Source: a virus (taxonomy: Duplodnaviria > Caudoviricetes). Taken from it: DNA of 64,000 nt. The position numbers were made by a program, and so were the translations under genes. Positions 1-64,000 of the stretch are shown piece by piece; the stretch's first letter is position 1, and the number at the start of each line of letters is the position of its first letter. The DNA is taken from the IMG/VR virus record IMGVR_UViG_3300031998_000004. One strand, written 5' to 3'. The notes under the pieces are model-generated. The model saw nothing but the letters and a program-made list of their open reading frames with translations. It had not been told where the DNA came from and did not search any database.

Positions 1-74
1 ACCGATAGGTAGACTCGAACTACCAACGACGGTCTTATGAGAACCGCGCTCTTATCCAGTTGAGCTATATCGGC
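1..74 (-). tRNA. tRNA with CAT anticodon (Met or Ile2); 3' end at the window edge
   Basis: Cloverleaf GCCGATA...TATCGGT, anticodon loop CT-CAT-AA, T-loop GTTCGAGTC. Confidence 0.9.
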
Positions 75-82
75 ATATGAAA

Positions 83-198
83 AAGAATAGTGTTTTCTCC
101 TTTATCTTATCACAACGCTATCTCAAGCGAACTATCCCTGATCAGTCTGACTCCTTGCTGTGTCGGGAGGTGGTTGTCGATCCACCATCTCTATTCTT
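83..198 (-). ncRNA. Putative structured RNA directly upstream of the CAT tRNA
   Basis: Closing stem AAGAATAG/CTATTCTT encloses a GGTGG-ATCGACAA-CCACC hairpin and further short stems. Confidence 0.35.
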
Positions 199-206
199 AA
201 TCGGTT

Positions 207-464
207 TTATTCGTTCTTTGGAGCTCCAGAATCTACATTTTCTGTATCTTTGGCTTCTTCGTTGACCTTAACCTGAGCTTCCTTGAAAGCCTTCATCACA
301 GCCGCACTCCTGGTATCCATCTTATAGTGCTGGATGACCTTTCCGTCTGGAGTAATCTGAATGTGGTCCTTCTGCATACCGCGGTGACGAATTTTGTTAA
401 TCCTGTGACTCCTGGAATCTTTTGTTCCCTGTGTCTTTGCGACACTTCTTTTGCTTGCGTACAT
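207..464 (-). CDS. Hypothetical basic protein, 85 aa
   Basis: ORF co-directional with its neighbours. Confidence 0.6.
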   Translation of the reverse strand: MYASKRSVAKTQGTKDSRSHRINKIRHRGMQKDHIQITPDGKVIQHYKMDTRSAAVMKAFKEAQVKVNEEAKDTENVDSGAPKNE

Positions 465-500
465 AATTTATAATAATTGTTGTTAAACTTTGTTCAAATA

Positions 501-743
501 TTATATACTAAATGGACTCCTGATCTTTAGTTTTAACCACCGTAAAAATTTTACTTCTAACCAAAGAGGAACAAAAAGAGGTCTTAATATATTAACTAAT
601 ATAAATGAATTGATGTCATCAGAAGGGTTATCTTCTTCAAGTATAAAAGGGTTTACGTGATTTAACTTTGCAAACCCATACATGATTGGCCCGAGTAAGA
701 TTAACCCACCAATTACTATCAATATAATCCACCAAATACTCAT
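501..743 (-). CDS. Small membrane protein
   Basis: Hydrophobic N-terminal helix. Confidence 0.6.
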   Translation of the reverse strand: MSIWWIILIVIGGLILLGPIMYGFAKLNHVNPFILEEDNPSDDINSFILVNILRPLFVPLWLEVKFLRWLKLKIRSPFSI

Positions 744-868
744 TCTTCTTCGTTGTCTTTTTTATTGTCCTCGTCTTCTAAATCATCTATATCGTATCCT
801 TTCAATCCGTATTGTTTTTTAATAACATCACTTTCAATATCTCTTAACCATTCTTCCGTAGATTTCAT
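740..868 (-). CDS. Small acidic protein, 42 aa (MKSTEEWLRDIE...DNEEE), not in the ORF track
   Basis: Translated by hand; its stop overlaps the next start (ATGA). Confidence 0.55.
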   Translation of the reverse strand: MKSTEEWLRDIESDVIKKQYGLKGYDIDDLEDEDNKKDNEEE

Positions 869-869
869 A

Positions 870-1205
870 CTAAAATAATAACACGTCTTCTCCTCTCCAC
901 TTACGTATTGTTCCATGTAAGTCCTGAGTCCTACATATCTCCATATACATCTCTTCAGTGTCTCCTTTGACGTATTCGTATGGCTCTACATCCTGTATAA
1001 GTTTTGGATTAAGAGTCTTTCCTGTTTTCTTATGAAAGTACTCCGCTTGCGTTGGTGTTACATTCTGAAAAGTACATACAGCCCAAAGAAACCAATCAAG
1101 GTCACGATCGATGACCTCTTCCATGGTCATACCTTTCTTTTTAGTATACCACCAACGTACTATTGGCCATTCACCAAATCTATTCTTGTCTATTTTGTGT
1201 CTCAC
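870..1205 (-). CDS. Hypothetical protein, weakly resembling ExoX C-terminal/DUF3820
   Basis: KKGMTMEEVIDRDLDWFLW motif. Confidence 0.5.
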   Translation of the reverse strand: MRHKIDKNRFGEWPIVRWWYTKKKGMTMEEVIDRDLDWFLWAVCTFQNVTPTQAEYFHKKTGKTLNPKLIQDVEPYEYVKGDTEEMYMEICRTQDLHGTIRKWRGEDVLLF

Positions 1206-1638
1206 TTGTATTAAAATTAGCAGCCCATTTTAAGGTTTCATCGTCAAGTTTTATAATAGTTGCATATCTAAAATCTTCATCAAAAACACCATATCCTATA
1301 CGATCACCTTCATATAAATATATTACCATCACATCAGTAACCATATGATAATTATATCGTTCTCCATCAGATTCTATCCAATATGTAACTATATTTCCAG
1401 CAGATTCAAAAGATATAATTTTGATATGTACAAAAGATACATCACTATCCAATAAATATCCCCTATCAGATTCATCGATAAAGTAACCTATAGGTTTTAC
1501 TATTTCGACATTCTTGTTGATAAGTTTATAATTAACTTCTGGTTCCTGTGCTGCTGCCAAAAAACCAAACATACAAAAGATAAGCGTAATAATAAATTTC
1601 TTCATATTGTAATATATTAAAAAAGGAGCCTTTATCAA
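1180..1638 (-). CDS. Secreted hypothetical protein (probable start MKKFIITL)
   Basis: Sec signal peptide MKKFIITLIFCMFGFLAAA-Q. Confidence 0.65.
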   Translation of the reverse strand: MIKAPFLIYYNMKKFIITLIFCMFGFLAAAQEPEVNYKLINKNVEIVKPIGYFIDESDRGYLLDSDVSFVHIKIISFESAGNIVTYWIESDGERYNYHMVTDVMVIYLYEGDRIGYGVFDEDFRYATIIKLDDETLKWAANFNTSETQNRQE

Positions 1639-1665
1639 GCTCCTTTTCTTTGTTTGTTTAATTCA

Positions 1666-3306
1666 TTAATAGTCCCAAACATGATAGTCAGTACCACTTA
1701 ATGTCCATCCAGAAACGAGAGCATTGAAGTTAACCACATCACCATCGAATCTAAAGTTGTAGATATACTTATTACTTGCTCCCCAAGATGCTACGTAGTC
1801 AGCATCCTGATCAGCATCCTTACCAGTATTGATTGTTCTAGTGATTTTACGATCGGTAAATACCACATCATCACCACTAGGGTTAGCAATGCAGATATCG
1901 AACACAACAGTGATATTCTGAGGAACCGGCTGGGGGATTACAAGAGAGTTACCAAGTACCACGTGGTCTCCAGTGAAGAGTGTGTCGGTCTGTGCACTTA
2001 CGTAATTGAGAGTAGTGTCTTTCTGTGTACCATACATGGCAGCAGGAGTATCAGTAAGAAGACTTGCAGTAGGAAGACGAAACCATCCATCTACATAAAC
2101 ACCTTCTGAACCGCTTGCGGGCACTGCAGGAACCGCAGCTACACCAGGAACCGCATCGTGATGTTCAATAGTGTGTTGAGGAGCAGCGTTACTATCCCAA
2201 CAGTTAAGACCAACTACTGTATAAGCAGCGCCATTTACAAATGCATCAATAAGAACATAGTCCCAAACATCTGGTTTACCACCACTGTTTGCGGGTTGAA
2301 TGTCATAGCCATTATCCTGAAGATACTTCCATCCATTGAAGAAATGCATAATTTCTCCACCAGTCATCTCAACAGCAAGGTCATACTCGGCTGGGATCGC
2401 CTTGTCTGTTTTTCTGAGTTGTTTGATAACATTGCTAGCCCATACTGTGTTACCCATATGGAGGTCATAGTCACCAGCAGCTCCATTATCAACTGTATAG
2501 TAAGACTTAATCTCTGCAACAAGAGCATCTGGGAGTGGTGCGGCGTTTGTGTAAGCACCCCAAGTATCTCCTTCTTTTACTCTTAATTTAGTTGCTGATG
2601 CAACAGCACTATAGGTCTTCTTAAGGTTTACCCAAGTATCAGTAGTGTCGTCATATGCAGGAACCTCAGGAACTGCAGCAACACCGGGGATAGAATCGCG
2701 ATATTCACCGAAACTGATCTGCTTTACTCGCACCCACTTGATATTAGGATTGATAACCTCACCACGGAACTGAAGCCATGAGAGAGCGTGTCTGAATGTG
2801 AGTTCTACACGTTCGTGCTCTGCACCAACAGCACCATTCTGATGATGATTGTAAGCGGTCTGTGCCCAAAGAACATCATCAAACCCATCGGGATCATCAA
2901 TAAGACTCTGTGTAAGAGCAGGGATATTTAATTTTAATGTATCGTTAACCCACTCAACAGTGTTGTCATACTGTGAGTATGCAGTAAATATAAAGTCGAT
3001 ACCTGTATAGTTATCGGACTTAGGCCAGTAGTAAGGACCACCGACGGCATTACCATCTTTATCATATTCTGCGTTCTTCATAAGATAACCACCGTTCACT
3101 GAAAACTCTCCAGGAACTACATAACCATAAACACCAAAATTGTCCTCCATTGCTGTGGTGTCTACAATAGCTTTAGTAGCAACAGAGGTGCCTGTGTTGA
3201 AGGTAATCTCTGATCTACCGAAGTTTCCGATTGTCATATCTTCCACCTTTGCACATCCGGCAAGGAGAAGCATAGCTGTAAATAAAATTGCAAAAAACTT
3301 TTTCAT
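1666..3306 (-). CDS. Fimbrillin / type V pilin-like lipoprotein
   Basis: Lipobox LLLAGC, ITF..TKA, FGVYGY, YYWP, LTFRHALS, C-terminal KYIYNF...VSGW. Confidence 0.8.
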   Translation of the reverse strand: MKKFFAILFTAMLLLAGCAKVEDMTIGNFGRSEITFNTGTSVATKAIVDTTAMEDNFGVYGYVVPGEFSVNGGYLMKNAEYDKDGNAVGGPYYWPKSDNYTGIDFIFTAYSQYDNTVEWVNDTLKLNIPALTQSLIDDPDGFDDVLWAQTAYNHHQNGAVGAEHERVELTFRHALSWLQFRGEVINPNIKWVRVKQISFGEYRDSIPGVAAVPEVPAYDDTTDTWVNLKKTYSAVASATKLRVKEGDTWGAYTNAAPLPDALVAEIKSYYTVDNGAAGDYDLHMGNTVWASNVIKQLRKTDKAIPAEYDLAVEMTGGEIMHFFNGWKYLQDNGYDIQPANSGGKPDVWDYVLIDAFVNGAAYTVVGLNCWDSNAAPQHTIEHHDAVPGVAAVPAVPASGSEGVYVDGWFRLPTASLLTDTPAAMYGTQKDTTLNYVSAQTDTLFTGDHVVLGNSLVIPQPVPQNITVVFDICIANPSGDDVVFTDRKITRTINTGKDADQDADYVASWGASNKYIYNFRFDGDVVNFNALVSGWTLSGTDYHVWDY

Positions 3307-3336
3307 ACGTAAATTTCTATTCTAATAATTTTTTCA

Positions 3337-4413
3337 TCAAAATACATCATAAGTGTGTTGTTTCCATTCGTTCAAGTCAATCCCGAATGTATTATCTCCT
3401 ACAGGCGTTTCTTTTTTTAATTCGGAGTTAAGAATGATTACTGTTATGACTCCACCTTTAGGATTTTCTTGTAACTGTTTCGTAATGTCTTTTGTACCAG
3501 TGACTTCTCCGTAATTATAAGTATCAACATCTATGTTGGTGTAATAAAGATAGTCAATCTGGGATGTCCAAGAGCTATTAATATCATCAGGCAACAGGTC
3601 CAAAATTGTAACTCGACTAGCAAACACAAGACTATCTGGTGTATGGAACTGCCCTGGTTTAATATCAAAAGTTGATATCTGTTTATTACCTGTCCAGACT
3701 GGGGTGTTTGTGAACATATTCTTTTTTGTTGATATTCCACTCACTGTGAAGTTTACTATGTCTCGAGCCTCAATCAGAGGACTATGATCGTCGTTAACTA
3801 CAATGAACTGAATGACATATATGTATGATACGGGTTCGAGCATTTCATCAATATTATACACATACACGAGTTTTCCATTCTCAATAACCTCTTCAAAATC
3901 TGAGATGTCATTTGAGAGATATATCTCACGTTTATTCATTGCGAACACCTCACCTGGTTGATTCACTGTCTCATACTCATTACTAATAGGATTTCTTGCC
4001 CGTGTGCTCTTTGTAGAAGGAGTTTCCACATAGTATCGCCCACCTTCGTAATAAGTCTCTGTCCAAGGATTATCTTTACTATATATCAACAAGTCATATG
4101 TGTTATTCAATTCAACATCAATGAGTTCCCTCTTTCCTGTCTGTACTCGAGTCTCGGATAAAATCTTTCCCTGATTGAAAATCACAACGTTACATGTTGT
4201 TGGAAGAGTATAAAAGAGTGGTCCATAAAGGTCTTCATCCCAGTTATACTTAAGGGTATCTTGCCATCCTTCCTTCCACATAGCATTGATGTTTGCTTGT
4301 ACCTGTACGTTAATCTTCAATGCAGTGTCTCCTTGGAGGTAGAGAGGTTTGCGCTCACACCCTATGAGTATACTCATTAATAACATTAATCCCAATACAA
4401 CTTTCTTCCACAT
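3337..4413 (-). CDS. DUF5119-like pilus-associated lipoprotein
   Basis: Lipobox ILIGC-ERKPL, C-terminal FGIDLNEW, position within the operon. Confidence 0.7.
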   Translation of the reverse strand: MWKKVVLGLMLLMSILIGCERKPLYLQGDTALKINVQVQANINAMWKEGWQDTLKYNWDEDLYGPLFYTLPTTCNVVIFNQGKILSETRVQTGKRELIDVELNNTYDLLIYSKDNPWTETYYEGGRYYVETPSTKSTRARNPISNEYETVNQPGEVFAMNKREIYLSNDISDFEEVIENGKLVYVYNIDEMLEPVSYIYVIQFIVVNDDHSPLIEARDIVNFTVSGISTKKNMFTNTPVWTGNKQISTFDIKPGQFHTPDSLVFASRVTILDLLPDDINSSWTSQIDYLYYTNIDVDTYNYGEVTGTKDITKQLQENPKGGVITVIILNSELKKETPVGDNTFGIDLNEWKQHTYDVF

Positions 4414-5624
4414 ATCAAATCAAATGTTAAATTAAATCCAACTTCGGTTGGACCAAAATAGTTCATATTAAATCGTCTTGGAACAAAGTCACTAGCTCGT
4501 AAGTACCAGTTATAATAGTATTTAGTATCCCATGGCTGAGAGGCGTGATAGGCATCAAACCTCGTATTAAACCATCCAATCCGACCATACAACTCAAACT
4601 TCCATCTCGGGTGTTTCTTACATTGGAATACATATCCGTATCCCAATCCACATCCATATACTTCTCCTTGATATCCCAGGTCTTTGTTCCAAGCGCAGAA
4701 GTCATAGATAGCGGTATTTGCATAAACTCCAATCCAATGCCCTGTGTACTTGTTATTAAGATATTTTCGGATACCCGCGATTCCATTCAAGAGTTGATAG
4801 TAGAAGTAACTGTCATAATCCTTATGCCACCAAGGGAACGTATAATCAAACTCAAGACTCAACCCCCACAGGTGTGTGTAGAGTTCTGCTTGGACGTTTG
4901 GTGTGATTGCAAGATCGCTCAAAAGATTCGTTTTAACAGCGAGTATTGGGATAACCTTAAGGTTTGGTCGAATTAGGATTGTATCGCGAAAATAGATAGG
5001 TTTTTGGATGAATATAGTATCGTGTTTGAGCTCGGTTAAGATTATAGTGTCTCTTTCGATTTCTTTCATCACTTCCTTTATCACTACCGTGTCTCTTTCA
5101 ATCTCTTTTATGACTTGTGGATATAAGAAATACACCTTAATATCAATTCTTCTGAGTCGTGGGAAGTACTTTTGATTAAGCTCTTTCCAATAGCCAGACC
5201 GAATAAGATCGTGTTTGACATCGTTGCTTGTAGAGAGAATCTTTAAGATTTTACCCTTCCAAGGTTCATTACTCGCTTCAATCAACTTATACAGCCCATC
5301 ATAGTCTTCCGATATAGTTATCTCGTCATCAAGATTCAATATATCACGAACCGCATCAACACGTCCTTGAGCGAGTGCTCGGTTGCCTGAATAAGTACCT
5401 TCTGGTGAAGCAGTACCTGTGATTTTAATATATTTGATGTCGTCTTGATGTTCTTGGATGAACGGGAGTTGACTATTGACGAACTCTTGATAGTTTTCAT
5501 CCTGGATGAACTCTGTAGTGTTGACTTTGAAGTAAAGTGTTGATGTCACTACGGTATCCCGTTGTTGGCTGTATCCGAGCCAACACATACAAAGTAAGGA
5601 CAATATGAGTAGAAGTCTGCGCAT
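4386..5624 (-). CDS. OmpA-like plus DUF3575 outer-membrane protein
   Basis: Signal peptide, GTASPEG..N..LA..R, AVKTNLL, C-terminal YFGPT. Confidence 0.8.
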   Translation of the reverse strand: MRRLLLILSLLCMCWLGYSQQRDTVVTSTLYFKVNTTEFIQDENYQEFVNSQLPFIQEHQDDIKYIKITGTASPEGTYSGNRALAQGRVDAVRDILNLDDEITISEDYDGLYKLIEASNEPWKGKILKILSTSNDVKHDLIRSGYWKELNQKYFPRLRRIDIKVYFLYPQVIKEIERDTVVIKEVMKEIERDTIILTELKHDTIFIQKPIYFRDTILIRPNLKVIPILAVKTNLLSDLAITPNVQAELYTHLWGLSLEFDYTFPWWHKDYDSYFYYQLLNGIAGIRKYLNNKYTGHWIGVYANTAIYDFCAWNKDLGYQGEVYGCGLGYGYVFQCKKHPRWKFELYGRIGWFNTRFDAYHASQPWDTKYYYNWYLRASDFVPRRFNMNYFGPTEVGFNLTFDLICGRKLYWD

Positions 5625-5638
5625 TTATATAAAATATA

Positions 5639-5665
5639 AGGATTCTTAAATAACTTTAAGAATCC
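5639..5665 (-). terminator. Hairpin closing tRNA operon 1
   Basis: GGATTCTTAAA/TTTAAGAATCC inverted repeat. Confidence 0.6.
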
Positions 5666-5669
5666 CGCG

Positions 5670-5741
5670 AGCCCCTGAGAAGAATCGAACTCCCATTTGA
5701 TGATTACGAAACATCCGTACTAGCCGTTATACTACAAGGGC
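5670..5741 (-). tRNA. tRNA-Thr(CGT)
   Basis: Cloverleaf, loop TT-CGT-AA. Confidence 0.9.
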
Positions 5742-5744
5742 ATT

Positions 5745-5820
5745 TGGTAGCAGTGGAACGACTCGAACGTTCAACCGACAACTTCAGAGGCTGCTGCTCT
5801 ACCAATTGCGCTACACTGCT
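5745..5820 (-). tRNA. tRNA-Gln(CTG), CCA encoded
   Basis: Cloverleaf, loop CT-CTG-AA. Confidence 0.9.
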
Positions 5821-5825
5821 ATCTG

Positions 5826-5899
5826 AGCAATCAACCGGGATCGAACCGATGTCTTATCCATACCAAGGATATGTTCTCGACCTGCTAAACTATGACTGC
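5826..5899 (-). tRNA. tRNA-Thr(GGT)
   Basis: Cloverleaf, loop TT-GGT-AT. Confidence 0.9.
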
Positions 5900-5902
5900 A
5901 TA

Positions 5903-6002
5903 AAATAGTTGGAAGAGTGTTTGCTATAGACATTGACGATATGTTCTATATAATTTGTCAAAGAGGCTCTTATCGTATATTCGTCTACTATCCTAACTAT
6001 TT
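5903..6002 (-). ncRNA. Putative non-tRNA structured RNA inside the tRNA array
   Basis: Terminal stem AAATAGTT(A)GGA/TCCAACTATTT; no T-loop. Confidence 0.35.
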
Positions 6003-6003
6003 G

Positions 6004-6074
6004 TACCCGGTAGAAGATTCGAACTCCTATGATCAGATCCGTATTCTGAAATCCTTCCATTGAATGAACCGGGC
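6004..6074 (-). tRNA. tRNA-Arg(ACG)
   Basis: Cloverleaf, anticodon stem TCAGA/TCTGA. Confidence 0.9.
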
Positions 6075-6102
6075 ATTAACCTATTGATTATTAATTACTT
6101 AG

Positions 6103-6177
6103 GGAGAAAGACGGGACTCGAACCCGCATAAACTACATCCACAGTGTAGTGCCTAAACCAATTCGGCCACCTCCTCC
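6103..6177 (-). tRNA. tRNA-His(GTG)
   Basis: Cloverleaf, G-1/C73, loop CT-GTG-GA. Confidence 0.9.
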
Positions 6178-6183
6178 ATGTAG

Positions 6184-6257
6184 TCGAGAGACCCAGATTC
6201 GAACTGGGATTGGATCGGTATCAGCGATCTAGCCTTGACCTGTTAGCTGATCTCTCG
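6184..6257 (-). tRNA. tRNA-Ile(GAT)
   Basis: Cloverleaf, loop CT-GAT-AC. Confidence 0.9.
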
Positions 6258-6263
6258 AATTTG

Positions 6264-6335
6264 CAGGAGTTACAGGACTCGAACCCATATCGTTTGATTT
6301 GGAGTCAAAAATGCTAACCATTACACCAAACTCCT
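6264..6335 (-). tRNA. tRNA-Trp(CCA)
   Basis: Cloverleaf, loop CT-CCA-AA. Confidence 0.92.
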
Positions 6336-6361
6336 GTATAACCTATTGATTATCAATGTAG

Positions 6362-6433
6362 TGCAGGTAACCGGAATCGAACCGACATCTCAGGAGTGGA
6401 AGTCCTATACACTAGCCGTTGTGCTATACCTGC
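6362..6433 (-). tRNA. tRNA-Gly(TCC)
   Basis: Cloverleaf, loop CT-TCC-AC. Confidence 0.9.
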
Positions 6434-6443
6434 AATTTATTCG

Positions 6444-6515
6444 AGCAGCATACTGGTAACGCTCCAGCGTCTCGACATTGGCAATGTCGCATAATTACTT
6501 TTATACGAATGCTGC
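6444..6515 (-). tRNA. tRNA-Gly(GCC) with non-canonical D and T loops
   Basis: Acceptor GCAGCAT/ATGCTGC, loop TT-GCC-AA, T-loop AGCGTTA. Confidence 0.8.
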
Positions 6516-6520
6516 TTAGG

Positions 6521-6606
6521 AGTCTGGGATAGGACTCGAACCTACGTAAGTCATTGACTATCAACGGTTTTGCAGACCGCCTCCTGACCAACTCGGACAC
6601 CCAGAC
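6521..6606 (-). tRNA. tRNA-Cys(GCA) with a long variable arm
   Basis: GTCTGGG/CCCAGAC with U73, loop CT-GCA-AA, extra arm TGATAGTCAATGACTTAC. Confidence 0.85.
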
Positions 6607-6623
6607 ATAATATTTCAAAGATC

Positions 6624-6659
6624 AAAAAAAATCACCCGAACTATCTCAGCTCAAGCGAT
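6624..6659 (-). terminator. Attenuator terminator of tRNA operon 1
   Basis: ATCGCTTGAGCT-gagat-AGTTCGGGTGAT (12 bp including G-U pairs) followed by a T-run. Confidence 0.85.
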
Positions 6660-6694
6660 CTCGTTTTATATGCGTAAAATTATTTTCTGAGACC

Positions 6695-6772
6695 TTACTT
6701 GAGCATAGTAGTGCGACCACACCAACCTTGATGCTGTCCGCGAATACCGATATGTCCAATGTTTGTTCTCAT
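6695..6772 (-). CDS. Putative attenuator leader peptide MRTNIGHIGIRGQHQGWCGRTTMLK
   Basis: 25 sense codons; codon content matches the downstream tRNAs; 3' end overlaps the antiterminator strand. Confidence 0.8.
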   Translation of the reverse strand: MRTNIGHIGIRGQHQGWCGRTTMLK

Positions 6773-6803
6773 GTTATTATAATACAAAATATCTCTTAAA
6801 AAT

Positions 6804-7346
6804 TTAAACCTTCATATACTTTTTTATTATATCTTGTGCTTTTTTAGAGATTGTTCCAGGAATATATTCAAGTCCACTATCCCAACCAGCATCTTCAAGC
6901 TTCTTTATTGATGATCTACCATCACCAATACTTAACCATTTAATATATGGGTCCCAGTTAAAACATATATCAAAGTCGTTTGCATCATCTATGTCAGTAA
7001 GTGAAAATGTATATTGTCTTCCATTGCATATCTCTTGTGCTTCGTGACGCATGTATATTGTCTCGGGGCAGAGAATATAAATATCATAGTTATCAATATC
7101 TTCAACCGCAATATCTTCAACCGCAACTATACAATCGTCTTCATTATATACTACTTCATATTCATCATCAAGGTCTCCAAGAGTCACATTCGACTTATTA
7201 CCAAAGTACTTCTTACGCCTCTTCTGGTAGTACTCTTCACACTTCTTCCAATCGGGTTCATAGATAGTCACACCGTTGATTTTGATAGCAGATTTGATAT
7301 TGTCATTAAAGACTCCTTCGTTTATAAATTCACTTAAACTTTTCAT
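6804..7346 (-). CDS. MKSL-family hypothetical protein (putative internal virion protein)
   Basis: N-terminus MKSLSEFINE. Confidence 0.7.
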   Translation of the reverse strand: MKSLSEFINEGVFNDNIKSAIKINGVTIYEPDWKKCEEYYQKRRKKYFGNKSNVTLGDLDDEYEVVYNEDDCIVAVEDIAVEDIDNYDIYILCPETIYMRHEAQEICNGRQYTFSLTDIDDANDFDICFNWDPYIKWLSIGDGRSSIKKLEDAGWDSGLEYIPGTISKKAQDIIKKYMKV

Positions 7347-7349
7347 ATC

Positions 7350-7784
7350 TTACCATCTTTTCCATTCATCCCAACCACGTTGAGTAACACCTTTCTGATC
7401 CTGAGGAAGAGCACCGCTTTCGTAGAACTCTTTACTTACATGTACTCTTTTTTCTCCATACTTAACTGTATTTAAATACATCCAATACTTATCATCACCA
7501 ATTCTGTATCCTTTGACTGTTCCAAATCCTGGTAGCATGTCTTGCTCTACATCTAGTCCATCAACCTTTTTACAGTAGTTGATGATTCTAGCATAAAGAT
7601 TTCGTCCATCTTTAACTGTTACCGTCGAAGGATTTATCTCATACCACTCTCTACTACTTCCCTGATAGTCACGGCAAAGAGCAACCCCGTCTCCGAAGAA
7701 CTTCTTAATTACATAAGCAAGTTTCTCGGGAACTATTTTACTTTTGACGTTATCTGTAAAGAGACTTTCTTGTAGTGATTTCAT
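7350..7784 (-). CDS. MKSL-family hypothetical protein
   Basis: N-terminus MKSLQESLF. Confidence 0.7.
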   Translation of the reverse strand: MKSLQESLFTDNVKSKIVPEKLAYVIKKFFGDGVALCRDYQGSSREWYEINPSTVTVKDGRNLYARIINYCKKVDGLDVEQDMLPGFGTVKGYRIGDDKYWMYLNTVKYGEKRVHVSKEFYESGALPQDQKGVTQRGWDEWKRW

Positions 7785-9064
7785 ACTAAACTTTCTTGTA
7801 AGGATTTTGGTTTCATAGTGTATTTACTATAACCAATGATACGGTTGAGTGGAACGAATCCACCAGTCCACTTCATCATCTTGCCTTTATAACTGAATAC
7901 TATACCTTCGGCACTTCTGAGATTCTCTTCACCAATCTCCCTTAAAACATCTAACCACTTCTGTAAGAATTCGTTATCTTCGAGAGAACCTTCCCTTCTG
8001 ATCTTTTCGGTGGCAACTTTCAAATCACCAAGAAGACTCTTGATGGTTCCATCTTGCCCGTCATTAACAAAACCACTGGTCACTTTAATAACATCAGCAC
8101 CCATACTATAGAAGAAATTTTGAAGTGGTGTGAGTACAGTATTAACTACTTTACTAGATGTCTTATCAAGTTTAACAAAACCATCAAGATTATCCTGATA
8201 TATTGCTTTGAGGTCCTTGAGAGATGCAGCTGTCTTATCTCCAAACACCCATCTCCTACAACAATCCATTGCTGCTTTATGATCCTCGCCTAACCACGGT
8301 TCATATTTCTCAACCCATTTAAAGAAGAGACTATATTTGAGACCTTCTATAGTAACATCTGGAGCACAATCGCATTGTTTTAAGAACTTCTGCCACTCAC
8401 CCAACCATTTCTTTTCGAGTTTTGCAGTTTCCTCACTATACTTAATGATAACAGGAGGAGTGATCTTCGCATTGTCGATTCCCTCACAAGCCTTTTCCAA
8501 CACATCTAGTCCTTTCTTGGTTACTTCTGTATTCTTCCATTCACTATCACTTTCTTGTTTTTCGTATATCCATATATTATGAAAGTCTACTTGATCAGAA
8601 GGATAGGGAATAGTATTTGTAGTTCCTGCAAGGATACATTCGCAGTTAACAACAAGTCTCTTAAGGGGCGATGGATTAAACCACTCTGGTCCGATCTTCC
8701 TAAACACAGCTTCAATGATCTTACCACCACGCGTGTAGTTATCAAGAGCATGGGGATTCTCCTTCCATTGTTCTGCAAAATCACTTAATGTCATTCCACC
8801 TTTCTCACTATTGAGATTGGTTTTATTGCGAATGAATACGACATCCCCTTTAGGATTCATACTTGCTTGCATACCAAATCCATCCATCTTCTCTGTCATA
8901 CCTTCCATCTTGCCCCCGAACATGGTACGGATAAGTTCTTCGATATCATATCCAGTAAACTCATCCACATCATATGGATGGAGCATATGTCCACTTGCTC
9001 CACCTTCAAGAACTGGCTCATTAATAGATAGTCTTTCTGTAAAATATTGTGAAAAGTGTTTCAT
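7781..9064 (-). CDS. DUF6267-like conserved T4-type phage protein with a ligase-like KxDG motif
   Basis: EGGASGHMLHPYD, TEKMDG, EGIVF...KWTG. Confidence 0.65.
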   Translation of the reverse strand: MKHFSQYFTERLSINEPVLEGGASGHMLHPYDVDEFTGYDIEELIRTMFGGKMEGMTEKMDGFGMQASMNPKGDVVFIRNKTNLNSEKGGMTLSDFAEQWKENPHALDNYTRGGKIIEAVFRKIGPEWFNPSPLKRLVVNCECILAGTTNTIPYPSDQVDFHNIWIYEKQESDSEWKNTEVTKKGLDVLEKACEGIDNAKITPPVIIKYSEETAKLEKKWLGEWQKFLKQCDCAPDVTIEGLKYSLFFKWVEKYEPWLGEDHKAAMDCCRRWVFGDKTAASLKDLKAIYQDNLDGFVKLDKTSSKVVNTVLTPLQNFFYSMGADVIKVTSGFVNDGQDGTIKSLLGDLKVATEKIRREGSLEDNEFLQKWLDVLREIGEENLRSAEGIVFSYKGKMMKWTGGFVPLNRIIGYSKYTMKPKSLQESLV

Positions 9065-10029
9065 TACTTAAGATCTTTAAATTTAGCCCCATTAAGGAGA
9101 ATATTGAGTGCGGATCCTGTATTTGCTGGAGCCGCGTCATCAGGTCCAGTTATCCCAGCACGATCAGTCTGTGGCATAACAGGACGTGGTGCTGCCCATG
9201 AAGGAGGAGTCTGTTTACGAGAAACAAATATGTCTCTATTCTTCTCTACAAGTTTGCCAATATCTTCTGCAGATTTGACATCTACACCAGCATCATTCAA
9301 ATACTTAATTGCATCTGCAAGTATATTATCGTGTCCTTTGAAAAGTTCTACAACGCGCTTTGCAAGCTTATCACCTTTAAGAGCGGAACCAAAGATATTG
9401 TTTTGAGGAGCAGCCTTACCAACAGGAAGTTTTCCTCCGTCCCCTTTATTAGGTTTACTATCATCACCAATAATAGCTGCAATCATTCCCTGAACTATTT
9501 TAAGAAAATCCTGCACAGGCTCAGGGCCTTCAACCACCATACAACTAACATGAGCATCTGGATTCATAAGTCCGACCTGACTCCATCTGTGATGACCATC
9601 AATAATCCAGTTTTTACCTTTATCCTTATATACAAGCACAGGTACTGCAAAGTTTGCTCCAAAAGCACTACCATCAAACATCTGTGGAATACATCTTACT
9701 CCCCAGTCCTTCGTCGCCCACTTTGCCGAGTTCTCAATATCGATTTCTGATTGTGTAGGATAGAGGTCTGCACAAGAGATACTCTGGCCAGGAGAGGCTG
9801 TATATTTCTTTCCTTCCTCATTCTGTCCGTCAAAGAGGTCTTTAAGAGCAGCCATCCAAAGTTTAGTATTATCTCCACTCTGTGTCTTTCCAAGAATCTT
9901 ATTTAGTTCATCAACAAAAACCTTCAAGTTGCCTTTCTTACTAAGGTCCTGAAGCATTTTATCACTGAGTTCTTTAACGTCTTCTGATTTTTCAAGCTTT
10001 TCAATTATATATTGTACAAGATGTTTCAT
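9064..10029 (-). CDS. ParB/Srx-like domain protein
   Basis: LYPTQSEID and WIIDGHHRW motifs. Confidence 0.7.
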   Translation of the reverse strand: MKHLVQYIIEKLEKSEDVKELSDKMLQDLSKKGNLKVFVDELNKILGKTQSGDNTKLWMAALKDLFDGQNEEGKKYTASPGQSISCADLYPTQSEIDIENSAKWATKDWGVRCIPQMFDGSAFGANFAVPVLVYKDKGKNWIIDGHHRWSQVGLMNPDAHVSCMVVEGPEPVQDFLKIVQGMIAAIIGDDSKPNKGDGGKLPVGKAAPQNNIFGSALKGDKLAKRVVELFKGHDNILADAIKYLNDAGVDVKSAEDIGKLVEKNRDIFVSRKQTPPSWAAPRPVMPQTDRAGITGPDDAAPANTGSALNILLNGAKFKDLK

Positions 10030-10044
10030 GGATAAATAATCATC

Positions 10045-10074
10045 AAAAAAGGACCTCCCTTAAAGAGATCCTTT
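10045..10074 (-). terminator. Intrinsic terminator closing tRNA operon 2
   Basis: AAGGATCTC...GAGGTCCTT followed by a T-run. Confidence 0.7.
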
Positions 10075-10076
10075 CG

Positions 10077-10154
10077 TGGTAGCCCGGGTGGGATTCGAAC
10101 CCACATCTTTTTCGCTTTTGAGGCGAACACGTCTCCCAGTTGCGTCACCGGGCC
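10077..10154 (-). tRNA. tRNA-Leu(CAA), short variable loop, CCA encoded
   Basis: Cloverleaf, loop CT-CAA-AA. Confidence 0.88.
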
Positions 10155-10160
10155 ATTATA

Positions 10161-10664
10161 CTATTTCTTCACAACCCAGTCAGCAAGAGTAGTGATAAGA
10201 GGACCGAAGGTCTTATAACGAACCTCGAATCCATATGACTCAAGCCATCCCTTTGAAGAAGCATAAGCTACATTGGAGCCAGCGTCTTCACGTGGGTTGA
10301 TATCAATGTCTATGTAACGGACAGGAACACCGCTTTCACGAATCCTCATGGCGACATCAAGTGATGCCTGCGTCTCAGCAGTCATTCTATCGAAGATTTC
10401 GGTCTTCTTGTAGCGTCTGGTCTTCCAACGACTGAACACACAGTGAGCGCCGTGCCCGTGTCCATCCCCATCACCTTTGTCATACATAGCGACTATAGTT
10501 GAGAATACAGTGTATGGTCCTTTGTTCTGTGAGTCGGTTCCAACCATCACATCAATATTCTGGTGGGTACTGTAGTACTCTTTCACATACTGCTCAATGT
10601 TGTCTAGCTTCTCTCCAGTAAACTTCTTAAATGAGAAAGCTCCATTTATCTTCTCTTGTTCCAT
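10161..10664 (-). CDS. RNase H-like YkuK/DUF458 family protein
   Basis: VGTDSQ, E...S, IDIDIN, ADW motifs. Confidence 0.8.
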   Translation of the reverse strand: MEQEKINGAFSFKKFTGEKLDNIEQYVKEYYSTHQNIDVMVGTDSQNKGPYTVFSTIVAMYDKGDGDGHGHGAHCVFSRWKTRRYKKTEIFDRMTAETQASLDVAMRIRESGVPVRYIDIDINPREDAGSNVAYASSKGWLESYGFEVRYKTFGPLITTLADWVVKK

Positions 10665-10687
10665 GACTATATTTATTTAATCTTTTG

Positions 10688-10776
10688 CGGAGAGCACTGG
10701 AGTCGAACCAGATCCGGGTTTTAACCGAACGAACCGCCTTCCAAACGGACGCCCTCACCGTCGGGCTTTACTCTCC
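10688..10776 (-). tRNA. tRNA-Ser(GGA)
   Basis: Type II cloverleaf, G73. Confidence 0.88.
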
Positions 10777-10785
10777 ATTATAATG

Positions 10786-10874
10786 CGGAAGAAGGAGGAG
10801 TCGAACCCCAAGCCTTGTTTAAGGGCTCAATCCGCTTTCGAGACGGTTTCGGTCACCGTTCCGATTCTTCTTCC
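10786..10874 (-). tRNA. tRNA-Ser(CGA)
   Basis: Type II cloverleaf, loop CT-CGA-AA. Confidence 0.9.
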
Positions 10875-10882
10875 AAACCGTG

Positions 10883-10966
10883 CGGAGGGAAGAGGAGTCG
10901 AACCCCAGCCCAAAAGGACCAATCCGCTTTCAAGACGGTTCCCATCTCCGTCAGGGTTTGCCCTCC
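10883..10966 (-). tRNA. tRNA-Ser(TGA)
   Basis: Type II cloverleaf, loop CT-TGA-AA. Confidence 0.9.
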
Positions 10967-10975
10967 ACAGTGTTG

Positions 10976-11066
10976 CGGTGGGAGTGGGGCTCGAACCCAC
11001 GCGCCGGGTTTTAACCGACCTAACGGTTTAGCAAACCGTCCCCTTCACCAACTTGGGTATCCCACC
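10976..11066 (-). tRNA. tRNA-Ser(GCT)
   Basis: Type II cloverleaf, loop TT-GCT-AA. Confidence 0.92.
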
Positions 11067-11073
11067 GGGTACT

Positions 11074-11409
11074 TTATATCTCTTTATTCTGTAACATCCT
11101 CAGAGCTTCACGAGTACCAGGACATTTGTCATTGACATAGTCTTCATCGAATGCCCCGTTCTTGTCCCAACAAGCTTCTACGATTGCAATGTTGGAAACA
11201 ATCACACCATCGATATTTTTACTCAGACCTTTGATCGCGGGTGTGAGATCATCGATGTTGGCCGGTTTCTCTCGCCCGACTAGCCAGACTTCATTGTGTC
11301 TGGTTACAACCTGACCCCATGTGACCTTGAAGATGTTTTTAAGGAACTCTCCTACCTGTGGCGTCTTCTTACCACGTTTTGAAATGATAATGCTGTAAAC
11401 GTTATACAT
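11074..11409 (-). CDS. Hypothetical protein, first gene after attenuator 2
   Basis: 111-aa ORF. Confidence 0.65.
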   Translation of the reverse strand: MYNVYSIIISKRGKKTPQVGEFLKNIFKVTWGQVVTRHNEVWLVGREKPANIDDLTPAIKGLSKNIDGVIVSNIAIVEACWDKNGAFDEDYVNDKCPGTREALRMLQNKEI

Positions 11410-11449
11410 ACTTAATGTTTTGTTTTTTGTTTATTGAGTTATATATAAC

Positions 11450-11478
11450 AAAAAAGAGCTGCATCTTTTGTGCAACTC
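11450..11478 (-). terminator. Attenuator terminator of tRNA operon 2
   Basis: GAGTTGCA-caaaaga-TGCAGCTC followed by a T-run. Confidence 0.85.
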
Positions 11479-11511
11479 CGAAAAAAATCACTCGTATACT
11501 AAATTGCACAA

Positions 11512-11577
11512 CTAACCGATAGTCCTATCGAGAGAACTACTCAATGACAATTCAATATTCGCATATGTTCTTTTCAT
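11512..11577 (-). CDS. Putative attenuator leader peptide MKRTYANIELSLSSSLDRTIG
   Basis: 21 sense codons with a TTG TCA TTG AGT AGT TCT CTC run; stop abuts the antiterminator strand. Confidence 0.8.
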   Translation of the reverse strand: MKRTYANIELSLSSSLDRTIG

Positions 11578-11581
11578 ATCC

Positions 11582-11657
11582 TGGAGCAGCACGCGAGATT
11601 CGAACTCGTACCTTAACCTTGGGAAGGTCATATGCTAACCACTAACACTAGTGCTGC
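11582..11657 (-). tRNA. tRNA-Gly(CCC), CCA encoded
   Basis: Cloverleaf, loop TT-CCC-AA. Confidence 0.9.
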
Positions 11658-11689
11658 ATTTATGTAACTTATTGATTATCAATCAAATG

Positions 11690-12115
11690 CGGAAGGTAAG
11701 AGATTCGAACTCCTGGGCCGCTCACGCGACCAACGGTTTTCCTTACACACATTCCTTTCGGATCGTGGTCTGGACTCTATCTTAACCATATTGAAATCTT
11801 GCAAGATACCTTTAGCAGTGTTCCAATACACTATATTAATTCGGACTGGATTTCTTTTTAACCGAACTAAAGATAATTTCAACTTAGGTTCCTCCTGTAT
11901 AGTCTCTACACACTGTCTAACTTATCGGTCTCACTACGTCAAGCTGGGAATTACTCCAACTCCGGACTTAAAAGTTTTAACATTGGCTCGGTATTACCAT
12001 CAGCATTACCTGTTAAGGTTCTACCGAATTAGGGAGGTTCTACTTCTTTTCTTTCAAAAAGAGCACTCGAATTAAAAATCAAGACCGCCGCTTTAGACCA
12101 CTCAGCCAACCTTCC
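11690..12115 (-). tRNA. tRNA-Ser(TGA) interrupted by a group I intron (exons 12115-12081 and 11751-11690)
   Basis: Joining GCGGTCTT and GAAAACCGT restores CT-TGA-AA; long variable arm; G73. Confidence 0.9.
11752..12080 (-). ncRNA. Group I self-splicing intron, about 329 nt, no ORF
   Basis: 5' exon ends in U and intron ends in G; core elements TGTAGAGACT and AAGATAGAGTCC. Confidence 0.88.
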
Positions 12116-12134
12116 AATATTTATATTAAAAATA

Positions 12135-12725
12135 CTAATAACCCTTCAATTCTTTAAGTTTCTGTAATTCCTTTTTTGGTAACTCCCGTAGAGTAGCTCT
12201 CCAAATATCTGTTTCTACTGCATCATCAAGTTGTAATCCAAATATTCCACCCGCGGTTTCCGGAAAGAGATGATTGCATATAGTTTGATAAATACTCGAC
12301 TGACCACCAAAGTTATAATACCAGCATCCCGACCATCCTTGGTGTTTATACCGTTCGATGTCTAATCCCATTATCTCTGCGAACGCATCTCGAATCTCAA
12401 TTGATCTTGTATGATTCATCCAACGAAGATAATCCGGATCTCTCTTGATGCGCTTCTCTATAGAAGTCCCTCTTAACACCATCCGCACCCAATTCATAAT
12501 CCTCAAGATGCACTTATTGTGGTCGCTCTCCGCAGCAATATAGTTTTTATACTCATGATCATCCGACTTTTGTATCTCTCGTCGAATCTCTCGTTGTCTC
12601 TCGGACAAGAGTTTGATCAGTCTGTTAAGTTCAATTACTTTACTTTTTAAGAATGGCGTCATACAAATATATATAACAAAAAAGAGAGCCTTGTTTAAGA
12701 CTCTCTTTTCTCGACACAACACCAA
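12135..12725 (-). CDS. Hypothetical protein (probable start MTPFLK), paralog of 13992..14501
   Basis: Shared ILxIxxWVRxxLxGxSIE and FP...G.F.L motifs. Confidence 0.65.
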   Translation of the reverse strand: MVLCREKRVLNKALFFVIYICMTPFLKSKVIELNRLIKLLSERQREIRREIQKSDDHEYKNYIAAESDHNKCILRIMNWVRMVLRGTSIEKRIKRDPDYLRWMNHTRSIEIRDAFAEIMGLDIERYKHQGWSGCWYYNFGGQSSIYQTICNHLFPETAGGIFGLQLDDAVETDIWRATLRELPKKELQKLKELKGY

Positions 12726-12773
12726 TTAGTTATTTTGATATGAAGGATAGTTACCATAATTTGTACGGTTACT

Positions 12774-13304
12774 TCACACTTCTATATTAGTATTTTCGTC
12801 TGTTATAGCATAGTTATCAAGTGAATCCAATACCTTGAGATGATACACGTATACGCCAGATACTCCTGGATTGGGAATAGTGAATGGAACGGGAGTGCCT
12901 TTATCAATATTTGTATATTCCTGAAGATATACTTCATTTCCATTTATAACCTGATATAATACCGCACGCTTCACGCCAGTACCACCATCAATCTTAAACT
13001 GTCCATTGATAATCTCGCCTTCTTCAGCATTAAAATCATTATCTCCAATAAGATGAAGTGTAAGAGATAACTGTTCCACTTTTTGAACAAGATCTTCATC
13101 TTTAATACCAGTCTTCCACTGATACTCTTCGAAATTATTTTCGGTTTCGATGGCAACAGTTAATCCGCGACGTCTTCTGGCTATAGGTATATTTGCACAA
13201 GCTTCCTCTATTGATGACCATGGACCATAAAGCGCGTCTACATTGGCTACAGGAGACGTTACAAGAACCGGTTTTGATATATTAAACGATTTTGGCAATA
13301 CCAT
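12774..13304 (-). CDS. Putative tail-associated protein
   Basis: YGPWSS..A..IP..RR.GLTVAI..EYQW motif typical of Bacteroidetes phage structural proteins. Confidence 0.55.
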   Translation of the reverse strand: MVLPKSFNISKPVLVTSPVANVDALYGPWSSIEEACANIPIARRRRGLTVAIETENNFEEYQWKTGIKDEDLVQKVEQLSLTLHLIGDNDFNAEEGEIINGQFKIDGGTGVKRAVLYQVINGNEVYLQEYTNIDKGTPVPFTIPNPGVSGVYVYHLKVLDSLDNYAITDENTNIEV

Positions 13305-13326
13305 ATATTATATGTATGATTTTTTT

Positions 13327-13929
13327 TTACTTAATAAATGATAAAGAAACATTGGTATTGGGGGATATTCCGGGAAAATATATTTCGTATAGATTATACT
13401 CGATATCATTAAGAACAAATGTCCCGTTTAATTTAACAAAATCATCAAGTAATGATTCGTTGTTTGCTGTTATGGCTTTGCTTATTCTATAGTTTTTATA
13501 TAACGCCACATATAAGTATTGTTGGCTTGTGCCAGTAACCACAGACATCGATGTTGTATGTGCGAGCGCAGGTACTCGTTCGGGTGCGGTTTGAATAGTC
13601 ACTGCTGTACTCAATGATCCGTAATAAGCGGGATAATCAAGTGTTTGAGGAGGTGTTGGTGTCCCACCATGATAACTAGTCCATTGACAAATAAGCAAGT
13701 CATTATATTCTATTGGATTACTTTCCCATAGAATATAATCTTCTCTATCAGCGAATGCTCTACATAGATTATTATCTATATCATCAAACACATATCCTAT
13801 ACGTGCTTGTAATGAGTCTTTTATAAATTTTTGTACCTTCTCACCGGACACTGGGCGTCCAAATGTTGATTCATCCCCTTCCCAATCCTGATGTTTGTTT
13901 ATATCAATATTCCAAATCTTTTTACTCAT
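13327..13929 (-). CDS. Putative tail-associated protein; N-terminus similar to 14932..23052
   Basis: PVSGEKVQKFIKD..IGY versus PASGYAVQNYIKD.IGVGY. Confidence 0.6.
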   Translation of the reverse strand: MSKKIWNIDINKHQDWEGDESTFGRPVSGEKVQKFIKDSLQARIGYVFDDIDNNLCRAFADREDYILWESNPIEYNDLLICQWTSYHGGTPTPPQTLDYPAYYGSLSTAVTIQTAPERVPALAHTTSMSVVTGTSQQYLYVALYKNYRISKAITANNESLLDDFVKLNGTFVLNDIEYNLYEIYFPGISPNTNVSLSFIK

Positions 13930-13991
13930 ACATAAATAATAACAAAAAAAGAGACCCGTTAAGAGTCTCTATTGTAGAAATTCATTTTAGT

Positions 13992-14501
13992 CTATCCTAT
14001 AAATTCCAATATTTCTTTTTTGATTTCATGTAATCGAACCGAACCATAATCACCACCCATCAAATCAAATAAGCTCCCATCTCGAGGGAAGTACGTGTCT
14101 ACAATATGTAATATTAGATTTCGATATGTTATCCAGGTTCTCCACGAGGTGTGTTCAATCTCGCCTTCTTTCAATCCGAGCGCTTCCTGAATCCAAGGAT
14201 ATATATTTACGCCTTGATATCCTTTAAACATCCGCTGATTGATAAGCCCAGATGTTTTCATTGACGCGATCTCAATTGAGTCTCCTTTCAGTAGGTATCT
14301 CACCCATTGAATTATCTTGAGAATAGCTTGATCACAACACCTCTCCAAGTATTCGGGAGAATCAGAATGTGTAAGTTTACAGGATTTCCTTAATGTCTCT
14401 AGTCTCTCCATGAACTTTTGAAGTAGGTCAGTTACCCGATCAAGTGTCTCTCTGTGTTGTGAATCAAGATGATTTAAGTCGTACATAAATTTATATAACA
14501 A
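13992..14501 (-). CDS. Hypothetical protein, paralog of 12135..12725
   Basis: Shared motifs. Confidence 0.65.
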   Translation of the reverse strand: MLYKFMYDLNHLDSQHRETLDRVTDLLQKFMERLETLRKSCKLTHSDSPEYLERCCDQAILKIIQWVRYLLKGDSIEIASMKTSGLINQRMFKGYQGVNIYPWIQEALGLKEGEIEHTSWRTWITYRNLILHIVDTYFPRDGSLFDLMGGDYGSVRLHEIKKEILEFIG

Positions 14502-14537
14502 AAGAAGGCCCTACCTTTAGTAAGACCTTTCTTATGG

Positions 14538-14915
14538 TTATGCATTATCATACATCTCCATTACAATCTCACGAGATTTTCGTTTACACTCTTCACAGTA
14601 ATCAAAATACTCTTGAAAGGCCTCTGGTTTGGTGTCTCGTTGTCTGTTGATAGCTATCTCGTCATCGACAGTATACTTCTCGCGAATAAACCCGACAATC
14701 AACTCCACATACTTATCTCGGTTCTCCTCGAAGTATTCGTCTCCAGATACTTCGTCATAATCGCTAATTTTTTCAAGATAAGGCTCATCTAACTTCACAC
14801 CATCTCTATAGTATATATATCCAAGAGACCACTCGGCACCCACAACCACACCATCCTCTATATGACGGAGTTTCTTCCCTTCATCTGCTATTATTGTATT
14901 TCCTTTTATTATCAT
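14538..14915 (-). CDS. Putative tail-fibre assembly/chaperone protein
   Basis: IIADEGKKL and IREKYTVDDEIAI; directly downstream of the giant fibre gene. Confidence 0.55.
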   Translation of the reverse strand: MIIKGNTIIADEGKKLRHIEDGVVVGAEWSLGYIYYRDGVKLDEPYLEKISDYDEVSGDEYFEENRDKYVELIVGFIREKYTVDDEIAINRQRDTKPEAFQEYFDYCEECKRKSREIVMEMYDNA

Positions 14916-14931
14916 ATTTTTACATGTTAAT

Positions 14932-17900
14932 TTATGCTATTGCTGAAATTATTGATGCGTAAGAATTCCAGTTTGATGCAGTCTGATAATCTATTACACT
15001 TCCTGATGGAACATAGATATTTTGCACAACAGTGGTTCCTGGGAGAGTATACGGATATATTGTCGGTGGAGTGGTTGGGAGACTGGTGATGGTCGTTAGG
15101 TGAGAGCAACCATTAAATGCATTACTTCCAATGCTAGTAACAGAACTACCAATTGTAACTGATATTAACCCTGTACAGTCACCAAACGCGGAGTTGCCAA
15201 TAGTTGTGACGGAATTGCCAATTATAATTGTTGTTAATCCAGTACATTTATAAAACACACTATTATTAATTGTTGTAACAGTATTTGGAATATTGATAGA
15301 ATTAAGCCACGTTTGTTCATAAAACGCATATGTTCCAATTATATTAACACCTTCTCCTAAAATTACACGTTCTATTGAAGAACATTGATAAAACACAGCA
15401 TTACTACTATCTATACGGAAACAATTATTTGGTATATCACAGCATATTGTCACCTCAACCAATCCGGTACAAGAGTAGAACGCCCCCGAACTAATTGATG
15501 TAATAGATGATGGAAGAGTAATTGAATTTAATCCGGAGCAATTTTGAAAAGCGTATTGTCTGATTGTTGTGACTGAATTTGGAATATTGATTGATGTCAA
15601 CCCAGTACATCCTTCAAATGCATAAGAATCAATTGATGTAACTGTATTCGGAATAACTGAGTTTTTACACCCAAAATAAAGAATATTAGTTGATGTTCCA
15701 ATAATACAATCATGTCCCCCATTAGAGCTACCATCATTATATACAGTATTACTAGAATCAACCGTTATACTTGATAAAGAAGTGCACCCAGCAAACGCTT
15801 CATACATAATACTAGTACAAGCAATTGGAATATTAATTGAAGTTAATCCTGTACAATTTTGGAATGCGTTTGATCCAATTGATGTAATAGATGATGGGAG
15901 AGTGATTGAAGTTAATCCAGTACACCCATAAAAAGCCCCATTTCCAATATTTAAAACTCCTTGGGGAATGACTGAATTTTTACACCCAATATATAAATAA
16001 TTATTCGATTTCCTAATAATACAATTACTACCACCAACATTTCTACCATCATAATATGTGGAGTTACCATAATCAACTGTTATGCTTGACACCGAATAAC
16101 ATCCATAAAATGAGTTAGACTGCAGTGATGTAACCGAAGATGGAATATTGATTGATGCTAAATTCGAACAGAAATAAAATGCAGAATAATCAATTGTAGT
16201 AACAGTATTAGGAATATTGATTGAAGTCAATCCTGTACATTCATCAAATGCATAATTATTGATTCTTACAACCCCTTGTGGAATAACTGAATTTTTACAT
16301 CCACAATAAAGAATATTATTCGATGTCCCAATAATACAATCATGTCCATCAGCAGCACTACCATCATTAAATGTTGGATTGCTAGGATCAACTGTTATAC
16401 TTGCTAATAATGGACAATTCTTAAACACTGAAGTTTCAATTGTTGTAACAGAACTACCTATAGTTATCGATGTTAACCCGGAGCAATTTTGAAAAGCGTA
16501 TTGTCTGATTGTTGTGACGGAATTTGGAATAACAATTGTATCTATCCAATCGATTCCATCAAACACATTTGACCCAATATCGACTATTCCTTCACCCAAA
16601 GTAATGCTTTCAATATTTTCACACCCATTAAATGCTGAATATGATTTATCAAAATCAAAACAATGAGATGGAATATTACAATACATTGTAACATCTGTTA
16701 ATCCTGTACAATTTCTGAATACTCCCCCTCCCATTGATGTAACAGATGAAGGAAGAGTGATTGATATTAATCCCGTACAACCCTCAAACGCACCAGAAAC
16801 AATTGTTGTAACGGATGACGGAATATTGATTGATACCAATCCAGTACAGTTTTGAAATGCCCTATTATTAATTGTTGTAACGGATGATGGAATATTGATT
16901 GATGTCAATCCAGTACAATTCTGGAACGTATAATTATTAATTGTTGTAACGGATGATGGAATATTGATTGATGTCAATCCAGTACATCCATAAAATGCCG
17001 AACTACCAATCGATGTAACTGATGATGGGAGAGTGATCGATGTTATATTTGGACAATTAGAAAATGCACTATTACCAATAGCTGTAACGGAATTTCCCAT
17101 TGTAACAGATGTTAATCCAGTACATCCATCGAATACATCCTGACCAATTGTTATAACTGAATTTGGGATAATAATGGATGTCAACCATTGTTGAACATTA
17201 AACGCTCGTGATCCAATATTAATAACTCCTTCCCCCAAAGTAACGTTCCTGATATTTGGACAATTAAAAAAACAACTGTATGTTTGTGATATATTAAAAC
17301 AATTGTCGGGTACATCACAATACATTATAACATCTGTTAATCCCGTACAACCCTCAAACGCTTGATTAGCAATCGTAGTAACAGTGCTGGGGATAGTTAT
17401 AGAATCCAACCAATCCAGCCAATTATTGTAACCATAAAAAGCTCGTTGTCCGATCGATGTTACACCTTCTCCTAAAGTAATACTTCTTATATTTGCACAA
17501 TTATAAAAGCGCGCGCTGTCTGTTCTTGAAAAACAATAGGATGGAACATCACAATACATAGTTACACTAGTTAATCCAGTACAATTCTGAAAAGCCTGCG
17601 CTTCTAGTGTTATGACTGATGATGGAATGGTGATTGATGTTATTCCCACACTAGTGAACACATAACTCTTAATTGTTGTAACTGATGATGGGATATTAAT
17701 TGAAGATAATTTCGAACAATTATAAAATGCATTATATTCAATAGTCTGAATATTATTTGGAATAATGACTGATTCTAATTTTGTGCACCCGTAGAAACAT
17801 CCTTTAGGTATAGTTCTCAATCCAGTAAAATGTCTAAATTCATCAAAATTGGTGCAGTTGTCTCTAAATGCATTATCATATGAGAATATACTATAATTCT

Positions 17901-20900
17901 GTGTAGCTACGATATCAGAATCCAACACCTGTTCAGCTTCTTCTATAAGCATTTTATCATAACTTGCACAAAGACCTTTACTATGGAGATTATTATAAAC
18001 TACATCCATAGCCCATGGGTTAACAGCACGTGAGATAGCAATAGTATCGTCTTGATAACCAAAGGTCTTTGTTGGGGGGTTAGATTGATTAGTAACATAA
18101 GAATCATCCACAACCTTTCTCAATACAAGAACAACTGAACCTGATACGTAACCTGCAGCGGGTTCTTGTAATAAAGCAACTGTACAAGATTCATTATCAT
18201 AAGTCACTATACTTGCATACTGTGCAATATCTCCGGTCAGAGACCAAGCAGCATACATATTACCAGTAATACCTTCAGTACTATAAACAACACTATATAC
18301 GTTTTGTTCTTCAAGAGTTATCTGGCCAGGACCATCAATGGAAATCTGTGAAGATGAAGGATATTTACGTTTCTGTACTTCAACCTCTAGTCTACCAGAA
18401 ATAGTACCACCACCAGTTCGATGATAGGTACATACTATCTCGATAGTCTGAGTGGCTCCACCAGTTTCAGATGATGTATAAATACCAGTGTCTGATCCGA
18501 TTTGATCGTCATGCCTTAATCCACTTGTGGCTATTCTATATGTATAATATCCATCCTGATCTTCGATACCCACAGCAACACCGGTATATTGAATAGAACC
18601 ACTACCTTCAAGTACTGTAGTAGGACCTGTGATATAAATAGCGGGTGGAGCAACGATATAGAATGCTGCGGAGGGGTCAAATACATTAGGACCAAAGACA
18701 TTAATGAAGAAATCCACATCTTCTTGAGAACGGATACTCTCAACGGATGCGTGTCCCAGGAGAGTTACTTTACCAGTTTTCTCTGGATCTGCCGCGAGAA
18801 TAAATTCACCAATAGAATGAAGATCATCTATATCTATATTCTCCCATACAATATTATCCATATATACCGAACAATCAGCATCCGGTGTGGTCTTATTATC
18901 TAACCAATTAAGGAAGAAAGTAGGATCATTTGTGAGATTAGGACAGTTAGTTATATCGATTGTGTGAATATTTGCCGCATTATTCTGTACAGTTACTGTA
19001 TTGAGTGAGAAAAAGTTATCAAGAACCAATGACTGAATTAATCCTGGCAACATAAGGGTTGAAAGTGGTGCCGCATGCGGAAGATCAATACTCGCAAGGT
19101 TGGTGCAGTTTCTCACATCAACTGTTTTTAAATAATTATTCTCACTGAGATCCACTCTACCAATACCAGTATATCCAACCATCTGGAAATCCTCAAGATA
19201 CTTGAAGTTAGCTAATCCCTCAAGTCTTGTCATACCAGTATTCACCTGGGAGCTGAGAGTACCGAGTACGAGAGTAGTGAGATTAGAGTCAAATGCTGTA
19301 GTGTTTACTCTTCCAAAATTAATTTCATCAATCTGTTGACTAATTTTTGAAAGATCTAACTCTTTAAAATATACAGCATTATATACCTTAATGGTCGTAC
19401 CAATATAGTATCTTTCTGTCATTGTGAAGTCGATAGGTACATCTTCTTGCCCTTCAACTCCAAGAACCATTGGTCTCTCCAATCCATAACCAAAGATCTG
19501 TCCATTAACCGCAGGAATCACAGTGATAATATCATTTGGAGTAGGATCACCACCAAATGGTTTAATTTCGACACGATTACCAAGATAAGCGTCGGTACCA
19601 TTGATTGCATCATAGTTTGCAAACCTATGACTTAACCACCACTGCCTATGACTCTTACGAGGGCCTTGAAGTTTTGCGAGTTGGGTTTTATCAGAGATAT
19701 TTATATACTTATATTTATAATCTTCATTGTGTGTTCTTTCTGCCCATGATGCTGATTGTTTGATATTAAACATATCAATAACATTAGCATAGCTCATTCC
19801 AGCGTTATAGATAGCCCCATCCATCTTTCTCACTATCTCCATAAACTCATCATCAGACTCGAGGTTATTCCACAACACACTATCGTGTCCAGCATAACAA
19901 TAAGCCGCTGGATTATCAGGATCCTTACTTTGACGGTCAATATTATATCCGAATTTCAAAGCGCCATCATTACGAACACCATTAATAGTATCATTATCAT
20001 AATTGATATAATACCAATGAAGTCCATCTTCTGTGGTAAACATAGCGTTCTTAACGGTCTGGTCGACTGCACCAAAACGCATAAGGTAGACATAGTAAGC
20101 GGCTACTTTATAAACATCAAGATAATTCCACTTTTCTGATTTAAACTTATTCCAAAGAGTGTCATTATCTTTAACCATTTTACCATCTTGTACTTTAGAT
20201 GCCCCCATGGTACTATTAATCCAAGTAGCGACTCTCTTCAAAGCGCTGTTGGGTCCTTCCGCGCGCTCCGCCTCGGATGGCTTGCCACTATCATCAGGAT
20301 AACGAGCTTCAAACGAATACCTCCACCCATCATGATCGGTGCTTGTCCAGTGGGATACGTCGGTAAATAAGTTACATGGGTAATCGCCGTTCACCACTTC
20401 CCAACACTCCATATGACTATTGTCAAACCCAGGAATTGACTTAAATCCAAATACAGATTCCGTACTCTTATCATTATTCCAGTTATACTTACCTAGGAAT
20501 ATAAGAGGATCACCTTCATGCTCGTGATAGAAAAGAGTGATAGGGAAACCATCCACAGTTGTTCTTACATCATATTCATAATCTTCCTGCTCCGCACAGA
20601 ATTGTGCCATGGTCTTACCAGGAGCAATAGTCTCCGCACCGCTTCCAACAAATGTTGATTTAAGATAGAATCTATCATCAACATCGTTTACGTTCAAACG
20701 AGCATTCTTCATATAGTTATTCCACATCCTAGCAACGCCCGTATTATGTGTTGATGATGATTCTGCATAGTCTGCCTTCAAACACCACGTCTTAACAGGT
20801 TGAGCACCGTCTTTAAATGAATATAAACGATCGTCACCGGTCAACTCATTTCCTTCCCAGTCATACATCTGTGTGGTATAACGAGGTTGAGTTTCATCTT

Positions 20901-23052
20901 TGTTATCCGCTTGCGTGTAGAATCGGAAGTTCTTTCGAGGATATGCCATTGACGATGTACCCTGACAACGCATAGATGGGTTAATGAGAGTCATATTCTT
21001 AGTTGGATCTTGATAGTTAATAACTTCTATCTTATCCATCCTCACATAAGTACCTTTATCATCTTTAGTGAAATGTTGAAGTCTATCTACGTCGCCCGTG
21101 ATAACGATAATTGGTGTACGAGCAGCAAGTTTATTATCTGACATTCTCTCTGTGTTCTCTACGTAGACATCGTTTCTATCATATGCACTGACTAAATCTT
21201 CAACAGTATCCTGATAAAGAATGAAGTTATTAAGAACTTCGTTATCGGTGAGTGCGCGGGGATAACAACGAATCTGTTTTACTCGGACATTTGCGTCGTC
21301 TGTTCCAATAAACTCAATTGTTTTTGGTGATATAAACGAGTCGGATGCTGCGTAATCTGCAGCTCCTGTCATAATACCATCAACATATATAAACATCATT
21401 CCTGGATGTGCCCCTGTGTTGAGTGGGTATACTACGACATCAATACGTATATTCTCCTCGGGTTTGTATCTAGTTGCTAGTGTTGTTCCTGTGGCTGTGG
21501 AGCTTGTTATAAATGATATTTCGCTGGTGGTGATTAAAAGACCATTTCCATTGTTTGTTAGGTCGAGCACCGGAGTGGTCTCATCAAGGACTCTGGCGGT
21601 TTCAAATTCAATACCGAAAGTAAATCCTGTACCTTTAATATCATTTGCAAATGGTGCATAATCTGTCACGAATGAAGCACCATCCGGAATAACCAATCTA
21701 CCATTACTCCATCCCGAGTTTTCGTTCCAATCAAACCCATTCAATTCCCCGGCCCACCCAGCAAACGACCAGTCATCTCTATCTTCAGAACTATTAGTAC
21801 GGTCAGAACCAGAGAACTCAAAGACTGTTCCTGTTATCTGGTGAAGGTCATAACTTGATGTTTCTATATAAGCGTTAAATGTAAGAGTGGTGTTATCGCA
21901 AGAGAACTCCAAAGGAGTAGTTGTATCTGTATATGAACGAATAACATACTCATATGCTGTTCTATTCCTAAGCTCATATGAAGACTCGGATTGTCCGAGA
22001 GTGATTGTCATTGGATAAGATGCTTTATTGGTTTTAGAATAGATGCTATATCCAATAGTATATTCTTCATACTGAACAGGCCCATGAAGAGGAATTGGTT
22101 GAGTAAATGCATCAATAATCCCTATGTTCTGTGGAATAGAGAATTTGGTTAAGATTGTGGTTCCTGTGAGATTATCATCATTGATAATAAAATCTCTGTA
22201 TAGAACATCGGAATAGAATCTCACACCATTAGATGTCTCCACATAAATACGATACTGAAGGTTGTGTCGTCCAGAAGCCATGCCAGAAAGAGGAATGGTC
22301 TTAACACCAGATCCCTGAACAGCTATATAGTTATCTGTATGAGCATCGTATGGTAGTTTGTTGCCATCAATATACCACTCCAGGTACTTCACTCCTGAAC
22401 CGGCATAGTCGAACGCTACTGTAAGATTGTCTTGATTTGTATAAATGGTTGTAGTATCAAAGTCATCTGAAAGTGAGAGATTAACTGCATCAAAAGTGGC
22501 GCCAATAGTGGTTGATGCTTTTGATATCTGGCCTTTGATAGTAATCAATATTTCATTTGTCCCCTCATGGAGATATTTATCTATATTAAAATTCGCAGTA
22601 GCGCCAGCATGATAACTCTCGTTTACGGTAGTAATAGTTCCGCTATGCTGAATAGTATATATTACATTAACGGATTCGGCGAATGGTTGATCGTCTTTGT
22701 TTTTAGTAATAAAGGTAAATCTAATATAATTTCCAGTTGATCCATAGAACACAGCAGTATATCCACCAGCTGGGTCAATGAGAGTGGCTTCCATTTTATA
22801 TAGAGCCTCCATCTGTATTTCATCAACAATAAGATCTGTACGGGTTGGATCCTCTATCCAAGCATCACGCGCCACATCGTCTTTAAAAAACAAATGACGA
22901 GCCGTATCTGCATCGTAATACCCAACTCCAATTTTATCTTTAATATAATTTTGTACAGCATAGCCGCTTGCAGGTTCACCGTGAGGACCCGCTGCTGCAA
23001 AATCCATAAAACTATTTAATTTACCATTATATAAATCTTTTGCCATATTCAT
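14932..23052 (-). CDS. 2706-aa structural/receptor-binding protein: LamG-like, CotH-kinase-like, LRR and long BspA (LRR_5) repeat domains
   Basis: CLKADYAESS, GKYNWNNDK, KNAM, YDNDT motifs; many IPxSVTxIxxxAFxxCxxL repeats. Confidence 0.85.
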   Translation of the reverse strand: MNMAKDLYNGKLNSFMDFAAAGPHGEPASGYAVQNYIKDKIGVGYYDADTARHLFFKDDVARDAWIEDPTRTDLIVDEIQMEALYKMEATLIDPAGGYTAVFYGSTGNYIRFTFITKNKDDQPFAESVNVIYTIQHSGTITTVNESYHAGATANFNIDKYLHEGTNEILITIKGQISKASTTIGATFDAVNLSLSDDFDTTTIYTNQDNLTVAFDYAGSGVKYLEWYIDGNKLPYDAHTDNYIAVQGSGVKTIPLSGMASGRHNLQYRIYVETSNGVRFYSDVLYRDFIINDDNLTGTTILTKFSIPQNIGIIDAFTQPIPLHGPVQYEEYTIGYSIYSKTNKASYPMTITLGQSESSYELRNRTAYEYVIRSYTDTTTPLEFSCDNTTLTFNAYIETSSYDLHQITGTVFEFSGSDRTNSSEDRDDWSFAGWAGELNGFDWNENSGWSNGRLVIPDGASFVTDYAPFANDIKGTGFTFGIEFETARVLDETTPVLDLTNNGNGLLITTSEISFITSSTATGTTLATRYKPEENIRIDVVVYPLNTGAHPGMMFIYVDGIMTGAADYAASDSFISPKTIEFIGTDDANVRVKQIRCYPRALTDNEVLNNFILYQDTVEDLVSAYDRNDVYVENTERMSDNKLAARTPIIVITGDVDRLQHFTKDDKGTYVRMDKIEVINYQDPTKNMTLINPSMRCQGTSSMAYPRKNFRFYTQADNKDETQPRYTTQMYDWEGNELTGDDRLYSFKDGAQPVKTWCLKADYAESSSTHNTGVARMWNNYMKNARLNVNDVDDRFYLKSTFVGSGAETIAPGKTMAQFCAEQEDYEYDVRTTVDGFPITLFYHEHEGDPLIFLGKYNWNNDKSTESVFGFKSIPGFDNSHMECWEVVNGDYPCNLFTDVSHWTSTDHDGWRYSFEARYPDDSGKPSEAERAEGPNSALKRVATWINSTMGASKVQDGKMVKDNDTLWNKFKSEKWNYLDVYKVAAYYVYLMRFGAVDQTVKNAMFTTEDGLHWYYINYDNDTINGVRNDGALKFGYNIDRQSKDPDNPAAYCYAGHDSVLWNNLESDDEFMEIVRKMDGAIYNAGMSYANVIDMFNIKQSASWAERTHNEDYKYKYINISDKTQLAKLQGPRKSHRQWWLSHRFANYDAINGTDAYLGNRVEIKPFGGDPTPNDIITVIPAVNGQIFGYGLERPMVLGVEGQEDVPIDFTMTERYYIGTTIKVYNAVYFKELDLSKISQQIDEINFGRVNTTAFDSNLTTLVLGTLSSQVNTGMTRLEGLANFKYLEDFQMVGYTGIGRVDLSENNYLKTVDVRNCTNLASIDLPHAAPLSTLMLPGLIQSLVLDNFFSLNTVTVQNNAANIHTIDITNCPNLTNDPTFFLNWLDNKTTPDADCSVYMDNIVWENIDIDDLHSIGEFILAADPEKTGKVTLLGHASVESIRSQEDVDFFINVFGPNVFDPSAAFYIVAPPAIYITGPTTVLEGSGSIQYTGVAVGIEDQDGYYTYRIATSGLRHDDQIGSDTGIYTSSETGGATQTIEIVCTYHRTGGGTISGRLEVEVQKRKYPSSSQISIDGPGQITLEEQNVYSVVYSTEGITGNMYAAWSLTGDIAQYASIVTYDNESCTVALLQEPAAGYVSGSVVLVLRKVVDDSYVTNQSNPPTKTFGYQDDTIAISRAVNPWAMDVVYNNLHSKGLCASYDKMLIEEAEQVLDSDIVATQNYSIFSYDNAFRDNCTNFDEFRHFTGLRTIPKGCFYGCTKLESVIIPNNIQTIEYNAFYNCSKLSSINIPSSVTTIKSYVFTSVGITSITIPSSVITLEAQAFQNCTGLTSVTMYCDVPSYCFSRTDSARFYNCANIRSITLGEGVTSIGQRAFYGYNNWLDWLDSITIPSTVTTIANQAFEGCTGLTDVIMYCDVPDNCFNISQTYSCFFNCPNIRNVTLGEGVINIGSRAFNVQQWLTSIIIPNSVITIGQDVFDGCTGLTSVTMGNSVTAIGNSAFSNCPNITSITLPSSVTSIGSSAFYGCTGLTSINIPSSVTTINNYTFQNCTGLTSINIPSSVTTINNRAFQNCTGLVSINIPSSVTTIVSGAFEGCTGLISITLPSSVTSMGGGVFRNCTGLTDVTMYCNIPSHCFDFDKSYSAFNGCENIESITLGEGIVDIGSNVFDGIDWIDTIVIPNSVTTIRQYAFQNCSGLTSITIGSSVTTIETSVFKNCPLLASITVDPSNPTFNDGSAADGHDCIIGTSNNILYCGCKNSVIPQGVVRINNYAFDECTGLTSINIPNTVTTIDYSAFYFCSNLASINIPSSVTSLQSNSFYGCYSVSSITVDYGNSTYYDGRNVGGSNCIIRKSNNYLYIGCKNSVIPQGVLNIGNGAFYGCTGLTSITLPSSITSIGSNAFQNCTGLTSINIPIACTSIMYEAFAGCTSLSSITVDSSNTVYNDGSSNGGHDCIIGTSTNILYFGCKNSVIPNTVTSIDSYAFEGCTGLTSINIPNSVTTIRQYAFQNCSGLNSITLPSSITSISSGAFYSCTGLVEVTICCDIPNNCFRIDSSNAVFYQCSSIERVILGEGVNIIGTYAFYEQTWLNSINIPNTVTTINNSVFYKCTGLTTIIIGNSVTTIGNSAFGDCTGLISVTIGSSVTSIGSNAFNGCSHLTTITSLPTTPPTIYPYTLPGTTVVQNIYVPSGSVIDYQTASNWNSYASIISAIA
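15100..17830 (-). repeat. BspA-type leucine-rich repeat array (about 69-nt units, with larger block duplications)
   Basis: Near-identical DNA units, e.g. 16865-16985. Confidence 0.9.
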
Positions 23053-23225
23053 TAACTATTTTTCCACGCATCTGTATTGACCCATGGTTTATCATTTATC
23101 CAATACCCTTTTCCAAAACAAGACCTAATTGCAGTCCACACAAGAACAAGTCCCTTGTAGACAGCAGATATTGCTCGTTCTCCAAAGAACTCTTGTGACT
23201 GACCATAATAATCCTTATATATCAT
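23052..23225 (-). CDS. 57-aa protein (MIYKDYYG...SCFGKGYWINDKPWVNTDAWKNS), not in the ORF track
   Basis: Translated by hand; TAATG-coupled at both ends. Confidence 0.7.
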   Translation of the reverse strand: MIYKDYYGQSQEFFGERAISAVYKGLVLVWTAIRSCFGKGYWINDKPWVNTDAWKNS

Positions 23226-23440
23226 TATTCTTCGTAGATATGATAAATTTTATCTTCATCAATCTGTCCTGATTGAACTAATGCATTATACTCATCTTCT
23301 GTTAAAAAAACGTCACGATCAAACATATCCAACAACACCTTTTGAAGGACGTCGCCGGTAATCGCCATATGAGAATTTTCGTAAATTCTATTTATAATTT
23401 CTTGTCTGATATTGCTCATACATAAATAATAAAAGACCAC
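23225..23440 (-). CDS. Small tail-associated protein (probable start MSNIRQ)
   Basis: LTEDEYNAL...DEDKIYHI motif seen in phage tail-fibre proteins. Confidence 0.6.
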   Translation of the reverse strand: MVFYYLCMSNIRQEIINRIYENSHMAITGDVLQKVLLDMFDRDVFLTEDEYNALVQSGQIDEDKIYHIYEE

Positions 23441-23491
23441 CGAGTGGTGGTCTCTTAGTTGAATATTTATAAATATAGATAATAATTAAAA

Positions 23492-24592
23492 TTATTTCAT
23501 TCCCATTAACCAACCATCATCTAAATATTGTTGAATTAATTCAGGACTAACTCTTTTTATTTGATTTTCTTTATGAATATATTTTAATCCTTTACAGGGA
23601 CCACATTTGCCATTGTTATAATTTTTGAATGCTGACATTTTGAGTTCTCCTGATAAATATCTGTGGTCATTAATTGAAACAGAAAAACTTTTTTCTTCTG
23701 GGTGATTTGGATCATAAACAGTTATCATTCCTTTATTTCGAGACGTCATTCTTTTCTCCCAACCGTCATCCAAATATTCATCAAGTTCTGATGGATCAAT
23801 GTATTTATTAATTCCATTTTTACATATACCTATAAAATTTTTTATAGGATGCACATTTCTTCCAACCATCCATCCATCATTAACGTATGAATCGATTAAA
23901 GACTTGTTAATGCATAATCTTCTATCATCTTTATATATCCATATTTTACCTTTAGTTGGACTTATTCTACCTCTACATTTATTTCTGATTTCCCATCCAT
24001 CTTTAAGATAATCATTTAATTCTATTTTTTTGATTGTTTTATATTCGCCGTTTTTATACACACATGTATAATCCTTGAATCCTTTATTACCTTTAGAAAC
24101 AATTGTTAGTTCACCCGATTGATATCGTGGGTCTGTTGTAAAAGTTCTAAAACAATCTCCATTTCTATCTCTTACTGTGACCAATCCGGAATTTACAGAC
24201 ACCAATTCTCCTGATAAATATCTCGGATCGTTAACAGACACATCAAAACATTTATCATTTGAATCTTTTACTGTTACTAATCCTTTAGTTGAACAATCTG
24301 TATAAGACCCCACACCACCTTCCAACATATTTAAACACAATATATTAGATAACATTTTTTCATTAACTATTTCCTTTTCATAATTTAACGCTTCTTCTCT
24401 AGTATCAAAATATTTAAGTATTTCTTTAACAAATTGTTCTTTTCCAAATAACTTACATAACCGAGTTATTCTAACTCCACTACCCATATAGTTATCATTA
24501 ATATTATTTGTACTGTGAATTCCATAATAATATTCCCCGGTCTTTGTGTTGGTTATCTTATAAAAATAATGATATTTCTTTTGACTGTGCAT
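23492..24592 (-). CDS. GIY-YIG (Seg-like) homing endonuclease
   Basis: YFYKITN..GEYYYGIH...YMGSG; C-terminal DPRYLSGEL and YLxDGW repeats. Confidence 0.85.
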   Translation of the reverse strand: MHSQKKYHYFYKITNTKTGEYYYGIHSTNNINDNYMGSGVRITRLCKLFGKEQFVKEILKYFDTREEALNYEKEIVNEKMLSNILCLNMLEGGVGSYTDCSTKGLVTVKDSNDKCFDVSVNDPRYLSGELVSVNSGLVTVRDRNGDCFRTFTTDPRYQSGELTIVSKGNKGFKDYTCVYKNGEYKTIKKIELNDYLKDGWEIRNKCRGRISPTKGKIWIYKDDRRLCINKSLIDSYVNDGWMVGRNVHPIKNFIGICKNGINKYIDPSELDEYLDDGWEKRMTSRNKGMITVYDPNHPEEKSFSVSINDHRYLSGELKMSAFKNYNNGKCGPCKGLKYIHKENQIKRVSPELIQQYLDDGWLMGMK

Positions 24593-24670
24593 AGATTCTT
24601 AATGTTTTTATATATAAAAAATAAAGACCTTTCGGTCTTTAATTAAATTATTAACTTATTAAATTTCAAT

Positions 24671-25627
24671 CTACACCATCAAATCTTTATATTCTCCAAT
24701 ATTGATGTGATGATTAAATATTGATCCTGAAACACCCTTTGTTATAACAGAATGACAATCAAAATTATGAATAGACTCACGATGCACACAAACTACCCTC
24801 CAATCTCTAATTCGGTTATCACTGTTTAATTCTTCAGCCATTTTTCTTACAGCTTCTTCAACAAACATTGGCTGTGCCCCCATTTCACCATGTGCCTGTT
24901 CATCTTCCCTTTTACAAAACACCATAGTTTCATTAGGGAGAGCATTTCTACAATGATCAATAATATCTTCAATCCAAATAATCTCTTCAGATTCTACAGA
25001 CACACGACACACACTTCTCTGATTATGAGGAGCAGCATATACTCCTCGGGTCATAGCTGCATGTTGAGCAAGTGCAGTGCTGCATGTGCAAACGCTTTGA
25101 TATATATAATCTACAATGACAACTTTCTTAAATTCACCACTTTTATCAATATTACAATCAAATGTAACATTATAAACCTGATAACCACCGTTCAAATTTC
25201 CATTTTCATCCCTACTTCTCAGAGACGGCAACCAAAGATAATAAGGAAAGTTCATTAGTACATGAGCATCAAAAGAATTCATTTTCTTTTGATAATCGCG
25301 AAGGATACCCTCAAGACGATTGATATCAAAAATAACATCTCTGGTTGGAATCCATTCTCGAATAAGTCTTGACATATTTATTCCAAAATGATCACTATCT
25401 AAATCATTTTCGGCATAAATTGTGGCGAGAACCTGTTGAGTTCCCCCATCTTTTTGTTTTACTGTAACAGGAACCTTGAAATTTTGAATACCAACAAATG
25501 GGATAGCCAATCCCTTAAACTCCCCATTCTGCAGATCTGGCATCGAATCGAGATATTCCTGAGAAGGAACAAAATCTTTATCATAGGATCTCTTAAGATC
25601 CATCACTTTTACATCTTTATTCATCAT
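24671..25627 (-). CDS. folE2: GTP cyclohydrolase I type 2 (FolE2)
   Basis: MPDLQ, VGI, GINMSRL, CTCS, HNQRS, KREDE, FVEE, ESIH. Confidence 0.9.
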   Translation of the reverse strand: MMNKDVKVMDLKRSYDKDFVPSQEYLDSMPDLQNGEFKGLAIPFVGIQNFKVPVTVKQKDGGTQQVLATIYAENDLDSDHFGINMSRLIREWIPTRDVIFDINRLEGILRDYQKKMNSFDAHVLMNFPYYLWLPSLRSRDENGNLNGGYQVYNVTFDCNIDKSGEFKKVVIVDYIYQSVCTCSTALAQHAAMTRGVYAAPHNQRSVCRVSVESEEIIWIEDIIDHCRNALPNETMVFCKREDEQAHGEMGAQPMFVEEAVRKMAEELNSDNRIRDWRVVCVHRESIHNFDCHSVITKGVSGSIFNHHINIGEYKDLMV

Positions 25628-25768
25628 GATAAAATATATTTAATGTTCACTAATAATTAAAACATTATAAAATTTTTGATTTAACAGAGAGAAAAAGAAA
25701 AGATGACCAATAAGTCACCTTTTCAAAAATTTTTAATTATACGCGAGTTTTGATAGCAATAATCTTAA

Positions 25769-26368
25769 TTATTCAGCAGATGCGTTATTTCCAGGAACCG
25801 CATCAACATCTGTCCACCAGTCTGACTTAAACTTAACAGTAAGTTCAGCGGCATCAAGGGTTTCATAGTTATACTCGTTAAGACCATCTGGAGAATCAGC
25901 CATCATAACATCCTTAAATACTACATCTTCAATAACATCACCTGCGCGGTTTGCGATTTTAACTTCAAAGGCTTCGGCGCAGTAGTCCTTTTTAAGAACC
26001 TTCTCACCAGTAAGGATATTATAACCGAGTCTTGCCCATGCCTTAATTAATCTATAAAGATAATTGTCGGTTTCATTTTTAAGGTTAAGAGCAAATTTAA
26101 TTTCTATTTCAGCACTTGTATCATCAAGACCTGGCAGAATGTATGTACGGGTTGTACCCATGAACTTTTGTGTGTTTGTACCAGCGGTCTTATGAAGTGC
26201 GCCGAGACCAGAGATACTTAATACTTGTTCTGTTATTTGAGTTTCTTCCTCTGGAAAATCTGCTTTAAGAGCAGCAGGTAGTGTGAAAGATACCTCAAAC
26301 ATATTAACATGCATAGGATCCCATTTATTGATCCCAGCTTTTGAATTCGTTATGTGTGGTAAAGCCAT
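25769..26368 (-). CDS. T4 gp19-like tail tube protein
   Basis: Size, FEVSF, W..L.Y...TG..KKDY, C-terminal VKFKSDWW. Confidence 0.75.
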   Translation of the reverse strand: MALPHITNSKAGINKWDPMHVNMFEVSFTLPAALKADFPEEETQITEQVLSISGLGALHKTAGTNTQKFMGTTRTYILPGLDDTSAEIEIKFALNLKNETDNYLYRLIKAWARLGYNILTGEKVLKKDYCAEAFEVKIANRAGDVIEDVVFKDVMMADSPDGLNEYNYETLDAAELTVKFKSDWWTDVDAVPGNNASAE

Positions 26369-26436
26369 ATTATTGTCTATTTATTTATTTAATTTAATAA
26401 TAAACCTTAAGAACAAACTAAATTAAACATTAGAGT

Positions 26437-26811
26437 TTGTTAATTATATTCATAAACAGAAACAAAAGTATGAATGAGAAAGTAACTGAAAAGTGGTTTG
26501 AGGAAAATGGCTGGACTCCTTCGATATTTTATCTTAATAACACTATTGATGGTCGTGGCCGAGTCACTACCGAACGTATAATCACTTATATGTTGAATAA
26601 CGGAAGTACCACTTTAAAGGGTTATAGCCAGGCCCGTTGGGACCACACCATTCGTGTAACTCGAGATAAGAGAGGTAAGGTTGTGGGAGCAAGTAACTGG
26701 TATAGTCTTTCGGTATCCGGAAAGGGATTTCATATTGAAAATAGGATTGCGTATCGCAGGTTTAGTATCGAGCAGGTGGAGTCCGCTCTTAAAATAGTTG
26801 GATTGAAGTAG
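26437..26811 (+). CDS. Hypothetical protein (probable start MNEKVT)
   Basis: First ORF of a plus-strand cluster. Confidence 0.6.
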   Translation: MLIIFINRNKSMNEKVTEKWFEENGWTPSIFYLNNTIDGRGRVTTERIITYMLNNGSTTLKGYSQARWDHTIRVTRDKRGKVVGASNWYSLSVSGKGFHIENRIAYRRFSIEQVESALKIVGLK

Positions 26812-26813
26812 AT

Positions 26814-26990
26814 ATGTTTCACTGGGAGACAATGGAGATGGTGTTTCGGGTGCCTGGTAAAGGGAGGCCGAGGATGATGAAGGTCGAAGGTTGTAAAAGA
26901 CTCCTTGATGGGTTTGCAGCAGTCTTAAAGAAGTACCCGGATGCCGAGTTTATTTCATTTAATGGTTATCAGTATAAAACTAAAGCATAA
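26814..26990 (+). CDS. 58-aa hypothetical protein, not in the ORF track
   Basis: MFHWETMEMVFR...YKTKA; fills the intergenic gap exactly. Confidence 0.55.
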   Translation: MFHWETMEMVFRVPGKGRPRMMKVEGCKRLLDGFAAVLKKYPDAEFISFNGYQYKTKA

Positions 26991-26991
26991 T

Positions 26992-27156
26992 ATGATAAAC
27001 TCAGATATAATAAACCCGGAAAACGCTCTTTGGTACTACACTAAAGGAGAAATAACAAAGGAAGAATATTTGCAATTATGTCCTTGGGAAAGAAAATATT
27101 ACGAAAAGAAAAATATTGATGATGAATGGCGCAAGATAGAGGAGTTGGATTTATAA
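26992..27156 (+). CDS. Small hypothetical protein
   Basis: Start MINSD within ORF 26941..27156. Confidence 0.5.
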   Translation: MINSDIINPENALWYYTKGEITKEEYLQLCPWERKYYEKKNIDDEWRKIEELDL

Positions 27157-27180
27157 CATAAGAAGATAAAAATTAGATTT

Positions 27181-27645
27181 ATGACACCAGAAGAAAAACA
27201 ACTGTTACTGAAAGACCTTTTTACAAGGTTGCCTTTTGGAGTAAAAGCACACATTATTGGAGATGGCTTTTATGATGCGAGAGAGCCATACGATACAACA
27301 CTGACTGCCAGACAACACTATGTCTTAGTCGATTTTCTTAGAGATAGAGAACTAATCATAGAGCCATATCTTCGCCCACTAATTGATATGACCGAAGAGG
27401 AGAGGAAAGAACTTGAAGACAAAGCCTGGTGTATTGCGGTAGCAAATGAGGTAATGACTACGCCAGAAGGGTTTGATTGGCTTAATGAACATCATTTTGA
27501 CTATCGGGGTTTAATTGAGAAAGGTCTTGCATTGGTGGCGCCCGCAGGAATGTATGTGAAAGAAACGGTTGGAGTGAAGGAATCACCCCTAAAAACATTC
27601 CCAAAAATAAATGAATTTGATGAGGATTCGAGTTATAGAGGATAA
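27181..27645 (+). CDS. Hypothetical protein, paralog of 27822..28214
   Basis: LLLKDL, PYLRP, DWLN..FDYRGLIEKGLAL.AP.GMY. Confidence 0.75.
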   Translation: MTPEEKQLLLKDLFTRLPFGVKAHIIGDGFYDAREPYDTTLTARQHYVLVDFLRDRELIIEPYLRPLIDMTEEERKELEDKAWCIAVANEVMTTPEGFDWLNEHHFDYRGLIEKGLALVAPAGMYVKETVGVKESPLKTFPKINEFDEDSSYRG

Positions 27646-27648
27646 AAT

Positions 27649-27820
27649 TATGACACAGGAAGAAAGAATAACAATATGTAAGATATTACGAAAAGAAACT
27701 TGTTGTGGTATGATGGATGCCTCAAATGCGTTAAATACAATTATTGAGGCACTAAAAGCAAAGCCGGTAGTTATTTTAGATAATCCGCGACGTTTACATA
27801 TAACTTATAATTGGATATAA
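27649..27820 (+). CDS. Small hypothetical protein with an EF-Ts N-terminal/UBA-like motif
   Basis: K.LRKET.CGMMD...AL. Confidence 0.45.
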
Positions 27821-27821
27821 T

Positions 27822-28214
27822 ATGAAACAAGAAGATAAGGAGCTATTACTGAAAGACCTATGCGCTAGATTTCCTCACGATGTTATAGTAGAAAGACTAT
27901 ATATACCAGAAAATAATGGATTCTCTTGCGAATTGTCTTACCGAGATTTCGAATTATTGAATGATGATAATTGGAGTATTAAACCATATCTCCGTCCAAT
28001 GTCAAGTATGACCAAGGAAGAGAAGTACACATACAGGCACATGCTTGGGGCTACGCTCAACAGTGAGGGAGAATCCATTATGTTTGTTTATGTGGAAGAT
28101 TTTCCTACGGTCATTGATTGGCTCAATGCTCATTACTTCGACTATCGTGGTTTAATTGAGAAAGGTCTTGCTCTTGAAGCGCCAGAAGGAATGTATAGAT
28201 TGGTGAAAAAATGA
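27822..28214 (+). CDS. Hypothetical protein, paralog of 27181..27645
   Basis: Shared motifs. Confidence 0.75.
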   Translation: MKQEDKELLLKDLCARFPHDVIVERLYIPENNGFSCELSYRDFELLNDDNWSIKPYLRPMSSMTKEEKYTYRHMLGATLNSEGESIMFVYVEDFPTVIDWLNAHYFDYRGLIEKGLALEAPEGMYRLVKK

Positions 28215-28636
28215 GAATCAACACAGGAATACCAGTAAAGAACCTGAGTGATGAGCACTTGAGAGCCGAAGAAGCAGAAATCGCTATGTGTCCGGGTTTT
28301 TATAATAGAGTATGGAAAGGGAAGTCGGACATCCCTTTAAAGTTCACTCTTAATAAAGGTCACATCTCGTTTTTTATGAATAAAAAGACATGGACTCTAA
28401 AAAGATACAAAGAGCTTCATGAAGAATGTCTTCGAAGAGGATTTACAGGGATTAAAGATAAGTCTGAGAGGTGGAATACATGGAATTCAAAAGAAGATAT
28501 AGATTATACGCCTACAATTAGGGATTCGCTAATCGTTAAAGAACGAATCATATCTAAAATAAAAAACTCAACAGGACAGTTTCATTATCATCGAAAAAGG
28601 ATAGAAAAAGGAGATCTTATTGATCTCCTTTTTTAA
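28211..28636 (+). CDS. denV: Pyrimidine-dimer DNA glycosylase (endonuclease V-like)
   Basis: RIN...L.DEHL.AE..E, FTLNKGH..FF, RY..L.EE...RGF. Confidence 0.85.
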   Translation: MRINTGIPVKNLSDEHLRAEEAEIAMCPGFYNRVWKGKSDIPLKFTLNKGHISFFMNKKTWTLKRYKELHEECLRRGFTGIKDKSERWNTWNSKEDIDYTPTIRDSLIVKERIISKIKNSTGQFHYHRKRIEKGDLIDLLF

Positions 28637-30353
28637 TCCATATCCACTTCGTTTGTCCGCTGTCATATATTCGCAAATACCCCGCTTCATCCATCACTTG
28701 ACGTTCAGTCCAGGTTCCGTCGTTTTTTTCCTTGATGCCTTTTTTTACAATTGCACCTTTAGTAAATGAAGTTCTATGATATCTTATTAAAGTCTTAGGA
28801 TCAATATACCAATACGAACTATTAATTTGTCCATCGGACTCAAATCCTAACTTATCATATACATTACCATTACTTATATCGTTTGAAGCATATGAATACA
28901 CCATATTTGGTTTATAATCATTAACAAAATGTTTGAACAATTTACCGGCTGCCCCAATAACTTGCGTATTTAATAATGAACAGAATCGGATAAGTTCCCA
29001 CTCATTTTTATCGGTCTTCAAGACAGACGAACCCACAGCTCCTCGTTTGTGACCAAAAGTCATTACACTAACCAACTTACCTTCATAACGAAGACCAAGA
29101 CCAACCTTAAAAATAGATTTCCCCTGAATGTGATTCTTATCCAAAAAATCTAAATACTCCGAGTTGTTTTCACAAATTTCTACTATGCATTTCCTAGCAT
29201 ATATTTTGTTTTCAGAACACCCAAGCTTGGAAAGTATCATACTTCTAACAATGTCTGGTTTCCATCGAATCCAGTCTTCCCAAATATGTAATAACCTAAT
29301 ATTCCTCTCTTTACATCTCATAGTTTTGGATTCGTGATATCTATGGTCTTTATATCTATCACTATGAGACAACACACCATTACATTCAATAGCAAAATGT
29401 TTTGATGGGATGTATATATCTAATTCTTTCTTATCATGCATCAGTCCGCGAGCATTTGTCTTATATTGAATATTATATTCATCTAATATTTGTTGAACAA
29501 ACAATTCAATTGATGTATTTTTCGTATTATCATCGCCAACAGGCAATATCTTTGTACATGGTTCAGTATGATCACGAACTCGATCTCGATATATACCAGA
29601 CGGACATATAAAGAACTTCTCTGTACATTTGTTACATAGAGGATGAGGACATTTGCATATCCATTCGTCATTCTCTGTATATCCTATAAGAAAATCCTTC
29701 CTAGTTATCTCTTTAGTCTTCCAAGTATTTGCTGTTTTGATTTTAAATTCATCCGTCTTACTATAACTATCAACCCCATACTTTTCGATACAAGATTCTT
29801 TCATTTTATCCTTACACTCTTGAGTTAATGCATAGTTATCTACACCATATCTCTGTTTGTTGGTTTCTTTGTATTTAGTCAATATAATCTCGGATGAATT
29901 ACCCGGTCCACCATATCGTTCAATCAAGATATCCTTAGACTTTTGAGCAATATCTTTGTTTTGCATCGCATTCTTGACACCATATCTTTTGAGACTGGTT
30001 TGTTCCATTTTATATTTAACAGTTCTGTTCTGTGCTGGAGCTTTGGTGCCGAATTTTTCCATACAAGTATCTTCAACCTTCTTTATTTTATTTGGGTCGC
30101 TATTAAGACATTTGTATGAACAGTATTCTCTATATCCTATCCTGGCATTATTAAATTTAGTTGGAGACCCGCAGCATTTACAAATTGGGCGTTCCGTAAT
30201 GTTATTAAAATACCAATAAAGTTTTTCTTGAAATGTAAGATTCAGATTTTTATATTTCTCATTAAGAAATTCAAGAAATTCTGGGTAATGAAATTGAAAG
30301 TGTTTTTCTGTAAATTGTGGTCCAGAAAGACTATTTATGTCTGGAATAGTCAT
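28617..30353 (-). CDS. Putative homing endonuclease (Zn ribbon, KYG repeats, PD-(D/E)XK-like domain, C-terminal domain)
   Basis: CKCC..YCS..C, ELDIYIP..AIECNG, ARKC..NHIQG..RIYDSGQ. Confidence 0.75.
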   Translation of the reverse strand: MTIPDINSLSGPQFTEKHFQFHYPEFLEFLNEKYKNLNLTFQEKLYWYFNNITERPICKCCGSPTKFNNARIGYREYCSYKCLNSDPNKIKKVEDTCMEKFGTKAPAQNRTVKYKMEQTSLKRYGVKNAMQNKDIAQKSKDILIERYGGPGNSSEIILTKYKETNKQRYGVDNYALTQECKDKMKESCIEKYGVDSYSKTDEFKIKTANTWKTKEITRKDFLIGYTENDEWICKCPHPLCNKCTEKFFICPSGIYRDRVRDHTEPCTKILPVGDDNTKNTSIELFVQQILDEYNIQYKTNARGLMHDKKELDIYIPSKHFAIECNGVLSHSDRYKDHRYHESKTMRCKERNIRLLHIWEDWIRWKPDIVRSMILSKLGCSENKIYARKCIVEICENNSEYLDFLDKNHIQGKSIFKVGLGLRYEGKLVSVMTFGHKRGAVGSSVLKTDKNEWELIRFCSLLNTQVIGAAGKLFKHFVNDYKPNMVYSYASNDISNGNVYDKLGFESDGQINSSYWYIDPKTLIRYHRTSFTKGAIVKKGIKEKNDGTWTERQVMDEAGYLRIYDSGQTKWIWIKKGDQ

Positions 30354-30485
30354 TTATATATTTTATTTTATGTATAAATAATAGATAATTATATACTAAA
30401 ATTTAAACTATTACATATATTTTATCATATAGATTTTGTGTTAAGATACTAAAGTTTGTGTTGGAATTAATTATTATTTATACAT

Positions 30486-32084
30486 ATGAATATTCCTGAC
30501 GAACAATTTTTTGAACATCCAATAATTAATCCGAGATATATCAAAAAGAATTATCCCGAGTTTTATGAATATCTTGAATCTCATTATCCTGAAGTAAAAA
30601 GTATATCGGAAAAAATATATCTTTGGAGAAACTACATGACCACACACCCGGTATGTCATAACTGTGGTGGTCCTGTAAAGTTCATTAATATAAATAGTGG
30701 GTACTCAAAGTACTGTTCATATAAGTGTTCTAACCAAAACCCCGACAAAAAAGAACTAACTAAAAAGACCTGTCTTGAGAGATATGGAGTAGAGAATCCA
30801 CAACAATCAGATGATGTTAAAAGTAAGTTTGTCAATTACTTTTCTATCCCCGAGAACCAGGAGAAGATAAGACGGGAGAGATTTCAAAGAACTGGAGTGT
30901 ACTATTCAGGACAGCTAGAGGAAACCAAGAATAAAATTAAAAGTACTTGTCTTGAAAGATATGGTGTGGGTTCGGGAGTGCAATTAAGTATAGCAAAAGA
31001 GAATCTTAATGAAGCAAGAAAACGGTATCAATTATCAAAACATCAGGATATAATAGACTGTGGGTTTATTGATGGAAATTGGATGTATACTTGTACTTGT
31101 AATCACCCTGAATGTTCCAAATGTTCTCTGAAAACATTCAACATAGAACCGCAGATGTACTTTGATAGGAAAAGGGATAATACAGAATTGTGTACTCATC
31201 TATTACCAGCACGTGAAAATCAATATAGTTCTTTAGAGTTGGTTGTCGTTGGGTGGTTAAAAGAATATAATATAGAATATGAACTACATAGAAGAGACCT
31301 ACTTGGAAATGGACAGGAAATTGATATTTATATACCATCAAGACATATAGCTATAGAGTGTAATGGTGAGTGGTATCATTGTACTAAGGTGAAGCCGAAT
31401 GACTATCATATAAACAAGTGGAGGATAGCTAAGGAACGAGGAATACAATTAATATCATTATGGGGTGTTTGGATCAACACTAAACCGGAGATAACTAAGT
31501 CTCTTTTACTTTCAAAACTTAATGTTATTACCAATAGAATACAAGCGAGAAAGTGTGAGGTGAAGGATATATCGTCTCTGACGTGTAATAAGTTTTTAAA
31601 CGATAACCACATCCAAGGTGAAACCAGAGCTCGGGCACATCTAGGATTGTATTGCGAGGGACAATTAGTATCTGTTATGACTTTTGGTAAACAAATGGCT
31701 TGTAGTGGGAAGAAAGGAGACGAAACATGGATACTATCTAGATTTTGTTCGTTAATTAATTACAAAGTTATCGGGGCGGCTGGTAAGTTATTTAAATACT
31801 TTATAAATCATTATAATCCAGATACAGTTTATTCATTTTCATCTAATGATATTAGTAATGGGGGATTGTATCAAATACTTGGATTTAAAGAAGGAAGAGT
31901 CAATCAATCTTATTGGTACTATGATCTTAAACGAGATAAAAGATATCATCGTTCAGCATTTACTAAATCCCATTTGAAGGAACTTGGATGGGATGACGGG
32001 AGAACCGAAGAAGAAATAATGTATGATCACTATTTCTTTAAAAATATAGACAGCGGACAAACTAAATGGATATGGTCAAAATGA
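30486..32084 (+). CDS. Putative homing endonuclease, same family
   Basis: Same motif order, EIDIYIP..AIECNGEWYH. Confidence 0.75.
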   Translation: MNIPDEQFFEHPIINPRYIKKNYPEFYEYLESHYPEVKSISEKIYLWRNYMTTHPVCHNCGGPVKFININSGYSKYCSYKCSNQNPDKKELTKKTCLERYGVENPQQSDDVKSKFVNYFSIPENQEKIRRERFQRTGVYYSGQLEETKNKIKSTCLERYGVGSGVQLSIAKENLNEARKRYQLSKHQDIIDCGFIDGNWMYTCTCNHPECSKCSLKTFNIEPQMYFDRKRDNTELCTHLLPARENQYSSLELVVVGWLKEYNIEYELHRRDLLGNGQEIDIYIPSRHIAIECNGEWYHCTKVKPNDYHINKWRIAKERGIQLISLWGVWINTKPEITKSLLLSKLNVITNRIQARKCEVKDISSLTCNKFLNDNHIQGETRARAHLGLYCEGQLVSVMTFGKQMACSGKKGDETWILSRFCSLINYKVIGAAGKLFKYFINHYNPDTVYSFSSNDISNGGLYQILGFKEGRVNQSYWYYDLKRDKRYHRSAFTKSHLKELGWDDGRTEEEIMYDHYFFKNIDSGQTKWIWSK

Positions 32085-32091
32085 AAACATA

Positions 32092-32123
32092 AAAAAATCT
32101 CCAGTCTAAAACTGGAGATTTTT
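32092..32123. terminator. Bidirectional terminator
   Basis: AAAAATCTCCAGT-ctaa-ACTGGAGATTTTT between convergent genes. Confidence 0.8.
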
Positions 32124-32148
32124 AATTAAGACCATAATTTAGAATTAA

Positions 32149-33912
32149 TTAGATGATATAAGCACCATCAGCATCAACCATAAAGGTCAAGTAGTTCTGC
32201 TCGCAGTGGAAACCAGCATCAACGATAGCGAAGCGGCTGTTAACAAGGAGCTTAGGAGCCATTGTACCTTCGACGATAGTCTGAACGGTATCAGCAAGGA
32301 TGTAAGGCATGAAGATCACACCAGGAGTGTTACCGTCTGACTTACGACCTACGCAAATACGAGTGTCGTCCCAAGTCATGAATGGATCAACATAGACTGA
32401 GAGGCCAAGGAGTGTACCAGCGAAGTAGAGGCTTCTTGAACCATCCTGTACGAGATCGTTCTGTGCAGGAGCGATTACGAATCCAGCGCAATCCTGGAGA
32501 GCTGAAAGGATCTGTGTGTTAGTTACGATCCAGTTACCACGACCGAAACGAGAAACGTTTGCGATTACATTAGCAGCAGCAAGAACACGGCTAGCGATTC
32601 TACGCTGATGTGTGTAAGTGTTTTCTGCGGAAGTGTTCTGAGTTGCGTTCTTAATATCGCCCCAGTTAGTTGCAGCGTTTACATTGTCAATACCAACGAA
32701 CTTGCTAGCAGCACCGAATGCTGAGAGAGCCTTGGTTGCGTTGAGTGTTGAACCGAAGTAAAGGTTGAGGTCGAGACCCTGATATTCCTTCTGGATCTTT
32801 GCGTTAGTTACGCCGAGTTTGAATACTCTGTCAAGGATACGGTTGTTGATACCCTGGCTGATTTCGTTCTGCATAGCCTGGAGAACCTTACCAATAACAT
32901 CAACACCGTAAAGAGGCATATCCTGGAGTTGCTGACGAGTAACAGCACCCGTTACTTCGAAGCCACCCATCTGGACGAGCTTGGTGAACATTCTTGCACC
33001 GATAGTGTTACCAACACCAGTCTCGTTCTGTGCACGTGTCATAGGATCGTCGCTACCATCGTAGAAGTTCGCGAAGCCCTGGATGTGATCAGCAGCACCT
33101 GATACGAGGTCAGGAGTTACGAGCTGAGCTTCCTGTGTATCAAGAACATTTGAACCATCAGCTACACCTGTAGCAGTCATAGTAACAGCAGATGCAAATA
33201 CATCAGCGATAGAAGTGTTAGCATCGCCGCAGTTGACCACCTTGAGGATGATGCTGTTATCAATACGTGAGAAACCAAGGAAGTTACCTACAAAGACCTT
33301 AGGAGTGCTATCACTGTTTGTGAAAGTCATTACGATAGGAGTACCTGCAGCAGCGGGAACCAAATCAGCCTTTGACTTACCAGTCTTGTACTTGATAGAG
33401 TAACGAACCTTGATGTAGATAGGTTTGTTAGAGTCACCTGTGCCTTTACCATCATAAACAGTCTCGTTGATCTTACCGAGCTTACCACCAGCATAAGGGA
33501 AGTCCATATATGAAAGCATAGCCCAAGGACCATTTGAAGGGATAACAGGAACGAGCTCGAAACCGATTGTCTGAGCTGCTACCTCAAGAGACATGGTAAG
33601 AGTTGACATAGGGATGTCACCTGAACCAACCTTGTAGTTAGGATTGTGGAAGTCAGCACCTGTGTTACCAACACCAGTACCCTTACCACCTGCGTTATAA
33701 CCTACACCATCTGGGAAGAGGGGGTTACCCATACCGAGAGTGTTAAGAGGAGTTGCATAGATACCAGCAGCAGGATCACCAGCCTGGAGAGCTTCGTATA
33801 CTGAGTGGTTCTGTGCATACTGAGACATCCATCCGAGCTTTTCAGCGCTCTTTACATGGAGTTCCTCTGTAATGATCTGTGACCATTTCTGTGAATTTTC
33901 AGTTGAAAACAT
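32149..33912 (-). CDS. Major capsid protein, T4 gp23-like
   Basis: MQNEISQGINNRI, R.GRGNWIV, G.L.G..VYVDP, FMPY, P...V.SRFA. Confidence 0.9.
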   Translation of the reverse strand: MFSTENSQKWSQIITEELHVKSAEKLGWMSQYAQNHSVYEALQAGDPAAGIYATPLNTLGMGNPLFPDGVGYNAGGKGTGVGNTGADFHNPNYKVGSGDIPMSTLTMSLEVAAQTIGFELVPVIPSNGPWAMLSYMDFPYAGGKLGKINETVYDGKGTGDSNKPIYIKVRYSIKYKTGKSKADLVPAAAGTPIVMTFTNSDSTPKVFVGNFLGFSRIDNSIILKVVNCGDANTSIADVFASAVTMTATGVADGSNVLDTQEAQLVTPDLVSGAADHIQGFANFYDGSDDPMTRAQNETGVGNTIGARMFTKLVQMGGFEVTGAVTRQQLQDMPLYGVDVIGKVLQAMQNEISQGINNRILDRVFKLGVTNAKIQKEYQGLDLNLYFGSTLNATKALSAFGAASKFVGIDNVNAATNWGDIKNATQNTSAENTYTHQRRIASRVLAAANVIANVSRFGRGNWIVTNTQILSALQDCAGFVIAPAQNDLVQDGSRSLYFAGTLLGLSVYVDPFMTWDDTRICVGRKSDGNTPGVIFMPYILADTVQTIVEGTMAPKLLVNSRFAIVDAGFHCEQNYLTFMVDADGAYII

Positions 33913-34019
33913 GTTTTTAATTCGTTTATTTAATTTAATTTAAGGTTTTTCTATGTCAAAATAATAGACGCTAACATTGTGAAATGTTAACGTCTTAATT
34001 ATCAATTAGTTACTTTATT

Positions 34020-35252
34020 TTAATTCCACTCCATTAACTCGTATAACTGACTCGACCACTGCTGGAGAGCCACTATGATAAAGTTCTTATGTTTGTTCAC
34101 TTCGCTCTCTCCCTGAGCAATGATATCGAACGCCTTAGAGAGCTGCTCCAGGATAGCAACTGCTACTGTTTGTGAGTTATTACTGCTCACACACTCACAT
34201 CCATAGTAACCGTTTGATATCTCGTACGTGGAGAATCCCAAGTTAGACTGGATGATCCCGTCGACATAGCTCTTTACATTTAATATATATGACTTCGGAA
34301 GCTCCGTCCAGGTCTCCACATCTGAGAAGAACTCTATCATCCCGTTTTTAATCCCACTCTTATATATCTCTACGCTGTCACACACACTCACCCCATCACC
34401 ATATAGGCTCGAGAGGTTCGTGTTACTACCACACCCACAGGAGCTCTGTGACGGCTGAGTCAGGTTCACGACAGTCTTTCCGAACTCACCAACCCACTTG
34501 AGAGTGTCATCATACATACCACCACGGTAGTACTCAAGCACGTGTGTGTTGTCATCGGTCCAGTTCACTACCTCCAAGTTCTCTATCTTAACCACACCTT
34601 CGTCCTCGCTCGGGAGCTCGGTCACTGTCTTCGCGCTCAGTCTCTGGTCGAGCGTGGGGTTAGGGAGTTGGTCGTAGTGGTCTGTGTTATATATATAAAA
34701 GGTATAGTTCTGATCCAACAGGCTCGTTGCCAGCCAGGTTCTGAAGCGCTTCAACTCCTCGATCCCAGGACTCTTCGTAGGGATGTAGTTGTTGTATTGC
34801 TTGAGCGCGTCAACACTATTTACGGTATCCGTCTCTGTCTGATCGACATACCCGTTCATCCAGTTCCAGTCGCCCTCCCAGAGATCCACGTACTTGATGG
34901 TCGATCCATCTGTCTTGATCAGCACCGGGCTCTCGGCGGTGGGACTCGTCGGGACACTCTCAACCAACACCGCAGCGCGTCTCTGATTAGCCGTGGTGTC
35001 TGCCAAGGACAAGAGCTCGTAGGAGTACATCCCATACCCCTTGTCGGTCAGCACGTAGTAGTTATACGCAAAGAGATTGTTGATGGTTGTCTCGAAGCTC
35101 ACATACATGTTAGGGGTGATCGACTCGAGCGGAACCACCACATGACATCTTATCCAATACGCGTACTTACCTCTAAGGTTATCGTTATACCACTCTACGT
35201 CAGGTAGGCTTGTATCGGTTACGATAATATCTTTAAATTTGATTATGTTCAT
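34020..35252 (-). CDS. Hypothetical, probably structural, protein
   Basis: 410-aa ORF with the late-type upstream motif. Confidence 0.6.
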   Translation of the reverse strand: MNIIKFKDIIVTDTSLPDVEWYNDNLRGKYAYWIRCHVVVPLESITPNMYVSFETTINNLFAYNYYVLTDKGYGMYSYELLSLADTTANQRRAAVLVESVPTSPTAESPVLIKTDGSTIKYVDLWEGDWNWMNGYVDQTETDTVNSVDALKQYNNYIPTKSPGIEELKRFRTWLATSLLDQNYTFYIYNTDHYDQLPNPTLDQRLSAKTVTELPSEDEGVVKIENLEVVNWTDDNTHVLEYYRGGMYDDTLKWVGEFGKTVVNLTQPSQSSCGCGSNTNLSSLYGDGVSVCDSVEIYKSGIKNGMIEFFSDVETWTELPKSYILNVKSYVDGIIQSNLGFSTYEISNGYYGCECVSSNNSQTVAVAILEQLSKAFDIIAQGESEVNKHKNFIIVALQQWSSQLYELMEWN

Positions 35253-35270
35253 ACTTAAATAATAATGATT

Positions 35271-35612
35271 TTACAACGACAATACCTCGTTCGCTCTCTC
35301 CTTTGCACGCTCGGCAACGATGTTAAACAAGTGGAACTCCCCTTCGTCATCCATCCCAGCGAGCTTATGCCTGAATATAGCCTCGACATCGGCTTGACTG
35401 TAGTCCACTCTTATTATAGCGTCAACTATTTTGGATTTAGTTAGGGGCTCAGATGTCTCTGCGCGCTTATAGGTCCACACCGGGTACTCGTCTTGACCCT
35501 GCTCGGTTACTATCTTCTCGGTCTCTTCTTTCTCATCGAAATACACGAAGATCCGTCCATCAGAGCATTTGTCGATGGTTTTTCTTTCTGTGAATGTATA
35601 TCTTGGTGTCAT
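35271..35612 (-). CDS. Putative tail-fibre chaperone
   Basis: IVDAIIRVDYSQADVEAI resembles 14538..14915. Confidence 0.55.
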   Translation of the reverse strand: MTPRYTFTERKTIDKCSDGRIFVYFDEKEETEKIVTEQGQDEYPVWTYKRAETSEPLTKSKIVDAIIRVDYSQADVEAIFRHKLAGMDDEGEFHLFNIVAERAKERANEVLSL

Positions 35613-36784
35613 TTTTTAATCATTGATTTATTTAAATTTTTCATGAATTCAAAATTGTTTAATATGTGTGTGGAATTTTTGATGATCTCAAATGTTTTCT
35701 TGTATTCATTAAAATGAGACAAATACCCCAATCTTGAATTTATATTATCAATAATCACTTTCGAATTTTTGTCATTCAAAGGATTTTGTTTTAGATAATC
35801 ATCGGTATCTTTAAAGAATGTTTTAAACTTATTTAGAACTTCGTTTTTAACGTACTTCCTATAAGGAAGAATGATTCCTCCTAGAAAGAATATCCCATCA
35901 TATGCATTTGTTATAGTAGTTTTATTTGGATGCAAACGAAGATGAAGATTTGATAAGAGAAAATAACTTATTTTGTTTTTACAATATTCCAAATATTCAT
36001 ATGACGGATGTATGAGCTTTGCATCATCAACATATCTATCATATCCTTTTATCTTTAATGTTCGTTTTACATATTGATCTAAAACATTAAGATATATATT
36101 ACTAAACAATTGATTAATTACATCTCCGATCGGAATCCCAACCCCTTGTTTTTGAAATCTCAGACTTTTCTCAGGAAGCACTAATTTGATCCTTCCAGGA
36201 TCTCCGTGATACACACATCCATCAAGCGGATCTCGAGTCAAAAATGTTTTTATTAGATAATCTGCAAATTCATAATCAATCTGTTCGGGAAATTTCAGTT
36301 TGTGTTTGGATATTGTTTCTTGAATAATGTTATATAATATATTTCTATCGATACTCATAAAATATCCTGTTATATCACAATTCAATACCCAAGCATCTTC
36401 TTTATAATTATTAGTTACACTTCTCAAATGATGTTCAAGACGAGATATTCCATGCAACGTTCCTTTTCCAACTCGACACGAATGGCTGTCAAATATAAAA
36501 TATCTCTCAAATATAGGGGATATCAATATAAAAAGAACATGACTTACAATACGATCACGAAATTTCGGAGCAAATACTTCCCGGACTGTGGGTATGGTAT
36601 TAACAAACCAATCTAGAGGTTGTGGTTTCCATTGTCTGTCATAGAGTTCTTTGGTTAATATTTTGTTATTGATTTCTAAATCTTTTTCATACTCTAGTTG
36701 AGCTTCTGTAGATCTCTCTTCCGCCCTTGCTTTTAAATATGCTTTTGTAACTAGATTATAAATTTGATCAAAATTATATTTCAT
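35609..36784 (-). CDS. DGR reverse transcriptase (probable start MKYNFDQ)
   Basis: REVFAP.FRDRIV.H, SCR.GKGT, DITGYF.SI, GIPIGD..NQLFSNIYL, RYVDD. Confidence 0.95.
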   Translation of the reverse strand: MKYNFDQIYNLVTKAYLKARAEERSTEAQLEYEKDLEINNKILTKELYDRQWKPQPLDWFVNTIPTVREVFAPKFRDRIVSHVLFILISPIFERYFIFDSHSCRVGKGTLHGISRLEHHLRSVTNNYKEDAWVLNCDITGYFMSIDRNILYNIIQETISKHKLKFPEQIDYEFADYLIKTFLTRDPLDGCVYHGDPGRIKLVLPEKSLRFQKQGVGIPIGDVINQLFSNIYLNVLDQYVKRTLKIKGYDRYVDDAKLIHPSYEYLEYCKNKISYFLLSNLHLRLHPNKTTITNAYDGIFFLGGIILPYRKYVKNEVLNKFKTFFKDTDDYLKQNPLNDKNSKVIIDNINSRLGYLSHFNEYKKTFEIIKNSTHILNNFEFMKNLNKSMIKK

Positions 36785-36811
36785 ATAGACATTTCCATTT
36801 TTTACCCAATG

Positions 36812-36993
36812 CTCGGGAGGGCCAAACCTCAAAACCGTTCGCACGGTTGTTGTTGTTAAGGGGATTCATATTGGTACTATTGAAGTTCAGATAACGAGCG
36901 TTGGTCTGGCTGTTTGGAGCAAAAGTCCACCAGTTGCCATTAGAACCAACATTGTTCAGTCCTCCAGACTCTCTATTGCGATTGCCGCATGCG
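36812..36993 (-). repeat. DGR template repeat (TR), 182 bp
   Basis: AAC/AAT-rich; matches 37849-38030 except at adenines. Confidence 0.95.
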
Positions 36994-37194
36994 CAGCAAA
37001 CAACAAACAAGTCTCCTTACGAGTAATTCGTTTCTTGAATGTATGAGTGGAAACATAAGTTAACAACCATACAGACTTCCATTAAAAAATAATTTCTATA
37101 TTTCCCATCCTAGGATGGGTGAATTACTGAATTGATATATGTATGGAATCTGTGAGCTTGATTACGAATTACCGCATGATCAACTCCTTCTGTT

Positions 37195-37626
37195 CTATAT
37201 ATTTATTTTAGAATTTAACCAGTTCTCTAATTGACGCGAAACATCAGCCTCTAGATTGGATATTGCTTCGAACCCATTTTGTGTGAGTTCGTGTATGTCG
37301 AGTAAGATCCGTACTTTTATTTTTGTTTCATTTAATATATCAATTGCCTCTTTAATAAAATCAATATTTGTTTTGTGTTCCTTTATAATATTATCATTAA
37401 TTTTTGATACAATTTCTTTAGTCTCCCCTTCTTTTAACTGATATGCAAAACATATATATGACATCAAATCAACTAACGAATTGCATATCGCTGCACACAC
37501 TCCATATTTAAATTCTCGCTTCGTTTTCTTTGTACTTAGGAGAAATTGAACCAAGAGCCTGCGCGCCCTATCATAAACAGGTAATTCGTAGAATTGTTTG
37601 GGGTTCTTATTTTTCATATTTTTCAA
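37195..37626 (-). CDS. avd: DGR accessory variability determinant (four-helix bundle)
   Basis: ELPVY, KREFKY, K..VR.L.D, V.RQL..W; lies between target gene and TR. Confidence 0.85.
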   Translation of the reverse strand: MKNMKNKNPKQFYELPVYDRARRLLVQFLLSTKKTKREFKYGVCAAICNSLVDLMSYICFAYQLKEGETKEIVSKINDNIIKEHKTNIDFIKEAIDILNETKIKVRILLDIHELTQNGFEAISNLEADVSRQLENWLNSKINI

Positions 37627-37756
37627 TTAGTTCTTCAATAAACATCATACATTCAATTGGTGTCCGATTTACTAAATTGAATTGTTTTAATTTATCTACA
37701 ATAAGATCATCTTTTGAATTATTTATGTATATGTTTATGTTTTCAATATTAATCAT
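37607..37756 (-). CDS. 49-aa ORF with a MutS C-terminal-like motif, not in the ORF track
   Basis: ...LKQFNLVNRTPIECMMFIEELIEK; overlaps the avd start. Confidence 0.55.
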   Translation of the reverse strand: MINIENINIYINNSKDDLIVDKLKQFNLVNRTPIECMMFIEELIEKYEK

Positions 37757-37786
37757 ATTCAATAAATTTGTTTAGTTTTTTATAAA

Positions 37787-37830
37787 CCCTGTCCTATCTC
37801 CATTTACCCCAAGGGTAAACGGGGACAGGG
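37787..37830 (-). promoter_or_regulatory. DGR target-recognition hairpin downstream of VR/IMH
   Basis: CCCTGTCC...TTTACCC-caa-GGGTAAA...GGACAGGG. Confidence 0.75.
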
Positions 37831-37843
37831 TCGTAAATAATTC

Positions 37844-40800
37844 TTATTCTCGGGAGGGCCAAACCTCAAAACCGCTCGCACGGTAGTTGCCGTTAAGGGG
37901 ATACATAATGGTACTACTGAAGCTCAGATAACGAGCGAGGGTCTGGCTGTAGGGAGCAAAAGTCCACCAGCTGCCAATAGAACCAACATTGCCCAGTCCT
38001 CCAGACTCTCCATTGCGATAGCCGCATGCGGGAAAATAAACACCAATCTTATCTATTGAATTCTTCTTTATTGTCCATCCGTTACTCCACGATCCGATGA
38101 CGTTAAACTCCGAAGTCGTCGATGAGTTGGCGCCGGTAGTTGTAAACCCAGTAGCGAACCGTCCAGCTGGAAGCATGTACCCGGCGGGAGATGGGTCATA
38201 GATGGTCTTTATAGCTGTGTCTTGGTTATCAGCAAGAGACGATGAAGCTGTCTCAGCAGCGTTCCAGAAGTTGTTAAACCACGCCAGGTTATTCCAGTTA
38301 TACGTTGTTGTGTTGTATTGCAAGAAGAACTTGTTTGGCATCTTGATCGAGTTTGCAACCGAACGCACCGTCCCCCCAGCATCACCGTCGTTCGCTACAC
38401 CGTAATTACCAAACCCCGTATATGTCGCCCCGGTCACATCATACAAGGTCATGTTGGTGGTTGAGTTGTATGTAGTAGGTGGACACATAGGGTCTTTCCT
38501 TCCCCACTGATAATGAGGAATGACATAGTGATCGTGAGCGGCGTTCCAGACCGCGCCGAGCGGGAGCCCAAGCATATCGTAATCGACACTAGTGTAGTTC
38601 GTGAGAGTGAACGGAGCGAGGTTGTCGGCAGTCATCCAGATCATCCAGCTCCATATGATGTCGTCATTAGAGTCGGTTATATATAAGACCGCGAGTGCAT
38701 TCGTAGATGGGACCTCAGTGACGTTGAACTGGAGATAGCGACAGTCTTGCCCACTGGTTAATGATATCCCGTTCACCACTCCTGCCTTCGTCTGCCAGAG
38801 GAGACCTGCGCCTGCAGCGCTGCAGCCTGCGTTCTCCTCGATGTAGGGACTGGTGAGGGTCGCTCCCAGGTGGTTGACGAAGTCTGCTGTATAGGTCGAT
38901 CCCTGCCTGGTGTAAGCCACACTGTTCGTCTGTCCGTTCTTCACCCCGTTCCCATAAACGAGTGGTATCTTATAGACGCCGGGAGATCTGACCACATAGC
39001 AGTTCGCGGTGTTCCTGAACAAGGTCTTCACACCACTCACGTCATACATTGACAGGTCGCGCACGTCATGCATCCCCACCAAGGCAGCATAGATCCCGGC
39101 GGAGGTCACTGGATTGAGGCTCCCCTCGGTCGGATACGCATCGAACGTCAGCGCGTCCTGCTTCCCACTCTCAAGAAGCGCCAGTACTGTCTGAAGTGTA
39201 CTTATGCTCGTCCCGGCAGCGTTCGTCCCGTCATATCCACCAATCCCTTTTACATACATATCTCCGTTCTGCATCACCTCGAGCGCATTCTTCCTATCGT
39301 TCGCACCGGTCCCTACACCAACACTCCCTGCTGTGTTCGTCCCAGACCCATACGTCCCAGACCCCCGGTTCGACTTGTTGTACTGCCCGAGGGCGACCTC
39401 GGATGTGTTCTTAGCTTGGTTGTCGTTATCCATCATCACACTCCCCTCGCCTTCACCGCTCTTCCAGAGCCCTGCTCCACTTTCTCCACTCGTGTACATT
39501 ATCGTTGACTGACAAGGGATGGTGTAAGGTGTGTCTCCATTCTCTGGTACCCACTGCTCGGTCCCGGTCGGATCGACTATGTATTGTACAGGCACGGGTG
39601 TGTCGAGAACCCAGGTCTCAGGTGTGGCGAGTTCATATATGAGAGTAACGCCATTCATTGCGGATTTGAAAGTGGCGGCATCACTGGAAGCGTAAGCGGA
39701 GTCAGAAATAATTACCCTATTTCCTCCAGGAGAAGTAGCCGCTTGTTCAAGAATAACTTTATCCAACGCATCTGCATTGGCATAAGATAAGCGTTCAGTA
39801 ACATCATATTTCGCACAAACGAGAATACTATCACCGATTCCTTCAACTATCCGTTTATCGTCAATTCCTGCCGAGAAAGTATGATTACCACTTGTATATT
39901 TCGTCCATGTCAGCGTCCCCATATCCACACTTCCCAATGGTCTCACAATCTTAGTTATGCAAGGCACTCCACCGACTCTCTCTACTATGACCGAGTCCGC
40001 AATCGATCCTGCTCGCCGTGCACCAGTTGGGAGTATCACCTGAGACGATCCGGTCGGAACCCCACCAACGAGTTTCTTGCCAGTTAACGTAGTTATATTG
40101 ACTGGGAGAGAGTGAGTTATATAAGGCTCGTATGTACCGTTCTTGGAAGCGTTGCTGAGGTTGATGCAGATGTCGTGGTTGTAAGTGGTTGTACTTGTAC
40201 CGATTGATGAGAATCTAATATATCTTACATTACTTAATGTTTGTTTTGTTGAATTAGCTTCAACATACTTATAAGTACCTGAACCTTGATTATAAGCAAT
40301 CACTAAATTTTTATTTATATCGTACATAAATAAATTAAATCCCACAGGAGATTTAAAATAATATACAGTATCGGGGGTTACTGGGATATAGTTTTTGCTT
40401 CTTATTTTATTGTTATTAACTGCATTTATTCCGGTTGAATCTATGTCACCCAACTCCCACTGCTCATCCCACTGATTAAATCCTACTGTCTTGAGGGTCT
40501 GACCACAGAAACTGAGTATGGTTCCTGCGTTGTATGCGTAGTAAGGTCTCAATCCAACGTTCTTCTCCAGCCACTCCTCTACCTCCGCCACTGTTGTCAA
40601 GTTGTCGATGCCGAGGAGGGTGAGGTCGATACAGAGGACATTGGTAAAGGAAAAATCAATGTCAGTATCCGGGTCTAAAACATTATATCCTCTAATCTGC
40701 AATGAAGTGCCAAAAGTGGCAGGACACGTCCATATATAAGAGAGTTTTGTCCAACTACTATATAGTGCATAGTCGACTACTCCTTGTGAAGCCGTTGCTG

Positions 40801-41326
40801 TTGGGATAAATGATATTTTAGTTGCGACATTATTTGATTTAACATTCAGCAAGAACAAATACTTATGCCCTACAATATATGGCATATTTAATTGTGTGCC
40901 GTTAATGGTAGTCGCTGAACCAGTTGCGGCTTTTACTACCGTTGCAATGCCATTGTTTACACTTGTGATATTCTCCCAACTTGTAGTTCCGCCCGCGAAG
41001 TTACCATTCTTCACCAACTGATTCCACACACAACTCTTCCCTTTCATCTCCACGAACTGCCCGCGGTTGATATCTGTGCTCGTCAGCGATCCATCTGCAG
41101 TTGGTCTGAACAAGAATTCTTTATTACTGTCTATGTATGTCTCTCCATCTTCATCGTTACCACTTAGGTCGGCCTTCAGATGGGCCTTTCCGTCTGATCC
41201 ACCAACCCAGACACCACCGTCCGTTGCGAAGTAGATCTTTCCGTCAACTGCTGTGTCGTATCCAGTCTCTCCCAAGAGCTCTATCTGTGCCCTGGTGAGG
41301 TTTCGTTTAAAATTCACATAACTCAT
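37844..41326 (-). CDS. DGR target: tail-fibre/receptor-binding protein with a hypervariable C-terminal (CLec-like) domain
   Basis: VR at the 3' end; TANCY, WSW.IW, YQWGRKDP, YDPSPAG, FPACGYR motifs. Confidence 0.9.
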   Translation of the reverse strand: MSYVNFKRNLTRAQIELLGETGYDTAVDGKIYFATDGGVWVGGSDGKAHLKADLSGNDEDGETYIDSNKEFLFRPTADGSLTSTDINRGQFVEMKGKSCVWNQLVKNGNFAGGTTSWENITSVNNGIATVVKAATGSATTINGTQLNMPYIVGHKYLFLLNVKSNNVATKISFIPTATASQGVVDYALYSSWTKLSYIWTCPATFGTSLQIRGYNVLDPDTDIDFSFTNVLCIDLTLLGIDNLTTVAEVEEWLEKNVGLRPYYAYNAGTILSFCGQTLKTVGFNQWDEQWELGDIDSTGINAVNNNKIRSKNYIPVTPDTVYYFKSPVGFNLFMYDINKNLVIAYNQGSGTYKYVEANSTKQTLSNVRYIRFSSIGTSTTTYNHDICINLSNASKNGTYEPYITHSLPVNITTLTGKKLVGGVPTGSSQVILPTGARRAGSIADSVIVERVGGVPCITKIVRPLGSVDMGTLTWTKYTSGNHTFSAGIDDKRIVEGIGDSILVCAKYDVTERLSYANADALDKVILEQAATSPGGNRVIISDSAYASSDAATFKSAMNGVTLIYELATPETWVLDTPVPVQYIVDPTGTEQWVPENGDTPYTIPCQSTIMYTSGESGAGLWKSGEGEGSVMMDNDNQAKNTSEVALGQYNKSNRGSGTYGSGTNTAGSVGVGTGANDRKNALEVMQNGDMYVKGIGGYDGTNAAGTSISTLQTVLALLESGKQDALTFDAYPTEGSLNPVTSAGIYAALVGMHDVRDLSMYDVSGVKTLFRNTANCYVVRSPGVYKIPLVYGNGVKNGQTNSVAYTRQGSTYTADFVNHLGATLTSPYIEENAGCSAAGAGLLWQTKAGVVNGISLTSGQDCRYLQFNVTEVPSTNALAVLYITDSNDDIIWSWMIWMTADNLAPFTLTNYTSVDYDMLGLPLGAVWNAAHDHYVIPHYQWGRKDPMCPPTTYNSTTNMTLYDVTGATYTGFGNYGVANDGDAGGTVRSVANSIKMPNKFFLQYNTTTYNWNNLAWFNNFWNAAETASSSLADNQDTAIKTIYDPSPAGYMLPAGRFATGFTTTGANSSTTSEFNVIGSWSNGWTIKKNSIDKIGVYFPACGYRNGESGGLGNVGSIGSWWTFAPYSQTLARYLSFSSTIMYPLNGNYRASGFEVWPSRE
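37849..38030 (-). repeat. DGR variable repeat (VR), 182 bp
   Basis: 18 mismatches to TR counted by hand, all at TR adenines. Confidence 0.95.
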
Positions 41327-41450
41327 ATAAATTAAAATTTATTTACCTTTTTAATCTGTGCACTCGCGTGCATGTATAAGTCATATAAATAATAACAAAA
41401 AAGAGACCCTATATGAGGGTCTCTTCATAGAGAGTTAATAAATTTCCCAA

Positions 41451-42542
41451 TCACTCATCCCAGGTCAGTGCCAAGATAGCTGTGTTAAGGTTGGTGGCTT
41501 GCTGCACAGTCATATAACCATCGTTTCCACCAGCACCACCTGTCTGTCCTGTTGCCGCAGGAATAGCCACTGTGTTACCACTCAGGGTGTGACCAGATAG
41601 GGATGTGTCGTGAACTACTGTCTTCCAGGCATCGCTCGCTGCTGATGCTGTACCCACGCTTCCAGTACCACTCGGTATGTTGGCTTTGCTGACTGTCACC
41701 ACTCCGTTCGTATCCTGACTGATAGAGGTGATAGCAGTCGTCGCCGTGCCGCTCGCCGCGGGATCCGGGACCGCTGTCTGTTTAGTCTTGTAGTTGAGTC
41801 TCGTTGCTATGTCAGCGTCAGAGATGGCCTTCATCTGTCCGTTCACTCCGTCAGTCACCACGAAGGTCTCGTTAGTCAACGCGTTGCTCCCTTTGTACAG
41901 AGCCCCGTTCACATCGGTTGTTCCAAACTTCTGCCATTTGGTGGAGTCATAGGGGTGTGTAGCGTCTACGGAGTCTCCTGTATAGACCCACTCAGAGCTG
42001 TCTGCTGTGACTACCCAGACATCACCTTTCTTTGGTGTGGTGACCGTGCTCTTGAGGTTCGCCTCAGTGTCGATAACACCTTCGAAGTGCATCACGGTTC
42101 CGAGCGCAGTGATCAGCCCGTCTGCATAGGTCTTCGCGTCGTCGTAGGCCTTGTCTGCTGCTCCAGCCATATCTGCCTTCACAGACGTGACTGACGACCC
42201 GTTTCCGTCGAGTACACCGTCGGTCTCGGCGATAGTGAACCCACCGACCACCTGGACGCTGCTCGTCCTGCTGCTGGCGGCGTCGCTCGCCCCACTCGCG
42301 CTTTTAGAGACACTTCCATCCAACCCAGAGAAGTCAGTTATATCTGCGACTCTCTTCAGGACCGCACCCGATCCCCCTTCGAGCGAACCTACATATAAGC
42401 GTGTTGCGAGTGATGATGCTATGTACCAACAGCCGTTGATGACCGCAACATTATTGACTCCGTCGTTGATAGTCCCACTGCCTTCAGCAGCGGTCAACTG
42501 TGCCTGCGTGAACTTTCTATTAAACTGTACTATTGAACTCAT
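41451..42542 (-). CDS. Putative tail-fibre protein
   Basis: AKTYAD, KKGDVWVV..SEWVY; N-terminus similar to the DGR target. Confidence 0.65.
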   Translation of the reverse strand: MSSIVQFNRKFTQAQLTAAEGSGTINDGVNNVAVINGCWYIASSLATRLYVGSLEGGSGAVLKRVADITDFSGLDGSVSKSASGASDAASSRTSSVQVVGGFTIAETDGVLDGNGSSVTSVKADMAGAADKAYDDAKTYADGLITALGTVMHFEGVIDTEANLKSTVTTPKKGDVWVVTADSSEWVYTGDSVDATHPYDSTKWQKFGTTDVNGALYKGSNALTNETFVVTDGVNGQMKAISDADIATRLNYKTKQTAVPDPAASGTATTAITSISQDTNGVVTVSKANIPSGTGSVGTASAASDAWKTVVHDTSLSGHTLSGNTVAIPAATGQTGGAGGNDGYMTVQQATNLNTAILALTWDE

Positions 42543-42551
42543 ATCCTTCTT

Positions 42552-42896
42552 TTAATTTTCTTGCCATTTTGATGATTTATTCCATCCTTCTATATCCTCA
42601 GCGGTAATCTCCATCGCGGGCTTCCCCTCGATCACACCTACTCGCTCGGTCAGTGCGCTCAGGTCAGAGACCGCCTGGTTCCACGCAGCTATGTTCTCTT
42701 CGGTCACTCCGCGAGCATCAAGCCGTTCATCGATCTTCTCATCGATAATAGACCCACCGACGAGCTGTTCGAGTATCTGATCATCCAGATAAGGAAGCCA
42801 GTGAAGCTCGTGACTCACCTCTCCACCGACCTCAACTATACTACTTCCGATATCGTTTTCGTATTTCTTAATCAATGACGTTTCCGCTAGATGCAT
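42552..42896 (-). CDS. Small tail-associated protein
   Basis: Repeated IT.E.I..WN motif. Confidence 0.55.
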   Translation of the reverse strand: MHLAETSLIKKYENDIGSSIVEVGGEVSHELHWLPYLDDQILEQLVGGSIIDEKIDERLDARGVTEENIAAWNQAVSDLSALTERVGVIEGKPAMEITAEDIEGWNKSSKWQEN

Positions 42897-42980
42897 GTTA
42901 ATAATATTAAGTTAATTAAATAATAATAAAAAGAGATATCCTGAGATATCTCTTCTAGTGTATGGGTATTATAGTATGTA

Positions 42981-43469
42981 TTAGATTTCAGTGCTAAAAT
43001 ATATTGATAAGTATCCGTCGTTTTGTGTACCTGTTGCAAAATGCACTTTAATCAACCTTTCATCTGCATCACTACTATTAGTTGTGACAAATATAGCAAA
43101 ATGTTTGTTATCTATATACTTCGACATCACTTTCCTAACACATTTAGTTAAATTGTGATTACTACTCAGGGCATCCGCGGTTGATATCTGGGTTGCGAGC
43201 AGGTAAACCAGTTCTCTCATCAGCTCGTCATCTTCTGCACTCCGAATCATATCCATAAACTCCCATTTATTACTAGACCACTTCTGTGGCTTGAAGTCTT
43301 TCATCGCTTTATTAAAGTCGTGTTTGATGGCTTGTTTTGCATCTGCTAAATATTCGGTATATCGTTGTGAAAAGAAGTGAACTTCTGTAACCAACGCATA
43401 CAACCACTCCTTCCCGGTATCTTTTTCTACCAGGTCACTATCAAAAAGACTTTCTACAAGACTCTTCAT
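42981..43469 (-). CDS. MKSL-family hypothetical protein
   Basis: MKSLVESLFD. Confidence 0.7.
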   Translation of the reverse strand: MKSLVESLFDSDLVEKDTGKEWLYALVTEVHFFSQRYTEYLADAKQAIKHDFNKAMKDFKPQKWSSNKWEFMDMIRSAEDDELMRELVYLLATQISTADALSSNHNLTKCVRKVMSKYIDNKHFAIFVTTNSSDADERLIKVHFATGTQNDGYLSIYFSTEI

Positions 43470-43888
43470 GGCTCTTCGACAGGTTCATTTACAGAGGGTT
43501 CTTCTGTCACAGTTTCTTTAGCGAGCACATCCTCAAGGACCTTCTTGCTGTCTTCTCCACTATAAGAGATGTCTTTTCCTCCACCACCAACACTCATGCT
43601 TCCGTTCTTCCAGATAGATGTGATTGAATGGAGACCGAGGAGTGCTGCGCCGGTGATGAGACTGGTCTGAAGTAGGTTTTCAACAATCATCACAGGACCC
43701 GCCGTGATAGTCAAGTACACTATACAACACATACTGACAAAAGCAATAAAGGCACCTACGAGTCGTTTTGCTGACCCGATGCCCTTCTCACTGAATGCTT
43801 CATACAACCAGGTTTTGAATGTCTTCTTACTTTTCTCTTTCTGCTGTGACGAGCGCATATGGTAATCCCATATATTTACATAACGCAC
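43466..43888 (-). CDS. Putative holin
   Basis: S.KRL motif, two TM helices, adjacent to the amidase. Confidence 0.6.
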   Translation of the reverse strand: MRYVNIWDYHMRSSQQKEKSKKTFKTWLYEAFSEKGIGSAKRLVGAFIAFVSMCCIVYLTITAGPVMIVENLLQTSLITGAALLGLHSITSIWKNGSMSVGGGGKDISYSGEDSKKVLEDVLAKETVTEEPSVNEPVEEP

Positions 43889-44483
43889 ATATATGCATGT
43901 TTGCTATAGTCTCTTTGCCTTCTTCTGATTTCAAGAACTCCACTTCTTTATGGTTAGTCATAAAGAGATTCTCTGTGAGCATCGCTGGACAGAGTGTGCC
44001 TGCAAGTACTGTGAAGTTAGCTCTCCACACACCTTCCTTTGGAGCACTTCTATTTCCTTTTAATCCAAACTCCTTCACAACATCATAATAGCAATGTGCC
44101 ATCTTGACACTCTCTGGTGAACAGTTATTGCTTACCCACACACTACATCCGCTAGCGTTGTCTACCCAGCCATCTCCTTTTGGTGAGGATGATGCGGGCG
44201 CTGCGTTGATATGTACAGACAAGAATCTACATTTCTTATCGGGGTTATCACGAACAACCTTATTAACTCTTGCACAACGTTTCTGTAAAGGAATGTCTTC
44301 ATCCTCAGGAACCACTTCAATTACCTCTACTCCAAGCCCACGCATCCCATCAACAATCTTCTTTCCCACTTCTCTATTCCATTCGCCTTCAAAGAGGGTT
44401 TCGTCTGGTGATCTCTTGCCTGCAGTATACTTTCTAGTTCCATGACCGTAGTCAACTAATAAGATGTAATTGTAATCGTTCAT
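43827..44483 (-). CDS. N-acetylmuramoyl-L-alanine amidase (Amidase_3), endolysin
   Basis: DYGHG, GKRSPD, E..WN, SVHINA, LTENLFM.N. Confidence 0.92.
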   Translation of the reverse strand: MNDYNYILLVDYGHGTRKYTAGKRSPDETLFEGEWNREVGKKIVDGMRGLGVEVIEVVPEDEDIPLQKRCARVNKVVRDNPDKKCRFLSVHINAAPASSSPKGDGWVDNASGCSVWVSNNCSPESVKMAHCYYDVVKEFGLKGNRSAPKEGVWRANFTVLAGTLCPAMLTENLFMTNHKEVEFLKSEEGKETIANMHICALCKYMGLPYALVTAEREK

Positions 44484-44539
44484 ACTTATATAGTAGTTTT
44501 ATTAAATAATAAAAGGAATCCTACTGGATTCCTTAGGTT

Positions 44540-45049
44540 TTAATACCCCCATCTCCTCAGCTTCTCTATATAAGCTTTTCTATCAACTCCTCCGTTCCGA
44601 TCCGCGCTCTTCTCCCATGGTTGATTGTAGTACCACTCACAACTATCACTGTATTTCCAGTTTGCATGGAATATTCTATCATAGATATTTCCCAGGAGAC
44701 TTGGAAGCCCGATAATTAGGAGATAAAGTGGTCCCCAACGTCGACTATCAATTGTATGTCCATACTCATGGCGCATCCCTTCAACCCAGTCTTCTCTATT
44801 CATAATGATATAATTACCAAGACTTATCCCCGACGGCATCTCGTCTGTGAAGTAGAAGGTCCTGCCGTTGAGTCGGTGATACTCCTTTTCTTTTCTGTAA
44901 AAGAGTAACATCAGCAGTCCAAGTAGGTTTTGTGGGGACTGCCAGATCCAAAATAATATTTCCTTAAAAGAGGACATTAAGTATGTATAGTATATTTGTG
45001 TGTTCGTTTTGCAAGAGTTCGTCTTTGAACTTTTCACATTTGTGTTCAC
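44540..45049 (-). CDS. HExxH membrane-associated putative peptidase (probable start MSSFKE)
   Basis: WQ.PQN.LG, GISLG, HEYGH, GPLYL..IGLPS, E..AD. Confidence 0.7.
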   Translation of the reverse strand: MNTNVKSSKTNSCKTNTQIYYTYLMSSFKEILFWIWQSPQNLLGLLMLLFYRKEKEYHRLNGRTFYFTDEMPSGISLGNYIIMNREDWVEGMRHEYGHTIDSRRWGPLYLLIIGLPSLLGNIYDRIFHANWKYSDSCEWYYNQPWEKSADRNGGVDRKAYIEKLRRWGY

Positions 45050-45956
45050 GGAAGATGAGTTTAGTGGAATCGAACCTCAATGACAGTGCGTTCAGTGCAG
45101 CAATTCTCTCTATACAATCCACTTGTCCACAGAGTTTGATACACATAAGCATCTCGGCAAGAGCGTCATCAGTAAACAGAGAATAATTTGTAAGTCGTTG
45201 ACTATCAACTAGATTGATAAGTACGTTGCATGTTTCCTTTATCTCATTCACCCAAGTCTCGTCGTTGACAATAGGTTTATCATAATAATTTGTGATATTG
45301 ATCACCCCGTGAGTCAGACCATATATATAATTATGTCTCTTGTTCTTTGATAACATCCATTTTTGTTCTCGTCCCACCTTCTCGATGTAGAATCTCCATA
45401 CACGTCTGTAACAGTCATTGATAGTTGACCAGTTAATAGGAACGAGATCGTTTCTGAGATTCTTTAAGTATATTATCTGTCCGATTCCGTTTATGAACGT
45501 GGTTCCTTGAATCTCATGCATCACTGTATCACGATCTGCTATCTCCATCATCTTAAGTAGGTAACGCCGATTGACTTTCTTTTCAACTCCTTCAGGAAGT
45601 GGAATTCCATTTCTCATAAGGATACATACCTTCTCCATAACATCAGTCATTCCAACATAGAACTTAATGTCTTCGTCGTCGAGTTGTTTGATTTCTTTAT
45701 TGTATCCGAACTCATCAGGCATCTCATCCCATATCTCATCCCAAGACATACCAAGTTTCTTTGCGAGATCCTCAGATGTCCATTTGAATAAACTAGTTTT
45801 AGTTCTGTTATCATCCAACAACCCCTTATAACCATTACAAAGACTCAAACGGGCCATAAAGTGTTGTTTCTTTGGAGTCCCGTTTAAGTCTCTGCTGTGC
45901 TGGAGATAAGTATCTGCAACGGATTTTGCCTTTATGTAGTGAGTGAAATCTATCAT
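44964..45956 (-). CDS. DUF3541-like alpha-helical protein
   Basis: HF..RL, IYGLTH, D..AE, EH.N.L motifs (family recalled, not searched). Confidence 0.55.
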   Translation of the reverse strand: MIDFTHYIKAKSVADTYLQHSRDLNGTPKKQHFMARLSLCNGYKGLLDDNRTKTSLFKWTSEDLAKKLGMSWDEIWDEMPDEFGYNKEIKQLDDEDIKFYVGMTDVMEKVCILMRNGIPLPEGVEKKVNRRYLLKMMEIADRDTVMHEIQGTTFINGIGQIIYLKNLRNDLVPINWSTINDCYRRVWRFYIEKVGREQKWMLSKNKRHNYIYGLTHGVINITNYYDKPIVNDETWVNEIKETCNVLINLVDSQRLTNYSLFTDDALAEMLMCIKLCGQVDCIERIAALNALSLRFDSTKLIFREHKCEKFKDELLQNEHTNILYILNVLF

Positions 45957-47629
45957 TAGATAATCTTTACTTTCTGCATCTCGTCAGTTAACATATGACC
46001 ATTATTTGGATGAACTGTATATCCGAGTTTTGCAAGGGTATCCCGGTTAAGGAGCATGTTGGTGGTTTTCTTTTCACGACTCTTAACAATTGCAATATAT
46101 GGATTTTTAATTTTTCTTAAACCGAGTGTAAGTTCTTTAACCTGAATAACCGGTCTCTTATAAGTATCTTCCCCAGCCACCGCATTAATATCACGTTCTT
46201 TATCAAACGTCATATTCTTACCATCAATCGAGAATGTAACTTTACCATCAGTTTCTGTATACTCACCAACTTCAAGAGTACTTGCAAATGTACTATTACC
46301 CGTATCAAGTTTTGCAAGAAAACTCTTTTCTACTCCATCTTCGAATTTAACAGTAACCGCTTCTATAAATCCAGCAGTCTTATCTTGAAGCATAAACTCA
46401 CTCGGATCATCAAGTTCGTTGAGAAGGATACTTACGAAGTTCTCTTTAATAACATCACTGATACCATCAGTACCCGGGCTTGCATTGACCTCTAACACGA
46501 CATTATCACCGAGTTCTTTATTACTTCCTTTTACGAGCGGCATAATATCAACAGCACACCAAGGCATCTTTGTAAGAGTTGCGGTTTTGAGAGCGATTTG
46601 TTCCTGTTCTGGTGTGAGTTTTACTGGTTCTGCTGCAGCACCAAGACTCACGTTACTCCTAAAGTCATTAGCGATTTTTACACGTTTCATGGCCGCGAGT
46701 ATCACCTGTTTATTACGAAGAGTGAGAACATGTACACGGATATCCCCACCATCTGCTTCTTCCTTCTTCTGGAGAATAAGACGACGTTCAGGATCGATAG
46801 CAAATACAAGCTGTAACCAAGCAAGAATTTTCTTACCATCTATCATAGCTACGCCTGTTCCACCGTGACCATCAAGAATCTTACATACAAAAGTTAATTC
46901 TTCATTTTTGTCCGGATCTTTCTCATTCCATTGAGGATAAACATCCTTCATTGATTGATTATATTGCTTTTCATCATAAAGGATGTCTTTTGTCATCAAA
47001 CAGAATCGTGGTTGAGGAATCTCACCTTTTTCAAGTAAGCATGCAGTATCATACTTATCACAGGCAAGCGCAGCGTACTGAACAGGATTTAATACGAGGA
47101 ACCCGCGGTCCTGTAAGAGCTTAACAATATGCTCACACTGGTCTTCATCCTGAACACCAAGCCTACTGAATACGAGTGTATCGAGATTAGATTGTTCCTT
47201 AATAGTGAACTTTTCATCACCATCCGTCAACTCAATAGTCTCTTCGCGATCGTCCGCTACCATCTCAGCTGCAACAAACACATGGAGTTCGGGGACGATC
47301 TCTACGTGTTTCTTTTTGAGAGCGTCAATAGCATCTATGATATTCTTCAATGTCTTATTGTTCTTTGGATCACGATCATTAGTGAATACAATGATGTGTT
47401 TGAAGATGTTCTTCAATTCCTTGGGATGCTGATCTGCGTAGATGACTTCGAATTTATCGGGATTAACGGTTTTCTCTTCTTCGTTTTTCTTTTCGTGAGA
47501 TTCTTTATCTTTATCCTCCATTTTTTTGATTTCGGATTTCTTTTCTATAATCTCTGCAGGAACAAGGTTATATTCCTCGTTTAACTGTTCTACACAGCTT
47601 ATATTGCTATAGTCGATTCTTTTACTCAT
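45956..47629 (-). CDS. rimK: RimK-type ATP-grasp ligase fused to a retropepsin-like protease
   Basis: DK, GHGGTGV, DIRV, FRSNVSLG, AVD, EVNASPG; C-terminal AKLDTGN. Confidence 0.85.
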   Translation of the reverse strand: MSKRIDYSNISCVEQLNEEYNLVPAEIIEKKSEIKKMEDKDKESHEKKNEEEKTVNPDKFEVIYADQHPKELKNIFKHIIVFTNDRDPKNNKTLKNIIDAIDALKKKHVEIVPELHVFVAAEMVADDREETIELTDGDEKFTIKEQSNLDTLVFSRLGVQDEDQCEHIVKLLQDRGFLVLNPVQYAALACDKYDTACLLEKGEIPQPRFCLMTKDILYDEKQYNQSMKDVYPQWNEKDPDKNEELTFVCKILDGHGGTGVAMIDGKKILAWLQLVFAIDPERRLILQKKEEADGGDIRVHVLTLRNKQVILAAMKRVKIANDFRSNVSLGAAAEPVKLTPEQEQIALKTATLTKMPWCAVDIMPLVKGSNKELGDNVVLEVNASPGTDGISDVIKENFVSILLNELDDPSEFMLQDKTAGFIEAVTVKFEDGVEKSFLAKLDTGNSTFASTLEVGEYTETDGKVTFSIDGKNMTFDKERDINAVAGEDTYKRPVIQVKELTLGLRKIKNPYIAIVKSREKKTTNMLLNRDTLAKLGYTVHPNNGHMLTDEMQKVKII

Positions 47630-47641
47630 AATAACATATAT

Positions 47642-47917
47642 TTATTTCACGCGGCTTACTATTAAACAATAGTCGTCTCCACGATGAATAAAACATTCAT
47701 TTGGTTTAAGTTTAGATGCTTTATCGCATATACTATCAATTTCCTCTTTATCATCTATATCAAATTGATCAATAATATATTTCTTTAAAGAATCGAAAGA
47801 ATACTCAATAGTAAAATCTCTAAGATCAGTTATATTACTTATATTAACAATAGAATATTTGATACTGTCTATATCAATTTTTCTTTTTTCAGTTATGTAT
47901 TGTATTAAATCTTTCAT
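47642..47917 (-). CDS. Hypothetical protein with an MKDLIQYITE N-terminus
   Basis: N-terminal motif shared with 9064..10029. Confidence 0.6.
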   Translation of the reverse strand: MKDLIQYITEKRKIDIDSIKYSIVNISNITDLRDFTIEYSFDSLKKYIIDQFDIDDKEEIDSICDKASKLKPNECFIHRGDDYCLIVSRVK

Positions 47918-47976
47918 GTATAAATAATAAAAGGAACCTCTTTCGAGATTCCTTTCATCTTAATATTTATATTCTA

Positions 47977-49896
47977 TTACTCTTCTACCGGAGTAAAGAG
48001 ATTGATAAGAGTATCCTTATCAAGTGCAGTAAAGTCGTAGTCTGGAACCACCTGCTTGGTCTCACCGTTCTCATCAACGTAAGTCATCTCGGCCTTCCAC
48101 TCAGTGAACCCGGCGTCAAGCAAGAGTGTCTTGAGGTCAATGACGCTGTGGAGCTTGCGCTTCATCATATCGAACTTATCTACTGAGCTGAACCCACGTG
48201 AGACAATGCTCTGGCCAAAACCAAACTTGCAAGGATAAATCTTGTTATCCATTACAACACCCATCATCTCCTCTCGTCTCTCACTCGTAGTCCACTCCTC
48301 AAACTCTACTGTATTAGGGTCAACCATGTAGTTCTTATCGAGATAATCAATCTCCTGACGCCCCATGAAGTAACGGAACTTACTGCCTTCCTGACCACTG
48401 AATCGGTTGTTCCAAAGAACACCCTCCTGACGGGTACCACCCTTGAAGTAAAGGATTTCGGTTGCCTCAGGCCTTGCGGTAGTCATATCACCGCTGAAGA
48501 GAACCTCTTCTCCACTCCTATAGGCAGCATTCCAACCAATCTTATATCCGCTTGCGTCGGTAAAGGAAAGGTCAAAGTCGCGTGTTCCATCGGACTCCCT
48601 CCAGTAGATACCGAAGTAGTTGTGATTGGACATTTTATAGGCGGAACCGTAAGGAAGGTTTCCAGCGAACTTCTTCTCGGATACTGGACATGCAAGGTCG
48701 ATACTGGAAGGGAAACGAACTACACCCGCCTTCTTGCGGAGCCTGTCAACGAGCTCGGCATAAAGGACTCCGAAGACCCCGTTGAGATACTTCTCATCAA
48801 GAACAACACTCGCGCCATCGTTATCTACCCAGGCCTTTCCGTTCCTGATGAAGTAAGCGTTCTTACCACCGTCCTTTGCAAGAAGGAACCTCTCGCGGAT
48901 GGTCTGAAGGAGTGAGACAATCTTGAAGCTAGTGAGCTCACCAAGTCTGTCATAAACCTCATTAAGGTCCTTACGCTCACCAAGCACTGTCTGCCAGAAC
49001 CCCTCTCGCATAGGAACATGGTTCTTATCAGCCATCCTACGGATGTCATTGATAATCTTCTTGTTCCATACGCTTGTCTTAAATGCAAGGAAGATAGGCT
49101 TAAACCTGAAGAATACCTTTGAGAGTTCGGTGAGGTCTCTCTCGTCAAAGATTCCGAAGTTAATCACTCCTGAGTTAGCCTTGATAGCCTCGATAGTCTT
49201 ACGGTCCTTGATAAGGAGGGCGTTACCAGTAGCCTTATAAACCATCCAACGGACAATCTCAAGCCCACGGCGAGGGTGGATTCCAAGTCGGTCACAGAGC
49301 TGAATCATTGCCTCGCGGTTCTGAACATCCTCTACTGCGAAGTCGGAAGGGATCCAGGCCTTATGATCAACAATGTAGTCGACACAGGTGGTTACCATAT
49401 CGTTAGACATAGCGATACCACTGGTGAGCATCCCGATACACCTCTCAACAACCTCCTTAATGGTTGCAAGTCCAATGACCTTGTAGGTCTTGATGTCCGG
49501 AACATCACTCCTGTCGTCATCGTTGCACTTGTATACGAACTCGCTCTGGAAATCGGTTCCGTAAGTGGTTGCGTAGTGGAGGACCTGGTCGATGAACTGT
49601 TCGAACCTGGACTTGGACTTCATCTGCTTCCAACTCTTATAAAAGGTGGAGTTATAGTCAACTGTCTCGGATTCAATGAAACGTATAACGTCCTCATTGA
49701 TAAGTTCCGGATAGATAATCAAGTAACCTCTCTTGAGTGCCTCACTGAAAACATAGTCCTTGTTATTGAGCTGCTTTGATTCGGTCGTGCAAACTCCAAA
49801 CGCCTTAATAAGAATTGGATTCATCATAACTTTTTTTGTTTTAATTTCGTGTATAAAAAAAGACAGCGAGAAGTAATTCACTGGTAAAACGATCAA
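47977..49896 (-). CDS. Conserved protein with a TerD-like C-terminal domain (probable start MMNPIL)
   Basis: TFYKSW, Q.LHY.TTYG, F.RFKP.FL, DFDLS..GWN..FSGDMT.A. Confidence 0.65.
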   Translation of the reverse strand: MIVLPVNYFSLSFFIHEIKTKKVMMNPILIKAFGVCTTESKQLNNKDYVFSEALKRGYLIIYPELINEDVIRFIESETVDYNSTFYKSWKQMKSKSRFEQFIDQVLHYATTYGTDFQSEFVYKCNDDDRSDVPDIKTYKVIGLATIKEVVERCIGMLTSGIAMSNDMVTTCVDYIVDHKAWIPSDFAVEDVQNREAMIQLCDRLGIHPRRGLEIVRWMVYKATGNALLIKDRKTIEAIKANSGVINFGIFDERDLTELSKVFFRFKPIFLAFKTSVWNKKIINDIRRMADKNHVPMREGFWQTVLGERKDLNEVYDRLGELTSFKIVSLLQTIRERFLLAKDGGKNAYFIRNGKAWVDNDGASVVLDEKYLNGVFGVLYAELVDRLRKKAGVVRFPSSIDLACPVSEKKFAGNLPYGSAYKMSNHNYFGIYWRESDGTRDFDLSFTDASGYKIGWNAAYRSGEEVLFSGDMTTARPEATEILYFKGGTRQEGVLWNNRFSGQEGSKFRYFMGRQEIDYLDKNYMVDPNTVEFEEWTTSERREEMMGVVMDNKIYPCKFGFGQSIVSRGFSSVDKFDMMKRKLHSVIDLKTLLLDAGFTEWKAEMTYVDENGETKQVVPDYDFTALDKDTLINLFTPVEE

Positions 49897-50003
49897 TTTT
49901 ATAGGAACTTCTTATGCTATCTATCATAGTTCTAAACAAAGAGCGGAAGGTAAAAACTTAAAAACCATATTTTAACTAAAAATAGGAACCTTACTATGCT
50001 CTT
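49861..50003 (-). ncRNA. Two tandem copies of a bulged stem-loop motif
   Basis: Units 49861-49922 and 49939-50003 share GCATA..GTTCCTAT...TTAC..C-GC with differing but complementary stems. Confidence 0.6.
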
Positions 50004-50026
50004 ATGTTTTATAAATATAAAAAGGA

Positions 50027-50644
50027 TTACTGTTCTTTAACCTTTTTGTTAGATTTTTTTGTCGGTTTCTTCTTTGACGCCTCGCTGGAGCCAAACCCAC
50101 CTTCACCTCGCTCGGTGCTTGAAAGCTCCTTAACTTCTTGAATATCAATATGATCAAAGGTTAAAGGAACCAACTGACCTATCGCTTCGCCGACCTTATA
50201 TGGCGCATACGGATAAGGGCTCACCATATCTCTCCAGTACTCAATCTCATCTTCAAAAGTATGTATCAACCTCCACCAAAATGGTCGCCGCGGCCACATA
50301 ATTGATGCATTATTGATTGCTCGCTGTTCAAGAGATGTTCTATTCTTATATATAAAACAAATCTCCCCCCTATACTGATCACTATCAATCAATCCCACCG
50401 CATTAACAAGATAGGCGTCTCCGTGTTTATAGATACTTGACTTCATCATACCGAGTATTCCCATGTGTCCGGATGTCTCACATGCGAGTCCTGTGTGATA
50501 GATATACACATCGTTCTTTTCATCATAATCCATACTCACAGCAAACACATCCAACCCTATGTCACCATCATGTGCATATGTAGGAAGTGTTGCCTCTGGA
50601 ACAAGTTTCTTAAACTTGACTGTTCTTCTAGTTACTATTGCCAT
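50027..50644 (-). CDS. dut: dUTPase (trimeric)
   Basis: PTYAH.GD.GLD, TGL, GLIDSD.YRGE, GQL, RGEGGFGSS. Confidence 0.9.
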   Translation of the reverse strand: MAIVTRRTVKFKKLVPEATLPTYAHDGDIGLDVFAVSMDYDEKNDVYIYHTGLACETSGHMGILGMMKSSIYKHGDAYLVNAVGLIDSDQYRGEICFIYKNRTSLEQRAINNASIMWPRRPFWWRLIHTFEDEIEYWRDMVSPYPYAPYKVGEAIGQLVPLTFDHIDIQEVKELSSTERGEGGFGSSEASKKKPTKKSNKKVKEQ

Positions 50645-51437
50645 AATATATACTTTCTGCTATTTTCAATATGTCGTCTTTAATTGACATTAAGTCATTT
50701 CCTTTGATTTGGAGACTAAAGTCCCATCTCTGGTCGTCCTTCAATAAGTCAAGACCACCCTTTTTCTTATAGCCGCGTCTCTCAACATTGACTATAACTG
50801 CATGTTTATCAATAAGATAACTGAGTTCTGTGGGTGCTTTAATATCAGTATAGATGCGGATTCCGTCTTCAAAATACTCTTCATTTCTTCTATCATTCTG
50901 TGCTGTGCTCTTCACCCATACATCCCGACCAAAATACTTCTGCATTACGGATTGACCAAAATAGAGAATGAAATCTCGAAGAGACATCTTACACTCGCCA
51001 GTACTTCTTTCGTCGTCGAGGTAAGATGGACAATAAGACATCATCGTACCAGGCTTCATAAGTCCTTCTGGAAGCTCATCCACTTCTTCAATTGTGAATG
51101 TCCTCAAATCTACTACAGCATGGTCCTTCCAATACTCTTCCTGCAAGTATTTGAAGTCACACCCAAGGAGCTGTTGAACCATGGTTTTGGGCGCATCACC
51201 AAACGCGTCGAGATAAACGTATTTAAAATCGGATTCTGCAAAAGCACGATCTTTATCATCAACGAGTTTCTTTACGACATCATTATACATTATATTAAAA
51301 TGATGTTTATATGCTTCTTCATTATTTACTTCAAGTTCTTCAGTACGATCAATAAACTCAAGAGTACTAGCGAGTAGGAACGCAACGGATTCCTTACCAG
51401 CACCTCTATGACCACGAATACCAATTAGTTTCTGCAT
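50628..51437 (-). CDS. Deoxynucleoside monophosphate kinase-like protein
   Basis: IGIRGHRGAGKES, FGDAPK, R.....FG, DVWV, IYTD. Confidence 0.75.
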   Translation of the reverse strand: MQKLIGIRGHRGAGKESVAFLLASTLEFIDRTEELEVNNEEAYKHHFNIMYNDVVKKLVDDKDRAFAESDFKYVYLDAFGDAPKTMVQQLLGCDFKYLQEEYWKDHAVVDLRTFTIEEVDELPEGLMKPGTMMSYCPSYLDDERSTGECKMSLRDFILYFGQSVMQKYFGRDVWVKSTAQNDRRNEEYFEDGIRIYTDIKAPTELSYLIDKHAVIVNVERRGYKKKGGLDLLKDDQRWDFSLQIKGNDLMSIKDDILKIAESIYYGNSN

Positions 51438-51458
51438 ATTTTAATATATTAAAATTCA

Positions 51459-52655
51459 TTAGTTTATTTTTCGGACAGCATCAAACAAAACATCAGGATC
51501 GATATCGTACTTCTGTGCGTTGAGTTTCATGTGGTTGATTGTCTCTTGGAGTATTTGACTAATACGAGCTATACTTAAACCCTCCTGATCGGAGATCTCT
51601 CGTGGGGTCATCGGTCGTGGTAATCCAATACCAAATTTCTTAAGGAAAATAACCCGATCTCTTGTCTTTACCCCATCAAGGAGTTTTTTAAGTGATTCCT
51701 TAAATGTATAATATGCTTCATTAATATCCAGGTCAGTTCGTGAGTCGTCTTCTATCATCAGAAGGTCCCCAACCGTAGTATCTGAGTCGGACTTGACGGG
51801 TGCATCTATATCAACAGTAATCTCTTTCTTATAACTACCAAACTCCTCCTTCTCCTTCTTAATATCCGCTTTGGGTTTCTTAACAAGCCTGCTGTAGTTA
51901 TCTAGTTCAATCATTATATAGGCGCGTATCCACATGCTAGCTACCGAACTGAACTTTGCATTTTGAATATTCTTATCGACCCACTTCAGTACTTCTTCTT
52001 TCTTATACTGACCTGGCTTACCAAACCGATATACAAACTTATTCTTAACATCACCGTAAGTGAAGAATGAGTTAACAGCCGCTTCAATATCCTTATATGT
52101 AACGGTGTCTGGTAAGGATTCAAGAGCGACCCGCACGTCATCATGGAGAGTGGACTTCTTCGGATTATACTTATCCCAACTAATCACTAATCCCAAGTTA
52201 CCGGCACTAATGAGATCTTGTAGACTCAGACCCAGTCCCTGGAAGCCCTTAGCTATACTAATAACTGTCTTGAGATTCATAGATATAAGTTTATCACGAT
52301 TCTCAGGACAGTACTCGATATCAAAATCGTTATTGTTCTTGGTATAAATATGATTAATCTCCTTGAAATATTGCTGGATGGAGTTCTCTGGAATCCACTC
52401 ACCCGGGGCTTCCTTCATAATATCAAATGCATCTTCAATAGAGATGTTCTCGCGTATCGCTACGTGGAGCGCGGATTTTAAGATTGTATCAAAGTTAGAA
52501 AATTTGTTTGCTTTCTGCATCACGTTCATCCCGTCTTCAATACTTGACATAGAGTCTTCAAGTGGAACGGGACAGCATTCTAAATTATCGTATTTATCAA
52601 TTAAATCGGAATTTTTATCAATAAAACTTGTGAGTTTTTCTTCATATGTTAACAT
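51459..52655 (-). CDS. Phage sigma70-family sigma factor
   Basis: LI..NLK.VISIAK..QG.GL...DLI..GN.GL; C-terminal HTH T.REI...GLS.ARISQI. Confidence 0.88.
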   Translation of the reverse strand: MLTYEEKLTSFIDKNSDLIDKYDNLECCPVPLEDSMSSIEDGMNVMQKANKFSNFDTILKSALHVAIRENISIEDAFDIMKEAPGEWIPENSIQQYFKEINHIYTKNNNDFDIEYCPENRDKLISMNLKTVISIAKGFQGLGLSLQDLISAGNLGLVISWDKYNPKKSTLHDDVRVALESLPDTVTYKDIEAAVNSFFTYGDVKNKFVYRFGKPGQYKKEEVLKWVDKNIQNAKFSSVASMWIRAYIMIELDNYSRLVKKPKADIKKEKEEFGSYKKEITVDIDAPVKSDSDTTVGDLLMIEDDSRTDLDINEAYYTFKESLKKLLDGVKTRDRVIFLKKFGIGLPRPMTPREISDQEGLSIARISQILQETINHMKLNAQKYDIDPDVLFDAVRKIN

Positions 52656-52718
52656 GTTTAATAGTGAATATATTCATTTATCACTATAAACTATTCGAAA
52701 AATATTGATTATTTAGAT

Positions 52719-53192
52719 ATGAATGTATTTATAGGTTGTTCACAAGAAAAGAAATCTTCGACTTGTAAGGCTGAAGACATGTATACTTCTTCTATATTCA
52801 AAAAATCCATCATATATGCGAAAGAAGTATTACATGCGGATCATATATATATACTATCAGCAAAGCATTTTCTTTTACCCTTAAATAAAACCATATCTCC
52901 TTATAATACATATCTCAGTGATTTTTCGGCCGAAAAACGAAAAGAATGGGCTGAAGAAGTTATTAAACAAATGAAATCTCATCATATAAATTTTTCCGAA
53001 AAAACTATATTCCTTTGTGGAGAAACGTATTATGGAAATCTTGAAGGTGAATTTTCTGATTGTAGATGTCCTTTTAAAGGAAGAAAATTCGGATTTATTC
53101 TTAAATGGTTAAAGAATAAATGTAAAGGCAAAGATCAAGTAAAAGAAGGAATGACTTCGTTATACGATTATTTGAAAGAGGATCTCGGTTGA
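52719..53192 (+). CDS. DUF6884-like protein
   Basis: IGCS..K..A.DMY.S..F, ILSAKH.L, I.PY, L.G..Y. Confidence 0.7.
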   Translation: MNVFIGCSQEKKSSTCKAEDMYTSSIFKKSIIYAKEVLHADHIYILSAKHFLLPLNKTISPYNTYLSDFSAEKRKEWAEEVIKQMKSHHINFSEKTIFLCGETYYGNLEGEFSDCRCPFKGRKFGFILKWLKNKCKGKDQVKEGMTSLYDYLKEDLG

Positions 53193-53257
53193 GATCCTCT
53201 TGTTATATATGATATTTCATATGTTTATGTCTAGTTATGTATGTTTTATATGAAATA

Positions 53258-53596
53258 TCATATATTTTCAACGTATCTTATTCCTCGAAACCCTTTCATA
53301 AGAATCATATCTTCCATATAATGAAACTTCCCAGATCGACATATGTACCATCCTTTCGGCCAAACAGTTCCGGTTGTAGAACAAGTGAATCCATCACTAT
53401 ATATAACATCAACTATCTCCATCCATCCTTGTACATATCCATTGTGACATATATAGCAACGTCCTCCAATAAGATTTTGTTTAGGTTTGAATGGAACTTT
53501 GAATAACATCATCTGAGATCCATATGCAACAGTTTCTAATTCTTTCTTATAGTCTTCCCATTTAATCTTTTTGGGTATTGTAATAATTACATTCAT
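53258..53596 (-). CDS. Hypothetical protein, possibly PUA/ASCH-like
   Basis: C-terminal MKGFRG.RY. Confidence 0.55.
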   Translation of the reverse strand: MNVIITIPKKIKWEDYKKELETVAYGSQMMLFKVPFKPKQNLIGGRCYICHNGYVQGWMEIVDVIYSDGFTCSTTGTVWPKGWYICRSGKFHYMEDMILMKGFRGIRYVENI

Positions 53597-53600
53597 ATGC

Positions 53601-55229
53601 TTAATTTAATTTAAGTTTCCATTTTACATGCCCTGAATCATATATCCTATAAAATGGTAATTCATTCATTATTTCAAATTCGGTTTTATTTTCAGTATCA
53701 TATCCTAATTGATTTAATCTAGATTTAGTAAAAGAAGTCCTATGATATCTAATATAACTAGATTGATTTATATACCAATATGCATTAGTAATTTTCCCAT
53801 TGGTCAAAAATCCTAGTTTTTTATATAAATCCCCATTGCTGATATCATTAGATGAAAATGACACTATACTTGATGGATTATATTGTCTAATGAAATATTT
53901 TAATAACCTATCAGCGCCTCCAATAACCTGGGTGTTTAATTTCGTGCAAAATCTTGTTAATTCCCAACAATTATCATTTTTACCTCCGCTTAATTTACTT
54001 CTTTTTGAAAAGGTCATAACACCGATCAAATTATTTTGATAAAATAACCCAATTTTAACGGAAGCATTTGTTTTACCTTGAATATGATTTTGATTAAGGA
54101 AATCGATATATTCATCTCCTATTTCTTTAATATCGCACTTTCTGGCATATATTCGTTCATTATATATACCAAGTTTAGATAATAACAGAGATTTTACTAT
54201 TTCCGGATGTAATTTAATCCAATCCTCCCATATAGAAATTAATTGAATTCCTTTTTCTTTACATTTTAAATACTTCTCTTCATGATAATGAATTGGTTTA
54301 TTATCGGAATCGTGCCAGTAGCACCCGTTGCATTCAATAGCAATGGATTTTGATGGAATAAATATATCAATTTCTTGATTCTCTAATATAGACCTATTCC
54401 TTTCAACAAAATTTATATTATATTCAATCAATATGTTTTTTACAAATTTTTCCAATCCCGATTGATTCGAATGTAGAGGATTTTGTTTTGTACACAAAAC
54501 CGTTCCAATTTTATTTCTATCCCAATATGTTCCGGAAAATATTGTAAAATGTTTCTCTTTACATAAATCACAATTACAATCATTACATTTTACTTCCCAT
54601 GACCCATCATCGTTATACCATAATACATCAGGATTATCTTTTAAAAAATTATTTCTATGTTTATTTAATATTTTCTTTTTATTTTCTTCGATATTTTGGG
54701 GCAAATTTAATATTTCAACATAATTTTTAACTCCATATTTTTTCTTAAAAGTTTCTTCTTTTTTTAAAATTATTTCTGGTGCATGTAAAGTGCAAGTTAC
54801 ACCATATTTTTCGAGACTTTTATTTTTCCTTTTTTCTACAACCGAAGGAATTTGGGAAACATTTTCTACACCGTATTTTTTTAACGTTGTTTGCTTAGCC
54901 TTATCCCTGTTTGTAAAATGTTTTTCTCCATATTTTTTTATAGAAGTGTCAATTCTTTTTTGTTTAGTATCTTCTCCTTTACCGCAACATACTAATGAAC
55001 AATATTTATGATAATATTTATCTGATTTATTAAACGATACTCGCTCTCCGCATATAGCACATACTGGATAATTGATTATATTATTTTTCCACCAATAAAG
55101 TTTTTCTAACCACGTTATATCATCCGGATAATTATCAATTAAATATTGATAAAATTCGGGGAAATGATTTTTAATATATTCTTCTCTCCAATAATATCCT
55201 TTGGTTATTGTTTTGTCTGGTTCTATCAT
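53601..55229 (-). CDS. Putative homing endonuclease, third member of the 28617/30486 family
   Basis: EIDIFIP..AIECNGCYWH, ARKC, NHIQG, RIYDSG. Confidence 0.75.
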   Translation of the reverse strand: MIEPDKTITKGYYWREEYIKNHFPEFYQYLIDNYPDDITWLEKLYWWKNNIINYPVCAICGERVSFNKSDKYYHKYCSLVCCGKGEDTKQKRIDTSIKKYGEKHFTNRDKAKQTTLKKYGVENVSQIPSVVEKRKNKSLEKYGVTCTLHAPEIILKKEETFKKKYGVKNYVEILNLPQNIEENKKKILNKHRNNFLKDNPDVLWYNDDGSWEVKCNDCNCDLCKEKHFTIFSGTYWDRNKIGTVLCTKQNPLHSNQSGLEKFVKNILIEYNINFVERNRSILENQEIDIFIPSKSIAIECNGCYWHDSDNKPIHYHEEKYLKCKEKGIQLISIWEDWIKLHPEIVKSLLLSKLGIYNERIYARKCDIKEIGDEYIDFLNQNHIQGKTNASVKIGLFYQNNLIGVMTFSKRSKLSGGKNDNCWELTRFCTKLNTQVIGGADRLLKYFIRQYNPSSIVSFSSNDISNGDLYKKLGFLTNGKITNAYWYINQSSYIRYHRTSFTKSRLNQLGYDTENKTEFEIMNELPFYRIYDSGHVKWKLKLN

Positions 55230-55292
55230 GATTAAATAATAAATATAAAATTATATTATTTTAATTCCAGAGGCATTATTAAATAATATTAT

Positions 55293-58200
55293 TTATTGAT
55301 TTCCGAGAAACTCACCGATAAATGAGTTATCGATCATCTCTCCAATGTTATCTTCAAGAGATGTTCTCTCTGGCCACAACAACTCAACTCTCTCCATTGT
55401 AAACTTACCATCACGCTTTGGTCTTCCACACTTAACAAGACACTTGAAGATCTGGTCAAACTTCTTCACCATATCGTCCATGGTCATAGCTGCAAGATTG
55501 ACTTTAATGATATCTGTACTCACCCGATTGGCATACTTGATGGCGAACGATCTTAAGAAATTATTATAGTTACTTTTTGTGGTCTCGCCGAGATCACTAA
55601 ACTCATAAGCTTCCATCATAAACTCCTTAATAGGAAGGTCAAGTCGCTCGTTCTTATCATTGTACATTATATTCACAAGTGTCCTAACCCTACCTATTGC
55701 TGCAAAGTTAAATGTTCCATTCTTGTTTCTACAGTGTTCGAAAATATCCCGGATTTGGTCCATCTCGTATTGTTTAGAGAGTGACACGAAGATGGGGACT
55801 ACCTTTTCAAAAACCTCGATGTTCTTCACGATCATCTTGTTATTGCTTAAATCCTCTTTCCATTCATTACCTTTCTTAATGTCAAACCTACCTCTGAGAA
55901 CTTCTTTATAGATGTTTAACCTATCCTCAGTGATAATATCCATCAACTCTTCGATGTGTGTGGTATTAAGAGTGAGTTGTTCGTCGTAAGCGAGCTTAAC
56001 CATGTCCTTAAGATTAGAGAAGTCCTCCATCCCTTCCATCTTAAAATCCTTTAGATCACGAGCTTGAATCTCATACCCGTATGCCTGCATACCCTTCATA
56101 ATTACTGGGAGTTGCTGAACATACTCGCGATACTTCCTTTCAAAATAAATCACTTTATAAGCGATTTCATTGAGGTAATACTTATTATCTAATTCATTAT
56201 ACTCAATGAACTTATTATCGCGTATAATCGAAGATACGAGACTGTTATAGCGATATTCTACAGGGTTCCTCTCAATCATCTCATTACATATCCTTAAGAT
56301 TGAATGGACATTCTTTATCTCTTCATCATTAAGTTTAAAGTCTAGTGGTTTAAATTTATGAAGAGAACGTGAATTACCTTCTGCATCATTTTTTGCTACG
56401 TATAAATTAACAAATAGATTGGTTTTACGGATCCGGTTAGACCATTGGTCTAATTCATGAGGCATATATAAATCCGCAAAATAAATTTCGAAATTATATG
56501 AATCCAAAATGTCTGATCCCACTGAAAGATATGAGCTACATAACAACACCTGGATGTCTTTGATAGTCTTCTTAAAGTTCACATCATCCATAAAATCCTC
56601 ACCCACATTACTTTTCTTATAATACTGAAGACGAAGTGGTTCATAGATTGCATGTTCATGTTGTAGGAAATATGTCACGGCCGCATTAATTTGTTTACTA
56701 TAGAGAGTACCATTATTTGTAGGGAATAATACTCGTTTTCCATTAGCAATATCATTTGCCATAGCACGACACATCTGGAACATAAGGTGTTGACTAGAGT
56801 CTACAAGATTTACCTTAAAAACCTTTTGTCTTGTTTCTTCTTTAATAACCTTTAGGTGTACAGCATCTGGAAAGAATACGAGTTCCCCGCTTGGGGTTCC
56901 ACTCATCATAATGATTGGAATCTCGGTGTTCCTGATCATCTCAACAACCTTTGCCATTACTGGTCGGTACTCGGACATGAACATCAAGTGACTCTCGTCA
57001 ATGAATATATAGTTAAATCCATTTGCTTTAACGTCCATCAGATTCAAACGACTGAACTTATCAATTGTAAGGGATAGACCTTTTGCAACATCAAGTCTCG
57101 GAGCTCGGTTTCCATAACTGTAATACCAATCTTTATCTCCTTCAGTCTTTGATTTGATAACACTGGTGAATGGGAGAACAAGCATCACTTTCTTTCCTTC
57201 CTTTGCCAACATCTTCACCATTTCGGTCTTACCAAGACCGGGACCAGCCTCAAGCAGAGTCAGTCTCCCACAGGCATCAAGAATATCATATCTTATATTG
57301 CCTAGATATTGGTCTTTTGATATTTTGAATTCCTTGTAGTATTTACTTTCCTTAATCAACACAGGATTCTCAATCTGTTTCATTGCGGAGAATATCTCGC
57401 TCTCATCAAACGTATCATTCTCAATGTTTAATTTGATTTTGAACCCATGTACATTATTAAGTCTATCAACCGCCCAAGGATCAACTGGTTTCTTATATTT
57501 GTTTGCTGTGATACAGTCAGCTTGTAACTCTTTGTCTTTCACAGCGTTACTAGTGATCATTCGGAGATACCTATATCCTTGTTCAAACCCATACAAGGAT
57601 ACAAGTGTGTTTGCAAGTCTCCACCTTTCATTATGCTTATAGTGAACTTTGTTATGTGTATCAAACTCAAGCAGTGGTTTGTCAATAACACTTACTTGAA
57701 TGTTGTTTCTCTCATCATCAACAAAGGTATCAAACCTTTTGAATACTTCTTTAAGGTCAGGATAGGTTATCCAGTCAAGCTCCGGACAACCAACATCATC
57801 TATGCTATCAAAGTTCACATAGATGAAATCTTCAAAGAAATGTGATGAAATAAGTGGGTGTGGATCGTATCCAATAATCGCTCCCTGTTGTGGTTTGAAC
57901 ATTGACAGGTCCATCCACTTAAGGATATCGTTCTTGGTGTAGCCCAACTTCTCACATCCACTCAAGATACTCAAGTATACAAATGAATACTTATGACGGA
58001 AGTTGGTTAGGAAAAGAAGTCTCTTCTTCTTTACATCTTCATTATCCTTCTCCGGAACTGCAATCTTCGTCCATACGTGAAGGCCCATCTTCGATGAACT
58101 CAAACACACCCCCAAGAACCAGTTACAATTCTTGAGTTTATCGAATATAATCTTTTTAATCTCTCTTGCAAGGGTTGCATCTTTAATATCCAAGTCAATT

Positions 58201-58562
58201 ACCTGAAAACCATTCCATAGTGTAAATGCAGTCTCACCAACTGGTCGTTCTTCAGTTGATGTACTATAGATAACATGTCGGTTGGTTTTCTTTGTATTCT
58301 TAAACTCAGGATTAACTGCAGTATTAACAAGGTCCCTTAAAGAACCTACTGTTCCTGTACTTGTAAATAGATTTGGAAATATCGTTGCTTGACACTCTTC
58401 TAATCTCTTACTAAATTGCTTCCTTTCATCAACACTCAGTAATAAGGCATCATCATTACTGAATGTCTCCTGTGCCCAATGCTGCTTCCAAGAGTACTTG
58501 GTTGGTGTATTCATAACCCTATATGATTGTAGGGCTTGTTCTAAAGATACATTACTAGACAT
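55293..58562 (-). CDS. Primase-helicase fusion (BT4734/VirE-N-like primase plus SF2 helicase)
   Basis: IDLDIK, S.S.MGLH; AGPGLGKT, IDESH, MSGTP. Confidence 0.8.
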   Translation of the reverse strand: MSSNVSLEQALQSYRVMNTPTKYSWKQHWAQETFSNDDALLLSVDERKQFSKRLEECQATIFPNLFTSTGTVGSLRDLVNTAVNPEFKNTKKTNRHVIYSTSTEERPVGETAFTLWNGFQVIDLDIKDATLAREIKKIIFDKLKNCNWFLGVCLSSSKMGLHVWTKIAVPEKDNEDVKKKRLLFLTNFRHKYSFVYLSILSGCEKLGYTKNDILKWMDLSMFKPQQGAIIGYDPHPLISSHFFEDFIYVNFDSIDDVGCPELDWITYPDLKEVFKRFDTFVDDERNNIQVSVIDKPLLEFDTHNKVHYKHNERWRLANTLVSLYGFEQGYRYLRMITSNAVKDKELQADCITANKYKKPVDPWAVDRLNNVHGFKIKLNIENDTFDESEIFSAMKQIENPVLIKESKYYKEFKISKDQYLGNIRYDILDACGRLTLLEAGPGLGKTEMVKMLAKEGKKVMLVLPFTSVIKSKTEGDKDWYYSYGNRAPRLDVAKGLSLTIDKFSRLNLMDVKANGFNYIFIDESHLMFMSEYRPVMAKVVEMIRNTEIPIIMMSGTPSGELVFFPDAVHLKVIKEETRQKVFKVNLVDSSQHLMFQMCRAMANDIANGKRVLFPTNNGTLYSKQINAAVTYFLQHEHAIYEPLRLQYYKKSNVGEDFMDDVNFKKTIKDIQVLLCSSYLSVGSDILDSYNFEIYFADLYMPHELDQWSNRIRKTNLFVNLYVAKNDAEGNSRSLHKFKPLDFKLNDEEIKNVHSILRICNEMIERNPVEYRYNSLVSSIIRDNKFIEYNELDNKYYLNEIAYKVIYFERKYREYVQQLPVIMKGMQAYGYEIQARDLKDFKMEGMEDFSNLKDMVKLAYDEQLTLNTTHIEELMDIITEDRLNIYKEVLRGRFDIKKGNEWKEDLSNNKMIVKNIEVFEKVVPIFVSLSKQYEMDQIRDIFEHCRNKNGTFNFAAIGRVRTLVNIMYNDKNERLDLPIKEFMMEAYEFSDLGETTKSNYNNFLRSFAIKYANRVSTDIIKVNLAAMTMDDMVKKFDQIFKCLVKCGRPKRDGKFTMERVELLWPERTSLEDNIGEMIDNSFIGEFLGNQ

Positions 58563-58597
58563 GAATTAATATAATAAAATGTCATTATTATTTTTAT

Positions 58598-59101
58598 ATG
58601 AAAAGTCTACAAGAAAGTTTGTTTGATGATAACATAACTAAGGATATTGTTATTTCGGAATTATTTGAAATAACCAATATTTTTATACGAAGTGATGTTC
58701 GTGATTGGATTGATGAAAATTTTCAATATAATATCCTATTTAAAAACAGAGAAAAATTCGAATTACATAATTATCCCAAAGATATAGATAAGAATTCTTT
58801 AGCATTACAAACAATTTTAAGTTATATTGATTCTATACCAGTAAGTTTGTTTTGGGACGGTACAGAATTTTATCGAAAAAACCTTTACGATAAACTTGAA
58901 ACTATAAAAAAATATAAGAGACAACCAAATATACCTAATTTTTTTGTTGAAGGAGTTCATCCTATTTTTGATCAAAAAAGAAGAAATTCTCGAATAAAAA
59001 AATTATCAGGGTTTGATGTGCAATTTATGGTTATAGATAAAGAAAAATTTAAGGAATCATTTGGTGGAAGAGAAATAATTATAAAATATAAACTAAAATA
59101 A
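58598..59101 (+). CDS. MKSL-family hypothetical protein
   Basis: MKSLQESLFDDNI. Confidence 0.7.
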   Translation: MKSLQESLFDDNITKDIVISELFEITNIFIRSDVRDWIDENFQYNILFKNREKFELHNYPKDIDKNSLALQTILSYIDSIPVSLFWDGTEFYRKNLYDKLETIKKYKRQPNIPNFFVEGVHPIFDQKRRNSRIKKLSGFDVQFMVIDKEKFKESFGGREIIIKYKLK

Positions 59102-59102
59102 C

Positions 59103-59732
59103 ATGAAAAGTCTACAAGAAAGTTTGTTTGATAAGGATCTATTGGATAAAGGAGTAGTATTGGGCACCGACGCTGCTTGCGAATATTTTACAAGCATCCT
59201 ATCAAAATCAGACTTTGTTAAGTATAATAAATATGACTCATCAAAACGTTCATATAATATTAATCGAGGGAACACCTCTTTCCAAGTTACCTTGATGGGA
59301 CACGTATCATATAGTACAACAAATACCATGAGGGGTCTTGATCGTATAATTGATTACCAACTCAAGATGTATTTTGATACATATAAAGATGGATGTGTTA
59401 TAAATTACGTCGATTTCGAATTTAGTCATGGAACGGAGATGGATGGAGAAAATTTTGGTTATATTCCCAAAGGTATTGGTAATAAACGATATGTATTGAT
59501 TTCATCCGACAATATAAATAGAATATTTAATCACTACGTTGAATTGTTTGATAAGATGGAAAAATATTTCTACTCTAAAGAATTCAAAGATATTGTTACT
59601 GATGGAAAATTAGATAAACCAATATGGGCAATATGGGGGTTGTCTGATGCTCTATATAACAGAAGATTGAATAAATATAAAGAAAACAAGAAGCAAATTC
59701 TTAATGACCTTAAAAAGCATATAAAAAGTTAA
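59103..59732 (+). CDS. MKSL-family hypothetical protein
   Basis: MKSLQESLFDKDL. Confidence 0.7.
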   Translation: MKSLQESLFDKDLLDKGVVLGTDAACEYFTSILSKSDFVKYNKYDSSKRSYNINRGNTSFQVTLMGHVSYSTTNTMRGLDRIIDYQLKMYFDTYKDGCVINYVDFEFSHGTEMDGENFGYIPKGIGNKRYVLISSDNINRIFNHYVELFDKMEKYFYSKEFKDIVTDGKLDKPIWAIWGLSDALYNRRLNKYKENKKQILNDLKKHIKS

Positions 59733-59734
59733 TA

Positions 59735-60343
59735 ATGAAAAGTTTACAAGAAAGTTTGTTTGATAAAGATTTAACCCAAAAACGCATACTTGATAAAATG
59801 GATTTGACTCAAGTATGTGAATGTGTTACTGATATATATAAAGATTATAAGAACAAACTAAATATCAACTTTTATTCATTTCCTCCGAGATACAAGTCGG
59901 ATACAACGGCTCGTTTTATGATACACTGGGGTAGTCATAGAGCCGATGCGTCGCATGATTGGATATATGAGACAGAAATTAATTTCACCGCAAGAAATGG
60001 AAAGAGTGGTAAGATGTGGTTTGACCCTATTACAGTTAGTGTCAATGTTAGATCAACCAAATGGAGTTTTAGACTTCCTATGATATATATCAAATGGACA
60101 TTAGGAAAATATATTTATTGGGATGGAAACAATCCAAAGGATGAAGATATTATAAACGTTTTGGAAAACATAAAGAATATTTTTGAAGATGTGGCAGTTA
60201 TGTAAAAAGAACTTGAATGGTGGTTTGAAAAGAATATTCCTGATGATTACTATCTATCAGAAATTTCTAACGAAACAAAACTACACAAGGCATTTGTAGA
60301 AATTGTCGAGAATAAATGGTTTAAAAATATAATGCCTAAGTAA
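59735..60343 (+). pseudogene. MKSL-family gene with an internal in-frame TAA at 60203-60205
   Basis: Frame stays open 45 more codons to a TAA overlapping the next ATG. Confidence 0.6.
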
Positions 60344-60795
60344 TGAAAAGTCTTAAAGAAAGTTTGTTTGATGATAATATAAAGAAAGACCTCACTATTA
60401 GGGATGTCTGCGAACTCAACCCAACCAAAACTGGTCGTGGTATTGTAGCCGCGGGTCTACCAATCGGATATTTCTTTAGTGTTGACAAACTAAAAAAATA
60501 CACCCACCCATATGACATAACAAGTAATCCGGAATACAATTCCTTAGATTATCTTATTGGTGTGATCGTAGACCAACCAATACCTTCAAAATCCAATGTT
60601 AAGACATCTGATCATAAATGGTGTGAAAATCTCAAAAAGGTACTTACTAAATATGTTAACAGAGGTTGGAGATTAGAATGGGATAAAAAAATTGATGTGT
60701 ATTTAATTGAATACCCCGATGATTGTTTCGCAGTAAGTATAGATTTTGATAGTGGTACAGGTTCATACGAATTTATTTTCAAACCCAAATCATAA
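60343..60795 (+). CDS. MKSL-family hypothetical protein
   Basis: MKSLKESLFDDNI. Confidence 0.7.
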   Translation: MKSLKESLFDDNIKKDLTIRDVCELNPTKTGRGIVAAGLPIGYFFSVDKLKKYTHPYDITSNPEYNSLDYLIGVIVDQPIPSKSNVKTSDHKWCENLKKVLTKYVNRGWRLEWDKKIDVYLIEYPDDCFAVSIDFDSGTGSYEFIFKPKS

Positions 60796-60891
60796 TTTCT
60801 TCATAATGTTATCAAACCTTTTGTATTTTTACATCAAAATAAAAAGATGACCATTTAGTCATCTTTTCTTTTTCTCGCCGTTAAATCGAAT

Positions 60892-61464
60892 TTATTTAAG
60901 TTCTCCCCTGAGTTTATTTAATAGGTTTCCGAGCATATTTATAGATACTGGAACATCGTGTACGTAATCAAACCATTCAATCCTCCCAAATTCTTCAATT
61001 TCCCTTGCGAGTGTAGATTCGCTCATTCCAGCTCCCCAAAAACAATCGTATGGACTTGCTTCTACAAATTGTTTATTATCGATTGCTGGGTCAAGGAACT
61101 TTTTAAGTATATCCGGGTTTTGTTTAAATTTCAATTGAAGTGTCTCCCACATATACTTCACTCGAACCGCATCCCATTCTTTTGGATTAAGTTTGATATG
61201 ACGGGCAATTCCTTTTGTTTCTGCTGGGGACTGTGCGAGCGCAATTTTATAGTAACTATATTTATCCCCGGCCATCACAGCTTTCCGGCTCTGGTAATAG
61301 GCTTCTGCTGTTTTGAAGGTGATTGTAGAAGGAAGATGGGGTTCGTCCCAGAGTTCCTGTTCTTCGGTCCATTGAAAGTCGTCCCAGACCGTGATAGGAG
61401 ACTCGGCAAAATTACTCGGCCAATCTTTTCCGAAGAATAATATGTATTTCTCAGTTATTGTCAT
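60892..61464 (-). CDS. NADAR/YbiA family hydrolase
   Basis: SNF, TAE.YYQ..KA, KF.QN, EASPYD.FWG.G, N.LG..L..LR. Confidence 0.9.
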   Translation of the reverse strand: MTITEKYILFFGKDWPSNFAESPITVWDDFQWTEEQELWDEPHLPSTITFKTAEAYYQSRKAVMAGDKYSYYKIALAQSPAETKGIARHIKLNPKEWDAVRVKYMWETLQLKFKQNPDILKKFLDPAIDNKQFVEASPYDCFWGAGMSESTLAREIEEFGRIEWFDYVHDVPVSINMLGNLLNKLRGELK

Positions 61465-61687
61465 CGTTCAGTCTCTCCCAAACAGCGTTAATAAAATTGT
61501 CTATATACTTATCTTCATAGAAACAGTCAATACCATCTATGAACTGAACATCTCGAGCAGTACCACCAAACAGTTCATCACAGACGTTAAATACCTTCTG
61601 ACCCTTTCTCCATTCCTTCGGACAGGAGTCAACGGTTTCCCAAATCTTTACAATGAAATCTTCGTACTTCATATTTGATTTCTCCAA
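61451..61687 (-). CDS. Hypothetical protein
   Basis: WRKGQ..FN, DCFY.D motif. Confidence 0.6.
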   Translation of the reverse strand: MEKSNMKYEDFIVKIWETVDSCPKEWRKGQKVFNVCDELFGGTARDVQFIDGIDCFYEDKYIDNFINAVWERLNDDNN

Positions 61688-61875
61688 ACTTTTTTATTAG
61701 CAATTGCTCTCCATATAATTGCACCCAATGCAATAAATATACCGAGCGGACTGAGTAATACAGTAGGTATTATTTCTTCATCGGCAAATCCCAATCGATC
61801 CATAAGACCACCAGTCACACAACACAGCAACCAGTACCCAACCATAACCAATGAGAATATTGCGAACCAGCCCAT
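61669..61875 (-). CDS. Small two-TM membrane protein
   Basis: Hydrophobic segments. Confidence 0.55.
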   Translation of the reverse strand: MGWFAIFSLVMVGYWLLCCVTGGLMDRLGFADEEIIPTVLLSPLGIFIALGAIIWRAIANKKVWRNQI

Positions 61876-61880
61876 ATGTG

Positions 61881-62141
61881 TTATATTGTATAAATAGATT
61901 TACTATCAATACCTGCGATAACTTCCCATACCCCTCTGTCTTCATAGATACTTCCTTCAGTCACTTCGTAAAGGAGTTTGGTTTCGGTTACTTCATCCAT
62001 ATAGTTTTTAACAGCAGTATCGGACGCGGTCTGTGCCGAGTTGGAAGGGATAAGAACGTTTATGTGTTCTTCATTGGTGTCCCCTGTGAAAGGTGGGTAG
62101 TGTTTGATTCCCCGGACAAGATAAATCTTTTTGACTAGCAT
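61881..62141 (-). CDS. Hypothetical protein
   Basis: ORF in the operon direction. Confidence 0.5.
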   Translation of the reverse strand: MLVKKIYLVRGIKHYPPFTGDTNEEHINVLIPSNSAQTASDTAVKNYMDEVTETKLLYEVTEGSIYEDRGVWEVIAGIDSKSIYTI

Positions 62142-62178
62142 ACTCTCTATGTGTGTTTCTTAATTATATTTAACAAAT

Positions 62179-62526
62179 TCATTTCAATTCTTTAGTCAAT
62201 ACATCACCGTTCCAATCCTCACATTCTCCTGTTTTCTTATATCCACATCTCACATACCAATCTTCTATCCATGACCCTCTCTCAGCACATAATTCTACTT
62301 CTGTTGCACCCATTGATTTTGCTTCCTGTTCAGCCCAATACAATAGAGAATATCCTATTCCTATTTTTCTATAGTCCTCTGTAACAGACAAACCATGAAT
62401 AGTTGCAACTCCTGGTATATCATTATGGACAGACACATTGACAAGCCCATGTCCGTTTCGTCTGACTACAGTGTGTGTCTGCCCCCACCACCAAGTATTT
62501 TGATGTACAAAATGGTCTTTTCTCAT
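62179..62526 (-). CDS. GNAT acetyltransferase
   Basis: LSV..DYRKIGIG..LL, WY.R.GY. Confidence 0.85.
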   Translation of the reverse strand: MRKDHFVHQNTWWWGQTHTVVRRNGHGLVNVSVHNDIPGVATIHGLSVTEDYRKIGIGYSLLYWAEQEAKSMGATEVELCAERGSWIEDWYVRCGYKKTGECEDWNGDVLTKELK

Positions 62527-63554
62527 TAGTCAACGAGTTTTTTGAAATAATCTCCGACAATCACTACCGGAGTACCCTTATCGCCGCTTCCACTCACTAG
62601 GTCCATCAATGAGCCAAGGAGGTCAACAATCCTACGAGGGGTAGTCCCGAGTTCCTGACCAGCTTTCCCGCGGTTGGTTTTAATAGATTTATAAATGTCC
62701 TGTTCATTCATTCCACTATCGATAGCGTTCTTGAGTTTCACTTCTGCGGGCATCCCATCAAGCCCACTCGTCCAAGCAGGACTCACAACAGGGTCGGCCC
62801 ACTCCCATATACCTGTACTAGGATCCTTGTATGCGCCGTCACCATAGATCATCACCTCAACATCCTTGCCGCATCTCTCTTTGATAGTTTGCTGTAGTGT
62901 GTTGACAAAGTATTGTGCGTACTGCTTGTCAGGGAAGAGTTTAAGACGGTTGTTTCCTGCCGCGTTCATTCCAAGAAGCCCCCAGCTGTTTCTCTCTCCA
63001 AGAATATCCTTGAGTGTGAGCTCATAAGGGGAACTGGGTGCGTGGAGCCTACAGTCCACAATCACGACTCCTTCTTTATTAAGTTCGCTGAGTTGTGCTC
63101 GATTCCAAAGCCCATCATCAACCCATTCAAATTCCTTTCCTGCTCCTTCAATCCACTCCTTATATACATCTCTGTAGTTAACACCGGTAACTTGGTGATC
63201 AATATGATTACCCACTTCATCAGTCTCACCTGACATAATTATGACTTTAGTAATGTTTGGTGCACAGAGCAAACCACGGAGAATAGGAATAAACCTATTA
63301 CGTGAAAAGATAGGATTAATAAGATAGAGATGTGTTGCTGTTGGTTTATAATTAGTTAACCACTTACCAACTTCTTCAAGCCCGACATACATACCAGCAT
63401 TCCTAGCAACAACACTTTCAGTCACACCAATAATATCACCATTCTTACCTCCTACCTCACTATAGTTATTCACAATAGCATCAATCAAATTGTCTCCTTC
63501 TTTAATAAGCGGGAGTCGGAGACCAAACACCCTAGTACCTACAAGGTTTCTCAT
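62526..63554 (-). CDS. F420-0:gamma-glutamyl ligase (CofE-like) family protein
   Basis: P.IKEGD, GVTESVVAR, YGDGAYKDP..IWE.ADP, GTTPRR..DL.GSL.DL.SGSGDKGTP. Confidence 0.85.
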   Translation of the reverse strand: MRNLVGTRVFGLRLPLIKEGDNLIDAIVNNYSEVGGKNGDIIGVTESVVARNAGMYVGLEEVGKWLTNYKPTATHLYLINPIFSRNRFIPILRGLLCAPNITKVIIMSGETDEVGNHIDHQVTGVNYRDVYKEWIEGAGKEFEWVDDGLWNRAQLSELNKEGVVIVDCRLHAPSSPYELTLKDILGERNSWGLLGMNAAGNNRLKLFPDKQYAQYFVNTLQQTIKERCGKDVEVMIYGDGAYKDPSTGIWEWADPVVSPAWTSGLDGMPAEVKLKNAIDSGMNEQDIYKSIKTNRGKAGQELGTTPRRIVDLLGSLMDLVSGSGDKGTPVVIVGDYFKKLVD

Positions 63555-64000
63555 ACATTATGAATTATTTCTATTTTAGATTGTTCCCAATATTGTCCTT
63601 TTGGCTCAAGACTTACCTTGATAGTTCCATCAAAGAACCCTTCATTGATTTCATAATGAGACACAACAAAGATTGTTTCGTCCGGTTGCATGTCGTCGCG
63701 GAGCATCCAAGACATCTCGTTCCTCAACTCACTATGCATATTACTAAACAGCTCATCCAAGAACACTATATTCAATGAGTTACTCCCCATCACCGTCCCA
63801 AGCACAGACATGATGATTATCATATCGACTGTCTTCAGCTGTCCTGTACTGAGACTACTCACAGGGATATCTTCATCTGTTCCTGGGAGTCGAATTTGAC
63901 ACTTAAACTGATTGTCAAACTGAATGATGTAACGCTGACGAAGTCGTTGACTGTACTTCATTATATTCTCGTTTAATACAGGAATGAATGATGAAAGAAT
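63551..64000 (-). CDS. C-terminus of an SbcC/Rad50/gp46-like ATPase (gene starts beyond the window)
   Basis: Signature LSTGQ, Walker B FLDE, H-loop VSH. Confidence 0.85.
   Translation of the reverse strand: MLSSFIPVLNENIMKYSQRLRQRYIIQFDNQFKCQIRLPGTDEDIPVSSLSTGQLKTVDMIIIMSVLGTVMGSNSLNIVFLDELFSNMHSELRNEMSWMLRDDMQPDETIFVVSHYEINEGFFDGTIKVSLEPKGQYWEQSKIEIIHNV

Follow-up and report, generated by a model that had tools for sequence, protein, structure and literature searches.

How is the transcription of a phage tRNA operon adjusted, and could the short open reading frame (ORF) that precedes it sense the supply of the very tRNAs that the operon provides? To our knowledge, next to nothing has been established about the regulation of phage tRNA genes, and we know of no tRNA genes under leader-peptide attenuation. 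Our literature searches, whose coverage of subscription journals was thin, returned no description of attenuators before tRNA genes. The question arises from a ten-gene tRNA operon on the minus strand of a 64,000-nt window (the whole stretch of DNA analysed) of the 239.8 kb (in round figures, 240 kb) genome of a large phage, IMGVR_UViG_3300031998_000004, whose host is probably a member of the Bacteroidota. An original prediction, made from the window's letters, had proposed that this operon is gated by an attenuator whose leader codons mirror its own tRNAs. From comparative sequence analysis and modelled folds, we regard it as quite probable that the element is a ribosome-mediated (leader-peptide) transcription attenuator placed before the operon, which would sense the supply of the tRNAs it controls.

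The content of the operon is as the prediction had listed it. ARAGORN with default settings finds nine tRNAs on the strand of the leader, from 6606 to 5669, all of them also detected by Rfam. The default search overlooks a tenth, tRNA-Gly (GCC) at 6515-6444, which comes from Rfam (41.7 bits) and relaxed ARAGORN, and a terminator scan places a hairpin at the end of the unit:

6519-6606, minus strand: tRNA-Cys (GCA), 88 nt, with a long variable arm
6444-6515, minus strand: tRNA-Gly (GCC)
6361-6433, minus strand: tRNA-Gly (TCC)
6263-6335, minus strand: tRNA-Trp (CCA)
6183-6257, minus strand: tRNA-Ile (GAT)
6102-6176, minus strand: tRNA-His (GTG)
6003-6074, minus strand: tRNA-Arg (ACG)
5825-5899, minus strand: tRNA-Thr (GGT)
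5745-5820, minus strand: tRNA-Gln (CTG)
5669-5741, minus strand: tRNA-Thr (CGT)
5639-5666, minus strand: terminator-like hairpin closing the tRNA unit

The region ahead of tRNA-Cys is best described against the trp attenuator of Escherichia coli (trpL), where a short ORF accompanies RNA segments that pair as 1:2, 2:3 (the antiterminator) or 3:4 (the terminator, with its U-tract). Segment 2 is masked once a ribosome has reached the stop codon, and left free when a ribosome stalls on the regulatory codons. Like trpL, the phage region combines a short ORF with four segments capable of alternative pairings:

6773-6808, minus strand: promoter-like stretch 5' of the leader ATG, with a TTAAATTTTT box and then a T-rich/TATTAT box; A/T-rich and without a Shine-Dalgarno sequence
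6695-6772, minus strand: leader ORF of 25 sense codons plus TAA (ATG at 6772, TAA at 6697-6695)
6716-6760, minus strand: conserved, putatively sensing core of the leader, codons 5-19; in the window the run of array-readable codons reaches codon 22 (6707)
6689-6771, minus strand: leader-internal hairpin (segments 1:2) with codons 15-16 at its apex, a minimum-energy fold of the two halves of the ORF onto each other
6689-6704, minus strand: segment 2, the putative antiterminator strand, made of the last two sense codons, the stop and six further bases; its 8-nt core is GCUCAAGU
6649-6662, minus strand: segment 3, the 5' arm of the terminator and alternative partner of segment 2, recognised by complementarity and conservation
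6624-6662, minus strand: intrinsic-terminator-like hairpin (segments 3:4) followed by eight T, from a terminator scan and folding
6611-6621, minus strand: TCTTTGA(A/C)A element between the U-tract and tRNA-Cys, found after the terminator in every relative

The ORF at 6772-6695 reads exactly as originally quoted, and the codon match claimed for it was borne out. Under standard wobble, the tRNAs of the array read 18 codons, which make up 22.5% of the codons in the long ORFs of the genome. Of leader codons 5-22, however, 17 out of 18 belong to this set, CAA being the sole exception, and the eight amino acids of the array are all represented in the ORF. Among some 480,000 stretches of 18 codons in the six frames of the 239.8 kb genome, the leader holds the maximum (17), and the best match elsewhere is 14. 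Counted as residues, 20 of 24 fall in the amino-acid set of the array (P = 2e-7). The match between leader and array is not due to chance. It extends down to isoacceptors, since both Gln codons and both pairs of Gly codons are sampled, and the Arg codons of the leader are CGC/CGT, the genome preferring AGA. ACG, the codon of tRNA-Thr (CGT), is absent from all leaders. CAA is retained in the leader of the window phage despite the loss of tRNA-Gln (TTG) from its array, and the exception is explained by the relatives, whose arrays still include this tRNA. The A/T-rich start context, lacking a Shine-Dalgarno sequence, is the norm for genes of this phage, where such a sequence precedes only 12 of 182.

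The leader was followed through 12 relatives, eight of them bearing the array and anchored by neighbouring genes and four obtained from a pattern scan; ten were aligned for the helices. It is present in all eight of the neighbour-anchored relatives with 25-26 codons, and where one relative has no array at the syntenic place, the leader is missing too. All true pattern-scan matches for the leader adjoin a tRNA array. Start, stop and frame are preserved in the 12 relatives (one stop changes from TAA to TGA), insertions consist of whole codons in frame, and synonymous changes occur at codons 8, 11, 12, 15, 18 and 19. The core reads Ile, Gly, His, Ile, Gly, Ile, Arg/Cys, Gly, Gln, His/Arg, Gln, Gly, Trp, Cys, Gly. 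Substitutions such as Arg/Cys, His/Arg, Gly/Cys, Gln/His and Ile/Thr are chemically non-conservative but remain within the array's set, and only two single cases of out-of-set change are found in codons 5-19 across the relatives. Positions 20-22 drift outside the set. Nucleotide identity is 83-91% for the leader ORF and 77-89% for the promoter-like stretch (76-91% over leader ORF, terminator and promoter-like box), versus 60-74% in the neighbouring gene and 50-74% in the spacer. To judge from its sequence, the leader looks like a translated ORF selected for a class of codons and not for the sequence of a peptide.

The architecture of an attenuator also withstood the comparison, as the ORF, the strand spanning its stop, the terminator and their position are kept in every array-bearing relative. 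The promoter-like stretch is nearly invariant across ten relatives, and a scan for sigma-70-type promoters picks out 6808-6779. Pairing of the leader end with the 5' arm of a terminator had been part of the prediction, and 6704-6689 is indeed complementary to 6662-6649, with the 8-nt core pairing 6704-6697 to 6656-6649; this core and its complement are invariant in all ten aligned relatives. The predicted terminator was likewise found, as a hairpin at 6662-6628 followed by a T run that ends at 6624, 17 nt before tRNA-Cys (6606). Its energy is -16 to -19 kcal/mol, and its 13 pairs are 100% paired in the ten relatives, four of them varying on one side only. The 1:2 hairpin (-16 to -26 kcal/mol) has 96.7% of its cells paired in the same alignment, with one-sided, wobble-compatible changes only. 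Covariation scores of the 1:2 and 3:4 helices equal those of shuffled controls; these helices hardly vary, and they are too conserved for compensatory double changes to be visible. The variable extension of the antiterminator does weakly better than shuffled spacers (mean z about -1), and the fold of the whole region has z = -2.3.

Folding with the footprint of a ribosome in place indicates where a stall would count. In truncated transcripts the antiterminator, whose 2:3 pairing amounts to -14.5 to -22 kcal/mol, forms with the ribosomal A site at codons 1-18 (P >= 0.8 nearly always); in the constrained folds its strand is free for stalls up to codon 18/19 and covered from about codon 19/20 to the stop. 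This limit falls where the conserved in-set core (codons 5-19) stops. The sensing stretch originally placed at codons 5-22 would, on the footprint, run from about codon 2 to codon 19/20, and the ACT codons 21-22, positions at which relatives bear non-array codons, are probably non-sensing. The suggested fold check came out in two ways, in that the truncated, footprint-constrained folds agree with the switch, but equilibrium folding that includes the whole terminator favours the terminator at most stall positions. Equilibrium folding of this kind is unsuitable for a kinetic switch, so the truncated transcripts were used instead, and the model rests on the usual assumption of kinetic, co-transcriptional folding. 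In most homologues, ribosome-free truncated folds of this first leader mostly give 2:3 and not 1:2, which leaves the limb 'no translation leads to termination' unsupported for it.

Put together, the elements suggest the following circuit. Transcription would start shortly 5' of the leader ATG and a ribosome would load onto the short ORF. With the cognate aminoacyl-tRNAs for the Ile, Gly, His, Arg/Cys, Gln, Trp and Cys codons all ample, the ribosome would reach the stop and cover segment 2, 3:4 would form, and the polymerase would halt before tRNA-Cys. Were any one of the sampled tRNAs scarce, the ribosome would stall within codons 2-19, segment 2 would stay free to pair with segment 3 once this had been made, no terminator would arise and the ten tRNAs would be transcribed. 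Because the leader samples codons decoded by the operon's own tRNAs, the circuit would close a negative-feedback loop on the supply of tRNAs, its many inputs combined by OR logic. We infer in this way that the leader is translated, that termination occurs in vivo, that the response runs in this direction, and that the signal is the abundance of tRNAs and not the supply of amino acids. As a speculation, shortage could possibly result from decay of host tRNAs, from anticodon-nuclease defences or from the codon demand of late genes.

The tracking of arrays by their leaders, which had been proposed as a check, is seen in a distant relative and in a Lak megaphage, and two more units of the same genome have leaders of their own. 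One of the latter is a sister element in the window:

11455-11577, minus strand: 21-codon Leu/Ser leader (11577-11512) followed by a terminator (11479-11455), from scans and folds

This leader precedes four tRNA-Ser genes and a tRNA-Leu (CAA), and next to its stop lies a strand complementary to the 5' arm of the 11479-11455 terminator. Six consecutive codons are all readable by the unit's tRNAs, which is the case at only 4 places in the genome. In constrained folds the probability of the antiterminator is 0.87-0.99 for stalls at codons 3-15 and <=0.11 at codons 16-21, and here the folds do support the limb 'no translation leads to termination'. Another unit of the same genome has its own leader (the second leader, G000:C1 46170-46105), which precedes an array of 20-odd tRNAs and is conserved in three relatives. 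It shares no codons with the sets of the other two leaders, and the TTAAATTTTT box also precedes it. Its codon match is not significant alone, since 58-68% of all codons can be read by its array, and the constrained folds give a mixed picture. The protein adjoining it has no relative in the viral contigs, and homologues were found by protein search.

Further cases come from other phages. In G001, a distant relative of 283 kb, leader codons 3-19 specify Thr, Tyr, Asn, Gln, Asp, Glu, Ala and Ile, and the same eight amino acids, no more and no fewer, are those of the tRNAs that follow; 16 of 17 codons match (P = 1.5e-5). In the Prevotella megaphage Lak-A1, the leader has 42 codons, many of them for Gly, Met, His, Pro, Cys and Arg, and the tRNAs that follow it are for His, Pro, Arg, Arg, Gly, Cys and Met; a match is seen at 21 of 41 residues, versus a background of 17% (P = 7e-7), and the fold has z = -5.8. 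Each further leader has a stop-adjacent or ORF-internal strand of its own that is complementary to the 5' arm of its own terminator. Across these loci, four or five leaders of unrelated sequence each match their own tRNA set, and the same design is probably present in one unrelated viral contig as well. The Met x3/Arg-TCT unit (window 75-424) showed no convincing leader, and neither did several of the tRNA groups in G001. A small ORF of L055, before a suppressor/Ile/Pro/Cys/Lys array, was rejected as a candidate because it has no terminator and sits in coding sequence. By DNA similarity, the first leader was not found elsewhere in G001 or in the incomplete record G002; blastn of the phage collection gave tRNA-level matches only, and a scan of viral contigs with a 14-nt core pattern gave chance matches only, whose 120 loci were reused as a rough control set.

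These observations also bear on what else the locus could be. The ORF might encode a small functional peptide, with the hairpin serving as the terminator of the upstream unit and the likeness to the array being incidental. The peptide is in fact strongly conserved, and the upstream protein gene ends about 140-180 nt before the hairpin, a position that would suit such a terminator. Still, a peptide under selection for its own sake would hardly exchange Arg for Cys, His for Arg or Gly for Cys while remaining within the array's set, and the genome has no other codon stretch that fits the neighbouring tRNAs so closely. The invariance of a stop-spanning strand complementary to the terminator arm, the several unrelated leaders that match their own tRNA sets, and the tRNA arrays beside all true pattern matches speak against it too, and we consider this reading very improbable. 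No better do we rate an untranslated, structured 5' leader acting as a processing, pause or terminator element, with the frame and the codon match as by-products. The ORF region does fold into a long hairpin kept in relatives, and the z of the whole region is in keeping with structure. Structure explains, however, neither the match to the codon set nor the same match in differently structured leaders, and a start and stop that are always kept, insertions of whole codons and third-position synonymous changes at six codons argue for translation.

A nearer competitor, though in our judgement an unlikely one, accepts the same attenuator and takes amino-acid starvation, through uncharged tRNA, as its signal, so that tRNA output would be tied to host nutrition. 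A stalled ribosome cannot distinguish a missing tRNA from an uncharged one, and the structural evidence fits both readings equally. It is the isoacceptor-level match and its co-variation with array content across four phages that would point to the sensing of tRNAs. A leader that samples its own tRNAs is hard to rationalise under starvation, since a shortage of amino acid is not cured by making more tRNA. The preferred reading is an attenuator responsive to tRNA supply.

Such an attenuator would stand apart from known systems in both its inputs and its output. trpL controls biosynthesis genes and senses one amino acid through two Trp codons, whereas the phage leader precedes tRNAs and has about 15-18 consecutive codons for eight amino acids as possible inputs; the two resemble each other neither in sequence nor by Rfam. 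In enterobacteria, ilvL (of ilvGMEDA) and thrL contain mixed codons (Ile/Val/Leu and Thr/Ile, respectively), and shortage of any one leads to read-through. Multivalency is common to these leaders and to that of the phage, with two or three inputs versus eight, but their output consists of enzymes that make amino acids and not of tRNAs that read the sampled codons. The attenuator of pheST, with its pheM leader, regulates an aminoacyl-tRNA synthetase and senses tRNA charging; as the phage leader would, it controls a part of the translation apparatus, yet it has a single input and a protein product and is chromosomal, not viral. T-box riboswitches also switch between terminator and antiterminator on translation-related genes according to the state of a tRNA, but they bind uncharged tRNA directly, without ribosome or ORF, whereas the phage element has a conserved ORF of the translated type. 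In the likely host phylum, the Bacteroid-trp leader motif of Rfam represents predicted leader-peptide attenuation in Bacteroidota, with a leader of Trp codons lying ahead of trp genes and not of tRNAs. A cmscan of 5400-12000 with E up to 1 found no leader or T-box family, its matches being tRNA-type ones and sub-threshold plastid UTR motifs.

That Lak megaphages of the human and animal gut also have the element suggests a wide distribution. On balance, we lean slightly towards a general view in which tRNA-rich Bacteroidota phages, Lak megaphages included, gate each tRNA operon with a leader that samples that operon's codons, forming an undescribed class of closed-loop, many-input sensors of tRNA supply that would switch on replacements when any cognate is limiting. 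If true, this would be the first case of tRNA supply feeding back on the transcription of its own gene via the ribosome, and no known attenuator would come near it in multivalency, with its eight amino acids and some ten isoacceptors read under OR logic. It would bear on why large phages have near-complete tRNA sets, as compensation for degraded or cleaved host tRNAs versus matching of codon usage, and it could offer a compact natural sensor of tRNA availability, usable as a reporter.

The TCTTTGA(A/C)A element that follows the U-tract, which we tentatively liken to boxA, has a second copy inside the array, at 5965-5955, and 13 copies genome-wide, a weak enrichment.

The 239,809-bp genome that holds the window, a single contig with 37% G+C, carries about 40 tRNA genes in four groups, every one of them on the minus strand. 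For the group studied here, nine tRNAs were called by ARAGORN, and Gly-GCC was supplied by Rfam and a relaxed ARAGORN run. An ORF, a strand complementary to its end and a hairpin with a T run had been described ahead of this array, and the upstream sequence read back exactly so:

6772-6695, minus strand: leader ORF (leader 1), ATG at 6772, 25 sense codons, TAA at 6697-6695
6704-6689, minus strand: segment 2, complementary to segment 3 at 6662-6649
6662-6628, minus strand: terminator hairpin, then eight T to 6624, 17 nt upstream of tRNA-Cys
6606-5669, minus strand: tRNA group in the order Cys-GCA, Gly-GCC, Gly-TCC, Trp-CCA, Ile-GAT, His-GTG, Arg-ACG, Thr-GGT, Gln-CTG, Thr-CGT
5666-5639, minus strand: terminator-like hairpin ending the group

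A sigma-70-like promoter match at 6808-6779 predicts a transcription start at or just upstream of the leader ATG. We consider it likely, from comparative sequence analysis and modelled folds, that this region works as a leader-peptide attenuator on the tRNA operon, and both the comparative and the structural computations support this interpretation, which was that of the original prediction. In the best-supported reading, the region would act by classical ribosome-mediated attenuation with a tRNA operon as its target, where a stall on any of about 18 codons (eight amino acids, nine of the ten isoacceptors) would leave the antiterminator free, and unhindered translation to the stop would mask it and let the terminator form. 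The loop would be self-limiting, because the sensed codons are those that the operon's own tRNAs read. Since a ribosome cannot tell a shortage of tRNA from one of amino acid, it is from the logic of this loop that we infer tRNA abundance, not amino-acid supply, as the signal; that anticodon nucleases or the decay of host tRNAs would be the trigger is speculative.

If standard wobble is allowed, 18 codons can be decoded by the ten tRNAs, and 22.5% of all codons in the 182 long ORFs of the genome belong to these. A recount of leader codons 5-22 gave again the 17 matches out of 18 first claimed, and their significance was judged by a six-frame scan of all 18-codon stretches of the whole genome, used instead of a post hoc binomial. 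The leader stretch was the sole maximum, with at most 14 matches elsewhere, so that the genome's best match to this array sits directly upstream of it, on the same strand and in an ATG-started open frame. The choice of codons hints at specificity at the codon level: Arg is encoded by CGC, which accounts for 8% of genic Arg codons versus 40% for AGA, the Ile codon ATA is avoided, and both codons of Gln and both codon pairs of Gly are sampled. The single unmatched codon, CAA (codon 15, 6728-6730), is explained by the loss from this phage of a Gln-TTG gene that almost all relatives retain between Trp and Ile (here a 25-nt gap, 6258-6262/6336-6360), and the CAA still present would be either vestigial or a means of sensing the tRNA that the host itself makes.

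Relatives were found on contigs of several metagenomes from homologues of the 180-aa protein encoded directly upstream. All eight distinct array-bearing relatives of this set, unbiased because it is anchored on a neighbouring gene, have the leader ORF 166-205 nt upstream of tRNA-Cys, and four leader-bearing relatives were added by scanning metagenome contigs for a pattern; one relative with the neighbour genes and no array at the syntenic place has no leader there. The leader is always 25 or 26 codons long, both length variants being whole-codon insertions, and start and stop are retained in all relatives, with one change of TAA to TGA. Synonymous changes occur at codons 8, 11, 12, 15, 18 and 19. 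Within codons 5-19, swaps that are chemically non-conservative stay inside the set read by the array (Ile/Thr at 5, Gly/Cys at 9, Arg/Cys at 11, His/Arg at 14, Gln/His at 15), and changes leaving it amount to two single cases, one Asn and one Glu. This is the pattern expected if the tRNA decoding each codon, and not the peptide, were under selection. Nucleotide identity to the window is 83-91% in the leader ORF, 60-74% in the final 300 nt of the neighbouring protein gene and 50-74% in the spacer from stop to terminator. The first tRNA-Cys (GCA; 6519-6606, minus strand) is an 88-nt molecule with a long variable arm like that of a class II tRNA and a U after the acceptor stem; its length varies from 73 to 88 nt among relatives, with the leader unchanged.

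The core of segment 2, GCUCAAGU, runs across the last sense codons to the first base of the stop codon. Ten aligned relatives show no change in this core or in the part of the terminator's 5′ arm that is complementary to it. Pairing is kept in 100% of the cells of the terminator and 96.7% of those of the leader-internal hairpin. Variation in the helices is one-sided and wobble-compatible throughout, with pair statistics equal to those of shuffled controls, and the helices are thus conserved, without proof by compensatory change. As isolated elements, the leader hairpin (1:2, -16 to -26 kcal/mol), the antiterminator (2:3, -14.5 to -22 kcal/mol) and the terminator (3:4, -16 to -19 kcal/mol) have comparable energies. 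At equilibrium, with the terminator complete, the fold prefers the terminator, as likewise occurs in classical attenuators, and the decision of the switch must therefore be kinetic. Stalls were modelled on a transcript ended just past segment 3 by barring roughly 30 nt around the A site from pairing; the antiterminator formed with the A site at codons 1-18, was partially lost at 19 and was fully blocked from 20 to the stop. Codon 19 is also where the conserved in-set core ends, relatives having Asp, Ser, Asn, Ala, Leu and other codons from position 20 onward. Nothing in the test presupposed this agreement, which we regard as the strongest mechanistic support. Ribosome-free truncated folds of leader 1 gave mostly 2:3 and not 1:2, so the limb of the model in which the leader hairpin would form without a ribosome is not supported for this leader.

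Two further leaders occur in the same genome (the second lies outside the window, in whole-genome coordinates G000:C1):

11577-11455, minus strand: Leu/Ser leader unit with a 21-codon ORF (11577-11512), directly after tRNA-Gly-CCC and ahead of Ser/Leu tRNAs
G000:C1 46225-46010 (fetched locus L144, about 10011-10226), minus strand: large-array leader unit with a 21-codon ORF (46170-46105)

The Leu/Ser leader precedes Ser-GCT, Ser-TGA, Ser-CGA, Ser-GGA and Leu-CAA, genes among which a 111-aa ORF and another protein gene are interspersed. It contains six successive Leu/Ser codons, all six read by its own unit, one of four such stretches genome-wide, and its stop is followed immediately by an 11-nt complement of the 5′ arm of a terminator at 11479-11455. 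Its constrained folds follow the textbook: 1:2 without a ribosome, and an antiterminator probability of 0.87-0.99 with the ribosome at codons 3-15 and at most 0.11 at 16-21. At this locus, relatives have another Leu/Ser-rich leader with its own antiterminator and terminator. The large-array leader, conserved in three relatives (L145, L146, L147), is preceded by the same TTAAATTTTT box as leader 1, and a conserved strand past its stop is complementary to the 5′ arm of its terminator, about 10 nt before tRNA-Pro. This tRNA and some 20 more follow (Phe, Glu, Leu, Tyr, Arg-CCT, Lys, Asp, Asn, Ala, Val and others), and because they read most codons, the match of this leader to its own array is not significant; it contains zero codons from the sets of the other two leaders. 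A unit of three tRNA-Met (CAT) and tRNA-Arg (TCT) (window 1-424; G000:C1 85390-85918), has no recognisable leader. All three leaders start with ATG and then AGA within one codon, the codons of this Met/Arg-TCT unit, which may be a coincidence.

Leaders fitted to other arrays are found in other phages:

L182 4155-4244, minus strand: 29-codon leader ORF of a distant phage (G001, IMGVR_UViG_3300045988_170375)
L184 9739-9946 (MK250015.1, about 108063-108270), plus strand: 42-codon leader ORF and 14-bp terminator of the Prevotella phage Lak-A1
L052, about 547-730, plus strand: leader candidate on an apparently unrelated 128 kb viral contig (IMGVR_UViG_3300038299_000184)

The first of these phages, a complete genome of 283 kb with a marker protein 42% identical, groups its tRNAs differently. 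Its leader precedes Ile-GAT, Glu, Tyr, Asp, Gln-TTG, Ile-TAT, Asn, Ala and Thr-TGT, and codons 3-19 specify Thr, Tyr, Asn, Gln, Asp, Glu, Ala and Ile (16 of 17 in set, P = 1.5e-5), with 1:2, 2:3 and 3:4 pairings of its own; its remaining tRNA groups showed no clear leader. The leader of Lak-A1, from one Lak genome, is rich in Gly, Met, His, Pro, Cys and Arg and lies upstream of tRNAs His, Pro, Arg, Arg, Gly, Cys and Met (21 of 41 residues in set versus a 17% background, P = 7e-7; fold z = -5.8). As a rough control, we took 17 arrays among 120 viral loci fetched for an unrelated purpose, where upstream ORFs mostly did not match their own array (P > 0.02). The one matching exception, L052, has a 30-codon Ser/Trp/Cys/Val-rich ORF and a terminator about 100 nt upstream of tRNAs Trp, Ser, Cys and Val; a strand complementary to the ORF's end is overlapped by the 5′ arm of this terminator. 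Another candidate from the control set, L055, was rejected. Co-variation of leader and array content, proposed at the outset as a check, is thus seen across sequence-unrelated instances.

Judged on its sequence, the leader-1 system is of the leader-peptide attenuator class, with equivocal folds for the 1:2 limb and helices too invariant to show compensatory changes; the Rfam scan placed it in no leader family and found no T-box. Among known leaders it comes closest to that of pheST and to the multivalent ones of ilv and thr, and it differs from these in that the controlled genes are tRNAs, in the number of inputs and in its viral setting. In the full-text literature, most subscription journals being outside reach, we found no leader-peptide attenuator ahead of tRNA genes in phage or cell, which is not proof of novelty; new here are the relatives, the cases of the distant phage and of Lak-A1, and the tests. 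A host in the Bacteroidales is probable, as the phage genes lack Shine-Dalgarno sequences, genes with DUF3575 and Mfa-like fimbrillin domains lie directly downstream of the array, and a Prevotella phage is the one phage record with similarity. The names of several records suggest rumen metagenomes.

An element TCTTTGA(A/C)A, which resembles the boxA of rRNA operons, follows the attenuator U-tract in all relatives (window 6611-6621, minus strand), with a second copy in a 103-nt gap within the array (5955-5965, minus strand); with 13 copies genome-wide, its enrichment is weak. The large array includes a suppressor-type tRNA with anticodon TTA, which reads UAA (L144 9767-9840, minus strand; G000:C1 45766-45839). 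Despite this tRNA, general recoding of TAA seems unlikely, since TAA ends 132 of the 182 long ORFs and its read-through brings no obvious gain. Relaxed ARAGORN also predicted introns in two tRNA genes, one of about 339 nt in a tRNA-Ser (TGA) (window about 11689-12115, minus strand) and one of 537 nt in a tRNA-Lys (TTT) (L144 3833-4444, minus strand), and a conserved stretch of more than 40 nt close to each of the two genes looks like a shared group I-type intron.

Follow-up and report, generated by a model that had tools for sequence, protein, structure and literature searches.

tRNA genes are numerous in the genomes of large phages, and little is known of how their expression is controlled. 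The locus considered here lies in the window, a 64,000-nucleotide stretch of a phage genome of about 240 kb (239.8 kb) with a Bacteroidota-type host, and it raises the question of whether a short ORF with many serine and leucine codons (ORF 11577-11512, minus strand) regulates the tRNA genes that follow it. If this were true, a leader-peptide attenuator responding to the codons that its downstream tRNAs decode would act as a direct feedback sensor of decoding capacity, and would bear both on codon-usage mismatch and on host defences that destroy tRNAs. No case of leader-peptide attenuation of tRNA genes was found in the published literature searched.

A serine- and leucine-rich reading frame between two tRNA units

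The features of the locus are collected in Table 1. The upstream unit, which runs into the leader, has as its first gene a tRNA-Ser(UGA) that is interrupted by a group I intron. The intron matches the Rfam model Intron_gpI from 11749 to 12090 with 34.3 bits (E 7.9e-6), a score below the gathering score of 50, and joining the two exons in silico gives an 88-nt tRNA-Ser(tga) that is recognised by ARAGORN. ORF 11577-11512 starts with an ATG at 11577-11575, ends with a TAG at 11514-11512 and lies just 5' of an intrinsic terminator (11479-11455 followed by T6). It contains the run TTG TCA TTG AGT AGT TCT CTC as first described, and the first six codons of this run are decoded by Leu(CAA), Ser(UGA), Ser(GCU) and Ser(GGA), that is by four of the five tRNAs encoded downstream. 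Serine codons and TTG together make up 7.35% of the codons of the genome, TTG accounts for 14.8% of its leucine codons, and runs of at least six Ser/TTG codons occur only four times in all six frames of the 239.8 kb, the run in this ORF being one of them. The ORF has a cluster of control codons for the tRNAs that would be regulated, albeit one partly inherited from an ancestral peptide motif (see below). Its initiation context is poor: the ATG is located 4 nt past the 3' end of tRNA-Gly(CCC) without an A/U-rich spacer, compared to 16-19 nt in the relatives, and in the minimum free energy (MFE) fold the start codon lies inside the outer stem of a long hairpin.

The downstream unit had been described as encoding Ser-GCT, Ser-TGA, Ser-CGA, Ser-GGA and Leu-CAA, and all five tRNA genes were recovered with ARAGORN or Rfam. 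The unit also contains two protein genes. The first, of 111 aa, adjoins the Ser tRNAs in all relatives found except L038, which is without it; its AlphaFold model (pLDDT 84.8) has a generic ferredoxin-like beta-alpha-beta fold, and a comparison of this predicted structure with the PDB gave no significant matches. The second is an RNaseH-like gene, and no tRNAs were found near its closest relatives. On the minus strand between 11450 and 10073 no convincing terminator was found. The T-run of the leader terminator is overlapped by a motif that had been flagged as a possible independent promoter. This motif proved to be a recurring genomic cassette with a putative promoter role: the T-run with GTTATATATA is present in three exact same-strand copies in the window (11453-11442, 12681-12670 and 14503-14492) and in more copies genome-wide, the copies at 12681-12670, 14503-14492 and elsewhere in the genome follow other hairpins, including those at ordinary gene boundaries, and a near-identical motif precedes by 4 nt the ATG of a further candidate leader of the window (leader 1, 6772-6695). 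Since such a generic cassette sits on the terminator the Ser unit probably has its own promoter, and with a promoter-like motif and a protein gene after the terminator, read-through is unlikely to be the sole route to the Ser tRNAs.

Table 1. Features of the locus in 5' to 3' order of the transcribed strand
Feature	Position	Strand	Remarks
tRNA-Ser(UGA) with group I intron (~339 nt) in the anticodon loop	11689..12115	(-)	5' exon 12115-12081, intron 12080-11742, 3' exon 11741-~11689
tRNA-Gly(CCC)	11582..11657	(-)	ARAGORN; Rfam tRNA, 47 bits
Candidate leader-peptide ORF MKRTYANIELSLSSSLDRTIG	11512..11577	(-)	21 codons; from sequence; truncated copy of a conserved small-peptide gene
Segment 1	11545..11558	(-)	pairs with segment 2 in a long hairpin enclosing the whole ORF (MFE fold)
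Control codons TTG TCA TTG AGT AGT TCT CTC	11530..11550	(-)	from sequence
Segment 2 TTGTGCAATTTAGTAT	11496..11511	(-)	partner is segment 1 or the terminator 5' arm
Intrinsic terminator hairpin (segments 3 and 4)	11455..11479	(-)	about -9.5 to -11 kcal/mol; T6 behind it at 11455-11450
Promoter-like cassette TTTTGTTATATATA	11440..11453	(-)	overlaps the terminator T-run; recurrent in the genome
111-aa ORF	11074..11409	(-)	adjoins the Ser tRNAs
tRNA-Ser(GCT)	11066-10975	(-)	ARAGORN
tRNA-Ser(TGA)	10966-10882	(-)	Rfam; ARAGORN at 85% threshold, missed by default ARAGORN
tRNA-Ser(CGA)	10874-10785	(-)	ARAGORN
tRNA-Ser(GGA)	10776-10687	(-)	ARAGORN
167-aa RNaseH_like (PF04308) ORF	10161..10664	(-)	Pfam E 1.4e-12; between the Ser tRNAs and Leu(CAA), same position in relatives
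tRNA-Leu(CAA)	10077..10154	(-)	ARAGORN; last gene of the unit
Strong terminator AAGGATCTCTTTAAGGGAGGTCCTT with T-run	10049..10073	(-)	-12.3 kcal/mol; closes the unit

Alternative pairings and a proposed kinetic switch in the candidate leader RNA

The leader terminator consists of GGAGTTGCA, the loop CAAAAGA and TGCAGCTCT. Segment 2 begins at 11511, one base past the stop codon, and its TTGTGCAATTT (11511-11501) pairs antiparallel with GAGTTGCACAA (11478-11468) through nine Watson-Crick and two G-U pairs, which bears out the preliminary description of a terminator and an alternative pairing of 11 bp right after the TAG. The duplex between segments 2 and 3 reaches -13.4 to -13.8 kcal/mol (RNAduplex) against a shuffle mean of -7.6, and is stronger than in 996 of 1000 dinucleotide shuffles (p=0.004); by energy alone this antiterminator is not exceptional, ranking 10th of 69 terminators. 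The 2:3 pairing (11 pairs, -13.8 kcal/mol) and the 3:4 terminator are mutually exclusive, while a third pairing, 1:2, would hold segment 2 when the ORF is not translated. The control codons are placed such that a stalled ribosome would free segment 2, and the stop codon is near enough to segment 2 for the latter to be masked by a terminating ribosome. All the pairings on which a leader-peptide attenuator relies (1:2, 2:3 and 3:4) are present in the RNA, a combination that is statistically unusual.

Folding of the full-length RNA at equilibrium with ribosome masks always yields the terminator (P at least 0.89), so a switch would have to be kinetic; equilibrium folding is neither support for nor refutation of a kinetic switch, and for this reason a nascent-transcript model was adopted. 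In this model the terminator 5' arm is captured upstream with a probability of 0.07 without a ribosome and of 0.97 when the ribosomal A site is on codons 6-14, a ribosome-sensitive window into which the Ser/Leu codons fall. With the A site on codons 16-20 capture drops to 0.08-0.25, and with a ribosome at the stop the outcome is only partly clean (0.62, through other pairings). None of 300 shuffles matched the contrast between the stalled and the idle state (best shuffle 0.63), a test that preserved mononucleotide composition only and in which the mask positions were picked after the nascent-transcript result was known. Of 60 terminators of the genome the one at 11479-11455 ranks first both in its stalled value and in the difference between the stalled and the idle state.

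We see about an even chance that the locus is a trp-type leader-peptide transcription attenuator, exapted from the remnant of a truncated small-peptide gene. Transcription would begin upstream of the intron-bearing tRNA-Ser(UGA) and proceed through tRNA-Gly(CCC) into the 21-codon ORF. In the absence of a ribosome on the ORF, 1:2 would pair and allow the terminator to form, and a ribosome reaching the TAG would cover segment 2 with the same outcome. A ribosome lingering on codons about 6-15, which include TTG TCA TTG AGT AGT TCT, would instead break 1:2, and the freed segment 2 could capture the terminator 5' arm so that polymerase continues into the 111-aa gene and the four Ser tRNAs, and on through the RNaseH-like gene to tRNA-Leu(CAA). 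Slow decoding of those codons would in this way increase the amount of Ser and Leu(UUG) tRNA. The proposal presumes that the ORF is translated, that ribosomes stall on it and that read-through adds materially to the output of the probable promoter just downstream; a Ser/Leu-rich ORF linked to a switchable stop ahead of four Ser and one Leu tRNA genes may sense slow decoding.

Ancestry of the reading frame and competing explanations

Comparison with its relatives indicates that the ORF is not a purpose-built leader but a copy of a conserved small-peptide gene that has been truncated and has diverged. In the relatives, ORFs of 27-51 aa occupy the syntenic position behind tRNA-Gly(CCC), which they directly adjoin in L027, L032 and L035-L037, and in every relative the small-peptide ORF precedes the 111-aa ORF, the Ser tRNAs or both. 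The family has the motif MKKxYxxPxxExVxLxxxQxLLxxS, for which neither Pfam nor NCBIfam has a model, and has members in related phages and on Bacteroidota-type bacterial contigs; the bacterial members detected by HMM search adjoin genes for secreted proteins and are without nearby tRNAs. The gene of the relatives encodes 44-51 aa with a conserved tail, RPSxCPCxxCPYGK, in which synonymous changes point to selection at the protein level. Like the family, the ORF is positioned after tRNA-Gly(CCC), begins with MK(K/R)xY and has a block of Leu and Ser residues matching the LLNSS(W)D of the family in alignment; an alignment made by hand gives 33% identity. Unlike the family, it is 21 aa long instead of 41-67 aa and lacks the conserved Pro, the EQN block and the Cys-rich tail or any other C-terminal part, and a search of the window's genome with the family HMM gave nothing at E values up to 10. 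The ORF being homologous to this gene, part of its Leu/Ser richness is inherited from the LLxSS motif and the Ser-rich middle; the LL motif is encoded as TTG-TTG in most phage copies, L046 (TTG TTA) being an exception.

The relatives provide both a parallel and counterexamples. L027 and L032 belong to a distant syntenic lineage in which the 111-aa neighbour is 45-47% identical to that of the window and the ORF has been separately truncated to 27 aa. Here the Ser-Leu-Ser-Leu codons (UUGAGUCUU) pair with AAAGACCAA, which alternatively pairs with AUUGGUCUUU, and the latter overlaps a 12-bp terminator. The switch score here is 0.51 and is reached by one of 100 shuffles that preserve mononucleotide composition only. 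In modelling, this independent lineage follows the same switch logic with a different sequence, and truncation of the conserved gene seems to have given rise to a leader on two occasions, once in each lineage. L039, with a long-form ORF and a terminator, has no switch in the model, a contrast that favours the attenuator. In L035, L036 and L037, conversely, the long ORF is kept and no terminator was found after it before the Ser tRNAs, from which it is separated by two genes and a suppressor tRNA in L035 and L036. The upstream organisation of L028 differs. No consistent covariation was found across the relatives between the Ser codons of the ORFs and the set of Ser tRNAs downstream. Four other contigs that encode the 111-aa protein show no variation over up to 2.9 kb (100% identity), and with the other copies of the window's phage being identical no within-lineage covariation can be used. 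Scans of IMG/VR and metagenomes for the 111-aa protein, the 175-aa upstream protein and the tRNA-Gly pattern yielded solely the L027 contig, and a search of the INPHARED phages only chance tRNA matches.

A less likely alternative is that the locus is an ordinary gene boundary, in which a decaying, frameshift-truncated peptide gene is followed by the standard terminator and promoter cassette of the phage, which closes the Ser(UGA)/Gly(CCC) unit and opens the unit behind it. The run of Ser and Leu codons would then be inherited and the pairing functionless. This would fit the long, conserved forms in six relatives, the existence of bacterial family members, the divergence of the window's copy beyond the reach of the family HMM with loss of the conserved Pro and Cys tail, and the poor initiation context. 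The combination of hairpin, T-run and TATA-like motif recurs at many ordinary gene ends, and in L038, L039 and L046 a hairpin with this promoter-like motif likewise comes after the long form, in L039 without a switch. An ordinary boundary however leaves unexplained the three-way complementarity (p=0.004; 0 of 300 shuffles), the unusually stable hairpin around a former ORF, and a second truncated lineage with an equivalent, differently built switch, and it would place a Ser-rich ORF beside a Ser-tRNA array by a coincidence of roughly 1 in 100 to 1 in 1000. Of the attenuator reading in the preliminary description, the RNA logic and the codon match hold and have gained the L027/L032 parallel, whereas the ORF has turned out to be a truncated peptide gene, and the missing terminator in L035-L037 together with the promoter-like motif and protein gene behind the terminator weigh further against it.

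It is improbable that the element is a structured RNA unread by ribosomes, with the hairpin of about 96 nt marking a site of processing, stabilising the tRNA precursor on its 3' side or being released from the tRNA transcript as a small stable RNA, and the terminator merely ending it. The tRNA cluster of phage T4 releases small stable RNAs, and the long imperfect hairpin considered here lies immediately 3' of a tRNA within the tRNA transcript and buries the start codon in its outer stem. The MFE fold of 11581-11445 amounts to -38.3 kcal/mol with a z score of -3.56 including the terminator, and the ORF region alone has a z score of -2.8 compared to -0.4 to -1.4 in the relatives (mononucleotide shuffles), the structure being unusual only in the window's phage, which counts for the attenuator as well. 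Against such an element, conservation of the hairpin was not found in the relatives and Rfam 15, including its T-box and leader families, gave no matches within 11440-11581 at E values up to 1; the complementarity of segment 2 to the terminator arm and the stop codon abutting segment 2 would also go unexplained. That the 21-aa product is a functional micro-protein, a shortened family member with incidental RNA structure, is very improbable. The frame and its MK(R/K)xY start do persist at the position of the relatives, but nothing remains of the conserved Pro, the EQN block or the Cys-rich tail, and the five substitutions that separate the L027 and L032 ORFs are all non-synonymous, which fits relaxed constraint on the peptide in short forms.

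Known attenuators and further candidate leader units in the genome

The proposed attenuator resembles trpL, hisL, leuL, pheL, thrL and ilvL of E. coli and Salmonella in that a short ORF carries a run of control codons, and shares with the classical amino-acid attenuators the pairings 1:2, 2:3 and 3:4, of which 3:4 is the intrinsic terminator, as well as a stop codon that lets the terminating ribosome mask segment 2. As in the multivalent thrL and ilvL, two amino acids would be sensed by a single leader. It differs from the classical systems in that it is phage-borne, is contained in a tRNA transcript with two other tRNAs at its start, has a leader that goes back to a peptide gene, is followed by a promoter-like motif, and precedes tRNA genes and two small protein genes instead of biosynthetic enzymes; it would sense the capacity to decode specific codons (TTG is read only by Leu-CAA) and not amino-acid supply alone. 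Attenuation that makes the provision of translation components depend on the state of the cognate tRNA is known from the pheM leader of pheST and from T-box riboswitches. However, pheM controls a synthetase and not tRNA genes, and the T-boxes of aminoacyl-tRNA synthetase genes work without an ORF, by direct binding of uncharged tRNA; neither a T-box nor any other Rfam element matched within 11440-11581.

Two further units in which a short ORF and a terminator precede a tRNA array are present in the genome, leader 1 and a third at genome positions 46170-46105, and they speak in favour of the attenuator. The tRNA genes may be grouped into separately sensed regulons, as put forward in the preliminary description. 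In a wider interpretation, which we rate as tentative and somewhat short of even, the phage would gauge Ser and UUG decoding through a recycled host-type peptide ORF and answer slow decoding, caused for instance by a poor host pool or a pool cut by an anticodon nuclease, with replacement Ser and Leu(CAA) tRNAs, and with the two further codon-matched leaders the tRNA arrays would form self-tuning regulons, each sensed separately. Because of the likely promoter behind its terminator and its peptide-gene ancestry, the unit of ORF 11577-11512 (leader 2) calls for caution and is the weaker of the window's two candidate units. Like leader 2, leaders 1 and 3 have an ORF composed mostly of the amino acids of the following array and a terminator whose 5' arm can pair upstream. 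They differ from it in that the tRNAs follow directly and without the TATA-like cassette, whereas in leader 2 the cassette and a protein gene intervene. Leader 2 is off by default through 1:2, while leader 1 has the antiterminator as its default and is off only when the ribosome reaches the stop. Each of the 18 residues encoded by codons 5-22 of leader 1 is an amino acid served by the tRNA array that follows, and the leader 1 ORF is conserved in L027.

The candidate Ser/Leu leader and its terminator

The window spans bases 85845-149844 of a virus record that is 239,809 bp long, has a G+C content of 37% and contains at least 37 tRNA genes. A DUF3575/OmpA protein (4386-5624) points to a Bacteroidota-type host, and nearly all genes around the locus of leader 2, the candidate Ser/Leu leader ORF, are on the minus strand. 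The ORF, codon run, pairing, terminator and tRNAs of the preliminary description are all in place, with the positions given there.

Features of the leader 2 locus and the Ser/Leu(CAA) unit
Feature	Coordinates	Strand	Remarks
tRNA-Ser(UGA) with group I intron	12115-~11689	-	Rfam, ARAGORN
tRNA-Gly(CCC)	11657-11582	-
Leader 2 ORF MKRTYANIELSLSSSLDRTIG	11577-11512	-	begins four bases past tRNA-Gly(CCC)
Codon run TTG TCA TTG AGT AGT TCT CTC	11550-11530	-	within leader 2 ORF
Segment TTGTGCAATTT	11511-11501	-	immediately 3' of TAG
Terminator GGAGTTGCA-CAAAAGA-TGCAGCTCT + T6	11479-11455	-
Promoter-like motif TTGTTATATATA		-	shares bases with T-run of terminator
111-aa ORF	11409-11074	-
tRNAs Ser-GCT, Ser-TGA, Ser-CGA, Ser-GGA		-	in this order after 111-aa ORF
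RNaseH_like (PF04308) ORF, 167 aa	10161-10664	-	between Ser-GGA and Leu-CAA
tRNA Leu-CAA		-	after RNaseH_like ORF
Strong terminator	10073-10049	-	3' of Leu-CAA

The antiterminator (2:3) duplex of 11 pairs has an energy of -13.8 kcal/mol, compared with a mean of -7.6 for dinucleotide shuffles of the 95 nt upstream (p=0.004), and a long 1:2 hairpin encloses the entire ORF (z-score -3.56 with the terminator and -2.8 without it). The nascent transcript was modelled as RNA extending as far as the terminator loop, with a ribosome masking 30 nt. The probability that the 5' arm of the terminator is paired upstream is 0.07 without a ribosome, 0.97 with the A site on codons 6-14, 0.08-0.25 on codons 16-20 and 0.62 at the stop. 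This stall contrast is matched by none of 300 shuffles (maximum 0.63), and in a comparison of genome terminators situated 3' of an open frame (60 in all) leader 2 has both the top stalled value and the widest stall-minus-idle contrast. Equilibrium folding of the full-length RNA forms the terminator in every case, which means that a switch, if there is one, must be kinetic, like those of classical attenuators. Ser codons and TTG account for 7.35% of phage codons, and the leader 2 run is one of four runs of at least six such codons in the six frames of the whole genome.

The proposal that leader 2 is an attenuator is borne out in part. Statistically, the RNA architecture and the positions of the codons stand out, and both are seen again in an independent lineage, but the ORF descends from a peptide gene and has a poor initiation context, three relatives have no terminator and a promoter is probably located downstream of it. 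The chances are about even that a translation-coupled attenuator acts on read-through into the Ser/Leu(CAA) unit; if real, it would be a new variant of leader-peptide attenuation, on tRNA genes in a phage, and a literature search found no paper on leader-peptide attenuation of phage tRNA genes. Rather less probable is that a decayed gene lies at an ordinary gene boundary, a reading with which the ancestry of the ORF and the downstream promoter agree and the unusual architecture does not. A structured, non-translated RNA would fit the enclosing hairpin, leaves the pairing of TTGTGCAATTT with the terminator arm unaccounted for and is improbable.

A small-peptide family and switch-like structures in relatives

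Further contigs of this phage match the window phage exactly, and no variation is seen among them. Distant syntenic relatives were reached by two routes, an RNA-ligase-like gene (leading to L027) and homologues of the 111-aa ORF. Every one of them has a short ORF 5' of the 111-aa gene, the Ser tRNAs or both, which in L027, L032, L035, L036 and L037 lies immediately 3' of tRNA-Gly(CCC). The long form of 44-51 aa (L035, L036, L037, L038, L039 and L046) follows the pattern MKKxYxxPxxExVxLxLEQNLLNSSW, a Ser-rich stretch (up to six consecutive Ser in L036 and L037) and RPSxCPCxxCPYGK; the short form (27 aa, L027 and L032) ends right behind LLNSS and the window version has 21 aa. Synonymous variation in the Cys-rich tail indicates that the long form is under protein-level selection. 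Additional members with other C-termini came from a profile search covering 1.8 billion proteins. Those looked up are probably bacterial, since their contigs are free of tRNAs and the genes lie between those of signal-peptide proteins, two of which end in an apparent type IX secretion sorting domain. Because relatives and profile matches show a conserved peptide, the leader 2 ORF belongs, in truncated form, to a genuine family of small peptides, from which it has inherited some of its Leu/Ser content (LLxSS and the Ser-rich middle). A tree of the 111-aa protein places L027 and L032 with the long-form phages and the window phage as an outgroup, so that the two truncations are probably independent or were transferred by recombination. 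They may have arisen via out-of-frame deletions in the Ser-rich stretch, where the alignment is ambiguous.

Peptides of 41-67 aa are encoded on the Bacteroidota-type contigs L040 (3501-3668 and 5590-5721), L043 (215-418) and L044 (995-1198), flanked by genes for signal-peptide proteins. They share MKKTYIxPxxExVxLxxxQxLLxGS and an acidic tail with W or F at the end, a hairpin lies 3' of each gene, and the family has no model in Pfam or NCBIfam. Their leader gives the impression of a double-glycine type leader.

The Ser-Leu-Ser-Leu codons of L027 and L032, UUGAGUCUU, form pairs with AAAGACCAA right behind the stop; AAAGACCAA can instead pair with AUUGGUCUUU, a sequence that shares bases with the 5' arm of a 12-bp terminator. 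These sequences are unrelated to those of the window, and the L027 score of 0.51 in the nascent-transcript model is reached by one of 100 shuffles. L039, with a long form and a terminator, shows no switch in this model. L035, L036 and L037 have no terminator anywhere from the ORF to the Ser tRNAs, and two additional genes and a tRNA(CUA) intervene in L035 and L036. As modelled, the switch-like structure accompanies truncated ORFs and not the peptide gene as such, which is expected if a decayed gene was recruited as a leader.

Promoter-like cassettes and other candidate leader units

The earlier caveat that a motif on the T-run could be a promoter is well founded: a hairpin, T-run and TTGTTATATA (variants TTTTTATATA and TTATTATTTA) recur at many ordinary gene boundaries of the whole genome. 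A near-identical TTTTGTATTATAATAAC lies 4 nt upstream of the ATG of leader 1, which precedes another tRNA array, and in relatives the same motif is found 3' of their hairpins, in L038 immediately ahead of tRNA-Ser(GCT). This recurrence makes it very probable that unit 11440-10049 has its own transcription start. Transcripts reading through from the upstream tRNA unit would supplement this start, perhaps at another time of infection, and would not be the sole source of the Ser tRNAs. A second cassette, consisting of a terminator hairpin and TTATTATTTA with an ATG 3-5 nt further, occurs about 25 times in the whole genome (in the window for example at 13970-13942, 23432, 41395 and 47930). If the motif is a promoter, the ATG is so near to it that the transcripts would have little or no leader.

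Leader 1 (MRTNIGHIGIRGQHQGWCGRTTMLK, 6772-6695) lies in unit 6772-6615 (minus strand), is followed by Cys, Gly, Trp, Ile, His, Arg, Thr, Gln and Thr tRNAs, and is kept in L027 (9270-9470). It switches in a simpler way than leader 2: in the nascent-transcript model the antiterminator is the default (0.98) and drops to 0.37-0.54 only with a ribosome at the last codons or stop. A third short ORF (MRKYNAYLPVALFDQLKDEER) with a terminator (genome 46170-46020, minus strand, outside the window) is directly upstream of a Pro/Phe/Glu/Leu/Tyr... tRNA array and has an antiterminator of -14.1 kcal/mol. By antiterminator energy the three units rank 3rd, 6th and 10th among 69 terminators. A unit of this kind is absent from the Met x3/Arg array (genome 85918-85390). 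The two further units raise the prior for attenuation in this phage. Leader 2 stands apart from them in that the generic cassette lies behind it, ahead of a protein gene.

Neighbouring genes

The 111-aa protein adjoins the Ser tRNAs in all relatives except L038, which is without the gene. Its predicted fold is a ferredoxin-like beta-alpha-beta domain (pLDDT 84.8), with no significant match in the PDB and no Pfam or PHROG family. The upstream tRNA-Ser(UGA) is a class II tRNA with a group I intron of ~339 nt in the anticodon loop (Rfam Intron_gpI, 34.3 bits, under the gathering score), and its exons joined in silico are called as tRNA-Ser(UGA) by ARAGORN. L027 likewise has an intron at this place (about 1950-2390). 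L032, L035 and L036 carry an unrelated, uninterrupted Ser(TGA) at this position, and the intron or gene therefore looks mobile. An ORF of ~245 aa with a weak C2H2 zinc-finger match may be a mobile gene of the tRNA region. In L027 (2477-3223) it separates the intron-bearing tRNA from tRNA-Gly, and in L039 (347-1081) it lies immediately 5' of the small ORF.

Suppressor-type tRNAs occur in the window phage (anticodon UUA, genome 45766-45839, minus strand, outside the window) and in L035 and L036 (CUA, 2877-2948). The leader ORF stops at TAG in the window phage and at TAA in relatives. Under the standard code, simple ORF calling yields a coding density of 89% in the window phage, so wholesale recoding of stop codons is not evident.

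The RNaseH_like protein is found within the tRNA arrays of this phage group, and homologues with 33-38% identity occur in those of far more distant phages (L012, L013 and L018), which suggests a role tied to tRNA genes or tRNA processing. A 427-aa protein (7781-9064, minus strand) with a weak, below-threshold match to RNA_ligase (PF09414, E 6.5e-4) is encoded between two tRNA arrays, is 81% conserved in L027 and L028, and may provide a tRNA-repair function beside the tRNA supply genes.
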